Shown: positions 1-64,000 of the stretch, one piece after another
Position numbering within the stretch: position 1 is the first letter of the stretch
How the letters are laid out: each line of letters starts with the position of its first letter
Source of the DNA: an uncultured Candidatus Saccharibacteria bacterium
GTDB taxonomy: Bacteria; Patescibacteriota; Minisyncoccia; Phycocordibacterales; UBA9973
DNA length: 64,000 bases
Reading direction: 5' to 3'
NCBI GenBank assembly: GCA_964484005.1
Contig: CAZADR010000002.1
Span: forward strand, 10,318-74,317
Position numbers and translations under genes: made by a program
Notes under the pieces: generated by a model
The model's database searches: none
Told to the model about the DNA's origin: nothing
The model's input: only the letters and a program-made list of their open reading frames with translations

Positions 1-90
1 TGTTTTTACAAAAAGAAACAGCCTGGACTAGCTGTTTTCTTGGTTTTCTATCTTCGTGATGTTTAAAATATTTTTTCCAATTCATTAAAT

Positions 91-537
91 TTAACAAAAA
101 ATAAATCTTACCTCGTCGGATAGGATTTTTCCTGCCCTAAAATCATCCTGAAGTCCTTTTGGCATAATACGGATGTCGTCAGTGGGGCTTATCCAAACTA
201 TCTCGGCAATTTCGTGTGCATGGGTTCTGGGTAAACTTTCCATGTTTTTATATTCTTGTGAATTTTTTATTTCAAAAAAGAATTCTATGGATTGTTTTTC
301 GTCTGTGTCTATAAAATTATTTACATAAAGCAACCTGCCAATTTCTGGCTTGATTCCCAATTCTTCCATTACTTCTCGTTCCAAGCATTCTTTTATGTCC
401 TCTTTGTGTTCTAGGTGTCCGCCTGGTAATGCACAAAAACTCGTATCGTGCGGATGCTTTACTCCCAACAACTTACCGCCGTTTAAAATAATAGCCCTAA
501 CTCGAGCTCTTAAAAAGAATTTTTTGTCTTGTTCCAT
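91..537 (-). CDS. NUDIX hydrolase
   Basis: Nudix box GGHLEHKEDIKECLEREVMEELGI (GX5EX7REUXEEXGU pattern) in the 148-aa ORF. Confidence 0.8.
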   Translation of the reverse strand: MEQDKKFFLRARVRAIILNGGKLLGVKHPHDTSFCALPGGHLEHKEDIKECLEREVMEELGIKPEIGRLLYVNNFIDTDEKQSIEFFFEIKNSQEYKNMESLPRTHAHEIAEIVWISPTDDIRIMPKGLQDDFRAGKILSDEVRFIFC

Positions 538-561
538 AAATTGATTATATCAGTTTATTTT

Positions 562-2211
562 TTAAACCGCCTTGAATTCTACGAAGAAGGTGGAGCCTTT
601 GTCGGCGCCTTCGGACTCTACCCAGACTTTGCCTCCATGTGTTTCCACTATTAGCTTTACTGTGTAGAGCCCGTAGCCGGTGCTGTCCACATTTACTTTT
701 ACGGAGTCTTTACCTCGTCCACCTTCGGTAAATAGATTCTTTTTATCTTCTTCGGTGATGCCTACTCCAGTATCTTTGATTATGAGCCTTATCTTTCCGT
801 CTCCGTCTTCGAGATTTACAGATATTTTCCCTGCGGGAGTGTACTTGATAGAGTTTTCAATTAAATTATTTACCACTTCTTTGAGCCAAATAGAGTCTCC
901 CAAAAGATTGTAGCCCCCTTCTTTTATTTCAGATTCTAACTGCAAACCTTTTCTTTCAATAGAAACTTTTTTGTCAGAGATGGATTGCTCTACGAGGTCT
1001 CTAAAATTTAAGATTTTCATGTCATATTTAATGAGACCTTTTTCCATATTGGCGGCATTTAACACCAGGTCGACAGTTTCTATGCCCATATTATCAGAAT
1101 CCAAACCTTGTTCCGCATACTTTTTTACTTCAGGACTTATCTCACCAAAGGTTCCATCCAATAGTCCCGCAAAGATATATTTTGAGCGAGTAAATGAACC
1201 CTTCACTTTGTGGGTGACTAGGTGCACGAGGTTTTCTCTTTGTTTAATCAAGTCTTCCAAATCTAGGTTTAATTTCGCCAATTGTTCCTTCTGCTCTATT
1301 TCTTTTTTGACAGATTTAATTAAGAAGAAACCGAAAATTATTGAAGCAATAAAAGTTATGCCAGTTAATACTATATTAATAAATACTTTGACAAACAAGA
1401 ACTGGGAGCCAATAAGTAATACGAGTCCCCAAACCAAGGCCTGGGTGGCGATAAGTTTTACATTAAAGGCTTTATATTTAACAATTAAATAAGCGAGAAA
1501 ACCAACAAAGATAGGCATTCCAAAAAGACCAAATTGAGCAATGGTCCAGTTGTCTGTTAGACTCCCAATAATATTGCCATATGCGAGGCTTAGTAAAAAT
1601 AAAACTATGCCCAGGGTTATATTAAAAATTTGTCTTCTGTCTTCCTTGTTTGCTTTGAAGTATTTTTCAAAAGCAAAAATTAAAATCCATAGTACATAAA
1701 GAATTTCAATTCCATATCCATAAAGAGTGAGTGGTCCCTCTGTAACCTCTCTATAGCAGTTACTCAAGTCAAATTCAACCAAAGCTAATTTTGTTGATGC
1801 AAAAAAGAGTGTGGGTAAAAGAAAAACAGCTATACTCATTTTCTGAATCAGACTGGTGTCTTTTTTATTAATAAATACGTAGATAAAGTAAACACATGCA
1901 GCATAAATTATTGGTTCAATAATTACCAACAGGGACCAAAAGAACATTTGAAAATCAGGTTTTTCGTTTGCCCATAAAACTAAATCAGCAAAAGCCCATA
2001 ATGAAAAAGTGGTAGTTATAAAAAATAAAATCCTGTTGAGTAATGCTTTTTTGTCTTTTAGAAAAATGATTAAACCTATTAAAAAAGATGGTATTAGGGC
2101 AAAAAGGTGGGAATAAAATATAAGTGGATCAAAAACATTATTAGAAAAAATAAAAAACCTTGCTGTATCCCATTGGCATATTTCTATAAAAGATTGAATT
2201 GATGTTTCCAT
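562..2211 (-). CDS. Membrane-bound sensor histidine kinase (multi-TM N-terminus, HisKA/HATPase_c C-terminus)
   Basis: The N-terminal half is very hydrophobic with several TM helices. The C-terminus has ATP-lid motifs (DTGVGI, GGRGKD, GYGLYTV) and ends ..THGGKVWVESEG. No adjacent response regulator was seen. Confidence 0.8.
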   Translation of the reverse strand: METSIQSFIEICQWDTARFFIFSNNVFDPLIFYSHLFALIPSFLIGLIIFLKDKKALLNRILFFITTTFSLWAFADLVLWANEKPDFQMFFWSLLVIIEPIIYAACVYFIYVFINKKDTSLIQKMSIAVFLLPTLFFASTKLALVEFDLSNCYREVTEGPLTLYGYGIEILYVLWILIFAFEKYFKANKEDRRQIFNITLGIVLFLLSLAYGNIIGSLTDNWTIAQFGLFGMPIFVGFLAYLIVKYKAFNVKLIATQALVWGLVLLIGSQFLFVKVFINIVLTGITFIASIIFGFFLIKSVKKEIEQKEQLAKLNLDLEDLIKQRENLVHLVTHKVKGSFTRSKYIFAGLLDGTFGEISPEVKKYAEQGLDSDNMGIETVDLVLNAANMEKGLIKYDMKILNFRDLVEQSISDKKVSIERKGLQLESEIKEGGYNLLGDSIWLKEVVNNLIENSIKYTPAGKISVNLEDGDGKIRLIIKDTGVGITEEDKKNLFTEGGRGKDSVKVNVDSTGYGLYTVKLIVETHGGKVWVESEGADKGSTFFVEFKAV

Positions 2212-2352
2212 AATTATTCTTCAAGTAGAGAATTGTTAAACATTTCTTCGTCCGTAAAAATATCAAAATCTTTTTTTATAACAAAAGTGTAATATGAAAA
2301 AACTATTGATAAAAATACTAAAACAAAAAAAACTATTATAAATACTTTTGAT

Positions 2353-2841
2353 TTAATTTCCATTTTCTTTCACGTGTTTTTGATAAATTTTTTGGAAAAA
2401 CTTCGGAACATAAGGCATATACTTATTATAAACCCCTTTTTTCAAAAACTGAATTGATTTTATAACTTTTCTGCAATTTTTACTACCACAATTGCATTTT
2501 TTATCCAATTGCCAAAATTTGTCTTCTTCAGTTATTGAATAATCAATTAATATCTCGTCTCCTTTTTTTATATCTTTTATAGCTGTTATTGTCTTAGATC
2601 CTTTTATTCCTACATTGGGGGCGCATGAATGATTTAGATAATTAAAGGGTGGCTCTGGGTCTATCCATTTATTTTTTCCACAACCAATCCAGTTGGGACC
2701 AAAAGCAGAAGTTTTCTTATCAACAACTTTCCAATTTACGATTTTACCTTTTATGAAAGAAACTATTTCACCCTTTTTTATATCTTGAGCTGCGAAAATT
2801 CCTTTTCCGTGCAGTTTGCTTTTTCCGATGTATATTTTCAT
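2353..2841 (-). CDS. SET-domain protein (putative protein lysine methyltransferase)
   Basis: Motif NHSCAPN (SET NHSCxPN) followed by a Cys-rich post-SET-like CNCGSKNC; the product is 162 aa. Confidence 0.7.
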   Translation of the reverse strand: MKIYIGKSKLHGKGIFAAQDIKKGEIVSFIKGKIVNWKVVDKKTSAFGPNWIGCGKNKWIDPEPPFNYLNHSCAPNVGIKGSKTITAIKDIKKGDEILIDYSITEEDKFWQLDKKCNCGSKNCRKVIKSIQFLKKGVYNKYMPYVPKFFQKIYQKHVKENGN

Positions 2842-2844
2842 AAA

Positions 2845-3474
2845 TTAATCATGCTTTATGAGAAAGCTGACATCTTTCATTATACCTCTTTTCTTGAAAA
2901 GAAGTATAAGAATTATTATTAAATCAGAAACTAACATATAAATAGGGTAGACAAGGATTGCAAAAGTAAACCTTTCTACAGCAAACATGTTTAAGCTGTC
3001 TGCAAGCCCAGTACCAAACCAAGCCCAAAAATCTTCTCCTTCTGGGCGAAGATATGATTTTTTGATTGTTGGAATTATTGCAAAAGAATCTATGGCAAGG
3101 TTTGTGACGAGAGCAATCACAGGATTGTTGAATATAATCCAAAGAAGTACGCTTGCGAATGCTCCAAAAAGACAAAGTAGGTCAGTTTTATCCTCTAAAC
3201 TTCCTTCTCCATATTTTATAGAAAGAATTGCTATGCTTAATGGACCCAAGAATTCAACATAGGGAACCCAAATAGTATTTTCAGCTCCAGAAAAATGATA
3301 ACTTAAAGCCATTACCAAACCCATAAAAGACCAAATCCACCAAGTGGCTCTGTTTGGTTTAGTATTGCCCTTTATTATTGAAATTATATAAACGATGTAG
3401 GCTAAAAAGGCGATGATGCCTGCGATGAGTCCCAGAACAACCCTTATGTCTGTAAAATCAAGATTGAATATCAC
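2845..3474 (-). CDS. Hypothetical integral membrane protein
   Basis: 209-aa ORF with several hydrophobic helices; no motif recognised. Confidence 0.45.
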   Translation of the reverse strand: MIFNLDFTDIRVVLGLIAGIIAFLAYIVYIISIIKGNTKPNRATWWIWSFMGLVMALSYHFSGAENTIWVPYVEFLGPLSIAILSIKYGEGSLEDKTDLLCLFGAFASVLLWIIFNNPVIALVTNLAIDSFAIIPTIKKSYLRPEGEDFWAWFGTGLADSLNMFAVERFTFAILVYPIYMLVSDLIIILILLFKKRGIMKDVSFLIKHD

Positions 3475-3513
3475 TGTGATATTGTAACATATTTTGATAA
3501 TTTAACAGTAAAA

Positions 3514-3622
3514 CCTTGCTTTTTAGGTTTGTTTGTGGTATACTTCCAACAAATAGCAGTTCTCTGACTTTTCAATATTCACAAAACAAACGCAACACAA
3601 AAAACATCCAAAGGAGGATGCC
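3514..3622 (+). promoter_or_regulatory. Conserved promoter plus 5-prime leader, copy A (TTGCTT-N17-TGgTATACT, long UTR ending AAGGAGGATGCCATG)
   Basis: -35 TTGCTT at 3516-3521, 17-bp spacer, extended -10 TGGTATACT at 3536-3544, SD AGGAGG 7 nt before the ATG at 3623. Near-identical copies lie at 32370-32477 and 34445-34562. Confidence 0.6.
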
Positions 3623-4405
3623 ATGAGAAAGTATTTTGTTTTCTTTGTAGTTTCACTTCTTCTGGTGGCATTCTCGATGAATGCCGACCGCCGTCGCCCC
3701 GTGCGAATCGGCTCGTCAGACTCGGTGGAGGCAATCATTGCCGTCATCTATCTGGACAAGGATGGACTTCTTGTTCAGGAAGGTGATCCTTGGCATTATT
3801 GCTGGGTGTCAATGCAGTCGATGAGGCCGTTGACCTCGGGTACGACCTTCACCTACTCGGTGCAAAAACCTGGTGCAAATGAAGGTGATTTCACCTTCAT
3901 CAGATCCAACACGGTTCAACTGCATGAGGCAGGGTTTTACACTTCGTCCAGAATATATTTCAAGGACGGGTTCTATGATACCCTTTCTGACGGAAACCGT
4001 CAGGATTGGTTGCCTGGGATCGCTGTGTTCAGGGCGGAGATCCAACCTCTCAAAGGGGTGAAGACTTCGGTCATCCATAAAATACCGGTTCGTCTCGATG
4101 AACTCAGGGTGCCTCTTGGGCCCTTACAGCAGGCCATCGTCTCAGTAGATGGTAGAAGTGTCATGCTTCTGGGAGTTTTTTCAACACCTCCTTCTGCAAT
4201 GCTTTTTCATTTTTACTCCGATGGTACATGGATGAGTAATCCCGTTGGAGTCTCTCAAAACCAGTTTGTGGTTCCAGGTGGGATGTATGGTCATGGATCT
4301 CCACTGACAGTGATGTCGGGATATCCAGATGCAGAGTGCTCTACTGTGCAGGTGGACATTCCGGATACCTCCAAGAATAAGTTGTTTCGTGAAGAAGTTG
4401 AATAG
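3623..4405 (+). CDS. Secreted hypothetical protein, GC-rich, paralog of 34563..35255
   Basis: Signal peptide MRKYFVFFVVSLLLVAFSMNA followed by DRRRPVR. Shares its N-terminus and C-terminal motif (C-S/Q-T-x-Q-V-DIP) with 34563..35255. GC content is clearly above the surroundings. Confidence 0.65.
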   Translation: MRKYFVFFVVSLLLVAFSMNADRRRPVRIGSSDSVEAIIAVIYLDKDGLLVQEGDPWHYCWVSMQSMRPLTSGTTFTYSVQKPGANEGDFTFIRSNTVQLHEAGFYTSSRIYFKDGFYDTLSDGNRQDWLPGIAVFRAEIQPLKGVKTSVIHKIPVRLDELRVPLGPLQQAIVSVDGRSVMLLGVFSTPPSAMLFHFYSDGTWMSNPVGVSQNQFVVPGGMYGHGSPLTVMSGYPDAECSTVQVDIPDTSKNKLFREEVE

Positions 4406-4428
4406 AACCGAAAGGTTCGAAGATAAAC

Positions 4429-4458
4429 CAGCCCCGCGCAAGCGCGGGGCTTTTTTAT
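4429..4458 (+). terminator. Rho-independent terminator
   Basis: GCCCCGCGC-AAGC-GCGGGGC stem followed by TTTTTTATTT. Confidence 0.7.
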
Positions 4459-4517
4459 TTCTAAATTTCTCATTTTATATATTCTGTGGATAACTTTTTT
4501 TTACTTGTTTTTTTATT

Positions 4518-7370
4518 TTGTTGTATAATTTACAGCATATGATAACTACATTAAAAAGCAGGTTTTTATTATTAATATTTGTTTTTTCTTTTGTAACTTT
4601 TTTAGGAATTTCCGACAAGGCCAACGCTATGGTTGATTCTAGTGGAAATATTTTTTGTGCTAGAGAAAGTTATTGGGAATTAAACAAGACGGGTGCTGTT
4701 ACTGGAACTGGAGATGAGGGGAGTGGTTATACTACTTTAGTGCCACTACATTCTTCTTCGGATACTAGCTATGATACTATTAGCCCTTTTACGGCTGGCG
4801 CCACTCTCACATATCATCGTCGCTGGGTTGGGACTGAGCCAATATCACCAAGTACTTGGAATAGTTCTTGGACTACAGAAACCTGTACCACGGGTCCACT
4901 AGATGGAAATAAATGCTCTGTGAGTGTCAGTGGTGGTTTTTACCTTAATCCCGCATACAGCGGTGGAGGTCAGGCATATGATATTTATGGTGAGCCTGCA
5001 TGTATAGAAGATGGATATGCTGGTGTTGCTTATAGTTCACCAAATAGGATAAGTGCAGGATATACTGTAAATGCAACTGTTTCCGGGGTTGGGGGATCAC
5101 CTACACCTCTTTCTCAGTCAGTAGCTGCTAACGGCACCACAAAATTTACCTTAACTCCAAGTTCTTCTTATATTGTAAATAAAGATGATGTTACTAAAAA
5201 TTCTACTGGTTGTAATTTAGGAAACGAGGCAACCGCATGGTCTGGAAACGAGTACACTACTGGTACGATTAATGCTAATTGTACTTACACTTTTTCTTTT
5301 ACAGCTATTCCTGCTGTTACTGCTTCTTGTTCCGTCTCAAGTCCGGTGGCATCTGGGGTAAATCCAAGCATTACTTTTACCACAAATTCAAGTTCAAACA
5401 ATTGTTATGTTCGTAACGACAATATTGCCTTTGGTTTTTCTCCTCAACCTGGAACAGGAGTTTCTTCTTCCGGAACAGTCTATCAGCCTGGAGTTCAGAC
5501 AGCGGGCTCTCACCAAGGCTCAATATATTGTCAAAATTCAGCCAATACAGCAAATAGTGGCTGGCAATATTGTCCGTATACAGTGAGTGCACCAGCTATT
5601 CCCGCTACTCCCACAGGTCTTACCGCTACAGCAAGCTCCTGTGGAACTGGAACGATAAATGTATCTTGGAGTGCATCTGCTGGTGCAACAAGTTACACCC
5701 TTAAAGATGGAGCTACTGTTATTTATTCTGGAGCTTCTACTTCTTATTCTCATATTGGTCTAGTTGCAGGTTCTAGTCATAGTTACACTGTTTCTGCTTC
5801 AAACGCTGCGGGTTCATCAGCATATTCAGCTGCTGTTTCAAGAACTGCTCCAGCAGCTTGTGCTCCAACCGACGCTTGTGGTAATGGTAGTAGCTCTTTT
5901 CCTAGATTAACTGAACCGACAACTAATCCAACTGCTTGTAATCCAGGAGTGTATGCAAACTCTCCAGCTGATACCACCACCTTGGGCGCTCAAGCTTGGA
6001 ATTGGTCTTGTGGCACGGTCACTTCCTGTTCTGCTCCCAAATATGGCTGTAGAGTAACGACTGACTCAAATTATAGTCTTCCTCAATATGGACCAACTGG
6101 ACCAAACAACAATTATGGTTGCGCTGGTACTTGTGCAAACGGGGGAACAGATTATTCTACCTGTACACCTCCAGTTGGTATGTCTGGAACCTTGACCACT
6201 CCTAGCTGTACGATTGCTTCCGGGTCCAGCACTTGTACCACGACTGTCTCTTGGACAGTAACTAATCCTGTAGTAGTCGGCGGCTCTTCAGTCACTTCTT
6301 CATATCCTAGTGCTGGTACAGTCGTCGCTCCTCCAGTCAGTACTGGAACTGCAGATTCAGGTACAAAAACAGGTGTAACTATTCCATATAGTTCCAGGAC
6401 TTTCTATCTTTACAACAACAATGTTCAATTAAATACAGGCACAGCTAACGCTACCTGCGCTACAGGTTCAGCCTGGAACGGAACCATCTGTTATACAGCA
6501 CCCGCTCTTCCTGATTTGACAGCCGCTTCTACTACTCCTTCTACTGCTGTAAAAAATGAAGCCAAAACTTTTTCTTCAATCGTTACAAACATTGGAGCTG
6601 CAGATACTGGTGCATCTTTCTCAAACTTCTTTCAAGTGTGTAATGTAGGAGGAGGATGTGCAACTCCAACAGATCTAGCTCCTACTACCATGACAGCTTT
6701 GGCTGGTGGAGCGACCGGTACGGCCACCAAAGATTACACCTTTACCTCTGTCGGAACATTTTCTGTTCGAGCTTGTGCAGACAAGACAAACTCTGCTTCT
6801 CTTGGTGTAATTAACGAAGGGACCATGGAAGGCAACAACTGTGGAAATTGGGCTAATGTTACTGTTTCCGATACCCCAACTCCACCTTCCAATGAAGCCC
6901 CCGTCATCACCATCTGGGCTACTCCAACTTCTGGTACCGTGAATATTGTCAAACCTACTATTCTCTGGAGTGTCGACAATGATCCGACATCTTGTGCGGC
7001 AAGTGAAGACTGGTTAGGTAGTCGAAATTACAGTGGAGCTCAAACTCAAGAACCAGCCTTAAATCAAATTAAAACTTACCGTTACACATTAATCTGCTCC
7101 AATGCTTATGGTAGTGATGAAGCTACTGCTACGGTCGCAGTGTCTGGAACTGCCTCTGGAGTAAGTATTAGTGTAAATCCTACCTCCATCTATGCTGGAG
7201 ATTCAGCCACTCTCACTTGGTCAGGCGCAGGAGCTTGTACTTATAACTTTGATACTGGTTCTAATATTGTAACTCCAAATACGACCACTACTTACACTCT
7301 TACTTGTGATGGTGTATCTTCTAGTGCTACATTGATAGTGAAGAAGAAACCGATATTTATTGAGGATTAG
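4518..7370 (+). CDS. Large secreted Cys/Thr/Ser/Gly-rich surface protein (likely start 4539, MITTLKSRFLLL signal peptide)
   Basis: Signal peptide, low-complexity T/S/G/C-rich composition, and an extended -10 TGTTGTATAAT upstream. The C-terminal ~460 aa are identical to the product of 35386..38112. Confidence 0.7.
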   Translation: MLYNLQHMITTLKSRFLLLIFVFSFVTFLGISDKANAMVDSSGNIFCARESYWELNKTGAVTGTGDEGSGYTTLVPLHSSSDTSYDTISPFTAGATLTYHRRWVGTEPISPSTWNSSWTTETCTTGPLDGNKCSVSVSGGFYLNPAYSGGGQAYDIYGEPACIEDGYAGVAYSSPNRISAGYTVNATVSGVGGSPTPLSQSVAANGTTKFTLTPSSSYIVNKDDVTKNSTGCNLGNEATAWSGNEYTTGTINANCTYTFSFTAIPAVTASCSVSSPVASGVNPSITFTTNSSSNNCYVRNDNIAFGFSPQPGTGVSSSGTVYQPGVQTAGSHQGSIYCQNSANTANSGWQYCPYTVSAPAIPATPTGLTATASSCGTGTINVSWSASAGATSYTLKDGATVIYSGASTSYSHIGLVAGSSHSYTVSASNAAGSSAYSAAVSRTAPAACAPTDACGNGSSSFPRLTEPTTNPTACNPGVYANSPADTTTLGAQAWNWSCGTVTSCSAPKYGCRVTTDSNYSLPQYGPTGPNNNYGCAGTCANGGTDYSTCTPPVGMSGTLTTPSCTIASGSSTCTTTVSWTVTNPVVVGGSSVTSSYPSAGTVVAPPVSTGTADSGTKTGVTIPYSSRTFYLYNNNVQLNTGTANATCATGSAWNGTICYTAPALPDLTAASTTPSTAVKNEAKTFSSIVTNIGAADTGASFSNFFQVCNVGGGCATPTDLAPTTMTALAGGATGTATKDYTFTSVGTFSVRACADKTNSASLGVINEGTMEGNNCGNWANVTVSDTPTPPSNEAPVITIWATPTSGTVNIVKPTILWSVDNDPTSCAASEDWLGSRNYSGAQTQEPALNQIKTYRYTLICSNAYGSDEATATVAVSGTASGVSISVNPTSIYAGDSATLTWSGAGACTYNFDTGSNIVTPNTTTTYTLTCDGVSSSATLIVKKKPIFIED

Positions 7371-7378
7371 AAGGTTTG
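5988..7378. repeat. 1.39-kb segment identical to 36730..38120 (offset 30742)
   Basis: Protein sequences are identical from GAQAWNWSCGTV to the C-terminal IFIED. The shadow ORFs 6734..6979 and 37476..37721 are identical, and DNA identity ends right after the stop codons (gattagaag). Confidence 0.85.
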
Positions 7379-7457
7379 TTTTGAATTTAATAAATTAAAA
7401 AACCTATTTTATAACCCTAAGATAGGTTTTTTTATAGTTTATTGTTAAACTTTAAGT

Positions 7458-8030
7458 ATGATACTAGAGACCAAAAGGTTGATATTAAGAAAGCCCCAAA
7501 AGAGTGACTGGAAAGACTTAGTGGAGGGAGTGGGGGAGTATGATGTCGCCAAGATGCTTTTGATGGTGCCTCATCCTTACGGGAAAAAAGATGCAGATAC
7601 TTATATAAAAACTGTAATAAAAAGATGGGCACAAAAGGTTCAAAATGACTATACTTTTTTTATTGAGTTGAAATCCGAGAAAAAAGTTATTGGAGCTATT
7701 GGAATCCACAGAATAAACATTTTTTCTGGAACTGGAACGACGGGCTCCTGGATTAATAAAAAATATTGGAGAAATGGTTATATGACCGAGGTCAAAATTG
7801 TGTTAAATGATTTTGCCTTTAATAAATTAAAATTAAGAAGATTGAATTCAGAAGTTTTTGCTGGAAATAAAGCCTCAAACGCCACTCAGTCAAAAATGGG
7901 GTATAAGCTCGAGGGAACAATGAGAAAAGCCGCGAGGTGCAAAGCATCAGGCGAAATTCATGATGAAAATACCTATGGTTTATTAAAAGAAGATTGGAAG
8001 AGGGCCAGAGCTAAGATTGTTAAAAAATAG
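7458..8030 (+). CDS. GNAT family N-acetyltransferase (RimJ/RimL-like)
   Basis: N-terminus MILETKRLILRKPQKSDWKDL and overall GNAT-like pattern; 190 aa. Confidence 0.65.
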   Translation: MILETKRLILRKPQKSDWKDLVEGVGEYDVAKMLLMVPHPYGKKDADTYIKTVIKRWAQKVQNDYTFFIELKSEKKVIGAIGIHRINIFSGTGTTGSWINKKYWRNGYMTEVKIVLNDFAFNKLKLRRLNSEVFAGNKASNATQSKMGYKLEGTMRKAARCKASGEIHDENTYGLLKEDWKRARAKIVKK

Positions 8031-8035
8031 TTTTT

Positions 8036-8473
8036 ATGGAAACAAAGTTAAATGAAATAGGAAATGAATTTAAATGCCCCGTGGCCATTGTCGTGAAAGA
8101 GGGGAAAATATTGACTGGGCATCGTCATTATACAAAAGATAAATGGAAGGAAATTTCTGTTTGGACTATACCAGGCGGTAGGTGTGATTCTGGTGAAACT
8201 TTAAGGCAAGCTCTCACCAGAGAGATACAAGAAGAAGTAGGAATCACGGAATTTGAAATAGTAGATTTTATAGGAGAAGCACCAGGGGCAAAAGAGGGGG
8301 ACAGTGTGCCTATGTTTTTCTGTACGACAGAGCAAGATTTTATACTAATGGAACCAGAAAAGTTTTCTGAATGGAAATGGGTAACAAAAGATGAATACAT
8401 AAATGAGGACAAATACAGTGGTTTTAATCCTGTGGTAAAAAATTTGATTGTGGAATATCTAAAAAATCTATGA
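8036..8473 (+). CDS. NUDIX hydrolase
   Basis: Nudix box GGRCDSGETLRQALTREIQEEVGI. Confidence 0.75.
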   Translation: METKLNEIGNEFKCPVAIVVKEGKILTGHRHYTKDKWKEISVWTIPGGRCDSGETLRQALTREIQEEVGITEFEIVDFIGEAPGAKEGDSVPMFFCTTEQDFILMEPEKFSEWKWVTKDEYINEDKYSGFNPVVKNLIVEYLKNL

Positions 8474-8499
8474 AAAAGTGGGTATTTTTGAAATAAAAA

Positions 8500-9006
8500 A
8501 TGAGCAAAGAAAATTTAAATAAAATACTTATAGTTGGAGATATGGGAAGAGGAAAGTCCACTCTTGCAGAGAAACTTTCTAAAAAATTGGGGATACCGTA
8601 TTATTCTACTGACGATTTTTACTATGAGATAAAATTCTCAAAAGTACGAGATAGGCCAGAAAGTATTGAAAAAATACTAGAAGTTTACAAAACAGATAAA
8701 TGGATTGTTGAGGGTACGACTAAACGTCTTATTGAAAATGGTTTGCACTCCGCAGATTTAATTATTCATCTTCAGCATAAAAATATACCGACGCAGTGGG
8801 TGATTCTTTTTAAAAGATATTTGGGAAGAGAAAATGAAACAATCTTTGGATTATTTGGTCTTATGAAACATTCTTTGTTTAAAAAATATAAAATTGGTTA
8901 TAGAAAAGGTAAAGAAACACCCACAGAGACTATTGAGCCACATAAACATAAAGTAGTTAAGCTTTCTTCTTTTAAAGAAATAGATAAATTTATGGATTCA
9001 TTGTAA
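8500..9006 (+). CDS. P-loop NTPase / small-molecule kinase-like protein
   Basis: Walker A GDMGRGKST near the N-terminus; 168 aa, adenylate-kinase/topology-modulation-like. Confidence 0.5.
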   Translation: MSKENLNKILIVGDMGRGKSTLAEKLSKKLGIPYYSTDDFYYEIKFSKVRDRPESIEKILEVYKTDKWIVEGTTKRLIENGLHSADLIIHLQHKNIPTQWVILFKRYLGRENETIFGLFGLMKHSLFKKYKIGYRKGKETPTETIEPHKHKVVKLSSFKEIDKFMDSL

Positions 9007-9011
9007 ATTTT

Positions 9012-9899
9012 ATGGAAATTAAAAAAAGAAAATTTTTGAGTAAAATACACAAAGAATTTCCAGACTTAAGGTGGAAGAATGCAGAACATAATGTAGAGGG
9101 GTGGGATCATTATGTAATTATTTTAGATGATAAATATGTTTTTCGTTTTCCTCGAGCAAAAAAATATTTAAAGAAATTAAAAAATGAAATTCTTTTACTT
9201 AAGTATTTAAAAGACAAAGTTGAAGTTTCTATTCCCGAGTATACCTATATTGCAAAAGATAAGAGCTTTGCAGGATATTCTTTGATTCCGGGAATACAGC
9301 TAAAGAGGAAAGTATTTAAAACTATACCAAACAAAACGAGGAATCTTCTCGCCAAACAAATTGCAGATTTTCTTTCTTCTTTACATAAAACATCACATAA
9401 AGTTGCCAAACAGTACGGCGTTAAGAGTATAAAAACACAGAAACAATATAGAGAACTGGTGGTAAATACAAGTAAATATATTTTTCCTAGAATTTCTAAA
9501 AAAGAGCAGCTTCTTATTAATGATTATCTAAAAGAATTTAAGAATTATTTAAAGTTTCCCAAAAAAGTTTTTACCCACAATGATTTTTACTCCAAGCATA
9601 TTCTTTTGGGAAAAAACAAAAAATATATTTCAGGGATTATAGATTTTTCTGACAGAAAGATAGACGACCCCGCCCGAGATTTTAGTGAACTTTGGGATTA
9701 TGGAGAAAAATTCACGCTAGAAGTGTATAAAAATTATAAAGGCCACAAAGACAAAGATTTTTTAAAACGATCAATGCTGTATTATAAAAGAATCCCTCTT
9801 TGGACGATGATTTCTCCATTTCAGGGTGGTCGTGGTAAGTTTAAAAAAGGATATAAAGCATTTAAGCTGTTATTTAATAGTAAAAATAAGCTGGTATAA
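9012..9899 (+). CDS. Aminoglycoside/choline-kinase-type phosphotransferase (APH-like)
   Basis: Catalytic-loop-like HNDFYSKHILL and IIDFSD (DFG-like) motifs; 295 aa. Confidence 0.6.
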   Translation: MEIKKRKFLSKIHKEFPDLRWKNAEHNVEGWDHYVIILDDKYVFRFPRAKKYLKKLKNEILLLKYLKDKVEVSIPEYTYIAKDKSFAGYSLIPGIQLKRKVFKTIPNKTRNLLAKQIADFLSSLHKTSHKVAKQYGVKSIKTQKQYRELVVNTSKYIFPRISKKEQLLINDYLKEFKNYLKFPKKVFTHNDFYSKHILLGKNKKYISGIIDFSDRKIDDPARDFSELWDYGEKFTLEVYKNYKGHKDKDFLKRSMLYYKRIPLWTMISPFQGGRGKFKKGYKAFKLLFNSKNKLV

Positions 9900-9906
9900 T
9901 ACAGTA

Positions 9907-10383
9907 ATGATCATTTTTCTTAATGGCTCAATAAATGCAGGGAAAAGTACAGTTGCTAAAATATTAGCAACAAAACTTTTGAATACTGCTTTGGTAGAAA
10001 TTGATTCTTTAAGGGAAATGATTGACTGGATACCCATAGACCAGGCTGTGCCGATAAACCTGGAAAATGCTATTTCGGTAATAAAGAATTTTATAAAAAG
10101 AAATTTAAATGTAATTGTCCCATATCCTTTATCTCAAGATAATTATGATTATGTTGCAGGAGAACTAAAAGACATTAATACTAAAGTTTTCTTTTTTACC
10201 CTTGCTCCAAAACTCGAAGCGATACTAGGAAATAGGGGAGAAAGAGAGTTGGGCAAAAATGAGAGTGAAAGAATTAAGCATCATTATGATGTTGGTATCC
10301 ACAACCCATCTTTTGGGGAAATTATTGATAATACTAATCAAACCCCAGAAGAAACAGCGAAAGAAATATTAAAAAATCTATGA
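9907..10383 (+). CDS. P-loop kinase (chloramphenicol-phosphotransferase-like / AAA family)
   Basis: Walker A NGSINAGKSTVAKIL. The start is chosen at the in-frame ATG at 9907 (MIIFLNGS) rather than the track start at 9826, which overlaps the upstream gene. Confidence 0.55.
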   Translation: MIIFLNGSINAGKSTVAKILATKLLNTALVEIDSLREMIDWIPIDQAVPINLENAISVIKNFIKRNLNVIVPYPLSQDNYDYVAGELKDINTKVFFFTLAPKLEAILGNRGERELGKNESERIKHHYDVGIHNPSFGEIIDNTNQTPEETAKEILKNL

Positions 10384-11417
10384 AAAATACGATAGAAGCG
10401 AGTAGAAACATATTAATATTAACAGACGATAGAAACCAATTTTATAGCTCTTCAAAAGAATATGGAGGTAGCATGAATACATCTATAATTTTGAAAGAAC
10501 TTGAAAATTTTGGATATAAAGTGACAATTAAGGGTTTTTCAGAAATTTTCTCTAATGATGATAGTTATAAAAATTATTTTGTATTATATCAATCTACCGA
10601 GGACCCAGATCTTAGATATAAAGACTACGTAGAAGATGTAATCTTAGGTCTAAAAATTTCTGGAGCATACTTAATACCATCTTTTGAATATTTTAGAGCA
10701 CATCACAACAAAGTGTTTATGGAAATTTATAGGTTGCGAGCAAATTATGATAAATCTATCATGTCGTGGCATTTTGGAACATTTGAAGAATTAACTAAAA
10801 CTAAATGTAATTTTACATATCCTGTTGTTATTAAACCATCAGCGGGATCAAAAAGTAAAGATATTTCGCTTGCTCAGAATAAAAAGGAGTTGTTGGCTGC
10901 AGCCTTTAAAATTTCCAGAAGTTTTACCCTTGTAAATACACTAAGAGCAGTTAAAGCCTTTTTACATTTTAAAAACTATAACCCTATCTCAAATAATAGA
11001 AAAAAATTTATTGTTCAGGAATTTGTAAGTGGTTTGTCTGGTGATTACAAGGTATTAATATATGGAGATAAATACTATGTCGTAAGGAGAGAGAATCGGC
11101 CAGGTGATTTCAGGGCAAGTGGTAGTGGACTTTTTACCTTTTTAGATGTGGCATTGGATGACTTATTGAATTATGCTGAATCTGTTTTTACAAAATCAGA
11201 TACTCCTTTTTTGGGTATAGACATTGGTATTCGTGATGGTCGTTTTTTTCTTCTAGAATTTCAGTTTATGGTTATGGGAAGCGGTGCACTAGAAAGGTCG
11301 AGTGCTTATTTCAGAAAAATTGATAATAAGTGGCAAGTTATACGTGAAAAGTCTATACTAGAGAAGGTGTTTGCAGAGAGCGTGTATCTTTATATTAATA
11401 ATTTAAATAAAAAATAA
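10380..11417 (+). CDS. ATP-grasp domain protein
   Basis: YPVVIKPSAGSKSKDI and QEFVSGLSGDYKVLIYGDKYYVVRRE are typical ATP-grasp motifs. Confidence 0.6.
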   Translation: MKNTIEASRNILILTDDRNQFYSSSKEYGGSMNTSIILKELENFGYKVTIKGFSEIFSNDDSYKNYFVLYQSTEDPDLRYKDYVEDVILGLKISGAYLIPSFEYFRAHHNKVFMEIYRLRANYDKSIMSWHFGTFEELTKTKCNFTYPVVIKPSAGSKSKDISLAQNKKELLAAAFKISRSFTLVNTLRAVKAFLHFKNYNPISNNRKKFIVQEFVSGLSGDYKVLIYGDKYYVVRRENRPGDFRASGSGLFTFLDVALDDLLNYAESVFTKSDTPFLGIDIGIRDGRFFLLEFQFMVMGSGALERSSAYFRKIDNKWQVIREKSILEKVFAESVYLYINNLNKK

Positions 11418-12077
11418 ATGCCACCACTTGAAGATATATTTATAATAAGACATGGAGAATCTGACGAGGATGTTAATCCTGAAATGAAGGGGATGATTCA
11501 TAATTCCGAAATGGCTCTAACCCCAAAAGGTATTGAGCAAGCCCATGAAGTGGCTGAAAAATTAAAGGGTGAAATTGTGAATTTTGATGAAGTTACCTTT
11601 TATGTTTCTCCATACAAAAGAGCACAACAGACAGCTAAAATAATTTTAGATACATTAAAAAATGATAAGATAAAAATGATAACTGAGCCTTCAATAAGAA
11701 GCTTAAATTGGGGCGATACAACAACGGAAAATTTAAAGGAAAGAGAACAAGAGAGGTATAAAGTTGGTGTTTTGCATTATAATTTTCCAAATGGAGATAG
11801 GTCACCAGAATATGTTGAAAATATTTATGATTTTGTTTATAGAATAATTAAAGAAAAGCACATAGATAATGATAAAAAAGAGTGTGTTGTTATTGTTGGG
11901 CATGGATTTTCATTAAGAATAATTGTAAAAGCTTTTACTGAAATGAGTGATGATGATTTTAAGTGGATAAAAAATCCACCCAATACACATGTGGCTAGGA
12001 TATACTTTGATCCACAAAAAAATAATTTCTACATGAGAGAGCCTTTACCAGTTCGTGACCCAAGTCAGGTTGAATAA
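11418..12077 (+). CDS. Histidine phosphatase superfamily (phosphoglycerate-mutase-like) protein
   Basis: IFIIRHGESDED (RHGE signature), SPYKRAQQTA and VGHGFSL motifs. Confidence 0.75.
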   Translation: MPPLEDIFIIRHGESDEDVNPEMKGMIHNSEMALTPKGIEQAHEVAEKLKGEIVNFDEVTFYVSPYKRAQQTAKIILDTLKNDKIKMITEPSIRSLNWGDTTTENLKEREQERYKVGVLHYNFPNGDRSPEYVENIYDFVYRIIKEKHIDNDKKECVVIVGHGFSLRIIVKAFTEMSDDDFKWIKNPPNTHVARIYFDPQKNNFYMREPLPVRDPSQVE

Positions 12078-12084
12078 TAGATTT

Positions 12085-12636
12085 ATGATCAAATACTTAA
12101 AGATTATAAAAAATTTTAATATTTTTCCAAATAGTAAAATTAAAAAACCTAAAAAATATATTGAAAGACAGACGGTTAGAGCAATAGCTCTTAATAAAAA
12201 AGGAGAGATAGCTTTAGTTACAAATCCTATTCATAACTTATATTCATTTCCGGGTGGTGGAGCAGAGAGCGACAACCTAGAAAATGAAATTATAAGAGAA
12301 TGCGCTGAAGAGATAAGTCAAGAAGTAGTTGTTGTTAAGAAAATTGGAAAAATTAAGGAATACCGAGATAGAGAGTCAAAAAAATACATCACAACTTGTT
12401 TTGAGGTGAAAGCAATTAAAAAAATTAAAAAAGATTTTAGAACAGAAAGCGAGATTAAAAATGGACTTAATGTTGTTTGGTTTAATGTTGATGAAGCAAA
12501 AAAAATATTTGAAAAACAAGTAAAAAAAATTGAAGAAGGAAAAATTAATTTTTATAATACAGCTTTTAATATTGTAAGAGATCTAGAGTTTTTGAATGAG
12601 TATTTAAATATTAATGAAAATAATACACAAAAATAA
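12085..12636 (+). CDS. NUDIX hydrolase
   Basis: Nudix box GGGAESDNLENEIIRECAEEISQE. The start is set at the ATG at 12085, just after the upstream stop. Confidence 0.7.
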   Translation: MIKYLKIIKNFNIFPNSKIKKPKKYIERQTVRAIALNKKGEIALVTNPIHNLYSFPGGGAESDNLENEIIRECAEEISQEVVVVKKIGKIKEYRDRESKKYITTCFEVKAIKKIKKDFRTESEIKNGLNVVWFNVDEAKKIFEKQVKKIEEGKINFYNTAFNIVRDLEFLNEYLNINENNTQK

Positions 12637-12646
12637 GGTAAAACTC

Positions 12647-13063
12647 ATGAAAAAATTCTACTCGGTTATTGTTAATAGTCTCATTGTAAATAATGAAGGT
12701 AAAGTATTGATTGCACAAAGAAGCCCTGAAGAAGGGCACGAGGGAGGAAGATGGAGTATTCCTGGTGGAAAAGTAGAGTCAAACGGTCAAGAGCATGATG
12801 TTTTATTAAAAAATATTAAAAAAGAGATTTTAGAAGAAGTGGGAGTTGAAATATTTGATGACATTTCCCTAGTCCACGATAATACATTTACCAGAAGCAA
12901 TGGGGATGATGTTTTGGCTTTAGTTTTTAAATGTAAATATAAATCCGGAGAAGCGAAATCATTAGAAGATACGACAGATGTAAAATGGATAGGAAAAGAG
13001 GAAATTGATAGCTATCAATTTCCTCCTAATGTGAGAGAGTATGTATTAAAGGGGTTTAGTTAA
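12647..13063 (+). CDS. NUDIX hydrolase
   Basis: Nudix box GGKVESNGQEHDVLLKNIKKEILEEVGV. An alternative start is 12614. Confidence 0.7.
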   Translation: MKKFYSVIVNSLIVNNEGKVLIAQRSPEEGHEGGRWSIPGGKVESNGQEHDVLLKNIKKEILEEVGVEIFDDISLVHDNTFTRSNGDDVLALVFKCKYKSGEAKSLEDTTDVKWIGKEEIDSYQFPPNVREYVLKGFS

Positions 13064-13635
13064 TTTTTCTGATTCTCAAAAATTTTGTTGATACTCTCTG
13101 GTCCGGTATAAAGTACGGTTCTTAAATTTGGATATTTTTCAAAATTTAAATCTGCAAATCTTTTTTCTTTGTCATCCACAAAAATAACTTCATCGTCCTT
13201 AAATTGTTCACAGATATTCTCTACTGGACCCTTTTTTGTATCTAAAACAGTAAAAATTTGAGTAAAAAGTGGCCCAAGTCCGGTTCTTTCTACTTTTCCA
13301 AGCTGGTATTCTTTTACGCCGTGGGTAACCATATAGCAATCTTTTACCTCTAATTTTTTGATTTGATCAATCAGTTCGTTATTAACAAAATTTTTACATT
13401 CTCCCATTATTTTCTCGGAAAGTTCTTCTTTGCTTATGGAAGTTATATTTTCACCTTTTAAGACCGAGGCGACTAGACCAGGGAGGGTCCAACCTTTTTC
13501 TGTCTCAATTTTATAGTATTTTTTTACCGTATCATAATCTACCCCAACTTCCTCGAAACACGCATACATGTGTTTTTTAAATTTCTCTGTATTAAAAAAT
13601 AAAACATCGTCAAAATCAAAAATATATTTTGTCAT
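13060..13635 (-). CDS. HAD-superfamily hydrolase
   Basis: N-terminal DxD motif FDFDDVLF; 191 aa. Confidence 0.55.
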   Translation of the reverse strand: MTKYIFDFDDVLFFNTEKFKKHMYACFEEVGVDYDTVKKYYKIETEKGWTLPGLVASVLKGENITSISKEELSEKIMGECKNFVNNELIDQIKKLEVKDCYMVTHGVKEYQLGKVERTGLGPLFTQIFTVLDTKKGPVENICEQFKDDEVIFVDDKEKRFADLNFEKYPNLRTVLYTGPESINKIFENQKN

Positions 13636-13639
13636 ATAG

Positions 13640-14437
13640 TTATCTTTTTAATTTTTCTAAAATTAGGTCGGAATTCGAATTTTCCTTAATTTCTGTATCC
13701 ACCAGAAGAGCTGGTTTTCTCTCTCTGTCCTCGATAGGCCGTTCTCTTCCTTCATTAAAAGCTGTCAGTATTTTTTCTTTTTCATGCGGTTCAAAAGTGT
13801 TACCAGTAAATCCTTTTGAATTTCTTAAGTAAACAAAAAATTTATTGAATAATTCCACTTCGTTCAATAGCGTTTTAAGTGTTGTTTCTATGTTTCTATA
13901 TGCTTCATCATGGCTACTTTTTTTAGTATATCGAGCAGAAATACCCAACTTCTTTAATTCTTCATATCTATATTCTAAGCTTAGAAGAGAAAGTTCGTAG
14001 GGAGTAGAAAGCACAACAAGATTAATATTATAATCTTGCCCTTTTAGCATTTTTGCAGTTGAGAGAGGAGCTTCTTTTGTTCTCATTGTTCCTTCTACTA
14101 TCATATTTAAGCCACGAATAGCACACTCTTGAATTAAAGATTCAATCCAAAAATTACAAGCTGGTTGGGTCATGTCAGCAGCTTCTTGGTTGTTTTCTAT
14201 TAAATATGAATAATATTTTGGATGGTATGATCTTAGGTCATCTCCGTTTATAAAAACTGCGTTTGTGTTTAATTTCAATAATTCTCTAACTAGAGTACTC
14301 TTTCCACTGCCTGGTTGACCACCCAAAATAAAAGCATCTTTTACTATTTGGGGTGAGATGTTTCCAATTATTTGAGGGATTATTTTTTCTCTCAGAATAA
14401 TATTTATTTCTTCTTCTGATAGGTCAAATTTATTCAT
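13640..14437 (-). CDS. Zeta-toxin-family P-loop kinase
   Basis: Walker A LGGQPGSGKSTL, characteristic of zeta/PezT UDP-GlcNAc kinases; 265 aa. Confidence 0.6.
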   Translation of the reverse strand: MNKFDLSEEEINIILREKIIPQIIGNISPQIVKDAFILGGQPGSGKSTLVRELLKLNTNAVFINGDDLRSYHPKYYSYLIENNQEAADMTQPACNFWIESLIQECAIRGLNMIVEGTMRTKEAPLSTAKMLKGQDYNINLVVLSTPYELSLLSLEYRYEELKKLGISARYTKKSSHDEAYRNIETTLKTLLNEVELFNKFFVYLRNSKGFTGNTFEPHEKEKILTAFNEGRERPIEDRERKPALLVDTEIKENSNSDLILEKLKR

Positions 14438-14438
14438 A

Positions 14439-14630
14439 TTAACTTAAATTATCATTTATTTCTTTCAATGTTTTTATATTATCGACATAATCAAAATTGC
14501 CGTAATAAATTCGGTGACGCATCAAAGAAAGTTTTTCAATTAATTCTAAATTTTTAAAATATACAGCTTTAGCAAAAACTGTGTTTAGCATATTTAGTAA
14601 AACTTCTGTTTGTAAAGTATTGTCTGTCAT
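14439..14630 (-). CDS. Small hypothetical protein immediately upstream of zeta-like kinase (candidate antitoxin)
   Basis: 63-aa ORF ending 1 nt before the kinase start on the same strand. Confidence 0.35.
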   Translation of the reverse strand: MTDNTLQTEVLLNMLNTVFAKAVYFKNLELIEKLSLMRHRIYYGNFDYVDNIKTLKEINDNLS

Positions 14631-14637
14631 AATTTAT

Positions 14638-15825
14638 TTAACTTATCTTCTCTATCTTTTCCCAAGGCAAATTGTCTTTACCAAAGTGGCCGTAGGCGGA
14701 AGTTTGGGAGAAGATTGGTGCGCGGAGATTTAGTTTTTCGATAATTGCGAGAGGTTTGAAATCAAAATTCTTGCGAACTATTTCCGCCAAGTTTTCTCCT
14801 TTTTCATTTATGGCTTCTATCATTAGTGGCTCTGCCATACCGATAGCGTAAGCGACTGCTACAAGTACTTCTTTGCCGTAGCCGGAAGCGACTAAATTTT
14901 TAGCGACGAATCGCGCCATGTAGGCGCCAGAGCGGTCTACTTTGGTGGCGTCTTTACCAGAGAAACATCCGCCTCCATGTGGAATGAGTCCGCCATAAGT
15001 ATCTACCATTAATTTTCTACCAGTGAGGCCTGTGTCTGCCTCAAAGCCACCTTGGATAAATTGGCCAGTAGGGTTTACTAAAATTTTTACAGTTTTCTTT
15101 TCCTCCTCAGAGAGTAGGGGATAGATTATTTTTTCCGTGATTTCTTTTTTAATTTCTTCGTGGGCTACCTCCGCAGAATGCTGAGTGCTAACTAAAACAG
15201 TATTTAATTTCCCATCAGTATAAGTGACTTGAGTTTTGCCGTCTGGTCGAAGCCAGGGGATTGTCGGCAAAATATTTCCGTCAGGGAGAATATCCTCGCT
15301 CTCACCACGATAATTTTCTGCTGAAAATTCTCTCTGTCCGTCGTCGACACTCCTACCAAGGGTTCGCTCGAGGACATTCTCCCTTTTAGAATTTACTCGC
15401 ACTTCTTCAAGTCTCTTTGCGAGTTTGTGGGCGAGGACGATGCCTTTTGGTAAAAATTCTGGAGTCTCGTCTGTGGCAAAGCCGTACATTATTCCTTGGT
15501 CTCCGGCTCCGCCGGTGTCCACTCCCATGGCGATGTCGGGGGATTGGTTTACTATGTGTGAGACAATTTCCAATTCATCCGTGTAGCCTATATTTTTATA
15601 AATTTCACGAGCTATTTTCTCGTGGTCTACTTTACCCGTAGAAGTGACTTCACCTCCTATTACTAGCTTGCCGTGCCCGCCGAAAGTCTCTACGGCTACT
15701 CGGCTCTTTGAATCTATTTTTAAATAAGCATCTAGGATGGCGTCTGAAATCTGATCACAAATTTTGTCTGGATGGCCAGAGGTAACGCTTTCAACAGTGT
15801 AATTGTTGTTGTGTTTGTAAAACAT
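14638..15825 (-). CDS. metK: S-adenosylmethionine synthetase
   Basis: GHPDKICDQISDAILDA, GGGCFSGKDATKVDRSGAY and other MetK motifs; 395 aa. Confidence 0.9.
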   Translation of the reverse strand: MFYKHNNNYTVESVTSGHPDKICDQISDAILDAYLKIDSKSRVAVETFGGHGKLVIGGEVTSTGKVDHEKIAREIYKNIGYTDELEIVSHIVNQSPDIAMGVDTGGAGDQGIMYGFATDETPEFLPKGIVLAHKLAKRLEEVRVNSKRENVLERTLGRSVDDGQREFSAENYRGESEDILPDGNILPTIPWLRPDGKTQVTYTDGKLNTVLVSTQHSAEVAHEEIKKEITEKIIYPLLSEEEKKTVKILVNPTGQFIQGGFEADTGLTGRKLMVDTYGGLIPHGGGCFSGKDATKVDRSGAYMARFVAKNLVASGYGKEVLVAVAYAIGMAEPLMIEAINEKGENLAEIVRKNFDFKPLAIIEKLNLRAPIFSQTSAYGHFGKDNLPWEKIEKIS

Positions 15826-15858
15826 AGATTATCTTAATTTTGATTATACTACAAAAAT

Positions 15859-16380
15859 TTAATTATTTTCAACCAGTTTTTTTACTTTTACCAACCTCTC
15901 TTCGGGTGAACCGACAACTTCAATAAATGGAATCTCGTGCTTTTTAAAAATATCTCTGACTTTCTTGTCTATAGCTTGTTGGAATTCTTTATCAGTTGTC
16001 CTCACTCCATCATCTTCGATTTCAAATTGACCACTAGGTAAATACAAAACCAAATCATAATTGTTGAATCTTGGTACTAGTGTTTCTGTGGCGAATTCAA
16101 TCAAAGAAGATTCTTCGGAAAATAAGTGGTGTATATAAGCAAGGAGGTCTATAGAGGAGCGATCCGCTACCCATTTGCCTTCCGTGTTTTCGAGCTCAAT
16201 TTGTTTTTCAATTAGCCAAAGCTCTGTCTCTGTCGTAGCAGTCTCATCAAGAGCATACCCCGCTTCTTTTGCGAGGCGTGCTGCTTCGGGCAGGATTTCA
16301 AAGTCTGGGTATTCTTTATTTATTTGTTCGGCCAAGGTGGTCTTGCCTACTCCTTGAGCTCCGGTGATTACGATTTTCAT
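15859..16380 (-). CDS. P-loop NTPase (AAA-family kinase-like)
   Basis: Walker A GAQGVGKTTLAEQ; 173 aa. Confidence 0.5.
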   Translation of the reverse strand: MKIVITGAQGVGKTTLAEQINKEYPDFEILPEAARLAKEAGYALDETATTETELWLIEKQIELENTEGKWVADRSSIDLLAYIHHLFSEESSLIEFATETLVPRFNNYDLVLYLPSGQFEIEDDGVRTTDKEFQQAIDKKVRDIFKKHEIPFIEVVGSPEERLVKVKKLVENN

Positions 16381-16404
16381 AAAAGTTTCATAATTATTTT
16401 GTAA

Positions 16405-17664
16405 CTATTTAGTTCCATCTCGCCAACCAGCCATATATTTTTTTTGAGTTTCTGTGAGTTTATCTATGGTTGTGCCTAGGCTGTGTAACTTTAGGGTGGC
16501 TATCTTTCTATCTAAAATTTCTGGCAAGACATGTACGGCGTTTGAGAGCTTCCCTTTATTTTTTAAAATATATTCTGCTGCTAAAGCTTGATTGGCAAAG
16601 CTCATGTCCATCACCGAGGCAGGGTGCCCCTCTGCACTACCGAGATTTACGAGTCTGCCACCAGCGAGCACAAAGATAGTTTTTCCATTCTTCATGGTAT
16701 AGGCCTCTACAAAGTCTCGCAAAGTTTTTTTGTTTTTCGTCATTTTTTGAAGTGAAACTAAATCAATCTCTACATCAAAGTGTCCAGAGTTTGAAATAAC
16801 ACAACCATCTTTTATATTGTGAAACGTTTCACTTCCGACGACACTTGTGTTTCCTGTGACGGTACAGATAAAGTCTGCAATTTTTGCCGCATCCGTCATC
16901 GGCATCACCCTGAAGCCATCTAGGAGCGCCTCGATGGCTTTGATTGAATCTATTTCTGTGACTATAACATTTGCCCCCATGCCTCGGGCCCGCATCGCTA
17001 GGCCTTTACCACACCACCCATAACCAGCGACTACAAAGACAGAGCCCGCAATTAATTTATTGGTAGCACGAATTATTCCGTCCAAAGTAGATTGTCCTGT
17101 GCCGTAGCGGTTGTCGAAAAAGTGCTTTGTCATAGAATCATTTACTGCGACGACGGGGAAGAGAAGTGTGCCTTCTTTTTCCATAGATTTTAATCTAGAG
17201 ACTCCGGTGGTGGTCTCTTCTGTGCCACCGATTATTTTTTGTATTTGATTTTGTTTCTTAGTGTGAAGTTCCCCCACAAGGTCTGCGCCATCATCCATGG
17301 TCATGCTTGGATTCATATCCAACACATTGTGCAAGTGCTCAAAATATTCTTTTTTACTTTCTCCCTTTTTTGCGAAGACTGGAATACCAAAATTTTTCAC
17401 CAAGGCTGCCGCCACATCATCTTGAGTGGAGAGAGGGTTTGAGGCACAGAGACCGACAGTGGCCCCGCCCTCTTTGAGGGCGATCATAAGGTTTGCCGTC
17501 TCGGCAGTAACATGTAAGCAGGCTCCGATGGTGACCCCCTTGAAAGGCTTTGATTTTTTAAAGTCGGCCGAGATGCCGGAGAGGACAGGCATATCTCGTT
17601 TGGCCCACTCTATCTTAATCAGGCCCTTTGGAGCTAGATTTATATCTTTTATGTTATGTTTCAT
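16405..17664 (-). CDS. ahcY: Adenosylhomocysteinase
   Basis: NAD-binding GYGWCGKGLAMRARGMGANVIVTEIDSIKA and overall SAH hydrolase architecture; 419 aa. Confidence 0.9.
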   Translation of the reverse strand: MKHNIKDINLAPKGLIKIEWAKRDMPVLSGISADFKKSKPFKGVTIGACLHVTAETANLMIALKEGGATVGLCASNPLSTQDDVAAALVKNFGIPVFAKKGESKKEYFEHLHNVLDMNPSMTMDDGADLVGELHTKKQNQIQKIIGGTEETTTGVSRLKSMEKEGTLLFPVVAVNDSMTKHFFDNRYGTGQSTLDGIIRATNKLIAGSVFVVAGYGWCGKGLAMRARGMGANVIVTEIDSIKAIEALLDGFRVMPMTDAAKIADFICTVTGNTSVVGSETFHNIKDGCVISNSGHFDVEIDLVSLQKMTKNKKTLRDFVEAYTMKNGKTIFVLAGGRLVNLGSAEGHPASVMDMSFANQALAAEYILKNKGKLSNAVHVLPEILDRKIATLKLHSLGTTIDKLTETQKKYMAGWRDGTK

Positions 17665-17928
17665 GTTTCTATCTTAACATAAAAATCTAGATACTTGCCT
17701 CTAAAAATTAACATGGTATTATAATTCAAAATCAATGAGTGAAACGAATATGATTTTCTTTACCCTGTGAAATATTTTGAGTACAAAAAGAACATTTGTA
17801 TAAAATAGGTAAAAGAAGACCATTGAGCTATAATAATGGGTATATAAATTAAATTATTAGATTAAAAGACAAATGTTATTTCACGGGGTGGCGATTTATA
17901 TAGTCGCTTCGCTCCCTATAAATCAACC

Positions 17929-18285
17929 ATGTTAGACAAGAAAAAAATTAAAGAAAAATTAGAAAAAGAAAGAGACGATTTACTAGAACAAATGAAAGGC
18001 ATGGGCAAGCTTAATGCCGAGACAGGTGAATGGGAAACAATTCCAGAAGAAATTGATTTTCCAGAGTCAGATGAAAATGACAAAGCCGACAGGTTTGAAG
18101 ACTTTGAAGCTAGGAGCTCTATGATGCGAACCTTGGAGCCAAGATTAAAAAATATTTTGAAAGCACTCAAAGGACTCAGTCGAGATTCTTTTGGTAAATG
18201 TGAAGTTTGCAAAAAAGATATTGAGATGACCCGTCTAGAGGCAAACCCTGCAGCTCGAACCTGTAAGAAGCACTTAGAAGAATAA
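17929..18285 (+). CDS. DksA/TraR-family zinc-finger-like protein
   Basis: Coiled-coil N-terminus and C-terminal CEVC...TCKKH zinc-finger-like motif. Confidence 0.45.
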   Translation: MLDKKKIKEKLEKERDDLLEQMKGMGKLNAETGEWETIPEEIDFPESDENDKADRFEDFEARSSMMRTLEPRLKNILKALKGLSRDSFGKCEVCKKDIEMTRLEANPAARTCKKHLEE

Positions 18286-18291
18286 CCTAAG

Positions 18292-19842
18292 GTGGCATTT
18301 GCAAAAGTATACTCCGCGCAAGTAAGCTTACTCTCGGGAGCTATAGTAACTATCGAAGTAGACCTGTCCAGAGGACTGCATTCTTTTAGTGTCGTCGGAC
18401 TGCCTGATAAAGCGGTGGACGAATCGAAAGACAGAGTGAGTGGAGCGATAAAAAATTCTGGTTTTCAATCTCCTAAAGCCAAGAACCAAAAAATAATAGT
18501 ATCACTTTCACCGGCCGACTTAAAAAAAGAGGGGCCGTTTTTTGATTTAGCTATTGCTCTTTCTTATATGTTGGCGGCGGGGGATATAAAATTTGATTCG
18601 GAAAAGAAAATATTTTTAGGGGAACTCGGACTAGATGGCACACTACGGAGGATTCGTGGAGCTTTACCACTCGCCCAAGAAGCCAAGCGAATGGGATTTG
18701 AAGAAATATATTTACCAAAAGAAAATGCGGTGGAGGCGGCTTTGGTGGAAGGTATAAAAATATTTGGTGCTGAAAGCTTGAAAGAGGTGGTTGAACACAT
18801 AGATGAAGGCAAAAAAGAATTACAAAAACAATTAAATAAAATTTTAATTCAACCTCAGACAAAAATAAATTATAAAAAAGAAATAGCTCGGACGGACTTT
18901 GCAGATATTCGTGGACAAGAAGGTGCCAAGCGCGGGCTCGAGATAGCTGCGGCCGGCGGACACAATATCGCCATGTATGGTCCACCGGGTACAGGCAAGA
19001 CGATGCTCGCTAGAGCTTTCTCTCAGCTCTTACCAGATTTAAGTATTGAAGAAGTTTTAGAAATCACTGGCATACATTCTGTAGCGGGAAGCACTAGGGG
19101 GGAGCTCGTTTGCTTTTCTCCTTTTCGTGCTCCGCACCACACTGCTTCTTATGTTTCTATTATTGGTGGAGGAACTTTTCCAAAACCGGGAGAAGTGACT
19201 CTCGCGCACAGGGGAGTGCTTTTTCTAGATGAGTTTCCTGAATTTGAAAAAAGAGTCATCGAATCTTTGCGTCAGCCACTCGAAGACAACATTGTCTCTA
19301 TCTCTCGCGCCAAAGGCACGGCTGTGTTTCCTTCAAATTTTATTTTAGTAGCAGCAATGAATCCTTGTCCATGTGGAAACTCTGGCAACAAACAAAAAGC
19401 CTGCATCTGTAAACCTTCAGATCTAGATAGATATAAGAGAAAGCTTTCTGGGCCGATTGTGGACCGTATTGATCTCTGGGTCTCTGTCGGAAATGTGGAT
19501 TACAAGAAACTCGGGGGAGAGGGCACTGGTGAAAAAAGTGAAAAGATAAAAGAGAGGGTGACAAGGGCGCGAGAAATTCAAAAAGATAGATTTAAAAAAT
19601 TTGAAAAAGATATCAAGACGAATAGTGAAATGAATGTAAAAGATTTGGGCACCATGGTGATACTCGATGGAAAAGTAAGGGACTTACTCGATGACAGCGC
19701 TGAACGACTTTCCTTGTCTGCGAGAGCATATCATCGAGTCTTAAAGATAGCTCGCACTATTGCCGACCTAGAAAACTCTCCAAACGTAGAAGCACATCAT
19801 ATCCTAGAAGCTATACAATATAGGCCGAAAGTGAATCAGTAA
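18292..19842 (+). CDS. comM: YifB/ComM-family Mg-chelatase-like AAA+ ATPase (GTG start)
   Basis: GPPGTGKTMLARAF Walker A, LFLDEFPEF Walker B, plus Lon-like N-terminal and C-terminal domains. Confidence 0.85.
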   Translation: MAFAKVYSAQVSLLSGAIVTIEVDLSRGLHSFSVVGLPDKAVDESKDRVSGAIKNSGFQSPKAKNQKIIVSLSPADLKKEGPFFDLAIALSYMLAAGDIKFDSEKKIFLGELGLDGTLRRIRGALPLAQEAKRMGFEEIYLPKENAVEAALVEGIKIFGAESLKEVVEHIDEGKKELQKQLNKILIQPQTKINYKKEIARTDFADIRGQEGAKRGLEIAAAGGHNIAMYGPPGTGKTMLARAFSQLLPDLSIEEVLEITGIHSVAGSTRGELVCFSPFRAPHHTASYVSIIGGGTFPKPGEVTLAHRGVLFLDEFPEFEKRVIESLRQPLEDNIVSISRAKGTAVFPSNFILVAAMNPCPCGNSGNKQKACICKPSDLDRYKRKLSGPIVDRIDLWVSVGNVDYKKLGGEGTGEKSEKIKERVTRAREIQKDRFKKFEKDIKTNSEMNVKDLGTMVILDGKVRDLLDDSAERLSLSARAYHRVLKIARTIADLENSPNVEAHHILEAIQYRPKVNQ

Positions 19843-19847
19843 GTTAT

Positions 19848-20163
19848 CCCCCACACCTTTCATTTTATAACTTCAGATCATATTATTTTTTATGTATTAT
19901 TTATATATTCTAAAAAGCCTTAAAGACGAAAAATTATATGTTGGTTCGACCAATGATCTGAAGCGAAGACTTTCGGAACACAACAATGGACTTAATCGTT
20001 CAACAAAAGCAAGGCGTCCATTTGAACTTAGATATTATGAAGCTTGTACTAATGAAAGTGATGCCCGAACTAGAGAATATAACCTCAAGAAAGATGGAAA
20101 AGCACTTGGGCAGCTTAAAAGACGAATTTCCGAAAGTCTTAAATAAAATAAAAGGTGTGGGGG
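19848..20163. mobile_element. Miniature GIY-YIG element: 13-bp terminal inverted repeats CCCCCACACCTTT / AAAGGTGTGGGGG flanked by direct TTAT
   Basis: IRs at 19848-19860 and 20151-20163 enclose the 84-aa GIY-YIG ORF. A near-identical copy lies at 32023-32340. Confidence 0.5.
19892..20146 (+). CDS. Small GIY-YIG nuclease-family protein
   Basis: YLYIL..LYVGSTNDLKRRLSEHN matches the GIY-YIG (URI) domain; 84 aa. Confidence 0.75.
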   Translation: MYYLYILKSLKDEKLYVGSTNDLKRRLSEHNNGLNRSTKARRPFELRYYEACTNESDARTREYNLKKDGKALGQLKRRISESLK

Positions 20164-20181
20164 TTATCCACAGAAGGGTTG

Positions 20182-20211
20182 TTGACAGGTGAACGCTCGT
20201 TCACTTATACT
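20182..20211 (+). promoter_or_regulatory. Sigma-70-like promoter with embedded Cheo-type LexA box GAACgctcGTTC
   Basis: TTGACA (20182-20187), perfect palindrome GTGAACGCTCGTTCAC (20189-20204), then TATACT (20206-20211); it lies upstream of the DUF465-like ORF and lexA. Confidence 0.6.
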
Positions 20212-20276
20212 ATATACATAGCCAAGTCGGGCTAGATTAGTAAAACTAAATAAGAAGCATTACGCTTCGCAAATCA

Positions 20277-20477
20277 ATGTCACAATCACAATATCTAAAA
20301 ATGTTAGAAAGGGAGATACAAAAGATTAATAAAAAAATTGATCTTAAGATTCTCCAAGGTGAGAAATATATCAAAGAGGCGAGAGAGCACAAACTCCTCT
20401 TAAAGAAGGTCCGCTATCATACTAGGAGAAACTTCTTTAGCAAATTTTTCCCAACTTTCACAAAATTTTCTTTCTAA
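20277..20477 (+). CDS. Small coiled-coil protein (DUF465/YdcH-like)
   Basis: 66 aa; MLEREIQKINKKIDLKIL..EAREHKLLLKK pattern. Lies immediately upstream of lexA. Confidence 0.35.
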   Translation: MSQSQYLKMLEREIQKINKKIDLKILQGEKYIKEAREHKLLLKKVRYHTRRNFFSKFFPTFTKFSF

Positions 20478-20480
20478 AAC

Positions 20481-21059
20481 ATGCAGACTATTTACCAGAC
20501 AAAACTAGAATCTTTCTACGGGCAAAATAAAAGGATGCCTTCTTATACAGAGATGATGAAGCTCTTTGGTTTTAAATCCAAGAATGCCGTATTTAGAGTC
20601 GTAGAAAAACTCGTTGATGCAGGGTTTGTGACAAAAGATTATTTAGGCCGACTTGTTCCCTCTGAATCTTTTACTGAGAATGCTGCGAGTGTACCCATGC
20701 TAGGTTTTGTGACTGCTGGGTTCCCAGCTACCGTAGAAGAAGAGCTAGCTGATACTGTAAACCTCGATGATCTTTTAATAAAAAATAAACCTCTTACATA
20801 CATGCTCGAAGTAGATGGGGACTCTATGATAGATGCGCACATAGAAAAGGGCGACATGGTACTCGTAGAAAAGACAAACAGTGCCAAAGACGGAGACATC
20901 ATTATAGCTGAGGTAGACGGAGAGTTTACCATGAAGTATTTCAAAAAAAGTGGAAATAAAGTTTGGCTCGAACCCGCAAACAAAAAATATCAACCAATAT
21001 ACCCCGCGCACTCTTTAAATATAAATGCAGTCGTAAAAGCTGTAATAAGGAGATACTAA
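20481..21059 (+). CDS. lexA: LexA repressor (S24 peptidase family)
   Basis: N-terminal wHTH, Ala-Gly cleavage region VTAGFP, S24 catalytic GDSM and a Lys in the VLVEK motif. Confidence 0.85.
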   Translation: MQTIYQTKLESFYGQNKRMPSYTEMMKLFGFKSKNAVFRVVEKLVDAGFVTKDYLGRLVPSESFTENAASVPMLGFVTAGFPATVEEELADTVNLDDLLIKNKPLTYMLEVDGDSMIDAHIEKGDMVLVEKTNSAKDGDIIIAEVDGEFTMKYFKKSGNKVWLEPANKKYQPIYPAHSLNINAVVKAVIRRY

Positions 21060-21187
21060 AAATAAATTTTTTTCTCAGTATAATCTTATATCAGCACACA
21101 TAATTTTTTGCTAAAAATTTGCTCTGCTCGGCTACCCGCCTGCGCAAGGCTTCTCTAAGATTACACTTTCAACAAAATTTCTTCTAA

Positions 21188-21226
21188 AATAAAAAATCCC
21201 CACTGAAGGGGATTTTTTATTTTTTA
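21188..21226. terminator. Bidirectional rho-independent terminator between lexA and hup
   Basis: AAAAAATCCCC-ACTGAA-GGGGATTTTTTATTTTTT. Confidence 0.7.
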
Positions 21227-21239
21227 TCTCGAGATAAAA

Positions 21240-21512
21240 TTACGCAACCATATCTTTCAAACCTTTTGCAGGTCGGAATTTTGGAACTCTTTTTGCAGCT
21301 ACTTTGACTTGTTCTCCAGTCTTTGGATTGCGAGCCATGCGAGCAGCACGAGATTTTACGGAAAAGATTCCGAAGCCGGCGATTGAAACTTCACCTCCTT
21401 TTTTCAAAGTCTGGATGATAGCATCAAACATTCCGTCTACGATTTCTTCAGCTTGTACTTTTGTACCACCTAGTTTTCCGTGTACCCATTCAGCTAATGC
21501 TTGTTTATTCAT
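21240..21512 (-). CDS. hup: HU family DNA-binding protein
   Basis: GFGIFSVKSRAARMARNPKTGEQVKVAAKRVPKFRPAKGLKD is the classic HU arm; 90 aa. Confidence 0.9.
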   Translation of the reverse strand: MNKQALAEWVHGKLGGTKVQAEEIVDGMFDAIIQTLKKGGEVSIAGFGIFSVKSRAARMARNPKTGEQVKVAAKRVPKFRPAKGLKDMVA

Positions 21513-21635
21513 ATTTTTTTTAAATTATTTTTTATAATTCTTTCGACCTGCCTCGCTTTAGCGTGGCTAGTTGTCCTTATAATTACTACCAATGTAGCCT
21601 CTATCCATTATATATCAAGGGTTTTTTAAGGCAAG

Positions 21636-23162
21636 CTATCTAGCGTATTCGATAATTCGAGTTTCTCGTATCATTGTCACCTTTATTTCTCCTGGATATT
21701 TGAGTTCTTGCTCAATTTTTATAGCAATATCTCGAGCCATAAGCTTGGCTTCGGCATCAGAAATCTTTTCAGGGGTGACAAAGATGCGTATTTCACGTCC
21801 AGCTTGCAGGGCATAAGACTTTTCGACAGCAGGGAAGCCGTTTACTAGGGCTTCTAGCTCTTGTAGGCGTTTTAAGTAGTTCTCTACTGAGTCTCGGCGG
21901 GCACCTGGGCGGCCTCCAGATATAGCATCTGCAGTCTGAACAATGATGGATTCTATGGTTTCATAAGGGTAGTCCTCGTGGTGAGATTTCATTGCGGTGA
22001 CGATGCGTTCGTCAGCCCCAAATTTTTGCAAAATGCGCATTCCTATCTCAATGTGGGTACCTTGTACTTCGTGGTCTAGGGCTTTACCTATGTCGTGAAC
22101 GAGGGCTCCTGCTTTGGCTATAGCTACATCTGCACCCAATTCTTCGGCTATCATTCCAGCGATGTGAGACATCTCTATTGAGTGCTGAAGAACATTTTGT
22201 CCATAACTGGTTCGGAAATACAATCTTCCGATGATTGCTACTATGCGAGGATCAAAGTTGAAGATTCCACACTCGTAGACAGCTTGTTCTCCCTTTTCTT
22301 TGATTATCTTGTTTATTTCTTCTTTGGCTTTTTCTACCAATTCTTCAATCTTTGCAGGTTGAATGCGTCCATCTAGAATCAAGTTTTCCAAAGCAAGTCT
22401 TGCTACTTGTCTTCTGATTGGGTCGAAAGAAGAAATGACGATTGAGCCCGGTGTGTCATCCACGATGAGCTCTACTCCGGCTGCTCTCTCAAAGGCTCGG
22501 ATGTTTCTTCCTTCTTTTCCGATTATCTTTCCTTTGATTTCATTGTTAGGAATAGATACGACGGTGGTCATGAGCTCGGAGGCTGTACTAGAAGCTAAGC
22601 GTTGTATGGAGGTAGCCAAAATATCTTTAGCACGTCGGTCCAACTTTTCTTCATTACTATTTTCTAGTTTTTGTATCTTTACCAAGATGTCTTCCTCGTA
22701 TCTTTTTTCGACATCTCTCAAGAGCTCATTTTTTGCTTCTTCTGCAGTGAGCTTGGCAATTTTTTCTAATTCAAGAACTTTTTCTTCTTCAATTTTTACT
22801 ACCTTTTCCTGAATCTTTTTTATTTCTTCCACTTTGAGTTTGATATTTTCAACTTCTTTGTTTACCTCCACCTGACGCGCATCTAAAAACTCGTCTTTTT
22901 TGATGAGTCTTTTTTCTGTTTCTTTAAACTCTATTTCTTTCTCTTTTTCCTCTTCTCTTAGCTTTCCTAGTTTTTCTTCCGATATCTTTTTTGCTTCATC
23001 TAATATTCTTTGTGCTTCTTCCTTGGCCCCCACCATCATCTGCTTGATGTCTATCTCAATAGACCTTCTCTTTCCAAGCGCGACGATAAGTCGGAGATAG
23101 TATCCGATACCTACGCCTAAAAGGAGTACTCCGACTCCGATTAAAATTATTATTATACTCAT
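21636..23162 (-). CDS. rny: Ribonuclease Y
   Basis: N-terminal TM helix, coiled coil, KH domain (GKIIGKEGRNIRAFE) and HD domain (HSIEMSHIAGMIAEELG..HDIGK). Confidence 0.9.
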   Translation of the reverse strand: MSIIIILIGVGVLLLGVGIGYYLRLIVALGKRRSIEIDIKQMMVGAKEEAQRILDEAKKISEEKLGKLREEEKEKEIEFKETEKRLIKKDEFLDARQVEVNKEVENIKLKVEEIKKIQEKVVKIEEEKVLELEKIAKLTAEEAKNELLRDVEKRYEEDILVKIQKLENSNEEKLDRRAKDILATSIQRLASSTASELMTTVVSIPNNEIKGKIIGKEGRNIRAFERAAGVELIVDDTPGSIVISSFDPIRRQVARLALENLILDGRIQPAKIEELVEKAKEEINKIIKEKGEQAVYECGIFNFDPRIVAIIGRLYFRTSYGQNVLQHSIEMSHIAGMIAEELGADVAIAKAGALVHDIGKALDHEVQGTHIEIGMRILQKFGADERIVTAMKSHHEDYPYETIESIIVQTADAISGGRPGARRDSVENYLKRLQELEALVNGFPAVEKSYALQAGREIRIFVTPEKISDAEAKLMARDIAIKIEQELKYPGEIKVTMIRETRIIEYAR

Positions 23163-23371
23163 AAGCTTGTGTCAGCTTACAAGAACAAGCCACTATATTT
23201 GCTGTTTTTCTTTCCTAAAACTTAAGATTTGAAAAATTTCCTTTAAACATTTCATAATATATGGGATATTCCTGTGAACCAGACTTTAAATTAAGAAAAT
23301 AAATTTGTAAATTTCAACATCTAAAGTATAACAGAAAGAAATTTTTCTGTCTAGGGCGACTCGCGGTGGGG

Positions 23372-23977
23372 TTATTCTTCCTTTTTTGGGCCTGGGTTTT
23401 TGGACTTTGTGACTATTTCGTCTACAATTCCGTATTTCTTGGCTTCATCTGCATCCATAAAGAAGTCTCTCTCTACGTCTTTTTCTATTTGAGGTAAAGA
23501 TTTGCCAGTGTTTTTAGCTAAAAGTTTATTTAAATTATCTCTAGTTTTTAAGATATGCTTTGCTGTGATGGCGATATCTGTGGCTTGACCTTCTACTCCA
23601 CCCAAAGGTTGATGTATCATCACTTCAGCATTTGGTAAAATAAATCTCTTTCCCTTTTTTCCTGCAGATAAGATAATTGCAGCACCCGAAGCAGCTAAGC
23701 CAACACAAAAAGTGGCTATGTCTGGGCGGACATGATTCATGGTATCTACTATGGCCATAGTAGAGGTGACTGAGCCACCAGGGGAGTTTACATAAAGATA
23801 AACATCTTTTTTAGCATCTTCAGACTCCAAAAAGAGAAGCTGGGCGATGACAATGTTTGCAGTGTGGTCATCTATTGGGCCACCTAGGAATATAATTCGT
23901 TCGCGTAAAAGACGAGAATAAATATCGTAAGCTCTTTCTCCAAACTGACTTTTCTCAATAACTGTTGGTATTAACAT
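23372..23977 (-). CDS. clpP: ATP-dependent Clp protease proteolytic subunit
   Basis: GLAASGAA (catalytic Ser), MIHQP (His), and overall ClpP pattern; 201 aa. Confidence 0.9.
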
Positions 23978-24023
23978 AATAGTATTATATTCTTGATTTT
24001 CAGCTTTTTCAAGCTGAGAAAAA

Positions 24024-25109
24024 CTATTGAGTTTCCAAGAATTGGAAGATTTTTTCGTTAGTTAGAACATTTTCTGCATGCATGCGGGCTCGCTCGGGGT
24101 CTGCATCTTTGTAATGTTCCAATATTGCAGCTACCTCAGTAGCTACTTGTTCGTCATCGGCTTTAATATTTTCAACTTTTGCTATCTCGTTTAAGATAAG
24201 CGCTAGTTTTGCTTTCTTTTCTGCGTCATTTCTAAATTCTTTTCTTAAATCTTCAACTTTTTTGTTTATGTGTTTTAAGTAATCTTCAAAATTTAGACCC
24301 ATTGCGGTGATATCTGCTTCCATTTTGTATAAGATTTTGTCTAGCTCTACTTCAATTAAGATTTCAGGAACTTCGACTTCACTTTCATCGATTATTTTTT
24401 CGATTATTTTTAATCGGGTTTTTTCTTTCACTTGATTTCCTTTTTCTAGTTTAATATTTTCTTTTAGTTTTTCTCTAAAATCAGCTACATCTTTGAAGGG
24501 CCCGAGAGCTTGCACAAAATCATCATTGAATTCTGGGAGCTCTGGTTTTATTTCTTCTCCTGTCTCTTCGGCAGGCAGGTCTTTGTGTTCTTCGCCCTCC
24601 TTGTGTTCATGTGGCTCTGCCATGTGTATTTTGGGTGCACGAGATTTGCGGATATCCATTATAGTATTTTCAACATCTTCTTCGGATACAGTTGTATCCT
24701 TTTCAGCTTCAGTAAGTTTTGAGATTATTTTTTTTGCTGTTTCTTTATAGACAGGAAGTTTTATTTCAGGCAAGACAGCTGTTTTTATTTTGAATCCGAG
24801 GGGATTGTTGCGAGCCAGCTTAGTGATAGCAATTTCTGGTCGGCTGATAGCGTCAATTTTTTCATCTTCAAGAATTTTAGGGTAATGCTCGTTGATAGCC
24901 AATTGAGTCATTTCTTCTAAAATGCTGATTTCTGGTACTTTTGAGAGTAAAACACTTTCTGGTACTTTACCTTTTCTAAAACCATCCAATTCTACATTCT
25001 CTCCAATTTTCTTTAATGCTTTTGCAAAGTAAGTTTCAAAAACCTCAGAATCTATTTCTCCTTCGATTTCCACCTCACTTTTAGGTAATTTTTTTACTGT
25101 TATTTTCAT
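24024..25109 (-). CDS. tig: Trigger factor (short form)
   Basis: [21 protein letters not shown]-terminal ribosome-binding domain and C-terminal chaperone arm; 361 aa. Confidence 0.75.
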
Positions 25110-25218
25110 CCCGGTACTTAAATTTTAATTAATAATCTTCATCTTTATGTCCTATAATCAAAAATTTACTACGGGACACGTAGATTTTCAGTTTATATTT
25201 ATTTGGGTTCTTTGTCAA

Positions 25219-25262
25219 AAGCCCCTCCGGCGTTTCCGCAGGAGGGGCTTTTGTTCTTTTAT
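25219..25262. terminator. Rho-independent terminator hairpin
   Basis: AAAAGCCCCTCC-GGCGTTTCCGCA-GGAGGGGCTTTTGTTCTTTT. Confidence 0.6.
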
Positions 25263-25274
25263 AGAGAGTTGTAT

Positions 25275-25493
25275 TTACTCTATAGTATTTACATCTACAC
25301 CTATATCAGTTTCTAGTGTGTTTAAATCCTGATCAAGTGCTTCTACTCCGTTTTCATCTTCAGTAGTGAGAACATCAACAGGTTCTTCTACGTTAACCTT
25401 TGATTGCCAAGCATATATACCACCAATGATAAGGATGATGACTATGATTACCAACCCTATGAATGCTCCATTTGATTTTTTTTCTGGTTCCAT
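25275..25493 (-). CDS. Small single-pass membrane protein
   Basis: 72 aa with TM helix FIGLVIIVIILIIGGIYAW; sits upstream of the acidic secreted protein. Confidence 0.35.
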   Translation of the reverse strand: MEPEKKSNGAFIGLVIIVIILIIGGIYAWQSKVNVEEPVDVLTTEDENGVEALDQDLNTLETDIGVDVNTIE

Positions 25494-25513
25494 ATTTTTT
25501 TAGTTAATAGCTA

Positions 25514-26374
25514 TTAATTGTTGTTGTCATCACTTTCATCGTCATTGTCATCTTCTGTAGTATTTTTGAGATCTTCAAGCATGGCTTTGATCTCTTCTCT
25601 TAGAGATTTTACTGCATCCTTTAATGATTTGTGTGCTTCTACTATCAAGGTTTGAGTCTCTTGAGCCAAAGTCCTTAGTTTTGTTTTATCTTCTAAGGTA
25701 AGTTTCTCAATAGAAATAGCTAACAATGTGTTTATTTCAGCAATTTTTGTTTTAGCACTTTCTAGTTTTGTCTCTGCTGTGTTTACAAAAGCCTCAGCTT
25801 CTGTGGTGTCTACTCCCTTTGCATCTAGCTTAGTTATTTGTGCCTCGATTTTATCTTTGAAGCCGTTCATTCTTTCTACTGCGGCATCAAACCTTTCCAA
25901 AGCTTTTTCTCTACCTACTATTCTATCTTCTTTTATTTTTGCTTGAGCTGCATCTTTCTCTGTTTTAATTTTTTCTCTCAAAGCTTCCATTTTTTGCTTT
26001 GCCTCTTCACGAACAGCTTCTATTTGTTTCTTTATTTCTTCTCTCTTTGCCTCAAATATTCTTTTTTGCTCTTCTCTTTGAGCTTTTTCTAAAGAGGTTT
26101 CTTCGCTGTCATCGTCACTATCTTCATCTTCATCACTATCATCATTTAGATCTTCATCACTATCGTCATCAAGGTCTTCGTCTTCATCTTCGTCTAAATC
26201 TTCATCATTATCATCATCTCCAGACAAAGAATCGTTATCATCATTGTCATCGTCTGATGATTCGATTTTTACATCGTCAGATGAATCATCGTTACCTTCT
26301 CTTGCTTGAACCATTCTGTTTCCCAAGAAAAGTATCATCAGGAAAATCACAAACAATCCTAAATATTTTTTCAT
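25514..26374 (-). CDS. Secreted highly acidic (D/E-rich) coiled-coil protein
   Basis: Signal peptide, roughly 80 aa of Asp/Glu/Ser low-complexity sequence, then a Lys/Glu coiled coil; the DNA at 26100-26290 is an imperfect GA(T/C)-rich repeat. Confidence 0.5.
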   Translation of the reverse strand: MKKYLGLFVIFLMILFLGNRMVQAREGNDDSSDDVKIESSDDDNDDNDSLSGDDDNDEDLDEDEDEDLDDDSDEDLNDDSDEDEDSDDDSEETSLEKAQREEQKRIFEAKREEIKKQIEAVREEAKQKMEALREKIKTEKDAAQAKIKEDRIVGREKALERFDAAVERMNGFKDKIEAQITKLDAKGVDTTEAEAFVNTAETKLESAKTKIAEINTLLAISIEKLTLEDKTKLRTLAQETQTLIVEAHKSLKDAVKSLREEIKAMLEDLKNTTEDDNDDESDDNNN

Positions 26375-26443
26375 ATCTTTTTTATTTCGCTTATTTAAGC
26401 GAGTTATTAAATTAATAATACAACTTATAAACCGACAAGTGTA

Positions 26444-28456
26444 TTATACCAAAAAAGCAACCAAAAGTAATGCAACAATGTTGAGAATCTTTATCATTGG
26501 GTTTATGGCTGGTCCCGCTGTGTCTTTATAGGGGTCTCCTACGGTATCCCCAGTAACTGCAGCCTTATGGGCATCAGAGCCTTTGCCTCCGTGATTACCT
26601 TGTTCTATGTGTTTTTTAGCATTATCCCAAGCACCTCCTCCGGATGTCATTGAAATAGCTACGAACAAACCTGTAATGATGGAGCCAAGAAGTAGCCCTC
26701 CCAAGACCACCAAGCCGTTTTCTTTTCCAAAAGCTAAAATTACCAAGATTGGAGCGAGTACGGGAATCAAAGCGGGAAGAATCATTTGTTTGATTGCAGC
26801 TCCGGTGATGATAGACACAGCTTTTGCATAATCAGGCTTTGCGGTGCCTTCCATAATTCCTTTTATTTCTCTAAATTGTCGGCGAATTTCTTCTACGACT
26901 TCTCCTGCTGTTTTTCCAACTGCTTCCATGCAAAGTGCAGCAAAATAATATGGCAAGAGTCCTCCCAAGAAGAGACCAACGATGACATAAGGATCACTCA
27001 AATCAAAAGCAATACTTTTTCCAGCCTTAGCAATTTCTTCGGTATAAGAAGCAAAGAGGACGAGCGCAGCGAGTCCTGCGGAGCCGATAGCGTAACCTTT
27101 AGTGACGGCTTTGGTGGTATTTCCAACAGCGTCTAATGGATCAGTGATGTCTCGTACAGCTTGAGGAAGCTCTGCCATTTCGGCGATACCTCCTGCATTA
27201 TCTGTAATAGGTCCATAGGCATCTATCGCTACTATTATTCCAGTCATTGAAAGCATAGACATAGCTGCGACAGCGATACCATAAAGTCCGCCGTATTCAT
27301 AACTAATTAAAATTCCAAGCACAATCGTGATAAGAGGAAGAGCGGTAGACTTCATTGATATCGCCAAACCTTGAATTACATTTGTGCCGTGTCCAGAGAC
27401 TGAAGCAAGAGCAATAGATTTTACGGGAGCGTATTTTGTAGAAGTAAAATATTCGGTGATGACTACGAGGGCTCCGGTGACAAAAAGTCCGACAAGAGAA
27501 CAAATAAATAAATCCATCACTTCATATTTTCCATTTCCTTCCATCAATATCTTTGTGACAGGGTAGAAGAGGGCTCCAGCGATGACGCCAGAAGCAATAA
27601 GTCCTTTGTAGAGAGCGCCCATTATATTTTTCTCTTTTCCTAAACGAACAAACCAAGTACCGATGATGGATGCAAAGATTGCCATACCACCGATGACGAG
27701 GGGATAAATAACTGCATTTTCAAATCTAGTAAAAAGAAGAGAGCCGAGGAGCATAGTAGCTACTGAGGTGACAGCATAAGTTTCAAATAAATCTGCTGCC
27801 ATACCTGCGCAGTCTCCCACATTGTCTCCCACATTGTCTGCGATAACTCCAGGATTTCTTGGGTCGTCTTCGGGGATTCCAGCTTCGAGTTTACCTACTA
27901 AATCTGCTCCGACATCGGCTGCTTTGGTAAAGATTCCTCCACCGAGTCTAGCGAAAACAGAAATGAGAGATGCTCCAAATCCGAGCCCGATGAGAGCAGT
28001 CACATCTTTGGTGATTGCATAAAAAGCTGTGACCCCAAGGAGAGCGAGGCCGACTACGAGAAGTCCGGTAACTGTTCCTCCTTGAAAAGCGAGAGACAGT
28101 GCTTCGTTGATTCCTTTTCTAGCAGCTTCAGTGGTTCGGACGTTGGCGCGGACAGAGACATTCATGCCGATATATCCAGCAAGAGCAGAGAAAACTGCTC
28201 CAACCAAGAAACCAAAAGCCATAGTCCAGCCTAGTTTTTCAACCATACCGATAATTAGAAAAAGAACCAAAGCTATAATGCCGATTGTTTTGTATTGTTT
28301 ATTTAAATAAGCACTTGCACCGTCTTGGATAGCTTTGGCTATCTCTTGCATGCGAGCATTGCCTGGGCTTTTCTTTAAGATAGATTTTGCTAAAAACAAA
28401 CCATAAAAAATAGCTACAAAAGAACTTACGATTGCAAACAATAAAAATGAATTCAT
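26444..28456 (-). CDS. hppA: Membrane-bound proton/sodium-translocating pyrophosphatase
   Basis: [40 protein letters not shown] motifs; 670 aa polytopic. Confidence 0.9.
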
Positions 28457-28495
28457 AAATGATTTTTAACGAACATTGTGAGTATAAAAATCTTT

Positions 28496-28558
28496 ACCCC
28501 GTTAAATATAAAATCTTTAGATTTTTAATTTTGCTTTGCAAAATTTATTTAATGGGGT
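28496..28558. repeat. Short palindromic element (ACCCCGTTAAATA ... TATTTAATGGGGT)
   Basis: 13-bp imperfect inverted repeat around a 36-bp spacer that contains AATCTTTAGATTT; member of a family (see 17752-17889, 29830-29894, 29945-30231). Confidence 0.5.
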
Positions 28559-28602
28559 TAGTAAAATATATTCGCTATGCTCATTATTGTTACTAATAAT
28601 TT

Positions 28603-29793
28603 TTATTCTTCTTTGACCTCTACTTTTTCTCCATCAGTGCTGGCTACTTCTTTGCCATCACCTTTGATATCTATTCTCCATCCTGTCAATTTTGCAGCGA
28701 GACGAACATTTTGTCCACCCTTGCCGATAGCGAGAGAGAGCTGGTCATTGCCTACTTCTACTGTCGCTTTGTGTTCTTTTTCATCTATTTCAATTGAAAC
28801 AACTTTGGCCGGAGAAAGAGAATTTGATACAAAGACTTTTGGGTCTTCGGACCAAGGAATTATATCTATTTTTTCACCTGAAAGTTCTCCAGTAATAGTA
28901 TTTACTCTGGTTCCTTTTTGTCCAACACAAGAACCCACCGCATCGATGTGTTCATCGTTTGAAAAAACGGCTATCTTTGAACGAGCGCCCGCTTCGCGAG
29001 CGACTGATTTTATTTCCACAACTTCGCTCTCTATCTCAGGAGCTTCCATTGCAAAAAGTTTCTCTATAAATTTTGGATGAGTGCGTGAAAGACGCAAGTT
29101 TATTCCTCTTGGTGTGTCTTCTACGCTGTAGAGATATGCGCGGATACGCTGACTGCGTTGCCAATATTCTCCTGGAATTTGTTCTTCGGCAGGGAGGATA
29201 CCGGTAGCTCTGTTGAAATCAACATAAATATTTCCGCGTTCTACTTTTTGTACGATTCCAGAAATAATTTCGCCTTCTTTGGTTCCATATTCATCTATGA
29301 TAGAAGTGCGTTCTGCTTCACGAATCTTTTGGATGATGACTTGCTTTGCAGTCTGAGCGGCGATGCGTCCATAATCGTCTTTGGCTTCAAGAGGAAAAAT
29401 GATTTCATCATTGAGCTCTGCCCCCTTTTTTATTTTTTTTGCGTCTTCTAAAAGAATGTGATGTTCGGGGTTGAAGTGCACGCGTTCATCGCCATCATCT
29501 TTGATAGAGTATTCCACTTCTTTTATGTTTTTTTTGTGACCGACAGTTTCTTCTTCAACAGGTTCATCCATGATAGCGATACTTTCATCTACCACAATTT
29601 TTACCTGATAGAAATCTGTCGCACCGGTTTCCATATCAAATTTTGAACGGATTATTTGTCCTTTCTTGCCGTAATCTTTTTTGTAAGCGGCCGCCATGGC
29701 TTGTTCGATGGCTTCCAATATTTTTTCTTTTGGTATTTTTCTCTCTTCTTCTAGTTGCTCTAGTGCTGATTTGAATGTTTTTATATCTAACAT
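28603..29793 (-). CDS. nusA: Transcription termination/antitermination factor NusA
   Basis: MLDIKTFKSALEQLEEERKIPKEKILEAIEQA N-terminus, S1 and two KH domains; 396 aa. Confidence 0.85.
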   Translation of the reverse strand: MLDIKTFKSALEQLEEERKIPKEKILEAIEQAMAAAYKKDYGKKGQIIRSKFDMETGATDFYQVKIVVDESIAIMDEPVEEETVGHKKNIKEVEYSIKDDGDERVHFNPEHHILLEDAKKIKKGAELNDEIIFPLEAKDDYGRIAAQTAKQVIIQKIREAERTSIIDEYGTKEGEIISGIVQKVERGNIYVDFNRATGILPAEEQIPGEYWQRSQRIRAYLYSVEDTPRGINLRLSRTHPKFIEKLFAMEAPEIESEVVEIKSVAREAGARSKIAVFSNDEHIDAVGSCVGQKGTRVNTITGELSGEKIDIIPWSEDPKVFVSNSLSPAKVVSIEIDEKEHKATVEVGNDQLSLAIGKGGQNVRLAAKLTGWRIDIKGDGKEVASTDGEKVEVKEE

Positions 29794-29829
29794 AATGATT
29801 TTTAAGGAATGTAATGACTATAAAAATCA

Positions 29830-29894
29830 TTACCCTGTGAAATGAAATCTTTCAGATTTCAGCTTTTTCGAAGAAAAAGTTATTTCACTGGGGT
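29830..29894. repeat. Short palindromic element (TACCCTGTGAAAT ... ATTTCACTGGGG) with internal hairpin
   Basis: Terminal IRs of 11-12 bp with an inner AGCTTTTTCGAAGAAAAAGT hairpin; same family as 28496-28558 and 17752-17889. Confidence 0.5.
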
Positions 29895-29942
29895 TGTAAA
29901 CTTACAACCACTTCTCTTGTTAATTAATTTATAAACAAATTA

Positions 29943-30221
29943 TTACCCTGTTAAATATGATTTGAGCCGATTTCGCAAAAACTGTTTTCCGTATGTTGTC
30001 TTTAGATATTCTTCACGATGCATTGCATCATGTTTATCTAAACAAGCTTCGGAATAAATCAGTTCTAATGGCCTTCGATCTTTTGTTGAACTAACTTGAC
30101 CTTTGCAATGTTGCTCAAATCTAGATTTCAAATCATTCGTATATCCGACATATAGTTTTTTGTCTTTTTGGGACTTTAAAACATATATGTAGTAAAACTT
30201 TTTTATTTGATTTGAAATCAT
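29943..30221 (-). CDS. Small GIY-YIG nuclease-family protein
   Basis: YYIYVLKS..KLYVGYTNDLKSRFEQH is a GIY-YIG domain; 92 aa; divergent paralog of 19892..20146. Confidence 0.7.
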   Translation of the reverse strand: MISNQIKKFYYIYVLKSQKDKKLYVGYTNDLKSRFEQHCKGQVSSTKDRRPLELIYSEACLDKHDAMHREEYLKTTYGKQFLRNRLKSYLTG

Positions 30222-30231
30222 TTAACAGGGT
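29945..30231. mobile_element. Miniature GIY-YIG element with 12-bp terminal IRs ACCCTGTTAAAT / ATTTAACAGGGT
   Basis: IRs at 29945-29956 and 30220-30231 exactly bracket the 92-aa GIY-YIG ORF; the IR sequence is related to the ORF-less palindromic elements nearby. Confidence 0.5.
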
Positions 30232-30520
30232 TTAAAAAAATATAATCGCTTTGCTTCTTATTTTTTTAAAAATAAAAGCCCTGTTTCTGACAGGACTCAT
30301 ATATAAGGAGCATAGCACAAAGCTTGTTTTAATGCAATGGACTAGGTTTGACAAAAAGGGGAAAGTATTGCTAAGATGTGTATAACAAGGGTTCCTTAAC
30401 AACTAACCCCCAAGTCCTATTGATTTTATTGTCTTTTGGGTCAATAAAGTTAAATGAAAGTTCTGGATGAACTTTCAACCTAAGATACAATAGAAAATAT
30501 GGGCAAGAAAGGAGGTAGTT

Positions 30521-30724
30521 ATGACTGAAAAGCATTGGGTGAATGAAGACCATTACCGCACCGTCTCAAGTGACGGCAAGACATCTTACCTCTTCAAGGA
30601 CGACGGAGGATCCTTCTTCACCGATACGTGCGTGGAAGTCACAGACCATCACAGTGATGGGACGACCGATGCGTACGAACCCGACAACTCCCTTTTCAGC
30701 GATGGAAAGGGAGATCACAAGTAG
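30521..30724 (+). CDS. Small acidic hypothetical protein, GC-rich
   Basis: 67-aa ORF with AGGAGG SD 6 nt upstream, a TTGACA-N18-TAAGAT promoter about 150 nt upstream, and a terminator hairpin at 30755-30790; GC is clearly above the local background. Confidence 0.4.
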   Translation: MTEKHWVNEDHYRTVSSDGKTSYLFKDDGGSFFTDTCVEVTDHHSDGTTDAYEPDNSLFSDGKGDHK

Positions 30725-30793
30725 TAGGCTTTCGGAAGATGGCCTACACATAAAGGTGGTTCATTCGTGAGCCACCTTTATTTTTATTAAACT

Positions 30794-31342
30794 TCAGAAG
30801 TTGTAAACATAAAGTTTTTTATTTTTTTGCCAATTAGGTAATCCTGTTTCTAAAATCTTATCAGGTTTTCTTTTTGAAAATTCAAAATCGCAAGAAACAA
30901 CTCTTGAGCCAACTTTTAATTCTTTTTCAAATTTAGGAAGAAGTTTATCCATAGCTTCTGGAAAAAGATATAAAAAAATATGAGAAGCTTCAGAAATATT
31001 AGTTTTATAAAAATTTCCATATAAGATATAAATATTTTTTGAAGAATTTAACAGTTTTTTTATTTTTGCAAGCATAAATGGAAAAGGGGAAATTTCAACG
31101 CCAATACAGGAGATATTGGGATTTGATTTTAATGCTTCTAAAAGAACTCGCCCGTCTCCACACCCTAGGTCATAGAGAGTACTATCCTCTTTTAATTCTA
31201 GTGCTGAAACAATTTTATTTAAAACCTCTTTTCGTACAGGTACAAATGGTATTAGTGAAAAAAGTGGAGTGATAAGGAAAAGGAGGGCAGAAAGAAAAAT
31301 TAAAAGCAACAGAAAGAGCAATAAGTAAGATAAAATTATCAT
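30794..31342 (-). CDS. Class I SAM-dependent methyltransferase with N-terminal TM anchor
   Basis: Motif I LYDLGCGDGRVLLEA; hydrophobic N-terminus. Confidence 0.6.
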   Translation of the reverse strand: MIILSYLLLFLLLLIFLSALLFLITPLFSLIPFVPVRKEVLNKIVSALELKEDSTLYDLGCGDGRVLLEALKSNPNISCIGVEISPFPFMLAKIKKLLNSSKNIYILYGNFYKTNISEASHIFLYLFPEAMDKLLPKFEKELKVGSRVVSCDFEFSKRKPDKILETGLPNWQKNKKLYVYNF

Positions 31343-31372
31343 AAAAGCATAATAACATATTTTTGTTTGTTT

Positions 31373-31606
31373 CTAACGAGAAATCCAGGTATTTGTCGGA
31401 ATACCAGATTGTAATATTATACCTTTCATTGTTCTTGGCTTAATAGACAAACTACCGTGCCTGGGAACACAAACTTGTTTCATGATTTTATTTATATGAC
31501 CCACATAATAGTAGTGACTTCCTTTTATATAATTTAAACGAAAGTTGTGTTCTTTTAGAAAAGTTTCTACATCTCTAAATGTCCAATTGAGAATACCTCT
31601 TGGCAT
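31373..31606 (-). CDS. hicA: HicA-family mRNA interferase toxin
   Basis: FLKEHNFRLNYIKGSHYYY...VPRHG..L...MKGIILQSGI matches the HicA pattern (KGSH motif); 77 aa. Confidence 0.6.
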   Translation of the reverse strand: MPRGILNWTFRDVETFLKEHNFRLNYIKGSHYYYVGHINKIMKQVCVPRHGSLSIKPRTMKGIILQSGIPTNTWISR

Positions 31607-31612
31607 ATGTTG

Positions 31613-31939
31613 TTATATATTAACGACTCCATAATATCGTATTTCATCATATGGAGATTTGATAGGCTTCTTGCTCTCTATCAATTTTTTCCAAAGCTTT
31701 TCGTATTCTTCGTCTGCTTTTTGATTTAAAGGTGAAACTCGAGAACCTTTTATTTTAGCTTGAGATTCTACATAACCTTGAATAGCTTCCAATAGATTAT
31801 TTTGTGCGACATAAGCATCATCGGAAGATTCTACAATATTAAATTCCAGAGCCACAGCATACCATGTGTCTTTTTCTCTAAAAACTATAGTTCTAACTGA
31901 GCCTTTTTGTATTGTATTCATACAATGACATGGTACCAC
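31613..31939 (-). CDS. hicB: HicB-like antitoxin (UPF0150 fold); probable start at internal Met (31921)
   Basis: FREKDTWYAVALEFNIVESSDDAYVAQNNLLEAIQGYVE resembles the HicB N-domain; ends 7 nt before hicA. Confidence 0.45.
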   Translation of the reverse strand: MVPCHCMNTIQKGSVRTIVFREKDTWYAVALEFNIVESSDDAYVAQNNLLEAIQGYVESQAKIKGSRVSPLNQKADEEYEKLWKKLIESKKPIKSPYDEIRYYGVVNI

Positions 31940-32022
31940 ATAAATATTTTAAATGCTAAATATGCTTGTTCAAATACAAAAATTACCCCCAAACCCCATA
32001 TTTTGCTGGTTTTAAAGGTTAT

Positions 32023-32340
32023 CCCCCACACCTTTCGTTTTATACCCTTAAATCATATAATGGCTGTTATGTATTACATGTATGTTCTAAAAAGTCTTAA
32101 AGATGAGAAATTATATATTGGTTCTACTGATGATTTAAGGCGAAGACTTTCGGAACACAACAAGGGACTTAATCGTTCAACTAAAGCAAGACGTCCATTT
32201 GAACTTCGTTACTATGAGGCTTGTGCTGACGAACGTGATGCTAGAACAAGGGAATATAATTTAAAAAAAGATGGAAAAGCGCTTGGGCAACTTAAACGAA
32301 GAATCTCCGAAAGTCTTAAATAAAACAAAAGGTGTGGGGG
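32023..32340. mobile_element. Miniature GIY-YIG element (second copy of 19848..20163 type)
   Basis: IR CCCCCACACCTTT at 32023-32035 and AAAGGTGTGGGGG at 32328-32340, both with TTAT immediately outside; encloses a near-identical GIY-YIG ORF. Confidence 0.5.
32060..32323 (+). CDS. Small GIY-YIG nuclease-family protein
   Basis: Product nearly identical to 19892..20146 (MYYMYVLKSLKDEKLYIGSTDDLRRRLSEHN...); the track ORF 31907 start is too early and the real start is 32060 or 32069. Confidence 0.7.
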   Translation: MAVMYYMYVLKSLKDEKLYIGSTDDLRRRLSEHNKGLNRSTKARRPFELRYYEACADERDARTREYNLKKDGKALGQLKRRISESLK

Positions 32341-32369
32341 TTATTCACAGGATGTTCACAGTTCACTTG

Positions 32370-32477
32370 CCTTGCTTTTTGAGTTTATTTGTGGTATACT
32401 TTAGGTGATAGAGTAGCTCTTCGACAACTTTTCACTAAACAAACAATAAACAAAAATGACATTCAAAGGAGGATGCC
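32370..32477 (+). promoter_or_regulatory. Conserved promoter plus 5-prime leader, copy B
   Basis: TTGCTT (32372-32377), 17-bp spacer, TGGTATACT (32392-32400), leader ending AAAGGAGGATGCCATG at the rSAM start. Confidence 0.6.
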
Positions 32478-33575
32478 ATGAAAGTTGTTCCGACCACTGC
32501 TTGGCTAACAGTAAATAGATCCTGCAATTTTCGTTGTAGCTGGTGTTACGCAAAAAGTGATGTATTTGACAACAAAGATACATTAACAATGGAGCTCGCA
32601 TTAAGACTCCTGACAATTATTAAAGAAATGGGAATCAGTCACATTACATTGATTGGTGGTGAGCCCACGCTTTGGAAATATTTAATGGATTTTAATACCA
32701 ATTGTCGTGAAATGGGTATTAAATCCTCGTTGGTAACAAATGCTTATCGTTTTGGTGATGATAATTTTTGGAGTCAGTATATCAAAAACCCGAACGACAA
32801 AGTAAGTGTTTCCCTTAAGGCTTTTGATAATAAGTCAGCAATGGAATTTGTCGGAATAAATAACTTTGAATTAATGACAACTGGAATAAAGAGAGCCATT
32901 TCCGAGTTTAATAGTGGGGTTTCTTTTCTTTGTAATTCATTTGCTAATGGTAACCTAATGTCATTGGCGAGAGTTGCTCACGAATGTGGAGCTCGTAGCA
33001 TAGCTATTAGTCCGTGCACACCATCTTTTTCCAAAGAAGGTGTCGATATTGTGGGGATGCTTGAATCAGGAGAATTAGTTGCAAGTTTCACCTCTGAATA
33101 CGAAGAGATGAGTAATCTTTTTGGAAATAGATTAACTTTTGCAATAAAAACTCCGCTATGTATTTGGCCGCGGAATTTTATTGAAAAGCTGATAACAAGA
33201 AAACAGCTACGAGCAACATGCCAACTCCAACATCGATCAGGGATTATATTTGATCCAAAGGGTCAAGTGTCAGCTTGTAATAGTTTAGCCAATTTTCCGA
33301 TTGGAATAATTGACAAAAACTACAATAATGCTGAATCCCTGATTCAAATTTTGAATAGTGATAATGTGGTTAGAGTTTATAATCACATTAATTCTTATCC
33401 TTCGGAAGTCTGTATTAATTGCCCCGACAACTCAATTTGTCGTGGCGGTTGTCCTTTAATGTGGTCAGTCTATGACCCTAAAAAACATATTCCAGGTTGG
33501 AATATGGGAGAAAAACAGAAAGGAGGTGATAAAAATGGACAAGCTGCTGGAGCTCATCTCGGTAACCGGGATTGA
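32478..33575 (+). CDS. Radical SAM enzyme with C-terminal SPASM domain (candidate peptide maturase)
   Basis: CNFRCSWCY (CX3CX2C) at residues 16-24 and C-terminal CINCPDNSICRGGCP (CX2CX5CX3C SPASM signature); 365 aa. Confidence 0.8.
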   Translation: MKVVPTTAWLTVNRSCNFRCSWCYAKSDVFDNKDTLTMELALRLLTIIKEMGISHITLIGGEPTLWKYLMDFNTNCREMGIKSSLVTNAYRFGDDNFWSQYIKNPNDKVSVSLKAFDNKSAMEFVGINNFELMTTGIKRAISEFNSGVSFLCNSFANGNLMSLARVAHECGARSIAISPCTPSFSKEGVDIVGMLESGELVASFTSEYEEMSNLFGNRLTFAIKTPLCIWPRNFIEKLITRKQLRATCQLQHRSGIIFDPKGQVSACNSLANFPIGIIDKNYNNAESLIQILNSDNVVRVYNHINSYPSEVCINCPDNSICRGGCPLMWSVYDPKKHIPGWNMGEKQKGGDKNGQAAGAHLGNRD

Positions 33576-33687
33576 GAGATCCGACGTGGGTCGCGAGTTG
33601 TTTTTGTATTCAGGAGACTGTGATTGTTCTCCTGATACAGATGACTGCTCAAACCCCAACGACTGCGACTGCGACTGCGCGCCGTAA
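33535..33687 (+). CDS. 50-aa Cys/Asp-rich peptide (candidate RiPP precursor, SCIFF/ranthipeptide-like)
   Basis: ATG at 33535 preceded by AGGAGGTGA; overlaps the rSAM 3-prime end by 41 nt. Product MDKLLELISVTGIERSDVGRELFLYSGDCDCSPDTDDCSNPNDCDCDCAP has 6 Cys, all in the last 23 residues, each adjacent to Asp. GC-rich. Confidence 0.55.
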   Translation: MDKLLELISVTGIERSDVGRELFLYSGDCDCSPDTDDCSNPNDCDCDCAP

Positions 33688-33738
33688 GTAGAATCGTCCC
33701 CCATAACAACTTATCGTTATGGGGGACATTTATATAAA

Positions 33739-34380
33739 ATGAATAAAATAAAATTTTCAATTAAATATTCAAAAGAACTTGAGATTCAACGGGTTTTGTC
33801 TACTAAGAAAAAACTTAAATGGTATTTTGATAATGGTTATAATTTAAACAATTCGGCTTTACCTAAATATATAAGCATAAAAGAATTGGATAAAGCTCCC
33901 AAGGGTGAGCTAATTAAATACATAAATGAAGAATATACTCCAAAGCTTTTTCAATTAAACAAAAAAGAAATCAGTTTTCTTTTACCAGATTACTTGAATA
34001 AATTAGAAGATTATTTTTCTAAAATAAACGTAAAACCAATTTTAAACATAAGAATCATACTCACAAAATACGGAACTGCTGGAAGTTATATTGTTCCAAA
34101 TATTATTGTGATTAATGTTTCAAATTTTTTTAGTATTGGATTAATAAGAAATATTTTACATGAAATAATTCATTTGCATATTCAAGATTTAATAAATAAA
34201 TATGAAATAAAACAATGGGAGAAAGAAATAATCGTCGATAGTGTTTTTGAAAAGTTTTCAGCTTCTCTTTTTAAGAGACAAAATTATCCAATAAATGCAT
34301 TTGAAATTCAAAAAATCTTTAATGAAAGTTATCCAAATATTGAGTTAATTATTTCAAGAATTTTAAAAATAAGACTGTAA
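33739..34380 (+). CDS. Hypothetical protein with HExxH motif (candidate metallopeptidase)
   Basis: NILHEIIHLH contains HEIIH; 213 aa; directly downstream of the peptide ORF. Confidence 0.4.
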   Translation: MNKIKFSIKYSKELEIQRVLSTKKKLKWYFDNGYNLNNSALPKYISIKELDKAPKGELIKYINEEYTPKLFQLNKKEISFLLPDYLNKLEDYFSKINVKPILNIRIILTKYGTAGSYIVPNIIVINVSNFFSIGLIRNILHEIIHLHIQDLINKYEIKQWEKEIIVDSVFEKFSASLFKRQNYPINAFEIQKIFNESYPNIELIISRILKIRL

Positions 34381-34444
34381 GTATATTCTCCTAAAAACTT
34401 AAAAAATCAAGGTTTTTCAGGCTTTTCCGCCAGCTATACACACT

Positions 34445-34562
34445 TTGCTTGACTTGCTTTTTGAGTTTGTTTGTGGTATATTTACCCCAAAGAAGCACAG
34501 TTCTCTGACTTTTCAATATTCACTAAACGAACACAACACAAATTCATCCGAAGGAGGATGCC
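34445..34562 (+). promoter_or_regulatory. Conserved promoter plus 5-prime leader, copy C
   Basis: TTGCTT (34454-34459), 17-bp spacer, TGGTATATT (34474-34482); CAGTTCTCTGACTTTTCAATATTCAC..AAC.CAACAC block shared with copy A; ends GAAGGAGGATGCCATG. Confidence 0.6.
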
Positions 34563-35255
34563 ATGCGCAAATTCGTAATGTATTTTCTTGTCGCAGTATT
34601 TCTGTGCTCGGCATTCTCTCTGAGTGCCGACAGACGACGTCCCGCGCGTAGCGGAATGCAACCGACATTTCTCACCAAGCAGACTTCTCTGTCTGTGGTG
34701 GGACCCAACGAGAAAGGGGAATACAGTGCGCCTTTTGTGGCCTGGTTCCCGGTTTCAAATGGAACAACGGTAAGTAGTTATACCGTGGATGTTAATGGTA
34801 ACAAAACTCCAATTGTGGGCGCGTCTTTCACTGTCACCGCGGAAAATGCCGATCACGGTTGGGCAATGCAACTCTGGGGACCTTTTACTGGCGGATATGC
34901 GCCAATTCCCACGAGTAGTGGTATTGTTGCTTTCCGCGTGGAATTCACGGGAAATTTCCAGACTTACAGTGTCAACGCAAGGGTTCCGGATGGAACACGT
35001 GCTACTGCTGTGGTAGATGTCTACCCCGACGGGAAGCTCTTCCTCAAGCAGTCTTACGCTGTTCTTCCGGTCGCTAGCCTCAACGGTCGAGGCCATCCTG
35101 TGGTAAATGGTTGGATCACTCCGACTCAGTATTATACTGGATCGGATGTGGTTGTTGCTGTTTGCTCCGGATTTCCGGACTCGCAGTGTCAGACCCAGGT
35201 GGTCGACATTCCGGCTCCTCAGACCAACGCAGGAAAAACGTTTAGTTTCGAATAA
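34563..35255 (+). CDS. Secreted hypothetical protein, GC-rich, paralog of 3623..4405
   Basis: Signal peptide MRKFVMYFLVAVFLCSAFSLSA followed by DRRRPAR; C-terminal GFPDSQCQTQVVDIPAP matches GYPDAECSTVQVDIPDT of the paralog. Confidence 0.65.
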   Translation: MRKFVMYFLVAVFLCSAFSLSADRRRPARSGMQPTFLTKQTSLSVVGPNEKGEYSAPFVAWFPVSNGTTVSSYTVDVNGNKTPIVGASFTVTAENADHGWAMQLWGPFTGGYAPIPTSSGIVAFRVEFTGNFQTYSVNARVPDGTRATAVVDVYPDGKLFLKQSYAVLPVASLNGRGHPVVNGWITPTQYYTGSDVVVAVCSGFPDSQCQTQVVDIPAPQTNAGKTFSFE

Positions 35256-35290
35256 GAAGTCAAACTCGAATCGGTAAAACGATTCATAAC

Positions 35291-35320
35291 TTGCCCCGCA
35301 CTTGTGCGGGGCTTTTTTAT
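35291..35320 (+). terminator. Rho-independent terminator
   Basis: GCCCCGCA-CTTG-TGCGGGGC followed by TTTTTTATTT; homologous to the 4429-4458 terminator. Confidence 0.7.
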
Positions 35321-35385
35321 TTGTAAACATTTTGTGTTGATAACTTTCTTCACTTACTTTTTATTTTGCTGTATAATTAAAATCT

Positions 35386-38112
35386 ATGAAATCTATTATA
35401 AAAGGCAGATTTTTATTATTAATTTTTGTTTTATCATTTTTATCATTATTTGGTTTCTCTAGTCAGGCTCAGGCATTGACCATGGCACCAGATTTTAGTG
35501 TGACTTCTTTTACTTTATCTGCAGATCAAAACACTATTACTTTTACAGCAGATGGAAATTCTGGATATTTATATTCTAGTTGTGGTGCTGATGTTTTAGA
35601 GCCTCATTATGAAGGTGGTCCTTATACTTATACTCCTTATGCTATGTCTAGCGGAACTATTTCTGCAGGTTCTGTCTCAGGGACAATATCTTCTGGGGAA
35701 ATTGCAAAGTTAACTAATGGACAAACGGGCACACCTTGCGATGACCCAGCCAGGTCTTCCCCAACAGGCAATGTTGTTCCCGGTACTCCAGGAACTTTTA
35801 CAGTAACAAACAAAACCCTTAATGTTTCTAGTTTGGCCAATGGTTCATACACTCTTTCTGTTTCACTTTGTGCGACTGCCGGAGTATGTAGTGTTGCTAC
35901 TAGGGCTTTTACTATAAATAATAGAGTAACTAGTTTTAATGTTACAGCAACTGCCGGTACTGGTGGTTCCGTTTCTTCTCCTTGTTCTGTGGCGAGCGGA
36001 AATACTTCCGCAACATGTAGTAATATTAATGCTTTGTCTGGGTATTCTTTAACTCAAGCTGTAGAATTTACTCCTTCTAATTGTGCCACTGGGGGCTCTT
36101 TTTCTGGAAATGCATATACTACAGGAAATGTTAATGTTAATAATTGTAATGTAAAATTTAACTTTGCTCCTGTAGGCACAGTTTCCGGCTATCATGACGG
36201 AGCTTCAGGCACAGTTGCTTCTACTTCCTGTAACGCAAATGGCTGGGCAGCTTTTTCAACACTACCAGGAACAGACTTAACAATAGGAATAATAAGTGAT
36301 GGGGTAGCAGTGTACTATGGTCCTGCTGGGGAGTATAGAGGAGACCTGACAGGACAGTGCACAAGTGGAACTTGTGCATATAATGTGGACTTGAGTAGTC
36401 GTATTTCTTCTGGAGTAAATCACTCAATCACTGTTCAAGCTCAAAATCCTAATACTTCGGCTTGGGTGACTCTAGGTGGAAGTCCAAAGACATTAAATTG
36501 TACAGCAGTACCTCCACCACCTTGTGGAAATGGTGCCAATAATCCTCCAACTTGTACTACCTGTACTTCACCCCTTGTTTGGAACGGTAGCTCGTGTGTA
36601 GCACCTTCAACCGATGCTTGTGGTACTTATAGCGGTATTACCCCTAGACTCACTGAACCAACCACAAATCCTACTGCATGTAACCCAGGCACATATGCAA
36701 ACTCTCCAGCGGACACCGCTACTCTCGGTGCTCAAGCTTGGAATTGGTCTTGTGGCACGGTCACTTCCTGTTCTGCTCCCAAATATGGCTGTAGAGTAAC
36801 GACTGACTCAAATTATAGTCTTCCTCAATATGGACCAACTGGACCAAACAACAATTATGGTTGCGCTGGTACTTGTGCAAACGGGGGAACAGATTATTCT
36901 ACCTGTACACCTCCAGTTGGTATGTCTGGAACCTTGACCACTCCTAGCTGTACGATTGCTTCCGGGTCCAGCACTTGTACCACGACTGTCTCTTGGACAG
37001 TAACTAATCCTGTAGTAGTCGGCGGCTCTTCAGTCACTTCTTCATATCCTAGTGCTGGTACAGTCGTCGCTCCTCCAGTCAGTACTGGAACTGCAGATTC
37101 AGGTACAAAAACAGGTGTAACTATTCCATATAGTTCCAGGACTTTCTATCTTTACAACAACAATGTTCAATTAAATACAGGCACAGCTAACGCTACCTGC
37201 GCTACAGGTTCAGCCTGGAACGGAACCATCTGTTATACAGCACCCGCTCTTCCTGATTTGACAGCCGCTTCTACTACTCCTTCTACTGCTGTAAAAAATG
37301 AAGCCAAAACTTTTTCTTCAATCGTTACAAACATTGGAGCTGCAGATACTGGTGCATCTTTCTCAAACTTCTTTCAAGTGTGTAATGTAGGAGGAGGATG
37401 TGCAACTCCAACAGATCTAGCTCCTACTACCATGACAGCTTTGGCTGGTGGAGCGACCGGTACGGCCACCAAAGATTACACCTTTACCTCTGTCGGAACA
37501 TTTTCTGTTCGAGCTTGTGCAGACAAGACAAACTCTGCTTCTCTTGGTGTAATTAACGAAGGGACCATGGAAGGCAACAACTGTGGAAATTGGGCTAATG
37601 TTACTGTTTCCGATACCCCAACTCCACCTTCCAATGAAGCCCCCGTCATCACCATCTGGGCTACTCCAACTTCTGGTACCGTGAATATTGTCAAACCTAC
37701 TATTCTCTGGAGTGTCGACAATGATCCGACATCTTGTGCGGCAAGTGAAGACTGGTTAGGTAGTCGAAATTACAGTGGAGCTCAAACTCAAGAACCAGCC
37801 TTAAATCAAATTAAAACTTACCGTTACACATTAATCTGCTCCAATGCTTATGGTAGTGATGAAGCTACTGCTACGGTCGCAGTGTCTGGAACTGCCTCTG
37901 GAGTAAGTATTAGTGTAAATCCTACCTCCATCTATGCTGGAGATTCAGCCACTCTCACTTGGTCAGGCGCAGGAGCTTGTACTTATAACTTTGATACTGG
38001 TTCTAATATTGTAACTCCAAATACGACCACTACTTACACTCTTACTTGTGATGGTGTATCTTCTAGTGCTACATTGATAGTGAAGAAGAAACCGATATTT
38101 ATTGAGGATTAG
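35386..38112 (+). CDS. Large secreted Cys/Thr/Ser/Gly-rich surface protein (paralog of 4518..7370)
   Basis: Signal peptide MKSIIKGRFLLLIFVLSFLSLFGFSSQAQA, divergent N-terminal ~450 aa, C-terminal ~460 aa identical to the paralog; extended -10 TGCTGTATAAT upstream. Confidence 0.7.
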   Translation: MKSIIKGRFLLLIFVLSFLSLFGFSSQAQALTMAPDFSVTSFTLSADQNTITFTADGNSGYLYSSCGADVLEPHYEGGPYTYTPYAMSSGTISAGSVSGTISSGEIAKLTNGQTGTPCDDPARSSPTGNVVPGTPGTFTVTNKTLNVSSLANGSYTLSVSLCATAGVCSVATRAFTINNRVTSFNVTATAGTGGSVSSPCSVASGNTSATCSNINALSGYSLTQAVEFTPSNCATGGSFSGNAYTTGNVNVNNCNVKFNFAPVGTVSGYHDGASGTVASTSCNANGWAAFSTLPGTDLTIGIISDGVAVYYGPAGEYRGDLTGQCTSGTCAYNVDLSSRISSGVNHSITVQAQNPNTSAWVTLGGSPKTLNCTAVPPPPCGNGANNPPTCTTCTSPLVWNGSSCVAPSTDACGTYSGITPRLTEPTTNPTACNPGTYANSPADTATLGAQAWNWSCGTVTSCSAPKYGCRVTTDSNYSLPQYGPTGPNNNYGCAGTCANGGTDYSTCTPPVGMSGTLTTPSCTIASGSSTCTTTVSWTVTNPVVVGGSSVTSSYPSAGTVVAPPVSTGTADSGTKTGVTIPYSSRTFYLYNNNVQLNTGTANATCATGSAWNGTICYTAPALPDLTAASTTPSTAVKNEAKTFSSIVTNIGAADTGASFSNFFQVCNVGGGCATPTDLAPTTMTALAGGATGTATKDYTFTSVGTFSVRACADKTNSASLGVINEGTMEGNNCGNWANVTVSDTPTPPSNEAPVITIWATPTSGTVNIVKPTILWSVDNDPTSCAASEDWLGSRNYSGAQTQEPALNQIKTYRYTLICSNAYGSDEATATVAVSGTASGVSISVNPTSIYAGDSATLTWSGAGACTYNFDTGSNIVTPNTTTTYTLTCDGVSSSATLIVKKKPIFIED

Positions 38113-38120
38113 AAGTAAAT
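36730..38120. repeat. 1.39-kb segment identical to 5988..7378
   Basis: See 5988..7378; identity stops immediately after the shared stop codon. Confidence 0.85.
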
Positions 38121-38190
38121 AAAAAAAGTTTTTACAAAAAATCCCCACCACAATTAACATTGGTGGGGATTTTTTGGTATACTATATGTA

Positions 38191-39951
38191 ATGCAAATAA
38201 ACGAAGAACAGCTAAAGAAGTCTATTTTAGAATCTGGTCTCGTCTCTAAAACAGATTTTGAAGAAGCGCTAAAAAAAGCTGAAGAAAAAAAACAAAAAGT
38301 TGGAAATATTTTAATTTCTGAAGGAAAAATATCAGAAACAGACCTAAAACAAATGGAAGCTTTTGTTTTGGGTATTCCTTTCATTAATCTAAATAATGAA
38401 AAGATAGATGCCGCTGTTCTTTCATTGATTCCTGAGCCAATCGCCCGAAATGACAATATTGTCGCTTACAAAAAGACAGACAACAGTCTAGAAGTGGCAA
38501 TGCTCGATGTGGATGATTTGCCAGTTATTGATTTTATAAAAAAACGTTCTGGTTTAAAAATTTTACCTCGTTTGACAGATACTTCTTCCATCAAATCTGT
38601 GCTCGTCCAATATCGCCAGAGCCTAAAGGCGGAATTTCAAGATATCATTAAAAAAGAATCCGATTCGTTGGGGGATTCAATCGACGAAGAGGGAGATAAG
38701 CCTCACGAAAAATCGGAAAATGAATTGAAAGAAATGGCAGAAGATTTGCCAGTGGTAAAGATAGTAGATTCTCTTGTCTTTCATGCTATTTTACAAAATG
38801 CTTCAGACATCCATATCGAGCCAGGGGAGAAAAACCTCACCGTGCGTTACCGTATCGACGGTATCTTGCACGATGCGATGGTGCTCGATAAAAATGCTGG
38901 TCTTGGTATCACTGCGCGTATAAAAGTTTTGACCAATTTAAAACTTGATGAAAAAAGATTGCCCCAAGATGGTAGATTTAAAATAGAACAAAATGGAGAA
39001 AAGATTTCTTTTCGTGTTTCCACCTTGCCTACTTTCTTTGGAGAAAAAACAGTTATCAGAATCTTGAAAGAAAATTCTCACGGTTTTTCTTTGGAGACCC
39101 TTGGTTTTCACGGAGAAGGACTTGAGCTTATACATAACTCAATGAAATTAAAAACAGGTATGGTGCTTGCTACTGGTCCGACTGGAAGTGGAAAGACAAC
39201 GACCCTTTATACCATGTTAGATATTTTAAATAGACCTGAAGTAAATATTTCTACCGTTGAAGATCCGATAGAATATCAAATGCCGAGAGTAAACCAGACT
39301 CAAGTTAAACCAGAAATTGGATTAACTTTTGCCAATGGACTTCGTTCTCTCCTCCGACAAGATCCAGATATCGTGATGGTGGGGGAGATTCGTGACGGAG
39401 AGACGGCAGGTCTCGCCATTAATGCTTCTCTCACAGGGCACTTGGTATTGTCTACTATCCATACCAACTCAGCCGCAGGTGCCATCCCTAGACTTATAGA
39501 TATGGGAGTAGAGCCTTTTCTTATTACCGCTACCGTCAAGACAATCATTGCCCAGAGGCTCGTTCGTCGTCTTACTGAAAAAAAAGAAAAATATTTTTTA
39601 TCATCAGCTGAGATAAAAAATCTTGGAAAAATTGTAGACATAGACAGAGTGCTTACTTTCTTAAAAACAGAAAAAATAATATCAGATGACAGTACAATTG
39701 AAAAAATTCCGTTTTATAAAGCGATAAAAAATGGTGAATTTGAAGATGGGTATTCCGGTCGCATAGGTATGCATGAAGTATTAAAGGTAACATCATCTAT
39801 TAGAGAAATGATTTTAAAAGGAAGTTCTCAGGACGAGGTAGAGGCACAGGCTAAAAAAGAAGGGATGCTCACCATGCTCGAAGATGGAGTATTTCAATCC
39901 GTTTTAGGGGTGACGACACTAGAAGAAGTGTTTCGTGTGGTTTCTGAATAA
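38191..39951 (+). CDS. pilB: Type IV pilus assembly ATPase PilB / GspE family
   Basis: GspE N-terminal domain, Walker A GPTGSGKTTTLYTML, Asp box and His box regions; 586 aa. Confidence 0.85.
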   Translation: MQINEEQLKKSILESGLVSKTDFEEALKKAEEKKQKVGNILISEGKISETDLKQMEAFVLGIPFINLNNEKIDAAVLSLIPEPIARNDNIVAYKKTDNSLEVAMLDVDDLPVIDFIKKRSGLKILPRLTDTSSIKSVLVQYRQSLKAEFQDIIKKESDSLGDSIDEEGDKPHEKSENELKEMAEDLPVVKIVDSLVFHAILQNASDIHIEPGEKNLTVRYRIDGILHDAMVLDKNAGLGITARIKVLTNLKLDEKRLPQDGRFKIEQNGEKISFRVSTLPTFFGEKTVIRILKENSHGFSLETLGFHGEGLELIHNSMKLKTGMVLATGPTGSGKTTTLYTMLDILNRPEVNISTVEDPIEYQMPRVNQTQVKPEIGLTFANGLRSLLRQDPDIVMVGEIRDGETAGLAINASLTGHLVLSTIHTNSAAGAIPRLIDMGVEPFLITATVKTIIAQRLVRRLTEKKEKYFLSSAEIKNLGKIVDIDRVLTFLKTEKIISDDSTIEKIPFYKAIKNGEFEDGYSGRIGMHEVLKVTSSIREMILKGSSQDEVEAQAKKEGMLTMLEDGVFQSVLGVTTLEEVFRVVSE

Positions 39952-39958
39952 AATTAAT

Positions 39959-41179
39959 ATGCTTTTTTTATACAAAGCAAAATCAAAAACAGGAGAGATA
40001 ACTGAGGGGGAGCAAGAATCCCTTGATCGTTTTTCTTTAAATAAAGATCTCAAATCTCGTGGATTTACTCCTTTGTCGATTGTTGAAAAAAATAAAACTT
40101 TTGGTGGTAATTTTTCTATAAATTTTTCTAATATTTTTTCAAAAGTAAAGATTTCTGAACAAATTATTTTTACTAAAAATTTGAGCGGAATGATAAAAGC
40201 AGGTCTTTCCCTCAGTCGCGCTTTGTCAGTTTTGAGAAAACAAACAAAAAACCAGAAACTAAATGATATATTTTTATCTATTTCAAATGACATAAATGCA
40301 GGGGCGACTTTTTCTTCTGCTTTAGCAAAGTTTCCCGAAGTTTTTTCCAAATTATTTATATCGATGGTCAGAGCTGGTGAAGAGTCTGGAAATCTAGCTG
40401 GTTCCTTGTCTGATATAGCTTTAAACTTAGAAAAAGCAAACTCTTTAACAAAAAAAATAAAAGGAGCACTCATCTATCCAGGGGTCATAATGTCTGCTAT
40501 GGTGGTCATCGGAGTTTTGATGTTTGCTTTTGTGGTTCCTACCTTGGCAAATACTTTCAAAGAGCTCGGTGTCACACTGCCTCTCTCTACCAGAGCCCTT
40601 ATCTTTTTCGGTAACTTTTTTTCCAATCATCTCATTTTGACTTTTGCGATTATCTTATCTATTGCCTTTGGTTTCTTTATGCTTTTTCGTTCAAAATTTA
40701 TGGCAAAATATATCGATTTTGTACTTATGAAAATTCCAGTTATCGGAACCATGGCGAGAGAGTTAAATACTGCTCGTACAGCGAGAACCATCTCATCTCT
40801 TTTGTTGTCTGGGGTTTCTATTACTCGTGCAGTGGAAATCACCGAGGATGTCGTACAAAATATTTACTATAAAAAAGTTTTAAAGGAAGCTAGAATAGCG
40901 ATAGAAAAAGGAGCTCCGTTTTCTGAAGCTTTTGAGAAAAATACCAATCTTTACCCAGTGATGATGTCTGAGATGGTTCAGGTTGGAGAGGAGACAGGGA
41001 AACTTTCCGACATGTTGCTCCAAATTGCTCTTTTTTACGAAGAGGAAATTGAAAATAAAACAAGAAATCTTTCGACCATTATCGAACCAATATTGATGAT
41101 ATTTATTGGTTCAGGTGTTGGGTTTTTTGCCATCTCCATGATTTCTCCACTTTATTCAATATTAGGAAGCATTGGTTAA
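39959..41179 (+). CDS. pilC: Type IV pilus platform protein PilC / GspF family
   Basis: Two GspF repeats and polytopic membrane segments; the start is taken at the ATG at 39959, just after the pilB stop. Confidence 0.8.
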   Translation: MLFLYKAKSKTGEITEGEQESLDRFSLNKDLKSRGFTPLSIVEKNKTFGGNFSINFSNIFSKVKISEQIIFTKNLSGMIKAGLSLSRALSVLRKQTKNQKLNDIFLSISNDINAGATFSSALAKFPEVFSKLFISMVRAGEESGNLAGSLSDIALNLEKANSLTKKIKGALIYPGVIMSAMVVIGVLMFAFVVPTLANTFKELGVTLPLSTRALIFFGNFFSNHLILTFAIILSIAFGFFMLFRSKFMAKYIDFVLMKIPVIGTMARELNTARTARTISSLLLSGVSITRAVEITEDVVQNIYYKKVLKEARIAIEKGAPFSEAFEKNTNLYPVMMSEMVQVGEETGKLSDMLLQIALFYEEEIENKTRNLSTIIEPILMIFIGSGVGFFAISMISPLYSILGSIG

Positions 41180-41181
41180 TA

Positions 41182-41649
41182 ATGAAAAATTTTTATCAAA
41201 AAGGAATAACTATTTTTGAATTATTGATAGTTTTTGCTATTTTAGGAGCCATCTTAGCTGTTACTATTCCACAATTTTCAAAAATTAGAGAATTACAAGT
41301 TGTAAAATCAGCCGTGCAAGAGGTTTTGTCATCTATTGATAGGGCTAGGTCAGACTCTCTTTCTTCCTTAGATTCTTCCGAATATGGTGTGCATTTAGAG
41401 TCCGATAAGATTATAATTTTTAAAGGAATGATTTTTTCTGAAGGAGCAGGCGATAATGAAATCATAAGTATCACTTCTCCCGCGACAGTCTCCAATGTTA
41501 CTTTTGGTGGGGTCAGCGCTTCTTCTGGAGATGTTTATTTCAATCGTCTTTCGGGTTCACCTAGCAAGACAGGAACTATCACTATTTCTTCTCCAAATTA
41601 TTCAAAAATAATAACAATCTTAGCTACGGGTGTCGCAAGTGTGAATTAA
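41182..41649 (+). CDS. Prepilin-type (type IV pilin / pseudopilin) protein
   Basis: N-terminus MKNFYQKG|ITIFELLIVFAIL has a class III signal with Gly at -1 and Glu at +5. Confidence 0.7.
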   Translation: MKNFYQKGITIFELLIVFAILGAILAVTIPQFSKIRELQVVKSAVQEVLSSIDRARSDSLSSLDSSEYGVHLESDKIIIFKGMIFSEGAGDNEIISITSPATVSNVTFGGVSASSGDVYFNRLSGSPSKTGTITISSPNYSKIITILATGVASVN

Positions 41650-41652
41650 ATT

Positions 41653-42189
41653 ATGAGATTTTTTCTAAAAAATAAAAAAAGTGGCTTTACCCCCACACCT
41701 TTTGGAAAAAAAGGTGTGAGCCTACAAAGTAGGCGGGGGTTTATGGCAGTTGAGATATTGGTGGCTGTGTCAATCATCACAGCTTCTGTTTTAGCCATGA
41801 TGGCAGTCTCTCAAAAATCAGTTTTTATTTCTAGGCAGTCTTTTCATTCTGCACAAGCAGCATTCTTGTTAGAAGAGGGAGCAGAGGCAATCAGAATATT
41901 TAGAGATGATGCATGGACCAATATTTCTAGTCTTACTCCATCCACAGATTATTATCCAACTTTTTCTGGTGGGACATGGGTTTTGAGTAGTACACCAAAC
42001 ACAGTTGGTATTTTTACTCGTACTGTCAGTATCGCCAGCGTAAATCGCGACGATACCTCAAAAGATATTTCAGAAGTGGGCACAGATGATATAGACACTA
42101 AGCTGATCACTGTTACAGTATCTTGGCCGGAGGGAGGGGTGACGGTCACTAAAACATTACAGTTTTACATAATGAATATTTTCTCATAA
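41653..42189 (+). CDS. Prepilin-type protein with unusually long leader
   Basis: ...SRRG|FMAVEILVAVSII: G at -1, E at +5, preceded by about 28 residues; the real start may be a downstream codon. Confidence 0.55.
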   Translation: MRFFLKNKKSGFTPTPFGKKGVSLQSRRGFMAVEILVAVSIITASVLAMMAVSQKSVFISRQSFHSAQAAFLLEEGAEAIRIFRDDAWTNISSLTPSTDYYPTFSGGTWVLSSTPNTVGIFTRTVSIASVNRDDTSKDISEVGTDDIDTKLITVTVSWPEGGVTVTKTLQFYIMNIFS

Positions 42190-42193
42190 GAAT

Positions 42194-42700
42194 ATGAAAA
42201 AATTTTTTAAAAACAAAAAAAGAAAACAGGGCTACGCCATCTTAGAACTTCTTTTTTATATTACACTTTTTTCTATCCTTTCATTTGTATTAATCAATGC
42301 AATGATAATAATGTCTAAATCTTTTAAACAAACTGTTATCCAGACCGAGTTGATGCAGACGGGAAATCTTCTAGAAAGAATAAGTAGAGAGATAAGGGGG
42401 GCTTATGGAATAAACACTATCAGTGTAAATAGTTTGATATTGAATACCAAAGATGATGCTGATGTAAATAAAACAGTACAGTTTTTAATTTCAGGTTCAG
42501 ATTTGCAATTTTTAGAAAATGGAGTTTTGGTGGGCAACTTAAATACGCCAGATTTGCAGGTTATCGCACTTTCTTTTACGGATATAACCACCGCACAGGG
42601 CAAAGCAATCAAGGTATTTTTAACTGTAAAATCTGTAAATGATACTTCGGGTCGCACAGAAGATTTCTATAACACAGTTGTATTGCGGGGTGGTTATTAA
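42194..42700 (+). CDS. Prepilin-type protein
   Basis: MKKFFKNKKRKQG|YAILELLFYITLF has a prepilin cleavage motif with Glu at +5. Confidence 0.65.
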   Translation: MKKFFKNKKRKQGYAILELLFYITLFSILSFVLINAMIIMSKSFKQTVIQTELMQTGNLLERISREIRGAYGINTISVNSLILNTKDDADVNKTVQFLISGSDLQFLENGVLVGNLNTPDLQVIALSFTDITTAQGKAIKVFLTVKSVNDTSGRTEDFYNTVVLRGGY

Positions 42701-42714
42701 ATTATATTTTATAA

Positions 42715-43977
42715 ATGAAAAAACAAAAAGAAAGAAAAATAAATAAACAAAAAGGAGCAGCTATGTTGATATCAGTAGTATTTTTTCTTTTTATTTCTCT
42801 GGCGATAGTTTCTGGACTCGTTTCTCCGGCGGTGAGAGAATTTAAAATTTCGAGTGACTTGATAAGGTCTCGCCAAAGCTTGTTTTTATCTGAGTCAGGA
42901 ATAGAGGATGCATATTTTAGATTAAAAACAGCGAAACCAATCGCTTCTATTACTTATTTAACCCTTGGAGGAAATACTGCCACTACTACCATAACTGACT
43001 CTGGTTATAATGAAAAAACAATCAATACATTAGGAGATGTTTCTTCTAGGCAAAGAGTAAATAAAGTAGTGCTTTCTACTGGTACAGGAGTTTCTTTTAG
43101 TTATGGGGTGCAGGCGGGACTCGGGGGTTTTACTATTGGTAATGCGACAATAAATGGAAATGTTTATTCAAATGGAACAATAGAAGGGGCGAATGGCGCG
43201 ATCATAACTGGCTCTGCTTTTTCTGCAGGAGCTTCTGGGCTTATAGATAATATCGATGTCGGCCAGTCGGGAACAGGAGATGCCAGAGCCCACGTTGTTA
43301 CAAATTCTAACATTACAGGCAATCTATATTGTCAAAGTGGAACAGGGAACAATAAAGCATGTGACACATCACAAGCAGATCCTGCCACCACCAGTATGCC
43401 GATTACGGAAGCCATGTTTGATAAATGGAAAGCCGACGCAGAATTGGGTGGAATTATAACTGGAGATTTGACCATATCAACACCTTCGATTCTCGGTCCT
43501 AAAAAAATTACAGGCAATTTAGCCATAAATAGTGACGTTGTTATTTCTGGTACTCTTTATGTAGTAGGAAACATCACTACAAACAATGGAGCCCAGGTTT
43601 CTTTGGATAGTTCTTATGGCCCTACAGGCGGTATCATAGTGACCGATGGGCGTGTCACTCTTTCTAATAATGTAAATTTTGCTGGTTCTGGAAGTGAGGG
43701 TTCTTATGTTCTGTTAGCTACGACGAGCCCTTGTCCATCTGGATGCTCTGGTTTAAATGCTTTGGAGATTTTAAATAATGTGGGGGCCATCCTAGTAAGT
43801 GCGCAATACGGCACAGTGCACTTGAACAACAATGTTGCCTTAAATGAAGTGGTAGGTAATAGAATAATTGTAGATAACAGTGCTGAAGTTACCTATGTTT
43901 CTGGTTTGGCTAGCACTCTTTTTACCTCTGGGCCTTCTGGTGGATGGAGCATAAAGTCTTGGAAAGAGGTCAAATGA
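42715..43977 (+). CDS. Membrane-anchored Gly/Thr/Asn-rich protein, probable pilus-associated component
   Basis: N-terminal TM helix then repetitive G/T/N/S-rich sequence suggestive of beta-helix; last gene of the pilus cluster. Confidence 0.4.
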   Translation: MKKQKERKINKQKGAAMLISVVFFLFISLAIVSGLVSPAVREFKISSDLIRSRQSLFLSESGIEDAYFRLKTAKPIASITYLTLGGNTATTTITDSGYNEKTINTLGDVSSRQRVNKVVLSTGTGVSFSYGVQAGLGGFTIGNATINGNVYSNGTIEGANGAIITGSAFSAGASGLIDNIDVGQSGTGDARAHVVTNSNITGNLYCQSGTGNNKACDTSQADPATTSMPITEAMFDKWKADAELGGIITGDLTISTPSILGPKKITGNLAINSDVVISGTLYVVGNITTNNGAQVSLDSSYGPTGGIIVTDGRVTLSNNVNFAGSGSEGSYVLLATTSPCPSGCSGLNALEILNNVGAILVSAQYGTVHLNNNVALNEVVGNRIIVDNSAEVTYVSGLASTLFTSGPSGGWSIKSWKEVK

Positions 43978-43998
43978 GTTGTGTTATACTGAATTGAT

Positions 43999-44766
43999 AT
44001 GCAAAAGAAGAAAATAATAATCGGAAATTGGAAAATGAATCCGCTTACATTAAAAGAGGCGGAAAAATTATTTATTAATATAGCAAAAAATATTTCTGCT
44101 ATTAAAAAAACAGAAATTGTAATTTGTCCTCCTTTTTTGTATTTAGAAAAACTAAAAAAATTATCTAAGAAAATAATACTAGGAGCTCAGGATGGATTTT
44201 GGGGAGATGTGGGTGCTTTTACTGGAGAAGTTTCAAGTTCAATGCTTTACGAGGTGGGAGCTAGGTATGTGATATTGGGGCATTCAGAAAGGCGAGCTCT
44301 CGGAGAAAATAACGAGGTTATCAATAAAAAAATAAAGTCTTCTCTCGGAGTAGGCCTTCGTCCTGTTTTATGTGTGGGTGAAAATGTTCGAGATGCTGAC
44401 CATGGTTATTTTAATTTTGTTAAAACTCAACTAGAAGAATGCTTGGCGGGTATTCAAAGAGCTAGTATTTCAAAAATAATAATTGCGTATGAACCAGTCT
44501 GGGCTATCTCTACTACCAAAGACCGCAAAGATGCGACTCCCGAGGATTCAAAAGAAATGGTTATTTTTATTCGTAAAGTTCTTTCAGATAAATTTGGGCC
44601 TGAAGTTTCTAATATGAGAATAATATATGGAGGTTCTGTAAATACAAAAGACGCTCTTGGTTTTTTGAAAGAAGGAGGTGTAGATGGTTTGCTTCCAGGT
44701 CGTAGCTCTTTAGATGCAAAAAAGTTTTCAGAAATTGTAAAAATATGCGAAACATTAAATCAGTAA
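43999..44766 (+). CDS. tpiA: Triosephosphate isomerase
   Basis: IIGNWKMN, GHSERR, AYEPVWAIST motifs. Confidence 0.9.
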   Translation: MQKKKIIIGNWKMNPLTLKEAEKLFINIAKNISAIKKTEIVICPPFLYLEKLKKLSKKIILGAQDGFWGDVGAFTGEVSSSMLYEVGARYVILGHSERRALGENNEVINKKIKSSLGVGLRPVLCVGENVRDADHGYFNFVKTQLEECLAGIQRASISKIIIAYEPVWAISTTKDRKDATPEDSKEMVIFIRKVLSDKFGPEVSNMRIIYGGSVNTKDALGFLKEGGVDGLLPGRSSLDAKKFSEIVKICETLNQ

Positions 44767-45821
44767 CATCTATTAGTAAAAACTTAAAAGGTAAGACGGT
44801 GTTAGTTCGGGTAGATTTTAATGTTCCTATTAAAAATGGAAAGGTGGAGGATGATTTTAGGATAGTTAAAGCATTGCCGACTATTAATTTTCTACAAAAA
44901 AAGGGTGCAAAAATAATCTTATTTACTCATTTAGGTGAAGATGGTAGTGCTAGTCTGGAACCTGTAATAAAACACTTTTTTAGAATTTCAAAGTTATCAA
45001 AAAAAGATGTATCTTTTTTTGATAATATAAGAAAGTTTGGAGGAGAAATGAAAGATGATCAAGCTTTTGCAAAAAAGATTGCAAAAATGGGAGATTTTTA
45101 TGTGAACGAAGGATTTTCAGTTTCTCACAGGAAACATGCTTCGATAATCTCTGTTCCCAAATACTTGCCTAGTTTTGCTGGTTTTCAATTTGAAAAAGAA
45201 ATAAAAAATTTGTCTCATGCCTTAAATAAAACTCAACATCCATTTTTATTTATTTTGGGAGGCATAAAGTTTTCTACTAAGATGCCTTTAATTAAAAAAT
45301 ATTTAAAATTAGCAGACAGTGTTTTTGTCGGAGGAGCCTTGGCAAACGATTTTCTAAAAGCCAAGGGTTTTGAAGTCGGTAAATCTGTTTTGAGTATTGA
45401 GAATTACAACTTAAAAGAGATTATAAAAAATAAAAAATTAATATTACCTGATGATGTATTTGTAAAATCTGGCAATAGGTTGATAAACAGAAAAGTAAAT
45501 GAGATAGAAAAAAATGAAGAAATTTTAGATGTTGGAAATAAAACTGTAAAAAGATTGATATCTTTAATATCAAAATCAAAAATTATTCTTTGGAATGGAC
45601 CACTGGGTAAATACGAGGCTGGTGGAGCAGTTTCTACTAAAAAAATATTAAAGACGATTGCTTCTGCGAGAGTAGAAAGTATAATCGGCGGGGGAGACAC
45701 GGTGGCTATGATTTCTAAAATGAAGATGGAAAAAAAGTTTTCTTTTGTTTCTACTGGTGGTGGAGCTACCTTGGACTTTCTGGTTGATGGCACTCTTCCA
45801 GGCATTAAAGCTTTGGAATAG
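44745..45821 (+). CDS. pgk: Phosphoglycerate kinase
   Basis: RVDFNVP N-terminal motif, GGGDT and GGGA motifs near the C-terminus; 358 aa. Confidence 0.85.
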   Translation: MRNIKSVTSISKNLKGKTVLVRVDFNVPIKNGKVEDDFRIVKALPTINFLQKKGAKIILFTHLGEDGSASLEPVIKHFFRISKLSKKDVSFFDNIRKFGGEMKDDQAFAKKIAKMGDFYVNEGFSVSHRKHASIISVPKYLPSFAGFQFEKEIKNLSHALNKTQHPFLFILGGIKFSTKMPLIKKYLKLADSVFVGGALANDFLKAKGFEVGKSVLSIENYNLKEIIKNKKLILPDDVFVKSGNRLINRKVNEIEKNEEILDVGNKTVKRLISLISKSKIILWNGPLGKYEAGGAVSTKKILKTIASARVESIIGGGDTVAMISKMKMEKKFSFVSTGGGATLDFLVDGTLPGIKALE

Positions 45822-45925
45822 TTTTATTTTTTAATCTTTTTGACACAAATACATTTTTAATGTATGGTGTGGTGGGTTAACTGTTCACCAAAATACCAAC
45901 TGCGAAAACCGAAAGGAGAAAACGC

Positions 45926-46582
45926 ATGGACAAGCAAACAGGGAAACTCATCGCCCGCATAGCCGAGAATTTACCAGAAATGAGTGGAGTGGCTATGCAA
46001 GATTGGATAGATGACCCACTAGGGCTTCAAAAGTTTCTTTTGGGTCTTAAGTCCAAAAACACCAAGGTTACTCTTATCCAAAAAGCTAGTGAGGACACTG
46101 ATCTTACTGATCTTCTTGGACTCAGTAAAAAGAGCCACCTTGATTTCATGATTAATATAGATCGCGCATCTCTTAGGTTGAGCTATCCTAGAAGTAAGAA
46201 AAGACTCCTGAATCCTGAACTTGAGTTCCTTGGCCCCAGGGAATACAATCTTCAAAAAGAGGTGAAGCCCTGGTTCCATCTTAAGCAGGAAAATACAGCG
46301 GTCCCGGGGCATGAAATCTACTCCAGGTTACAAATAGATGGTCTCTTGGGTCGCTCTCTTGGTTTGATTGACCTTGCGGCCATCTTGGCCAAAGGGAACG
46401 ATGTTCATCACGAGCTTTATCGGGAGATAGCAGTGTTTGCCTGGAAGTCAGCAATCGAAGATCGGTTGGGTCGCAGATATGCGCCTGGTCTTTTCTGGAG
46501 CGGAGAAAGGCTCATCATAGACTGGAGGATCTTTGATCATAGTTGGGGGGTGGGAAGCCCCGCGCTTATTTTTAAAGAGTAA
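45926..46582 (+). CDS. Hypothetical protein, moderately GC-rich
   Basis: 218-aa ORF with GGAGAAAAC SD and a TTGACA-N17-TATGGT promoter at 45869-45897; strong terminator follows. Confidence 0.45.
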   Translation: MDKQTGKLIARIAENLPEMSGVAMQDWIDDPLGLQKFLLGLKSKNTKVTLIQKASEDTDLTDLLGLSKKSHLDFMINIDRASLRLSYPRSKKRLLNPELEFLGPREYNLQKEVKPWFHLKQENTAVPGHEIYSRLQIDGLLGRSLGLIDLAAILAKGNDVHHELYREIAVFAWKSAIEDRLGRRYAPGLFWSGERLIIDWRIFDHSWGVGSPALIFKE

Positions 46583-46593
46583 CATCAACACAA

Positions 46594-46632
46594 TAGCCGG
46601 CACGAGAGATCTCGTGCCGGCTATTTAATTTT
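46594..46632. terminator. Bidirectional rho-independent terminator (13-bp GC-rich stem)
   Basis: TAGCCGGCACGAG-AGAT-CTCGTGCCGGCTA followed by TTTAATTTT; lies between convergent genes. Confidence 0.75.
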
Positions 46633-47023
46633 ACAAAGCTCCTAAGATTTTTTTTAATACTTCTTTTTCTTCTCCATTTTCGTATGTCTTGGTGGGTAAG
46701 TTTGGAAAACGAATAGCATGATATCTAGGAATTAAGTGAATGTGAAAATGAGGTACTTCATTTCCAACCACAGATTCTTGGACATAATCACAACCCAGGG
46801 CTTTTTTGAGAGTTATCATCATCTTTTTTGTTAGTTTGAATATTTCTGAAATAGTCTCATCATCAGCTTCTTGCATCCAGACAATGTGCTTTTTGGGGAT
46901 GATTATCAGGTGTCCATCTGAAACTGGTTTGATATCAAGAAAAACTAGAAATTTTTCGTCTTCATATATATTATCGCTAGGTATTTCTTTTTTTACAATT
47001 TTACAAAAAATACAATCGTCCAT
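46631..47023 (-). CDS. HIT-family (histidine triad) hydrolase
   Basis: HFHIHLIP histidine triad motif; 130 aa. Confidence 0.8.
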   Translation of the reverse strand: MDDCIFCKIVKKEIPSDNIYEDEKFLVFLDIKPVSDGHLIIIPKKHIVWMQEADDETISEIFKLTKKMMITLKKALGCDYVQESVVGNEVPHFHIHLIPRYHAIRFPNLPTKTYENGEEKEVLKKILGAL

Positions 47024-47060
47024 GCGAAAGATTATATCAAAATATGCTAAAATCTGCTAT

Positions 47061-48722
47061 ATGCAAAAATACGGTGAGTTATTGGGTGCACTTCTGAAAA
47101 AGAGGGGAATCACAGATTCGGAAGAAGCTGATATTTTTTTGAACCCAGACTATGAAAAGGGTTTACACGACCCTTTTTTAATGAGGGACATGGAAAAAGC
47201 CTGTGTGCGTATATTTGAGGCTATAGATGCCAAAGAAAAGATAGTAATTTATGCAGATTATGATTGTGATGGTATTCCGGGGGCTGTAATTTTAAATGAT
47301 TTATTTAAATTATTGGAGTATAAAAATTATGAGGTTTATATTCCTCAAAGAAATAGTGAGGGTTATGGATTAAATCTTGAGGCAATAAAACAGTTTGCAG
47401 GTAGAGGTGTAAAACTTTTGATAACCATAGATTTGGGTATTACGGCGGTGGCTGAAGTAGCCCAGGCCGAAGTAGATGGAATAGATGTGATAATTACAGA
47501 TCACCACATACCGCACGAAGTATTGCCTCGTGCTTATGCTATCTTAAATCCTAAAGTAGATGATTATCCAGAAAAGATGCTCTGTGGAGCAGGAGTGATG
47601 TTTAAACTCGTGCAAGGTTTTATAAAAAAATATGGAGAATATTTTAAGATTATAAATGGTAAAGAAAAGTGGATGCTAGACATGGCAGGACTCGCTACTT
47701 TGTCTGATATGGTTCCTCTAACTGGTGAAAATAGAGTGTTGGCATATTTTGGAATGAAGGTTTTACGAAAATCTCCTCGTCCTGGATTACAAAAACTTTT
47801 GGCCAAGATGAAAATTGATCAAAGGTATTTGTCGGAAGATGATATTGGTTTTATGGTTACCCCAAGGCTAAACGCTGCTTCACGCATGGATGATCCGATG
47901 CGTGCTTACGAACTTCTTTCTACAAGTGATGAGATAGAGGCAGACACTCTAGCGGAGCATCTGTCTAAAATAAATGATGAAAGGAAAACCATTGTGACGG
48001 GCATTATGCGAGAAGTAAATAAAAAATTTAGTGAAAATTCTGTGCATATGCAAAAAGAAGTAATTGTAATTGGAAATCCAAAATGGAAAGTAGGTATTTT
48101 GGGGTTGGTGGCAGGAAAAATTTCAGATGAATACAAAAAACCTGTTTTTGTTTGGGGAAAGGATGAAAATGATTTAATCAAAGGTTCTTGTCGGAGCGAT
48201 GGTTCGGTTTCGGTAGTAGAATTAATGACTGAAACTAAAGATTCTTTTCTAGAGTTTGGTGGCCATGAATTGGCTGGAGGATTTACTGTTCATAATGAAA
48301 AGATTCATTTTCTAGAAGATGAGTTGTCTCTTTCTTTTCATAAAGTAAAAAGAGACAAAAAAGAAGTTGAAATAAATTATGATGTTAAATCAGACTTAAA
48401 GGTTGTAAACATGAAAAATTGGAAGGAAATAGAGAAAATGGCTCCTTTTGGCTTGGGTAATCCAAAGCCAGTTTTTCTTTTTGAAAATGTAAAAATAGAA
48501 AAAATAAAAAAATTTGGCAAAAATGGTTCCGGTGAACATTTGGAAATAACTTTTTCTGACATAAACAACAACAAAGCTACCGCTATTTCTTTCTTTTCAA
48601 ATCATGAATCTTTTGATGTTCCAATTTTAGAAGATAAAAAAGTTAATTTGTTGGGAGTTTTTGATCTCTCTAGATTTAGGGGCAGGGCTGAGCTTCGATT
48701 GAGAATTGTTGGTATAATATAA
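47061..48722 (+). CDS. recJ: Single-stranded-DNA-specific exonuclease RecJ
   Basis: DHH motifs (ADYDCDGI, ITDHH) and DHHA1 domain. The start is set at 47061 (MQKYGELL); the track ORF from 46806 overlaps the HIT gene. Confidence 0.8.
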   Translation: MQKYGELLGALLKKRGITDSEEADIFLNPDYEKGLHDPFLMRDMEKACVRIFEAIDAKEKIVIYADYDCDGIPGAVILNDLFKLLEYKNYEVYIPQRNSEGYGLNLEAIKQFAGRGVKLLITIDLGITAVAEVAQAEVDGIDVIITDHHIPHEVLPRAYAILNPKVDDYPEKMLCGAGVMFKLVQGFIKKYGEYFKIINGKEKWMLDMAGLATLSDMVPLTGENRVLAYFGMKVLRKSPRPGLQKLLAKMKIDQRYLSEDDIGFMVTPRLNAASRMDDPMRAYELLSTSDEIEADTLAEHLSKINDERKTIVTGIMREVNKKFSENSVHMQKEVIVIGNPKWKVGILGLVAGKISDEYKKPVFVWGKDENDLIKGSCRSDGSVSVVELMTETKDSFLEFGGHELAGGFTVHNEKIHFLEDELSLSFHKVKRDKKEVEINYDVKSDLKVVNMKNWKEIEKMAPFGLGNPKPVFLFENVKIEKIKKFGKNGSGEHLEITFSDINNNKATAISFFSNHESFDVPILEDKKVNLLGVFDLSRFRGRAELRLRIVGII

Positions 48723-48727
48723 ACACA

Positions 48728-49198
48728 ATGAAAGAAGTCGTAAAAATATATACAGATGGTGCGGCTCGGGGCAATCCTGGGAGGGCGGGTTGGGGTGCTG
48801 TTTTTTTAATGGGCAAAAAAGTTGTTGAGCTTGGTGGAAGGAGTGATCATGCTACCAACAATCAAATGGAACTTACGGGGCCTATTGAAGCCTTAAAACA
48901 TCTTAAAAAACTTTCCCCTCCTCCTGGAGGAGGGGAAGTGACGATTGTGTCAGATTCTAAGTATGTCATTTTGGGAATAACAGAATGGATTTTTAATTGG
49001 CAAAAAAATAATTGGCGTAATGCTGCCAAGAAACCAGTCTTGAATCGTGAGCTTTGGGAAGAGCTGTACAAGCTTACAGAGGAATTGAAGCCTAAGTGGG
49101 AATATGTAAAAGGACACAATGGTGATAAATGGAACGAAAGAGCGGATGAGATAGCTACGAGTTTCGCTGATGGTACGGACATAGACTTAAAAAAATAA
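48728..49198 (+). CDS. rnhA: Ribonuclease HI
   Basis: IYTDGAARGNPGRAGWG, SDSKYV, HNGDKWNERADEIA. Confidence 0.85.
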   Translation: MKEVVKIYTDGAARGNPGRAGWGAVFLMGKKVVELGGRSDHATNNQMELTGPIEALKHLKKLSPPPGGGEVTIVSDSKYVILGITEWIFNWQKNNWRNAAKKPVLNRELWEELYKLTEELKPKWEYVKGHNGDKWNERADEIATSFADGTDIDLKK

Positions 49199-49218
49199 AA
49201 GTCTGTTATACTTCTCTC

Positions 49219-50739
49219 GTGCGTGATAAAGTTTTTTATATACTTTGTTTTGGTTTTTTATTAGGAGTGCTTTTGCGCTCTTTTGTTTTTGTAAATAATT
49301 ATTATGTTATTTTGTTCGCCGTAATTTCCATTGCGGTTTTTTTGTTTTTTATTTTTGTTTCACGAAATAATTGGGGAATTTTGTTTTGTGTTTTATTTAT
49401 TGCTTTTAGTTTTGGCATTTTTAGGTTTCACAGTGTTGATGCAGTCAACCCTACATTTTTTGAATCTAATGTTGGTAAAAAGGTTTCTTTGTTGGGACAA
49501 ATAATAGATGAACCTAATATTAAAGAAAATAATCAACAGTTAACAGTATTTGTAACTTCTAGAGGTTGGACATCGGGCTCCCTTGATGTCCAACCTCTTT
49601 TCACAAAAGTTCTGGTTTCTGCTGGTTTTGATGATGACTATAAATATGGTGATGCTGTAAAAATTGAGGGTGTTTTAAAGAAACCAGAAAACTTTACAAC
49701 TGACACAGGCAAAGAATTTGATTATATAAATTATTTACGAAAAGATGGAATATTATATGTGATGAGTTATCCCAAGATTGAGATTGTTTCTTCGGGTAAC
49801 GGAAACAAATTACAAAGTATTTTGTTTTTGGCCAAAGAGAAATTTTTAGAAAAAATAAACTTCTCAATAAATTCACCAGAGAATTTATTGATGGGTGGTC
49901 TCATCCTTGGAGAAAAGTCTTCTTTTGGTGAGGAGCTTCGAGAAAGCTTTGTGAATACAGGGACGATACATATAGTAGCTCTTTCTGGTTATAACGTGAC
50001 GATTATAGCTGAGTGGATTATGAAATTATTTTCTTTTTTACCTATAAATTTTGCAATTGGAACTGGAGTTTTTGCTATTATTTTATTTGTCCTAATGACA
50101 GGAGGGAGCTCTACTGCAATCAGGGCGGGGACTATGGCAATACTCGCACTGGTAGCTCGCGCGACCGGTAGAAATTATGATGTTGCGCGGGCGCTTATCC
50201 TCACTGCTCTTGTCATGGTCTTCATTAACCCATTTCTGTTGGTTTTTGATGTTTCTTTTCAGCTTTCTTTTATTGCGACAATAGCAGTGATATTTTTCGC
50301 TCCTAGAATTGAAAAATATTTTTTATGGGTACCAGACAAGTTTGGATTGAGAGATATCGTCTCTGTGACTAGTGCTGCTTATTTTTTTGTTTTTCCTTTT
50401 ATTCTTTATAAAATGGGAAATTTTTCTCTAGTGGCACTCCCAGCAAATATTTTAGTGCTTCCTTTTATTCCTATTACTATGTTGCTTGGATTTTTGACTG
50501 GTTTCGTGGGGCTCTTTTCATACACCCTCGCGATACCCCTTGGTTATTTTTCTTATTTTTTATTACATTATGAGTTAGGTGTGATAGGTTTTTTAGCCGA
50601 TATTCCTTTTGCTGTTTTTTCTTTTCCAAACTTTCCACTTTTTCTCGCACTTTTAACTTATGCCTATTTTATTTATAGACTGTTTGGTAGAAACATAAAG
50701 AGATTTTTTCAATTTGAAAAAGTTATTGAGCCTCTATAA
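49219..50739 (+). CDS. comEC: ComEC/Rec2 DNA-uptake channel, membrane (competence) domain
   Basis: Polytopic protein with the ComEC competence motif region IHIVALSGYNVTII; 506 aa; lacks the MBL domain, which is encoded separately at 51380..52135. Confidence 0.7.
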   Translation: MRDKVFYILCFGFLLGVLLRSFVFVNNYYVILFAVISIAVFLFFIFVSRNNWGILFCVLFIAFSFGIFRFHSVDAVNPTFFESNVGKKVSLLGQIIDEPNIKENNQQLTVFVTSRGWTSGSLDVQPLFTKVLVSAGFDDDYKYGDAVKIEGVLKKPENFTTDTGKEFDYINYLRKDGILYVMSYPKIEIVSSGNGNKLQSILFLAKEKFLEKINFSINSPENLLMGGLILGEKSSFGEELRESFVNTGTIHIVALSGYNVTIIAEWIMKLFSFLPINFAIGTGVFAIILFVLMTGGSSTAIRAGTMAILALVARATGRNYDVARALILTALVMVFINPFLLVFDVSFQLSFIATIAVIFFAPRIEKYFLWVPDKFGLRDIVSVTSAAYFFVFPFILYKMGNFSLVALPANILVLPFIPITMLLGFLTGFVGLFSYTLAIPLGYFSYFLLHYELGVIGFLADIPFAVFSFPNFPLFLALLTYAYFIYRLFGRNIKRFFQFEKVIEPL

Positions 50740-51316
50740 AATTGTTTTCAACAACTTCCCAGTTTAGGTTTTCAAAAAATGCTTCAATATATTTTTTCTT
50801 TTCGGATGTAGGGTAATCATACACATAGGCGTGTTCCCACATATCTAGGGCCAGTATCCATTTTACGCCATTTAGTTGTCCCATGTGTTGTTCGTCTACC
50901 CAGATATGTAATATTTGCTCTCTTTTTTTATCATAAGCCAACACAGCCCAGCCTATTCCACGAGTCATGGCTAGTATCTTAAAAGCATCGAGCCACGCTT
51001 CGAAAGTACCACACTCTGTTTCTATGGCCTTTTTTAATTTTGAATTTTCAGGTAATTTTTTTGCCCCTTCTTCTAGTGATTTGAAATAATATTCATGATT
51101 TTTAACACCATTAAATTCGAAACCATATCTTCTATGCAACTCTCCAATGACATACATATTCTTTTCTGGTTCGAGCATATACTCTTCTAATTTTTCAAAT
51201 ATCAAATTTGCATTTTTTACATATCCAGCGTAAAGCTTTAAATGTTCTTCGATATTTTTTTCAGATATCCCTTTTAGTGGACCAATATTAAATTTTACTT
51301 CTTCAAATTTTTTCAT
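50723..51316 (-). CDS. Fe/Mn superoxide dismutase family protein
   Basis: FNGVKNHEYYF and DMWEHAYVYDY motifs provide metal ligands His, Asp and His; 197 aa; the N-terminal His pair is only partly conserved. Confidence 0.6.
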   Translation of the reverse strand: MKKFEEVKFNIGPLKGISEKNIEEHLKLYAGYVKNANLIFEKLEEYMLEPEKNMYVIGELHRRYGFEFNGVKNHEYYFKSLEEGAKKLPENSKLKKAIETECGTFEAWLDAFKILAMTRGIGWAVLAYDKKREQILHIWVDEQHMGQLNGVKWILALDMWEHAYVYDYPTSEKKKYIEAFFENLNWEVVENNFIEAQ

Positions 51317-51379
51317 AATTTTTTATTTTTCCTAGGCATTCTGCCAAGGATAGGTTAATTTATATGTTAACATTATAAC

Positions 51380-52135
51380 ATGCCCGCACAAAGCAGAAAG
51401 TATGGCCTTTTGTTATTTACATTTTTGCTGTTATTGGTAAATATTTTTCTTTTTCTTTTAGACTGGGAAAACTCTCATCGACAGCTTACTTTTGCCGTAC
51501 TGGATGTCGGCCAGGGTGACGCTCTTTTCATAGAATCTCCCACTGGAATACAAGTATTGTTTGATGCTGGGCCTGCTCGAAAGGTTTTAGGTCCACTCAT
51601 GAGGGTGATGTCTCCTTTTGATAGAACCATAGACGCAGTATTTATTACTAATCCAGACGCAGATCACATCGGTGGATTTTTGGATGTATTAAAAAATTAT
51701 AAAGTGGGGATGGTTCTCGAACCTGGAACTTTGACTGACACTAAGACATATCAAAATTTAAAAAAAGAAATTAATATTAAAAATATTCCGAATATTTTAG
51801 CTAAAAAAGGCATGAGGTTGGATATGGGAGGTGGTGTATTTATAGATATTTTATTTCCAGACAGGGATGTGTCTTTGTGGTCTACTAATGACGGTTCTCT
51901 TGTGGCGCGTTTGGTTTATGGGGAAACTTCAATAATGCTTACTGGTGATACAACTAGTAAAACTGAAAGAATAATTTTAGAACAGAATAAAGAAAATCAA
52001 TTTGTTAGTACTGTTTTAAAGGTTGCCCATCACGGCTCCAGGTCTTCTTCATCTGTTTCTTTTGTGGAAAAAGTTTCTCCAGTTTATGCCTTAATTTCAA
52101 ATGGAAAAGAAAATAAATATGGGCACCCCCACTGA
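51380..52135 (+). CDS. ComEC C-terminal metallo-beta-lactamase domain protein (interrupted by in-frame TGA at 52136)
   Basis: LDVGQGDALFIESP, NPDADHIGG, VAHHGS motifs. After ..YGHPH a TGA is followed in frame by ETLDTLSRFGAQILRTDLLGTVIM, which matches the usual ComEC C-terminal tail. Confidence 0.65.
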   Translation: MPAQSRKYGLLLFTFLLLLVNIFLFLLDWENSHRQLTFAVLDVGQGDALFIESPTGIQVLFDAGPARKVLGPLMRVMSPFDRTIDAVFITNPDADHIGGFLDVLKNYKVGMVLEPGTLTDTKTYQNLKKEINIKNIPNILAKKGMRLDMGGGVFIDILFPDRDVSLWSTNDGSLVARLVYGETSIMLTGDTTSKTERIILEQNKENQFVSTVLKVAHHGSRSSSSVSFVEKVSPVYALISNGKENKYGHPH

Positions 52136-52227
52136 GAAACATTAGATACATTGTCTCGTTTTGGGGCTCAAATTCTCCGTACTGACCTACTTGGCACTGT
52201 AATTATGAAGTGTGATAGAATGGAAAC

Positions 52228-53472
52228 ATGCGTGATAAAAAAATAGAAAAACTAATAAAAGGGGAGGAGCAGAGGCAAAGAGAAGGATTGGAACTTATTC
52301 CATCTGAGAATTATGTTTCAGAAGATGTGCTGAAGGCCAATGGTTCTGTATTTACAAATAAGTATTCAGAAGGGTACCCTGGGCGCAGATATTACGGCGG
52401 GCAGGATTTTACAGACCAAGTAGAGAGATTAGCCATCGAGCGTGTTTGTAAATTATTTAAATGTAAATATGCAAATGTTCAACCGCACTCTGGGGCGCCC
52501 GCAAATTTGGCTGTTTATGCTGCTTTACTTGAACCAGGGGATACTGTACTCGGCATGGATTTATCTCATGGTGGGCACCTCACTCACGGACATCCGATGA
52601 CTCTTCCGGCCAAGATTTATAAATTTGTCACCTACAAGATGAAAGATCCTGAAACGGGAGAAATTGATTATGAAGACATGCGCAAAGTTGCACTTCAGTA
52701 TAAACCAAAATTAATTATTGCAGGATTTTCTGCTTACTCACGCACCTTGAATTACAAAAAATTTGTTGAGATTGCCAGAGAAGTCAGTGCTGTCACCATG
52801 GCAGATATGGCACATATTGCAGGCCTCATCGCAGCTGGTGCTCTTCGTAATCCCTTTGATGATGGTTTTGATATTATTACTTCCACCACCCACAAGACTC
52901 TTCGTGGACCACGCGGAGGAATAATTTTGACTCGCGAAAGTGAAGAAATCGCTAAAAAAATTGATAAGTCTATTTTCCCGGGCATCCAAGGTGGACCACA
53001 TATGCATACGATAGCTGGGAAGGCTGTAGCTTTTGGTGAAGCAATGACTCCAAAATTTAAAAAATATGCCAAGCAAATTTTGAAAAATGCGAAGGCAATG
53101 GAAAAAGTATTTCACAAAAATAACATTCGTATGATTGGCGGTGGTACAGACAATCACCTTATTTTGGCAGATGTTTTCGGCTCTCTCGGAGTCACAGGCA
53201 AAGAAGCACAGAGCGTGCTCGACGAAGTCGGTATTACTTTAAATATGAACTCCATCGCTGGGGACACCAGAAAGCCTTTAGACCCTTCAGGTATTCGTTT
53301 TGGTACTCCAGCTATCACTACCCGTGGATTTAAGGAAAAAGAATGTGCTTATGTGGCAGAGCTCATGTTGAAAGTTTTGAGAAACAAAGACGATAAAAAA
53401 ATAAAAGAAGTAGTGCACAAAGAAATTAAAAAATTAGCTAAGAAATTTCCAATACCAAAGAAATTTGTATAA
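52228..53472 (+). CDS. glyA: Serine hydroxymethyltransferase
   Basis: HGGHLTHG and TTHKTLRGPRGG (PLP lysine region); 414 aa. Confidence 0.9.
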   Translation: MRDKKIEKLIKGEEQRQREGLELIPSENYVSEDVLKANGSVFTNKYSEGYPGRRYYGGQDFTDQVERLAIERVCKLFKCKYANVQPHSGAPANLAVYAALLEPGDTVLGMDLSHGGHLTHGHPMTLPAKIYKFVTYKMKDPETGEIDYEDMRKVALQYKPKLIIAGFSAYSRTLNYKKFVEIAREVSAVTMADMAHIAGLIAAGALRNPFDDGFDIITSTTHKTLRGPRGGIILTRESEEIAKKIDKSIFPGIQGGPHMHTIAGKAVAFGEAMTPKFKKYAKQILKNAKAMEKVFHKNNIRMIGGGTDNHLILADVFGSLGVTGKEAQSVLDEVGITLNMNSIAGDTRKPLDPSGIRFGTPAITTRGFKEKECAYVAELMLKVLRNKDDKKIKEVVHKEIKKLAKKFPIPKKFV

Positions 53473-53484
53473 AAATTAAAAATC

Positions 53485-54165
53485 ATGAATTTAAAAAATA
53501 AAGTTGTGGTTATTACTGGATCTACGGGCGGACTCGGAAAAGCTCTAGCTTCAGAGTTTATCAGTGAACAGGCCAAAGTTATTATAAACGGACATTCTGT
53601 GAAACAACTTCATAAAGTAAGTGAAGAGATAGGAGCATTGTCCTGTGTCGGTGATGTGACAAAAGAAACTGACATGCAAAAGCTTGCGAATTTTGCTGTA
53701 AAGAAATTTGGGAAAATAGATATTTGGATAAATAATGCGGGCGCCAATATGCCTCATTCGACTATTGAAAAAATTGATTCTAGGTTGGCCCATAGGGTTA
53801 TGGAAGTTAATTTTTTTGGAACTTTCTTTGGTTCTCGCTCAGTGATTAAACATATGAAGAAACAGAAATATGGAACTATTGTAAATGTAGTTTCTGTAAG
53901 GTCTCTCGTTCCGAGTCCTATTTCAATAGTTTATTCTTCAAGTAAATGGGCGGTACGAGGACTTACAGAAGTGTTGCGTATGATTCTTAAACCTGACCAT
54001 ATTTCTGTAATAGCTGTGCATCCGGCTGGTATGAAAACAAATTTATTCGGCAAAATTAAGCCAGAAGGATATAAAAATTATATGGAGCCTTCTTTTGCTG
54101 CTAAAAAAATAGTTCAGAATTTAAAACTTTCAAAACCCAAAGAAGAGTTAATTGTAAAAAAATAA
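53485..54165 (+). CDS. Short-chain dehydrogenase/reductase (SDR)
   Basis: TGSTGGLGKA Rossmann motif and YSSSK catalytic YxxxK. Confidence 0.75.
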   Translation: MNLKNKVVVITGSTGGLGKALASEFISEQAKVIINGHSVKQLHKVSEEIGALSCVGDVTKETDMQKLANFAVKKFGKIDIWINNAGANMPHSTIEKIDSRLAHRVMEVNFFGTFFGSRSVIKHMKKQKYGTIVNVVSVRSLVPSPISIVYSSSKWAVRGLTEVLRMILKPDHISVIAVHPAGMKTNLFGKIKPEGYKNYMEPSFAAKKIVQNLKLSKPKEELIVKK

Positions 54166-54170
54166 ATAAT

Positions 54171-54866
54171 ATGGCAAAAAAAGGAAAGCTCATAGTAATA
54201 GACGGCACAGACGGGAGTGGAAAGGCGACTCAGGTTGCTCTTTTGGCAAAAAAATTAACGCATGAAGGAAAAAAAGTAAAAATAGTCGATTTTCCTGAAT
54301 ACTACAAGAATTTCTTTGGAGAATTTATCGGGCATTGTTTGAGTGAGCAGTATTATAATTTTATAAAAGTGCATCCCAAGATTGCTTCTGTCCTGTACGC
54401 GGCAGATCGTTTTGAGTCTAGTGCTGAGATCAAAAATTGGTTGAAAGATGGTTATATTGTTATTGCCAATCGTTATGTTTCAGCCAACCAGATTCACCAA
54501 GGGGGAAAAATTAAAAATGCGAAAAAAAGAAATGATTTTATAAAATGGCTAAATAAGATGGAATATGAAGTTTTTGGTATTTCCAAACCAGATATTACTC
54601 TATATTTAAGCTTACCGATAAACATTGTGTTGCAACTGTTAAAAAAACGAGATAGTAGTAAAATGAGAAGAGCTTACTTAAAAAAGAAAAAAGATGTGCA
54701 TGAGGCAGATGTTGATTTCTTGATCAATTCTAGGAAGAGCGCACTTTGGCTGGTAAAAGAAGTTCCAAATTTTATTAAAATAGATTGCGCACCAAAGGGA
54801 GAGATCTTGTCTCGTGAAGAGATTCATAAAATGGTTTTTGAAAAAACAAAGAAGATTATTAAATAA
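54171..54866 (+). CDS. tmk: Thymidylate kinase-like
   Basis: IVIDGTDGSGKATQ P-loop and DRF motif (AADRFES). Confidence 0.7.
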   Translation: MAKKGKLIVIDGTDGSGKATQVALLAKKLTHEGKKVKIVDFPEYYKNFFGEFIGHCLSEQYYNFIKVHPKIASVLYAADRFESSAEIKNWLKDGYIVIANRYVSANQIHQGGKIKNAKKRNDFIKWLNKMEYEVFGISKPDITLYLSLPINIVLQLLKKRDSSKMRRAYLKKKKDVHEADVDFLINSRKSALWLVKEVPNFIKIDCAPKGEILSREEIHKMVFEKTKKIIK

Positions 54867-54877
54867 TTTTTAAAAAT

Positions 54878-55210
54878 ATGGAATTAAATGAATACCAAGA
54901 GAAAGCATTAACTACGGCTCTTTATCCAGAAAAATATAAAGTTATTTATGCGGCCATGGGTCTAGGCAACGAGGCAGGAGAAGTGATGGGGAAAATAAAA
55001 AAGTGGCTGAGGGGTGATGACGGGGAAGGAGCGATGAGCGAAGAGCGCAAGGAGGCGTTAAAAGGAGAGCTTGGAGATGTGCTGTGGTATTTGGCAATTT
55101 TAGCTCATGACTTAGATCTTTCTCTTGAGGATGTTGCCAAGGAGAACATAAATAAATTACAATCTAGAAAAGAAAGAGGAACTCTAAAAGGAGATGGGGA
55201 TGTAAGATAA
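54878..55210 (+). CDS. MazG-like nucleotide pyrophosphohydrolase domain protein
   Basis: LGNEAGEVMGK...ELGDVLWYLAILA is the EExxE-type MazG pattern. Confidence 0.6.
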   Translation: MELNEYQEKALTTALYPEKYKVIYAAMGLGNEAGEVMGKIKKWLRGDDGEGAMSEERKEALKGELGDVLWYLAILAHDLDLSLEDVAKENINKLQSRKERGTLKGDGDVR

Positions 55211-55214
55211 ATTC

Positions 55215-56942
55215 ATGGAACAAGAAATAAAAAAATTAATAAATGACGCATTAAAGAATCTAAGCATAGAAGTCAGCACTATTTCTCTGGAGCATCCAGA
55301 GGATTTAAAGAATGGTGATTACTCTACAAACATTGCTTTAGCTATCGCCAAAAGTATCGAAAGAAATCCAATAGAGCTAGCCGAAAAAATAATAGAGCAA
55401 ATCTTAAGATTGAATGTGGATAAAAATATTGAGAGGGTAGAGTTGGCGGGCCCAGGATTTATAAACTTTTATCTTTCTCGACAATTTTTTAGTAAAAGCA
55501 TAGAAGAAATTTTAAGTCAGGCAAACAACGTCGGCAAGAATGACACATACGCTGATAAAAAGATAATGGTTGAATATACGGATCCAAATCCCTTTAAGCC
55601 TTTTCATATTGGGCACCTGATGACCAATGCTATCGGTGAGTCCATCGCTAGGATATTAGAACATTCTGGGGCGGTGGTCTCTCGAGCAAATTATCAAGGA
55701 GATGTGGGGCTACATGTGGCCAAAGCTATCTGGGGTCTTTTAAATAATGAGAAATTACAAAGTAAATCTGGTTCGCACAATCTACAGGCGACAAATATAG
55801 GGCTAGCATATTCTCATGGCGCAGGTATGTATGAGGTAGATGAAAATATAAAAAAAGAAATAGATGAAATAAATAAAAAAGTATATGCTAGAAATGATGA
55901 CAAAAAAGACAACAAGATAAATGAAATATATGAGTGGGGGTTCAAGGTGACCATGGAAGCTTTTGAAGATTTGTATAAAATGCTTGGTACAAAGTTTGAT
56001 TATTATTTCTTGGAGAGTGTTATGGCAGAGGCTGGGAGGGAAATAGTGGAAGCCAACATAGAAAAGGTATTTGAAAAGTCTGATGGCGCAGTGGTTTTTA
56101 AGGCTGAAAAATATGATCCAAAGCTTCATACGAGAGTTTTTATTACTTCACAAGGACTACCTACCTATGAGACCAAAGAGCTCGGCCTAGCCGAGGAGAA
56201 GTTTAAGACAGAACCAAACATGGATTTGTCTATTACTATTACAGCCAATGAGCAAGCAGACTACATGAGAGTGGTAGCTAAAGCTCTTTCTTTGATTCAT
56301 CCAGAATATGAAAATAAAATGAGGCACATTACTCACGGCATGATGCGTTTTGCTGAAGGTAAGATGAGCTCCAGAAAAGGAAATGTTATTACTGGTGAGT
56401 CATTGTTAAACGATGTTCGGGATTCTATTTTAGAAAAGATGACTGACCGAGATTTCTCAAATGTTGAGAGAGAAAAGATAGCCTCTGATGTAGGAGTAGC
56501 AGCGATAAAATATTCTATTTTAAAACAATCTATCGGTGGAGATATAATGTTTGATTTTGAAAAATCGATTTCTTTTGATGGTGATTCTGGTCCCTACCTT
56601 CAATATTCTTATGCTCGAGCAAATTCCATTTTAGATAAATCTCAAAAAGAAAACATTTTGCCAGATTTTGAGATTTTACCCGAAGAAACTTTTGAAGTAG
56701 AAAAATTACTGTATAAGTTCGGAGAGGTTGTAGAGAGGGCGTCTTCAAAATACGAGATACATCACATTGCAAATTATTTGATAGAAGTAGCCCGTGCCTA
56801 CAATAGCTTTTACGGAAATATGGTGATTGTAAACAAAGAAGATAAAACTTCAGCCTATAAAGTAGCCCTAACTTATGCTTTTTCTTTTGTGATGAAAACG
56901 GGCTTACACCTTTTGGGTATTGAGGCTCCAGCAAAGATGTAG
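55215..56942 (+). CDS. argS: Arginine--tRNA ligase
   Basis: N-terminal Arg_tRNA_synt_N, HIGH-type PFHIGHLMTNAIG, C-terminal DALR anticodon domain ending in Met. Confidence 0.85.
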   Translation: MEQEIKKLINDALKNLSIEVSTISLEHPEDLKNGDYSTNIALAIAKSIERNPIELAEKIIEQILRLNVDKNIERVELAGPGFINFYLSRQFFSKSIEEILSQANNVGKNDTYADKKIMVEYTDPNPFKPFHIGHLMTNAIGESIARILEHSGAVVSRANYQGDVGLHVAKAIWGLLNNEKLQSKSGSHNLQATNIGLAYSHGAGMYEVDENIKKEIDEINKKVYARNDDKKDNKINEIYEWGFKVTMEAFEDLYKMLGTKFDYYFLESVMAEAGREIVEANIEKVFEKSDGAVVFKAEKYDPKLHTRVFITSQGLPTYETKELGLAEEKFKTEPNMDLSITITANEQADYMRVVAKALSLIHPEYENKMRHITHGMMRFAEGKMSSRKGNVITGESLLNDVRDSILEKMTDRDFSNVEREKIASDVGVAAIKYSILKQSIGGDIMFDFEKSISFDGDSGPYLQYSYARANSILDKSQKENILPDFEILPEETFEVEKLLYKFGEVVERASSKYEIHHIANYLIEVARAYNSFYGNMVIVNKEDKTSAYKVALTYAFSFVMKTGLHLLGIEAPAKM

Positions 56943-56989
56943 AAAGTTTTACACCTTGCCCTGTTTACTTTTATTTAATAGCTGTCTAC

Positions 56990-57266
56990 TATTGTAAGTA
57001 GAAGAGTGTTCCCAACCCTAACCTGCAAGGAAAGGAAGGACTAAACAATGATGCAGATGAGGTACAGCCCACTTTCTCGTCGTATCAGGTTGTTTTGGTT
57101 GAGGAGGAACAAAGTTCACCTGATGTTGCGTCAAAATTCTGTATCCATCTGCGTCAGACGAGCTGCGGTTTATTTCATGCCTCAGCGCGGCTAGATATCT
57201 CCACAGGTTTGCAGGCACACCTCAAAGTGCCTGCTTTTTATTCCAACAGTATGTTATATTTTATAT
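56990..57266 (+). promoter_or_regulatory. GC-rich structured leader with intrinsic terminator (57211-57242) immediately upstream of ileS - candidate attenuator/riboswitch
   Basis: About 270 nt with GC well above background and multiple local palindromes; terminator GCAGGCAC-ACCTCAAA-GTGCCTGC + TTTTTATT ends 25 nt before the ileS ATG. Confidence 0.4.
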
Positions 57267-60200
57267 ATGGAAGAAAAGGATAATAACAAATCAGAAGCAG
57301 CTCTCCGAGAAGAGCGTATTTTAGACTTTTGGCGCGAAAATAAAACTTTTGAGAAGACCTTAACGAAAGAGGCACCTGGTGGGCATTATGTTTTTTATGA
57401 TGGTCCGCCTTTTGCTACAGGACAAATTCACTATGGGCATATTTTAGGTAGTACGGTAAAAGATGTAATAGGAAGATATAAAACCATGCAAGGTTTTTAT
57501 GTACCTCGAAAATGGGGTTGGGATTGTCATGGCTTACCAATTGAAAATATTGTTGAAAAAGAATTAGGTATTGCTGGGCATGTAGAGATTGAAAAATACG
57601 GTATTGATAAATTTGTGGAATATGCACGCAGTAAGGTTCTGCAATATGACAAGGACTGGGAGAAGGGAATTGAGCGTATCGGACGCTGGGTGGATTTTCG
57701 TGGCCAGTATAAAACGATGGACAACACTTTTATCGAGTCTGTTTGGTGGGCATTGTCGGAGTTAAACAAAAAGAAACTTATCTATGAGGGGGTGAGAGTT
57801 CTCGCTTATTGTGCTCGTTGTGAGACACCGATTGCTAATTCTGAAATCGCGATGGACAACAGTTACAAAGATATTTCTGATATTTCTGTTTATGTAAAAT
57901 TTGAGTTAGAAGGAGAACCTGGTACTTATTTGCTTGCTTGGACGACGACCCCTTGGACATTACCAGGCAATACAGCCATCGCCATCAATCAAGATATTGT
58001 TTATATAAAAGTAAAAGTAGCAGAAGATGTTTTAATTCTTGCCAAAGAAACGGTGCAAAATGTTTTGAAAGATAAAGAGTATTTGGTGTTGGGCGAAATA
58101 AAAGGAGCAGACTTAATTGGCAAAACATATAAACCGGTTTTCCCATATTATAAAAATTCTGAATCTGCCAAGAATGAAAATATTTGGAAAGTTTGGCACG
58201 CAGACTTTGTCACCCTAGAAAAGGGAACAGGTATTGCTCACGAAGCTCCTGCTTTTGGTGAAGATGATATGAACTTGGCAAAACAAAATAATATTCCTTG
58301 GATAATCCATGTAGACGAAACAGGAAAATTTAAGTCTGAGATTGTGGATTTTGCTGGCATGCAGGTAAAACCAAAAGGTATTGAAAAAGATGACCACCAG
58401 AAAGCAGACATAGAAGTTATAAAATATCTGGCAAAAAATAATTTACTTTTTGCTAAAGAAAAGATAATTCACTCATATCCACACTGTATGCGCTGTGATA
58501 CGCCGATTATATATTATGCATTACCTTCTTATTTTATAAATATTCAGGAAGTAAAAAAAGATATAATCAAAAAATCACATAGTATAAATTGGATACCTTC
58601 ACACTTAAAAGAGGGACGGTTTAAAAATATAGTAGAGAATGCACCGGATTGGAACATATCTAGGAATCGTTATTGGGCGAGCCCTCTTCCAATTTGGAAA
58701 TGTGAAAATTGTAAAGAAAAAACTTTTGTTAATTCTTTAGAAGATTTAAAGTCAAAAGTAAAAAATTCTGGCAATCAGTATTTTGTTGCTCGTCATGGAC
58801 AAGCTGACAGTAATGCGGGAATGTATATTGATTCAAAATCAAAACAATCAAACAAATTAACCGAAAAAGGGAAAGAAGAGGTAAGAGAAAGTGTGCAAAA
58901 AATAAAAGGTACAAATTTTGATTATGTTTTCTGTTCACCAATGCTTCGCACCAAAGAAACTGCAAAAATAATAGCTGAAAATTTAAAGATGGATATAGGT
59001 CAAATTGTTTTTGATGAACGCCTGGTTGAATTTCAGGTGGGAGACTTAGATGGAAAAAGTATAGAAGAATACTTTAAATATATCGAAACTATTCCAGATT
59101 ATTTTTCAACTCCACTCCCTGGAGGGGAGAGTAGGCTTGCTGTACACAAGCGTATGGGAGATTTTATTTATGAGTTGGAAAAGAAATATTCTGATAAAAA
59201 AATATTAATAATCTCTCACGGAGATCCGATATTAGCACTCTTTTTGTTGAGCGAAGGGTATACAAAAGAAAAAATAAAAGAACAGGAAAAAAACTTCCCA
59301 TATTTTAAAACAGGAGAAATAAGAGAGCTTTCTTTTGTGCCTCTTCCACACAATAAAGACTATGAGTTGGATTTACATCGTCCATATATTGATGACATAC
59401 CACTTGTGTGCGAGTGTGGCAGTCACTTGGTGCGTATACCTGAAGTATTAGATTGCTGGTTTGAATCTGGCTCCATGCCTTTTGCTCAAGATCATTTTCC
59501 TTTTGAAAATAAGGAGTGGCAAAAGAATAATTTTCCTGCAGGTTTTGTGGCTGAATATATCGCTCAGACTAGAACTTGGTTTTATTATACCCATGTTGTA
59601 TCTACAATTCTTTTCGATTACACCCCATTCAAAAATATAGTAACCACTGGTACCTTGAGAGCGGAAGATGGAGAAAAAATGTCTAAATCCAAACAGAATT
59701 ATCCTGATCCTTGGAAATTTATAGATAAATATGGGGCAGACGCCTTGCGCCTTTACTTGATGTCTTCTACTTTAATGAAAGGGGAAGATTCAAATTTTTC
59801 AGAGAAAGCTGTGCAGGATATCGCTAGTAAGATTATTGGGCGTTTGTTTAATGTGTTTGCCTTTTATGAATTATACAGAGATAAAGAAATAGAGACAGAT
59901 GAAGTGCCAAAAAGTGAAAATATTCTCGACAAATGGATTTTATTGCGTTTTTATAAAACTCTTGAAGAAACTTCTAAAGGTATGGAGTTATACGATATGG
60001 TAGAAGCTACCCGTCCAATCGATGCATTGGTCAACGATCTTTCCACTTGGTATCTTCGCCGTTCTCGTGAACGAATCAAAGATGGAGACGCAGAGGCAAA
60101 ACAAACTTTGTATTTTATTTTAAAAACCTTAGCAAAAATGCTTGCTCCATTTGCACCATTTTCCGCGGAAGATATATGGCTAAAATTAAAAAATGAAAAT

Positions 60201-60773
60201 GATGAAGAAAGTGTGCACCTGACTAGTTGGCCAGAAGTTCATAAATCTTTCTTGGACACTATTTTGGGAAGGACAGTCCTTCACGGAGATAAAGAAATAA
60301 TAGAAAATATGGAAAAAGTTCGAAATATTGTAACTTTGGGCCTCGAATCAAGACAAAAAGCTGGGATAAAAGTTCGCCAGCCACTCGCCAAGTTGGAAGT
60401 AAAAAATCTTGAGCTTGGAGATGAGCTTGTGGAGCTCATAAAAGATGAAATAAATGTAAAAGAAATTCTTGAAAATAAAAACATTGAAGGAGAAGTTTTG
60501 CTTGATGTAAAAATTGATGATGAATTAAAGATAGAGGGGGATTATCGAGAGCTCGCTAGGGCATTGCAGGATATGAGAAAGAAAATCGGCCTTACTCCGA
60601 GTGATGTTATTTCAATTACTTTTGAAACAAGTGAAATAGGTAAGAATTTAATTCAAAAATTTGAAGTTGATATGAAAAAAACCGTACTAGCTTCCAAAAT
60701 AGAATTTGCAGGCAATGATGGCGAAGAAATAAAAATAGACAGTTTTATCTTCAAGGTAAAAATTCTAAAATAA
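57267..60773 (+). CDS. ileS: Isoleucine--tRNA ligase with inserted histidine-phosphatase-like domain
   Basis: HYGHIL (HIGH), KMSKS, editing and anticodon domains. About 200 extra aa between the CENC and CECG zinc-knuckle halves carry VARHGQADSN, CSPMLRTKETA and ISHGDPI (histidine phosphatase branch-1 signatures). Total 1168 aa. Confidence 0.85.
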   Translation: MEEKDNNKSEAALREERILDFWRENKTFEKTLTKEAPGGHYVFYDGPPFATGQIHYGHILGSTVKDVIGRYKTMQGFYVPRKWGWDCHGLPIENIVEKELGIAGHVEIEKYGIDKFVEYARSKVLQYDKDWEKGIERIGRWVDFRGQYKTMDNTFIESVWWALSELNKKKLIYEGVRVLAYCARCETPIANSEIAMDNSYKDISDISVYVKFELEGEPGTYLLAWTTTPWTLPGNTAIAINQDIVYIKVKVAEDVLILAKETVQNVLKDKEYLVLGEIKGADLIGKTYKPVFPYYKNSESAKNENIWKVWHADFVTLEKGTGIAHEAPAFGEDDMNLAKQNNIPWIIHVDETGKFKSEIVDFAGMQVKPKGIEKDDHQKADIEVIKYLAKNNLLFAKEKIIHSYPHCMRCDTPIIYYALPSYFINIQEVKKDIIKKSHSINWIPSHLKEGRFKNIVENAPDWNISRNRYWASPLPIWKCENCKEKTFVNSLEDLKSKVKNSGNQYFVARHGQADSNAGMYIDSKSKQSNKLTEKGKEEVRESVQKIKGTNFDYVFCSPMLRTKETAKIIAENLKMDIGQIVFDERLVEFQVGDLDGKSIEEYFKYIETIPDYFSTPLPGGESRLAVHKRMGDFIYELEKKYSDKKILIISHGDPILALFLLSEGYTKEKIKEQEKNFPYFKTGEIRELSFVPLPHNKDYELDLHRPYIDDIPLVCECGSHLVRIPEVLDCWFESGSMPFAQDHFPFENKEWQKNNFPAGFVAEYIAQTRTWFYYTHVVSTILFDYTPFKNIVTTGTLRAEDGEKMSKSKQNYPDPWKFIDKYGADALRLYLMSSTLMKGEDSNFSEKAVQDIASKIIGRLFNVFAFYELYRDKEIETDEVPKSENILDKWILLRFYKTLEETSKGMELYDMVEATRPIDALVNDLSTWYLRRSRERIKDGDAEAKQTLYFILKTLAKMLAPFAPFSAEDIWLKLKNENDEESVHLTSWPEVHKSFLDTILGRTVLHGDKEIIENMEKVRNIVTLGLESRQKAGIKVRQPLAKLEVKNLELGDELVELIKDEINVKEILENKNIEGEVLLDVKIDDELKIEGDYRELARALQDMRKKIGLTPSDVISITFETSEIGKNLIQKFEVDMKKTVLASKIEFAGNDGEEIKIDSFIFKVKILK

Positions 60774-60851
60774 AATCGTTTTTACCCTTGCTTTTTTATA
60801 AAAAAGTGCGAAGATAAAAATGGAGTCAAAAATTGAATGGGAGGGGTTCTA

Positions 60852-61067
60852 ATGTTTGTTTGCGAAAAATGCAGTTGTGGTCTGGAAGATCGCGAGAAGT
60901 GCGCTAGCCTGATTCTTTTTGAAGCAGGTTATCGTTCCGACGCATACCCAGTGATACTGTCGGGAAAGGTAGCACGACAGCGACGTTTCGAGGAAAACAT
61001 CCTCCTGCTTCGCGATCTGCCTTCGCATGATCTGGTGATCATACCAGAAGCCACACCTGAAATCTAA
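60852..61067 (+). CDS. Small Cys-containing hypothetical protein, GC-rich
   Basis: GGGAGG SD 7 nt before the ATG at 60852; 71 aa beginning MFVCEKCSCG; GC content far above the surroundings. Confidence 0.35.
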   Translation: MFVCEKCSCGLEDREKCASLILFEAGYRSDAYPVILSGKVARQRRFEENILLLRDLPSHDLVIIPEATPEI

Positions 61068-61159
61068 GTCCGACACCCCCTGTCGGCAAACACCCGCTTG
61101 TAAGTTGCATTCTTTGCACCTACCGGCGGGTTTTCTTTTTATTATGATAAAATATAAGT

Positions 61160-61720
61160 ATGAAGAAAGTTTTTATAATTCATGGTTTTAATGGGGCTCC
61201 AAATGGAGCTTGGCGGCCTTGGCTATTGGGGGAACTATCAAAGAAAGATGTCTATGCTTGTGCTTTACTTATGCCTACTCCAGATAAACCTGAAAAAGAT
61301 GAGTGGGTAAAAACTATTAGTGATGCTGTCGGATTTCCAAGTGAAGAAACATTTTTAGTTGGTCACTCTCTCGGAGTACCAGCTGTCTTGCGTTATTTAG
61401 AGACCTTAAATAAAAACCAAAAGATTGGCGGAGCAGTCTTAGTTTCTGGGCCAATTTTTGAAATTAAAAAAGATGGGTACGAAAAAGTTAATACATTTTT
61501 AACCCCACCGTTTAATTTTGAGCATCTAAAAACTGTTTGCAAAAATTTTGCTGTTATTCACGGAGACGATGACAGGTCGGTTCCTTTTTCTGATGGAGAA
61601 TTTCTTTCAAAAAATCTTTCCTGTGAATTAATTCCTGTTCCAAAGGGAGGACATTTAAATGATAGTGCTGGCTGGAGGGAATTGCCGCAGCTTTTGGAAG
61701 TTTTAGAAAAAATGTTTTAA
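61160..61720 (+). CDS. Alpha/beta serine hydrolase (YdeN/RBBP9-like)
   Basis: FIIHGFNG and lipase box VGHSLG; 186 aa. Confidence 0.6.
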   Translation: MKKVFIIHGFNGAPNGAWRPWLLGELSKKDVYACALLMPTPDKPEKDEWVKTISDAVGFPSEETFLVGHSLGVPAVLRYLETLNKNQKIGGAVLVSGPIFEIKKDGYEKVNTFLTPPFNFEHLKTVCKNFAVIHGDDDRSVPFSDGEFLSKNLSCELIPVPKGGHLNDSAGWRELPQLLEVLEKMF

Positions 61721-61743
61721 TTTTAAATGAATCACATCTCTTC

Positions 61744-62244
61744 GTGGCCACGAAAATGTGTTATAATAGATTTATGAAACCAACAACTCTGGATTTCGTA
61801 ATAGCATTTTTGCTTTCTGCTCGTTCAACAAAAATATATAGAAAAATATTATGGTCAAGATTGCAAGACACACAAAAAGGTTTAAGTGTTAATGCCTTTA
61901 ATCAACATATTTACCGTTTACATAAAAGGGGGATTATAACAACAAAAGGGAATGTTGTTTATATTTGTCGAGAGAACCTTTTAAAATTCTCAATTAAAAA
62001 TAACTCAATAATAAAAAATATTTTTTCAAATAAAACAGAAAAAATATTAATATCTTTTGATATACCCGAAACAAAGAAAAAGATTAGGGATTGGCTCAGA
62101 AATCAAATAAAGTATTGGGATTTTGAAATGATTCATCAAAGCCTATGGCTTGGATACGGACCCTTTCCAAAAGAATTCAATGAGAGATTAAAGCAGCTTG
62201 GTGTGGATAAGAATATTAGAATTTTTAAAATTAAAAAAGTATAG
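61744..62244 (+). CDS. Hypothetical protein, possibly PaaX-like (winged helix plus Cas2/VapD-like C-terminal fold)
   Basis: Weak pattern match only (ISFDIPETKKKIRDWL..QSLWLG resembles the Cas2-like beta-alpha-beta core). Confidence 0.3.
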   Translation: MATKMCYNRFMKPTTLDFVIAFLLSARSTKIYRKILWSRLQDTQKGLSVNAFNQHIYRLHKRGIITTKGNVVYICRENLLKFSIKNNSIIKNIFSNKTEKILISFDIPETKKKIRDWLRNQIKYWDFEMIHQSLWLGYGPFPKEFNERLKQLGVDKNIRIFKIKKV

Positions 62245-62316
62245 ATAACAATCCATCGTGACCGCGAAAGAGTGTTATACTTAATAAGTAATAAAAAGGT
62301 GTGTTAAAATAAAGTT

Positions 62317-62958
62317 ATGAAAATAAAGAAGTTGGGACATTGTTGTCTAGTAATAGAAACAAAAGGCAAAAGGATTATGACAGATCCAGGCTCTTATACT
62401 GTTAATGAACAAGTAAAAGAAAAAAATATTGATTTAGTTTTAATCACACATGAACACCAGGATCATCTCCACGTTGAATCTTTGAAAGAAATTATAAAAA
62501 ATAATTTAAATGTTGTTGTAATTACAAATAATGGAGTAGGAAAATTACTAACTGAGGTAAATATTAAATACGAAATTTTAGAAAATAGTTTAAAAGAATT
62601 TTTAGGCGTAGAGATTGAAGCTTGTATTTGTAAGCATGAGGAAATTTATCAAGCTTTTAAGAATGTGCAGAATACTGGATATTTTATAGATAAAAGATTA
62701 TTTTATCCTGGAGATTCGTTTCAAAAGCCACTTAAGCCAGTTGAAATTTTAGCTCTGCCAGTCGCTGGTCCATGGGTTAGCATAAAAGATGCAATAAAAT
62801 ATGCAATTGATATTAAGCCCAAGGTATGTTTTCCCGTACATGATGGAATGATTCAAAAAGATAAAATGGGTCCTATCCATGGAGTATCAACTTTAATTTT
62901 ATCCGAAAACGGTATTAACTTTAGAATTTTAGAAGAAAACAAGGAAGAAGAATTTTAA
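62317..62958 (+). CDS. Metallo-beta-lactamase fold hydrolase
   Basis: LVLITHEHQDHL (HxHxDH) motif; 213 aa. Confidence 0.65.
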   Translation: MKIKKLGHCCLVIETKGKRIMTDPGSYTVNEQVKEKNIDLVLITHEHQDHLHVESLKEIIKNNLNVVVITNNGVGKLLTEVNIKYEILENSLKEFLGVEIEACICKHEEIYQAFKNVQNTGYFIDKRLFYPGDSFQKPLKPVEILALPVAGPWVSIKDAIKYAIDIKPKVCFPVHDGMIQKDKMGPIHGVSTLILSENGINFRILEENKEEEF

Positions 62959-63540
62959 ATGCATCACATTTACCACACAGAGGGGATAATATTGGGGAGT
63001 AAGAATTACGGTGAAACTGGAAAATATTATTCTATTTTTACTCGTGACTTGGGTATGGTTTACGCTTCGGCACAAGGTGTGCGCAAAATGTCTTCCAAAC
63101 TTCGTTTTGTTTTACAAGATTTTTCTTATATAAAAGTGGATCTTGTTCAAGGCAAAGATTTTTGGCGTATCACTAGCGCTTCCAAGACAAACTCTCTAGA
63201 ACAACTTTCTAAAAATTCAGGAACTTTTAAAGTTTTATCAAATGTAGCAAATTTGTTAAAAAGACTTTTGGCAGGGATAGAGCCCAACGAAGCTCTGTTT
63301 AGTGATTTATTAAACGGATTATTTATTTTAGAAAAAACAAAAGAAGGAGAAGACTTAGCAAACATAGAGGCGATTATTGTTTTGCGCATATTAAACAATT
63401 TGGGATATATCGGAGGTGACGAAAATATGCAAAACTTGGTCAAGTCTCCATTTGAAGATAATCTAATTTTTGAAGTTTCTAAATCAAGAAGAGAGGTTTT
63501 ACACCAAATAAATAAAGCCCTCAAGGAGACTCATTTGTAG
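62959..63540 (+). CDS. recO: DNA repair protein RecO (short form)
   Basis: HTEGIILGSKNYGETGKYYSIFTRDLGMVYASAQGVRK matches the RecO N-terminal OB-fold pattern; 193 aa. Confidence 0.55.
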   Translation: MHHIYHTEGIILGSKNYGETGKYYSIFTRDLGMVYASAQGVRKMSSKLRFVLQDFSYIKVDLVQGKDFWRITSASKTNSLEQLSKNSGTFKVLSNVANLLKRLLAGIEPNEALFSDLLNGLFILEKTKEGEDLANIEAIIVLRILNNLGYIGGDENMQNLVKSPFEDNLIFEVSKSRREVLHQINKALKETHL

Positions 63541-63600
63541 ATAAAATTAAAAGAAGCTACTTCTTTTAATTTTATTTTGATAAATGCTATAATTTCCAGA

Positions 63601-64000
63601 TGGCGCCAGATGATAGAAATAAGCTAAACAGACTCGAGGAATTGAAGGATAAACTTTTTAGAAAGAATTTTCAGACAACGATAGATCATCGGGATACTTT
63701 TTCTCGTGTTCACAGAAAAGAAGTCGTAGATTCTTGGGGTACAGAAGAAAAAGGAGAGGGAAACAATGCAGAGAAATTTTTTATGAAAACTTCAAGATTT
63801 AAAAAATTCTTTTTCTTTTCACTGGGTTTTTTCCTTTTAACTGCGATGTATGCAAGTTATGTTTTTTTTGCTGGTGGAAACACTGTTTCAAATGAAAATA
63901 TAGATATATCAATCTTAGGAAACAACTTTACTGCAGGAGGAGAAGAACTTCCGATTATTATTGGGATTACAAATAGAAACAATGCTTCTTTGGATTTGGT
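63601..64000 (+). CDS. Hypothetical membrane protein, 3-prime partial (runs off window end)
   Basis: Open frame from the ATG at 63601 (or 63784) to the window end; TM helix FFFFSLGFFLLTAMYASYVFF. Confidence 0.3.

Follow-up and report, generated by a model that had tools for sequence, protein, structure and literature searches.

Few enzymes are as highly conserved as the aminoacyl-tRNA synthetases, and new catalytic modules inside their catalytic domain are rare; the CP1 editing domain is the historically important module at that location. Outside its insert, the isoleucyl-tRNA synthetase (IleRS) described here has a domain order in common with Priestia megaterium IleRS2 (8C8V/8C8U) and T. thermophilus IleRS (1ILE). 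The order shared with IleRS2 runs from the Rossmann fold, the CP core with its zinc site, CP1 editing and CP2 through the CP3 zinc knuckle and the anticodon-binding domain to the type 2 C-terminal domains. CP3, for which a zinc motif has been described in T. thermophilus IleRS, is a peripheral and variable subdomain, and both its topology and its zinc site vary among IleRSs (PMC7191050). A precedent for an IleRS with an embedded accessory enzyme domain, in that case an N-acetyltransferase, is given by NF040702 (ileS_w_GNAT). The protein studied here does not belong to this family (306 bits; cut-off, 1999), and the Pfam result for it contains no acetyltransferase family.

Here we describe an IleRS of an uncultivated ultra-small bacterium, with a nested histidine phosphatase domain, encoded in the window, that is, the whole 64,000-nucleotide stretch of DNA that was analyzed. 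Compared with IleRS2, it has approximately 197 extra residues, a complete enzyme domain, in place of approximately 2 at the tip of the CP3 hairpin, and none of the solved IleRS structures retrieved has a comparable domain. In the searchable literature, we found no report of an IleRS that carries a phosphatase domain, and a 2026 preprint annotating 96,219 IleRS sequences does not mention one.

A type 2 IleRS with a nested histidine phosphatase domain

The 1168-amino-acid length originally predicted for the protein was borne out, as it is encoded by one reading frame in which every motif quoted in that prediction was located (Table 1). With 834.3 bits against TIGR00392 (ileS, NCBIfam; cut-off, 621.4) over the whole protein, it is recognized as an IleRS. 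In Pfam, the halves of tRNA-synt_1 lie on either side of His_Phos_1 and are followed by Anticodon_1 (E=1.3e-29) and DUF5915 (E=3.8e-13); the tRNA-synt_1 match is also split by CP1, where a weak match to tRNA-synt_1_2 is seen. The C-terminal organization with Anticodon_1 and DUF5915 is that of type 2, and the C-terminal zinc-binding domain of type 1 is absent. The best-matching structures are IleRS2 and eukaryote-like IleRSs (for solved IleRS2, phmmer E=2e-211 and Foldseek E=3e-72, with TM values of 0.60-0.67), whereas type 1 enzymes match far more weakly (1e-82 versus 1e-211). The HYGH motif was located at aa 55-58, the editing motif TTTPW at aa 226-230 and KMSKS at aa 804-808, and in 106 homologues no variation is seen at residues H55, G57, H58, T226-W230, D334, K804, K807 and S808. 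Judged by these sequence features, the protein is a bacterial type 2 IleRS with intact synthetic and editing motifs. It is not a MupA or MupB protein (NF000257 and NF000258; 699 and 729 bits, cut-off 1900), and these scores reflect general type 2 similarity only. The databases annotate it just as "class I tRNA ligase family protein" or "isoleucine--tRNA ligase"; since these names mention the ligase only, the phosphatase has been overlooked.

Table 1. Features of the ileS locus, in window coordinates
Feature	Position	Strand	Basis
argS, conserved upstream neighbour	55215..56942	+	Pfam Arg_tRNA_synt_N, tRNA-synt_1d, DALR_1
ileS, type 2 IleRS, 1168 aa, with nested phosphatase domain	57267..60773	+	Single uninterrupted ORF; TIGR00392
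CP1 editing domain, ~aa 200-400	57864..58466	+	Aligns with editing region of 8c8v
CP3 zinc knuckle, first half, WKCENC (aa 477; C479, C482)	58695..58712	+	Motif search; 8c8v alignment
Inserted His_Phos_1 domain, aa 497-693	58755..59345	+	Pfam match aa 506-669 = nt 58782-59273
RHG motif R509-H510-G511, predicted nucleophilic histidine	58791..58799	+	Frequency 1.00 in 120 homologues
R561, second arginine of phosphate pocket	58947..58949	+	Invariant in homologues
E588, predicted general acid/proton donor	59028..59030	+	Invariant in 120 homologues
H651, second catalytic histidine	59217..59219	+	Invariant in homologues
CP3 return arm PHN..YELDLHRPYID and second knuckle half (C715, C717)	59346..59432	+	Aligns with 8c8v from 479 onward
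KMSKS catalytic loop	59676..59690	+	Motif search; K804, K807, S808 invariant
Anticodon_1 (aa 888-1040) and DUF5915 (type 2 C-terminal domain; aa 1044-1166)	59928..60764	+	Pfam
recO, conserved downstream neighbour, synteny marker	62959..63540	+	RecO_N at equivalent position in L001

In the alignment with 8c8v, residues 8-496 of the protein correspond to 7-476 of the chain and residues 694-1084 to 479-864; the insertion is therefore a clean one of approximately 197 amino acids, with approximately 2 residues replaced at the hairpin tip. Its position had been given as 58750-59400, which agrees closely with the aligned boundaries. A histidine phosphatase domain had been expected at approximately residues 500-700, between the halves of the zinc knuckle, and this is where the match to PF00300 (His_Phos_1) lies, with E=5.9e-28 and 98.3 bits against a cut-off of 21.7, placing the domain in the superfamily. 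VARHGQADSN starts at aa 507 (58785-58814), SPMLRTKETA at aa 557 (58935-58964) and ISHGDPI at aa 649 (59211-59231). The His, Arg and second His of these motifs had been named as catalytic, in keeping with which R509, H510, G511, R561 and H651, together with E588, are invariant in 120 homologues, and N516 is conserved at a frequency of 0.99. Furthermore, among approximately 300 domain instances, tandem copies included, the R-H pair, the second arginine and the second histidine were always retained where those positions were covered, and the acid position was E or D in nearly all of them. The insert thus has the catalytic core of these phosphatases (RHG histidine, second arginine, second histidine and acidic donor), from which it is predicted to be active, while its mean identity to the reference in the 120 homologues is 0.43, compared with 0.73-0.84 for the synthetase core.

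The domain has the alpha/beta phosphoglycerate-mutase-like fold. Its structure was predicted with a pLDDT of 94.5 and a pTM of 0.91 for the domain alone and with a pLDDT of 88-96 within the full-length model, and hence the insert appears from these models to fold independently, a point that the original prediction had proposed to examine. It belongs to histidine phosphatase branch 1, being PhoE/PspA-like with a cap, and is located at the tip of the CP3 zinc-knuckle hairpin. In structure, the domain most closely resembles capped small-molecule phosphatases, with 4IJ5 at the top, and SixA and PGAM5 match more poorly. None of the curated phosphatase subfamily models (NCBIfam) accommodates the domain, as every score is far under its cut-off. 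This applies to dPGM (81.8 bits versus 225 for NF038349, dPGM_arch; TIGR01258 was absent among the matches listed), to the alpha-ribazole phosphatase CobC (TIGR03162; 73.9 bits, cut-off 162.9) and to the PspA-type phosphoserine phosphatase (NF045917; 58.1 bits, cut-off 350), even though 4IJ5 is the top structural neighbour. Assignments to GpmB and RNase H/acid phosphatase also scored under their cut-offs, and the domain was not recognized as a SixA phosphohistidine phosphatase (TIGR00249), which has a minimal, cap-less fold.

Around the insert, D702, H704, P706 and D709 of the CP3 return arm are invariant in homologues, and the motif LVCECGSH of the second knuckle half lies at aa 713 (59403-59426). 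The cysteines at positions 479, 482, 715 and 717 are all present in 89/120 homologues and are lost jointly in the remaining 31.

Distribution of the nested form and its free-standing counterparts

How widespread the insertion is among IleRSs of related genomes had been left as a check, and PF00300 proved to be present in all 120 of the best homologues. The genome-locus scan was based on an alignment of six sequences; all 80 species-level genome loci have one phosphatase copy within ileS and zero adjoining it. Among the top 150 matches to the insert, 83 of the 86 long representatives are IleRSs, with cores down to approximately 35-40% identity. The nested architecture is thus the standard IleRS of this lineage, in which it is fixed. 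The earlier view that such an architecture is non-standard is right for model organisms and the searchable literature but not for this lineage, given the 120 homologues and at least 80 species genomes. In a neighbour-joining tree of IleRS cores (148 tips, without bootstrap), the states are clustered and require 10 parsimony steps on a near-polytomy backbone; the corresponding tree of phosphatase domains is star-like, and its "free-standing" class is contaminated by short fragments.

The nested domain corresponds to a free-standing gene of approximately 190 amino acids that is located upstream of ileS in other Patescibacteria; at the split-type locus L090, for example, the phosphatase has 189 amino acids and the IleRS 931. 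The closest free-standing relatives are in 8/8 cases directly upstream of an ileS without the insertion, usually in the order argS-phosphatase-ileS-recO and with phosphatase-ileS gaps of 0-30 nt or 4-nt overlaps. Accordingly, tblastn with the window protein matched aa 503-689 to the upstream gene and aa 15-497 and 702-1150 to the downstream ileS. In most of the 80 related loci ileS is preceded by argS, as it also is in split-type loci, and recO is downstream in most related loci. The order in the split loci is that of the window with the phosphatase moved inside ileS, a link that is new. The free-standing proteins (for example, P0044, P0265 and P0069) are 36-42% identical to the insert over the whole domain and likewise extend from an N-x-Y-F-x-x-RHG start to a final GE(I/L)R strand. 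They differ in being separate polypeptides that are mostly basic (median pI, 9.4, compared with 5.9 for inserted domains) and in often having Q for N516 and D for E588. The split and nested states were never found together in the loci examined.

These upstream genes, and not the window's own free-standing phosphatase at 11418-12077, are the real counterparts of the insert. The latter gene had been noted as a standalone paralogue; it exists and matches His_Phos_1 (E=2.3e-29), yet it is only 28% identical to the insert, which makes it a superfamily relative and not the source. In tblastn searches with the ileS-adjacent free-standing proteins, the insert was matched far better than this gene, and no phosphatase remnant was detected in the argS-ileS spacer of the window. 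This spacer is not conserved in other loci, and an Rfam search of it returned nothing significant, the best result being a chance snoRNA match (E=0.5).

It is of note that the phosphatase-ileS association is lineage specific. For 61 of the 70 assessable relatives without the insertion, no such phosphatase gene was found within 3.5 kb of ileS, and because most of these relatives have no adjacent copy, IleRS does not need the phosphatase. A universal phosphatase partner can be rejected on the same grounds. Some relatives carry unrelated inserts at several sites of IleRS, namely, GNAT, P-loop or HD domains or 2-4 tandem phosphatase copies. The P-loop and GNAT inserts are in a different loop from the phosphatase, as in P0291, which has both His_Phos and a GNAT domain, the latter after WFESGSMP. 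When the P-loop and HD segments were searched against PDB sequences, no match was significant; for the P-loop kinase-like domain, the weak matches included the polynucleotide kinase Pnkp1 (E ~0.08).

Possible roles of the nested domain

Members of the histidine phosphatase superfamily act by an established mechanism via a phospho-histidine intermediate. By analogy, H510 would attack a phosphomonoester to form such an intermediate, with the phosphate being held by R509, R561 and H651 and with E588 serving as the general acid. Through nesting, each synthetase has a single phosphatase that is synthesized and positioned along with it. Because related IleRS enzymes work without the domain, it has no part in the aminoacylation chemistry. 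We infer that the substrate is a small phosphorylated compound and that its provision or clearance is important where IleRS works; our leading guess is a product or by-product of the nucleotide type, or else a phosphorylated metabolite. The regulatory or moonlighting role suggested in the original prediction, with a nucleotide or phospho-intermediate as substrate, is possible. The argument for a small substrate has as its sole basis the similarity of the predicted fold to small-molecule phosphatases. On balance, it seems probable that the protein is an IleRS2 with a nested active phosphatase whose small phosphorylated substrate is relevant where IleRS works, and the domain is most likely an active small-molecule phosphomonoesterase that is functionally tied to IleRS.

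It is also conceivable, though somewhat unlikely, that a housekeeping metabolic phosphatase (PhoE-, PspA- or GpmB-like) was captured into a permissive surface loop and kept for its own unrelated activity, so that its coupling to aminoacylation would be co-expression only. CP3 is variable and peripheral, with a topology and zinc site that differ across IleRSs, all four zinc ligands are gone in 31/120 homologues, and relatives tolerate the unrelated inserts described above. The adjacent phosphatase is missing from most insertion-less relatives, the fold resembles that of generic metabolite phosphatases, and the conserved adjacency could reflect operon history and not shared function. Against such a capture speak the position of the free-standing form directly upstream of ileS in 8/8 cases, with divergent sequences and usually tight packing, the fixation of the nested form in at least 80 species and the mutual exclusion of the split and nested states in the loci examined; moreover, simple read-through fusion would not carry an upstream gene into an internal loop. 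An unlikely variant of a functional tie is a second, proofreading-like module acting in cis on a molecule passing through IleRS. This could be a tRNA 3' end blocked by phosphate or pyrophosphate (as repair or anti-toxin), a phosphorylated inhibitor or adenylate mimic directed against IleRS, or the nucleotide product, and the module would have evolved in Patescibacteria from the trans-acting partner encoded beside ileS.

A macromolecular substrate, either a tRNA 3'-end phosphate, pyrophosphate or cyclic phosphate that is removed before charging, as repair or to counter a toxin, or a protein, possibly IleRS itself, as for SixA, Sts or PGAM5, is very unlikely in our view. In its favour, the host enzyme binds tRNA and the domain lies among the insertions in its catalytic domain, an HD hydrolase or a P-loop kinase-like domain with its weak Pnkp1 match is added in some relatives, and the free-standing relatives are mostly basic. 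In addition, pyrophosphorylation of the tRNA CCA end by toxSAS toxins is a modification that hydrolases undo. However, the best structural matches are to capped small-molecule phosphatases, with SixA and PGAM5 matching less closely, the inserted domains are acidic, the accessory P-loop and GNAT domains occupy a different loop and have non-significant PDB matches, and we know of no His_Phos_1 member that acts on RNA ends. That the insert is an inactive scaffold replacing the zinc knuckle, or an artefact (an assembly error, frameshift, intein or mobile element), is hardly credible. While the zinc ligands are dispensable once the phosphatase domain is present and evolution of the insert is faster than that of the core, not one catalytic residue varies, the same junctions recur across hundreds of divergent homologues, no intein or transposase signature was found in the protein by Pfam, and the G+C content of the insert (0.33) is near that of its flanks (0.36). 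The protein is encoded in one ORF, an identical copy is present on 8 contigs, independent assemblies among them, with four of the loci from samples ERZ27247837, ERZ27247817, ERR3094302 and ERR3094292, and the domain is found in 120/120 homologues; an artefact, frameshift, intein or mobile element was rejected on these grounds. The two outcomes that the original prediction had named as fatal to it, a missing His_Phos_1 match and a frameshift or assembly artefact, are thus excluded by Pfam, the homologues and the identical contigs.

Implications and comparison with known enzymes

This work describes a second, apparently active hydrolase, as judged by its conserved residues, that is fixed in the housekeeping IleRS of a very large, uncultivated and genome-reduced bacterial group. 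Genes that occur in both split and nested form classically predict a functional or physical interaction, and the two states offer a ready experimental system in which the trans form can be set against the cis form. If the phosphatase that we favour as tied to IleRS has tRNA or an IleRS ligand as its substrate, it would add a new accessory activity to translation. Otherwise, the locus would clearly illustrate how, in nature, a neighbouring gene of an operon can be captured as an inserted domain, and it would mark CP3 as a permissive site for IleRS engineering. Should the module be proofreading-like, it would found a new class of synthetase-embedded hydrolytic domains that is topologically analogous to the CP1 editing domain.

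PhoE (1H2E), the iPSP1 phosphoserine phosphatase (4IJ5), the glucosyl-3-phosphoglycerate phosphatase 6S2Q and CobC (6E4B) are branch 1 enzymes like the window domain, although identity is just 21%; they are free-standing, whereas the window domain is nested in another enzyme. Two-enzyme proteins with a His_Phos_1 domain are known in PFK-2/FBPase-2 (1BIF) and the mycobacterial RNase H/acid phosphatase (NF005567). These are end-to-end fusions, while the window domain is nested in the catalytic domain of its partner, and that partner, unlike in either of these proteins, is an aminoacyl-tRNA synthetase.

Architecture of the window IleRS

The protein encoded by the window ileS gene is a type-2 IleRS and its insert is a histidine phosphatase of branch 1; the testable defining features of both were found. 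The protein scores 834 bits with the NCBIfam IleRS model TIGR00392 (cut-off, 621), and Pfam divides tRNA-synt_1 into two halves, followed C-terminally by Anticodon_1 and then DUF5915. Between the halves lies the His_Phos_1 domain that the original prediction had expected (PF00300, aa 506-669, E=5.9e-28, 98 bits; cut-off, 21.7), and the five sequence signatures quoted in its favor were all found in the ORF where they had been placed, far beyond chance. The nearest solved structure, Priestia megaterium IleRS2 (8c8v), aligns in two flanking blocks, with residues 8-496 matching chain residues 7-476 and residues 694-1084 matching 479-864, and aa 497-693 are therefore a clean insertion. It is located in the CP3 subdomain hairpin, with C479/C482 on one side and C715/C717 on the other, and lies, as described originally, between the two halves of the zinc knuckle. 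The motifs HYGH and KMSKS do not vary among homologues, nor do TTTPW (editing) and D334, and the synthetase part is, as judged from its sequence, intact. The G+C contents of insert (0.33) and flanks (0.36) are nearly equal.

CP3 has been described as peripheral and variable, with a zinc motif in the Thermus thermophilus IleRS but none in the Candida albicans or Staphylococcus aureus enzymes (PMC7191050). Across 120 homologues, all four zinc ligands are kept in 89 and jointly absent in 31 (pattern S-gap-D-x), and since these 31 retain the phosphatase insert, the zinc knuckle is dispensable in insert-bearing IleRS.

Features of the window discussed in the text
Feature	Position (nt)	Strand	Basis or content
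ileS ORF, 1168 aa, uninterrupted	57267-60773	+	ORF listing of the window
Insert, aa 497-693, in place of ~2 residues	58755-59345	+	Alignment to 8c8v
Zinc ligands, aa 479, 482, 715, 717	58701-58712 and 59409-59417	+	Motif positions
argS, upstream neighbor of ileS	55215-56942	+	Synteny with split loci
recO, downstream neighbor of ileS	62959-63540	+	Synteny with split loci
argS-ileS spacer, 324 nt	56943-57266		Place of the phosphatase gene in split-type relatives
Four-gene same-strand cluster	10380-13063		ATP-grasp-like (weak match), His_Phos_1 (11418-12077), two NUDIX hydrolases

Distribution of the nested form and additional domains

The nested architecture is neither an artefact nor rare but widespread, and we consider it virtually certain to be real. 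The exact window protein is encoded on eight contigs from at least four samples (the four loci displayed come from four different ones), and the assembly artefact raised as a possible refutation is excluded. The comparison with relatives proposed at the outset revealed PF00300 in 120/120 best full-length homologues (60-100% identity, 1144-1330 aa), all from MAGs labelled Nomurabacteria, Paceibacterota, Parcubacteria, or Pacebacteria. When one genome per species was scanned for full-length matches to the insert and its junctions, the phosphatase segment lay between the N- and C-terminal ileS parts in all 80 loci listed of 141 confirmed candidates, and no second phosphatase adjoined ileS in any of these 80. 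Their labels are Nomura-, Zambryski-, Taylor-, Adler-, Kaiser-, and Wolfebacteria, Paceibacterota, and Minisyncoccia, with a few recorded in the database as, for instance, Spirochaetia or Saccharibacteria. A search of 1.84 billion cluster representatives with the insert alone gave 10,656 matches with E up to 0.001; among the top 150, 86 proteins were 300 aa or longer, and 83 of them contained IleRS core segments at ~35-59% identity to the window protein; the architecture is therefore old and deeply diverged.

Some relatives carry further domains. Eight insertion-bearing enzymes of 1286-1330 aa (P0143, P0153, P0175, P0182, P0185, P0199, P0230, and P0234; Pfam) contain an HD-domain hydrolase (PF01966, in one also PF13023) near the C terminus, after the equivalent of window aa 1144; a PDB sequence search with this segment returned no significant match. 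A second insertion site is the loop after WFESGSMP (window aa ~740-760, low pLDDT in the model), which holds a P-loop kinase-like domain (AAA_18/AAA_33) in P0345 (1395 aa) and a GNAT acetyltransferase in P0291 (1066 aa). The CP1 of P0291 also includes a REP/IS200-type tyrosine-transposase-like segment, which might be a gene-calling chimera. As assembled, P0260, P0331, P0344, P0366, and P0380 have two tandem His_Phos_1 copies and P0251 has four, each with its catalytic residues.

Free-standing phosphatases beside ileS

The nearest free-standing relatives of the insert are ~190-aa proteins with 36-42% identity, and in all eight relatives whose genomic context was examined, their gene lies directly upstream of ileS. 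Where the sequence suffices, the order is argS-phosphatase-ileS-recO; the genes are 0-30 nt apart or overlap by 4 nt, and the insertion-less ileS product has 931-984 aa. In tblastn, the downstream gene of a split locus corresponds to window IleRS residues 15-~497 and 702-~1150 and the upstream one to residues 503-689. The free-standing protein spans the entire insert, with N-x-Y-F-x-x-RHG at its start and GE(I/L)R as its last strand. The window shares this argS/ileS/recO synteny, but its phosphatase lies within ileS rather than in a separate upstream gene. A split/nested evolutionary relationship is clear. The paralogue noted originally at 11418-12077 is indeed a free-standing His_Phos_1 gene, but with only 28% identity to the insert it was ruled out as its close counterpart; its cluster, in which the two NUDIX genes overlap one another and the phosphatase gene, resembles a small operon for the handling of phosphate or nucleotides that has no relation to the insert.

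The window argS-ileS spacer contains no phosphatase remnant and matches no Rfam family. Its predicted folding is somewhat more stable than that of shuffled sequences (z=-2.5), and at its end, ~30 nt upstream of the ileS start, there is a terminator-like hairpin (57211-57234) with a T-run. The spacer is conserved only in identical contigs and may be an uncharacterized ileS leader or attenuator. Upstream of argS (~52180-55210), SHMT, short-chain dehydrogenase, deoxynucleoside kinase/thymidylate-kinase-like, and MazG genes were inferred from the identical contig L001 (4962-7944). On the longer contig, the 12 kb downstream of ileS contain several other aminoacyl-tRNA synthetase genes, among them a class II HisRS-like gene and a further one of class I.

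A metagenome scan seeded with split-type IleRS yielded 80 insertion-less relatives (51-85% identity), 70 of them with sufficient upstream sequence. A phosphatase was found upstream of ileS in 8 of these 70, and a weaker His_Phos_1 homologue just downstream in one (L116, 6380-7000; 94 bits to the insert profile). In the remaining 61, there was none within 3.5 kb of ileS, in agreement with a profile search of all ORFs, and the partnership is therefore lineage-specific and aminoacylation independent of the phosphatase. In a quick neighbor-joining tree of IleRS cores (148 tips, backbone unresolved), the three states cluster, with 10 parsimony changes and three clades (31, 18, and 17) made up of inserted forms alone. 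As two of the split-type enzymes are paired in this tree with inserted-type enzymes, it is possible that split and nested forms were interconverted more than once. A neighbor-joining tree of the phosphatase domains themselves was star-like and uninformative.

Predicted function and comparison with known systems

In the histidine phosphatase superfamily, the RHG histidine attacks a phosphomonoester to give a phospho-histidine, two arginines and a second histidine bind the phosphate, and a glutamate donates a proton to the leaving group. The insert has every one of these catalytic residues (H510, R509, R561, H651, and E588) and would act in the same way; it is likely active, and both an inactive scaffold and an artefact can essentially be discounted. 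Every curated NCBIfam subfamily model scores below its cut-off, so that none assigns a substrate. We favor, as the probable explanation overall, an active small-molecule phosphatase functionally tied to IleRS. The evidence shows the insert to be an autonomous, catalytically equipped domain on a peripheral synthetase hairpin that either descends from an operon partner of ileS or is interchangeable with it. In the favored reading, it would hydrolyze a small phosphorylated compound and be coupled to IleRS through stoichiometric co-production and co-localization. For a small substrate together with real coupling, we put the chances at about even.

The coupling is what the main rival disputes, namely that a passenger enzyme was captured from the neighboring gene into a permissive loop. 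The variability of CP3 (PMC7191050), the joint loss of zinc ligands in 31/120 homologues, and the tolerance of relatives for further domains (GNAT or P-loop kinase-like in the WFESGSMP loop, HD toward the C terminus, and two to four phosphatase copies) all fit such a capture, which we nevertheless hold to be unlikely. More improbable still is a phosphatase directed at a protein or at the 3' end of tRNA: the best structural neighbors are capped small-molecule phosphatases, protein-directed members score lower (SixA, 16.0; PGAM5, 14.6), and the inserted domains have an acidic to neutral pI (median, 5.9; n=28), in contrast to the mostly basic free-standing homologues encoded beside ileS (median, 9.4; range, 5.2-10.7; n=19). 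This shift possibly reflects an electrostatic docking surface lost after fusion or a general proteome trend.

By its NCBIfam scores the insert falls outside every characterized phosphatase subfamily, and the window IleRS is below the cut-offs for the "IleRS with GNAT" and MupA/MupB families. It differs from the solved IleRS structures retrieved, none of which contains a phosphatase domain. The databases name these proteins "isoleucine--tRNA ligase" or "class I tRNA ligase family protein"; a full-text literature search found no description of an IleRS with a phosphatase domain, and no phosphatase is mentioned in a 2026 preprint that gives domain annotations for 96,219 IleRS sequences. The original view that the architecture is not standard thus holds for the searchable literature but not for the close relatives, as all 120 best homologues share it. 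The phosphatase-bearing IleRS is undescribed in that literature and combines two known kinds of enzyme.
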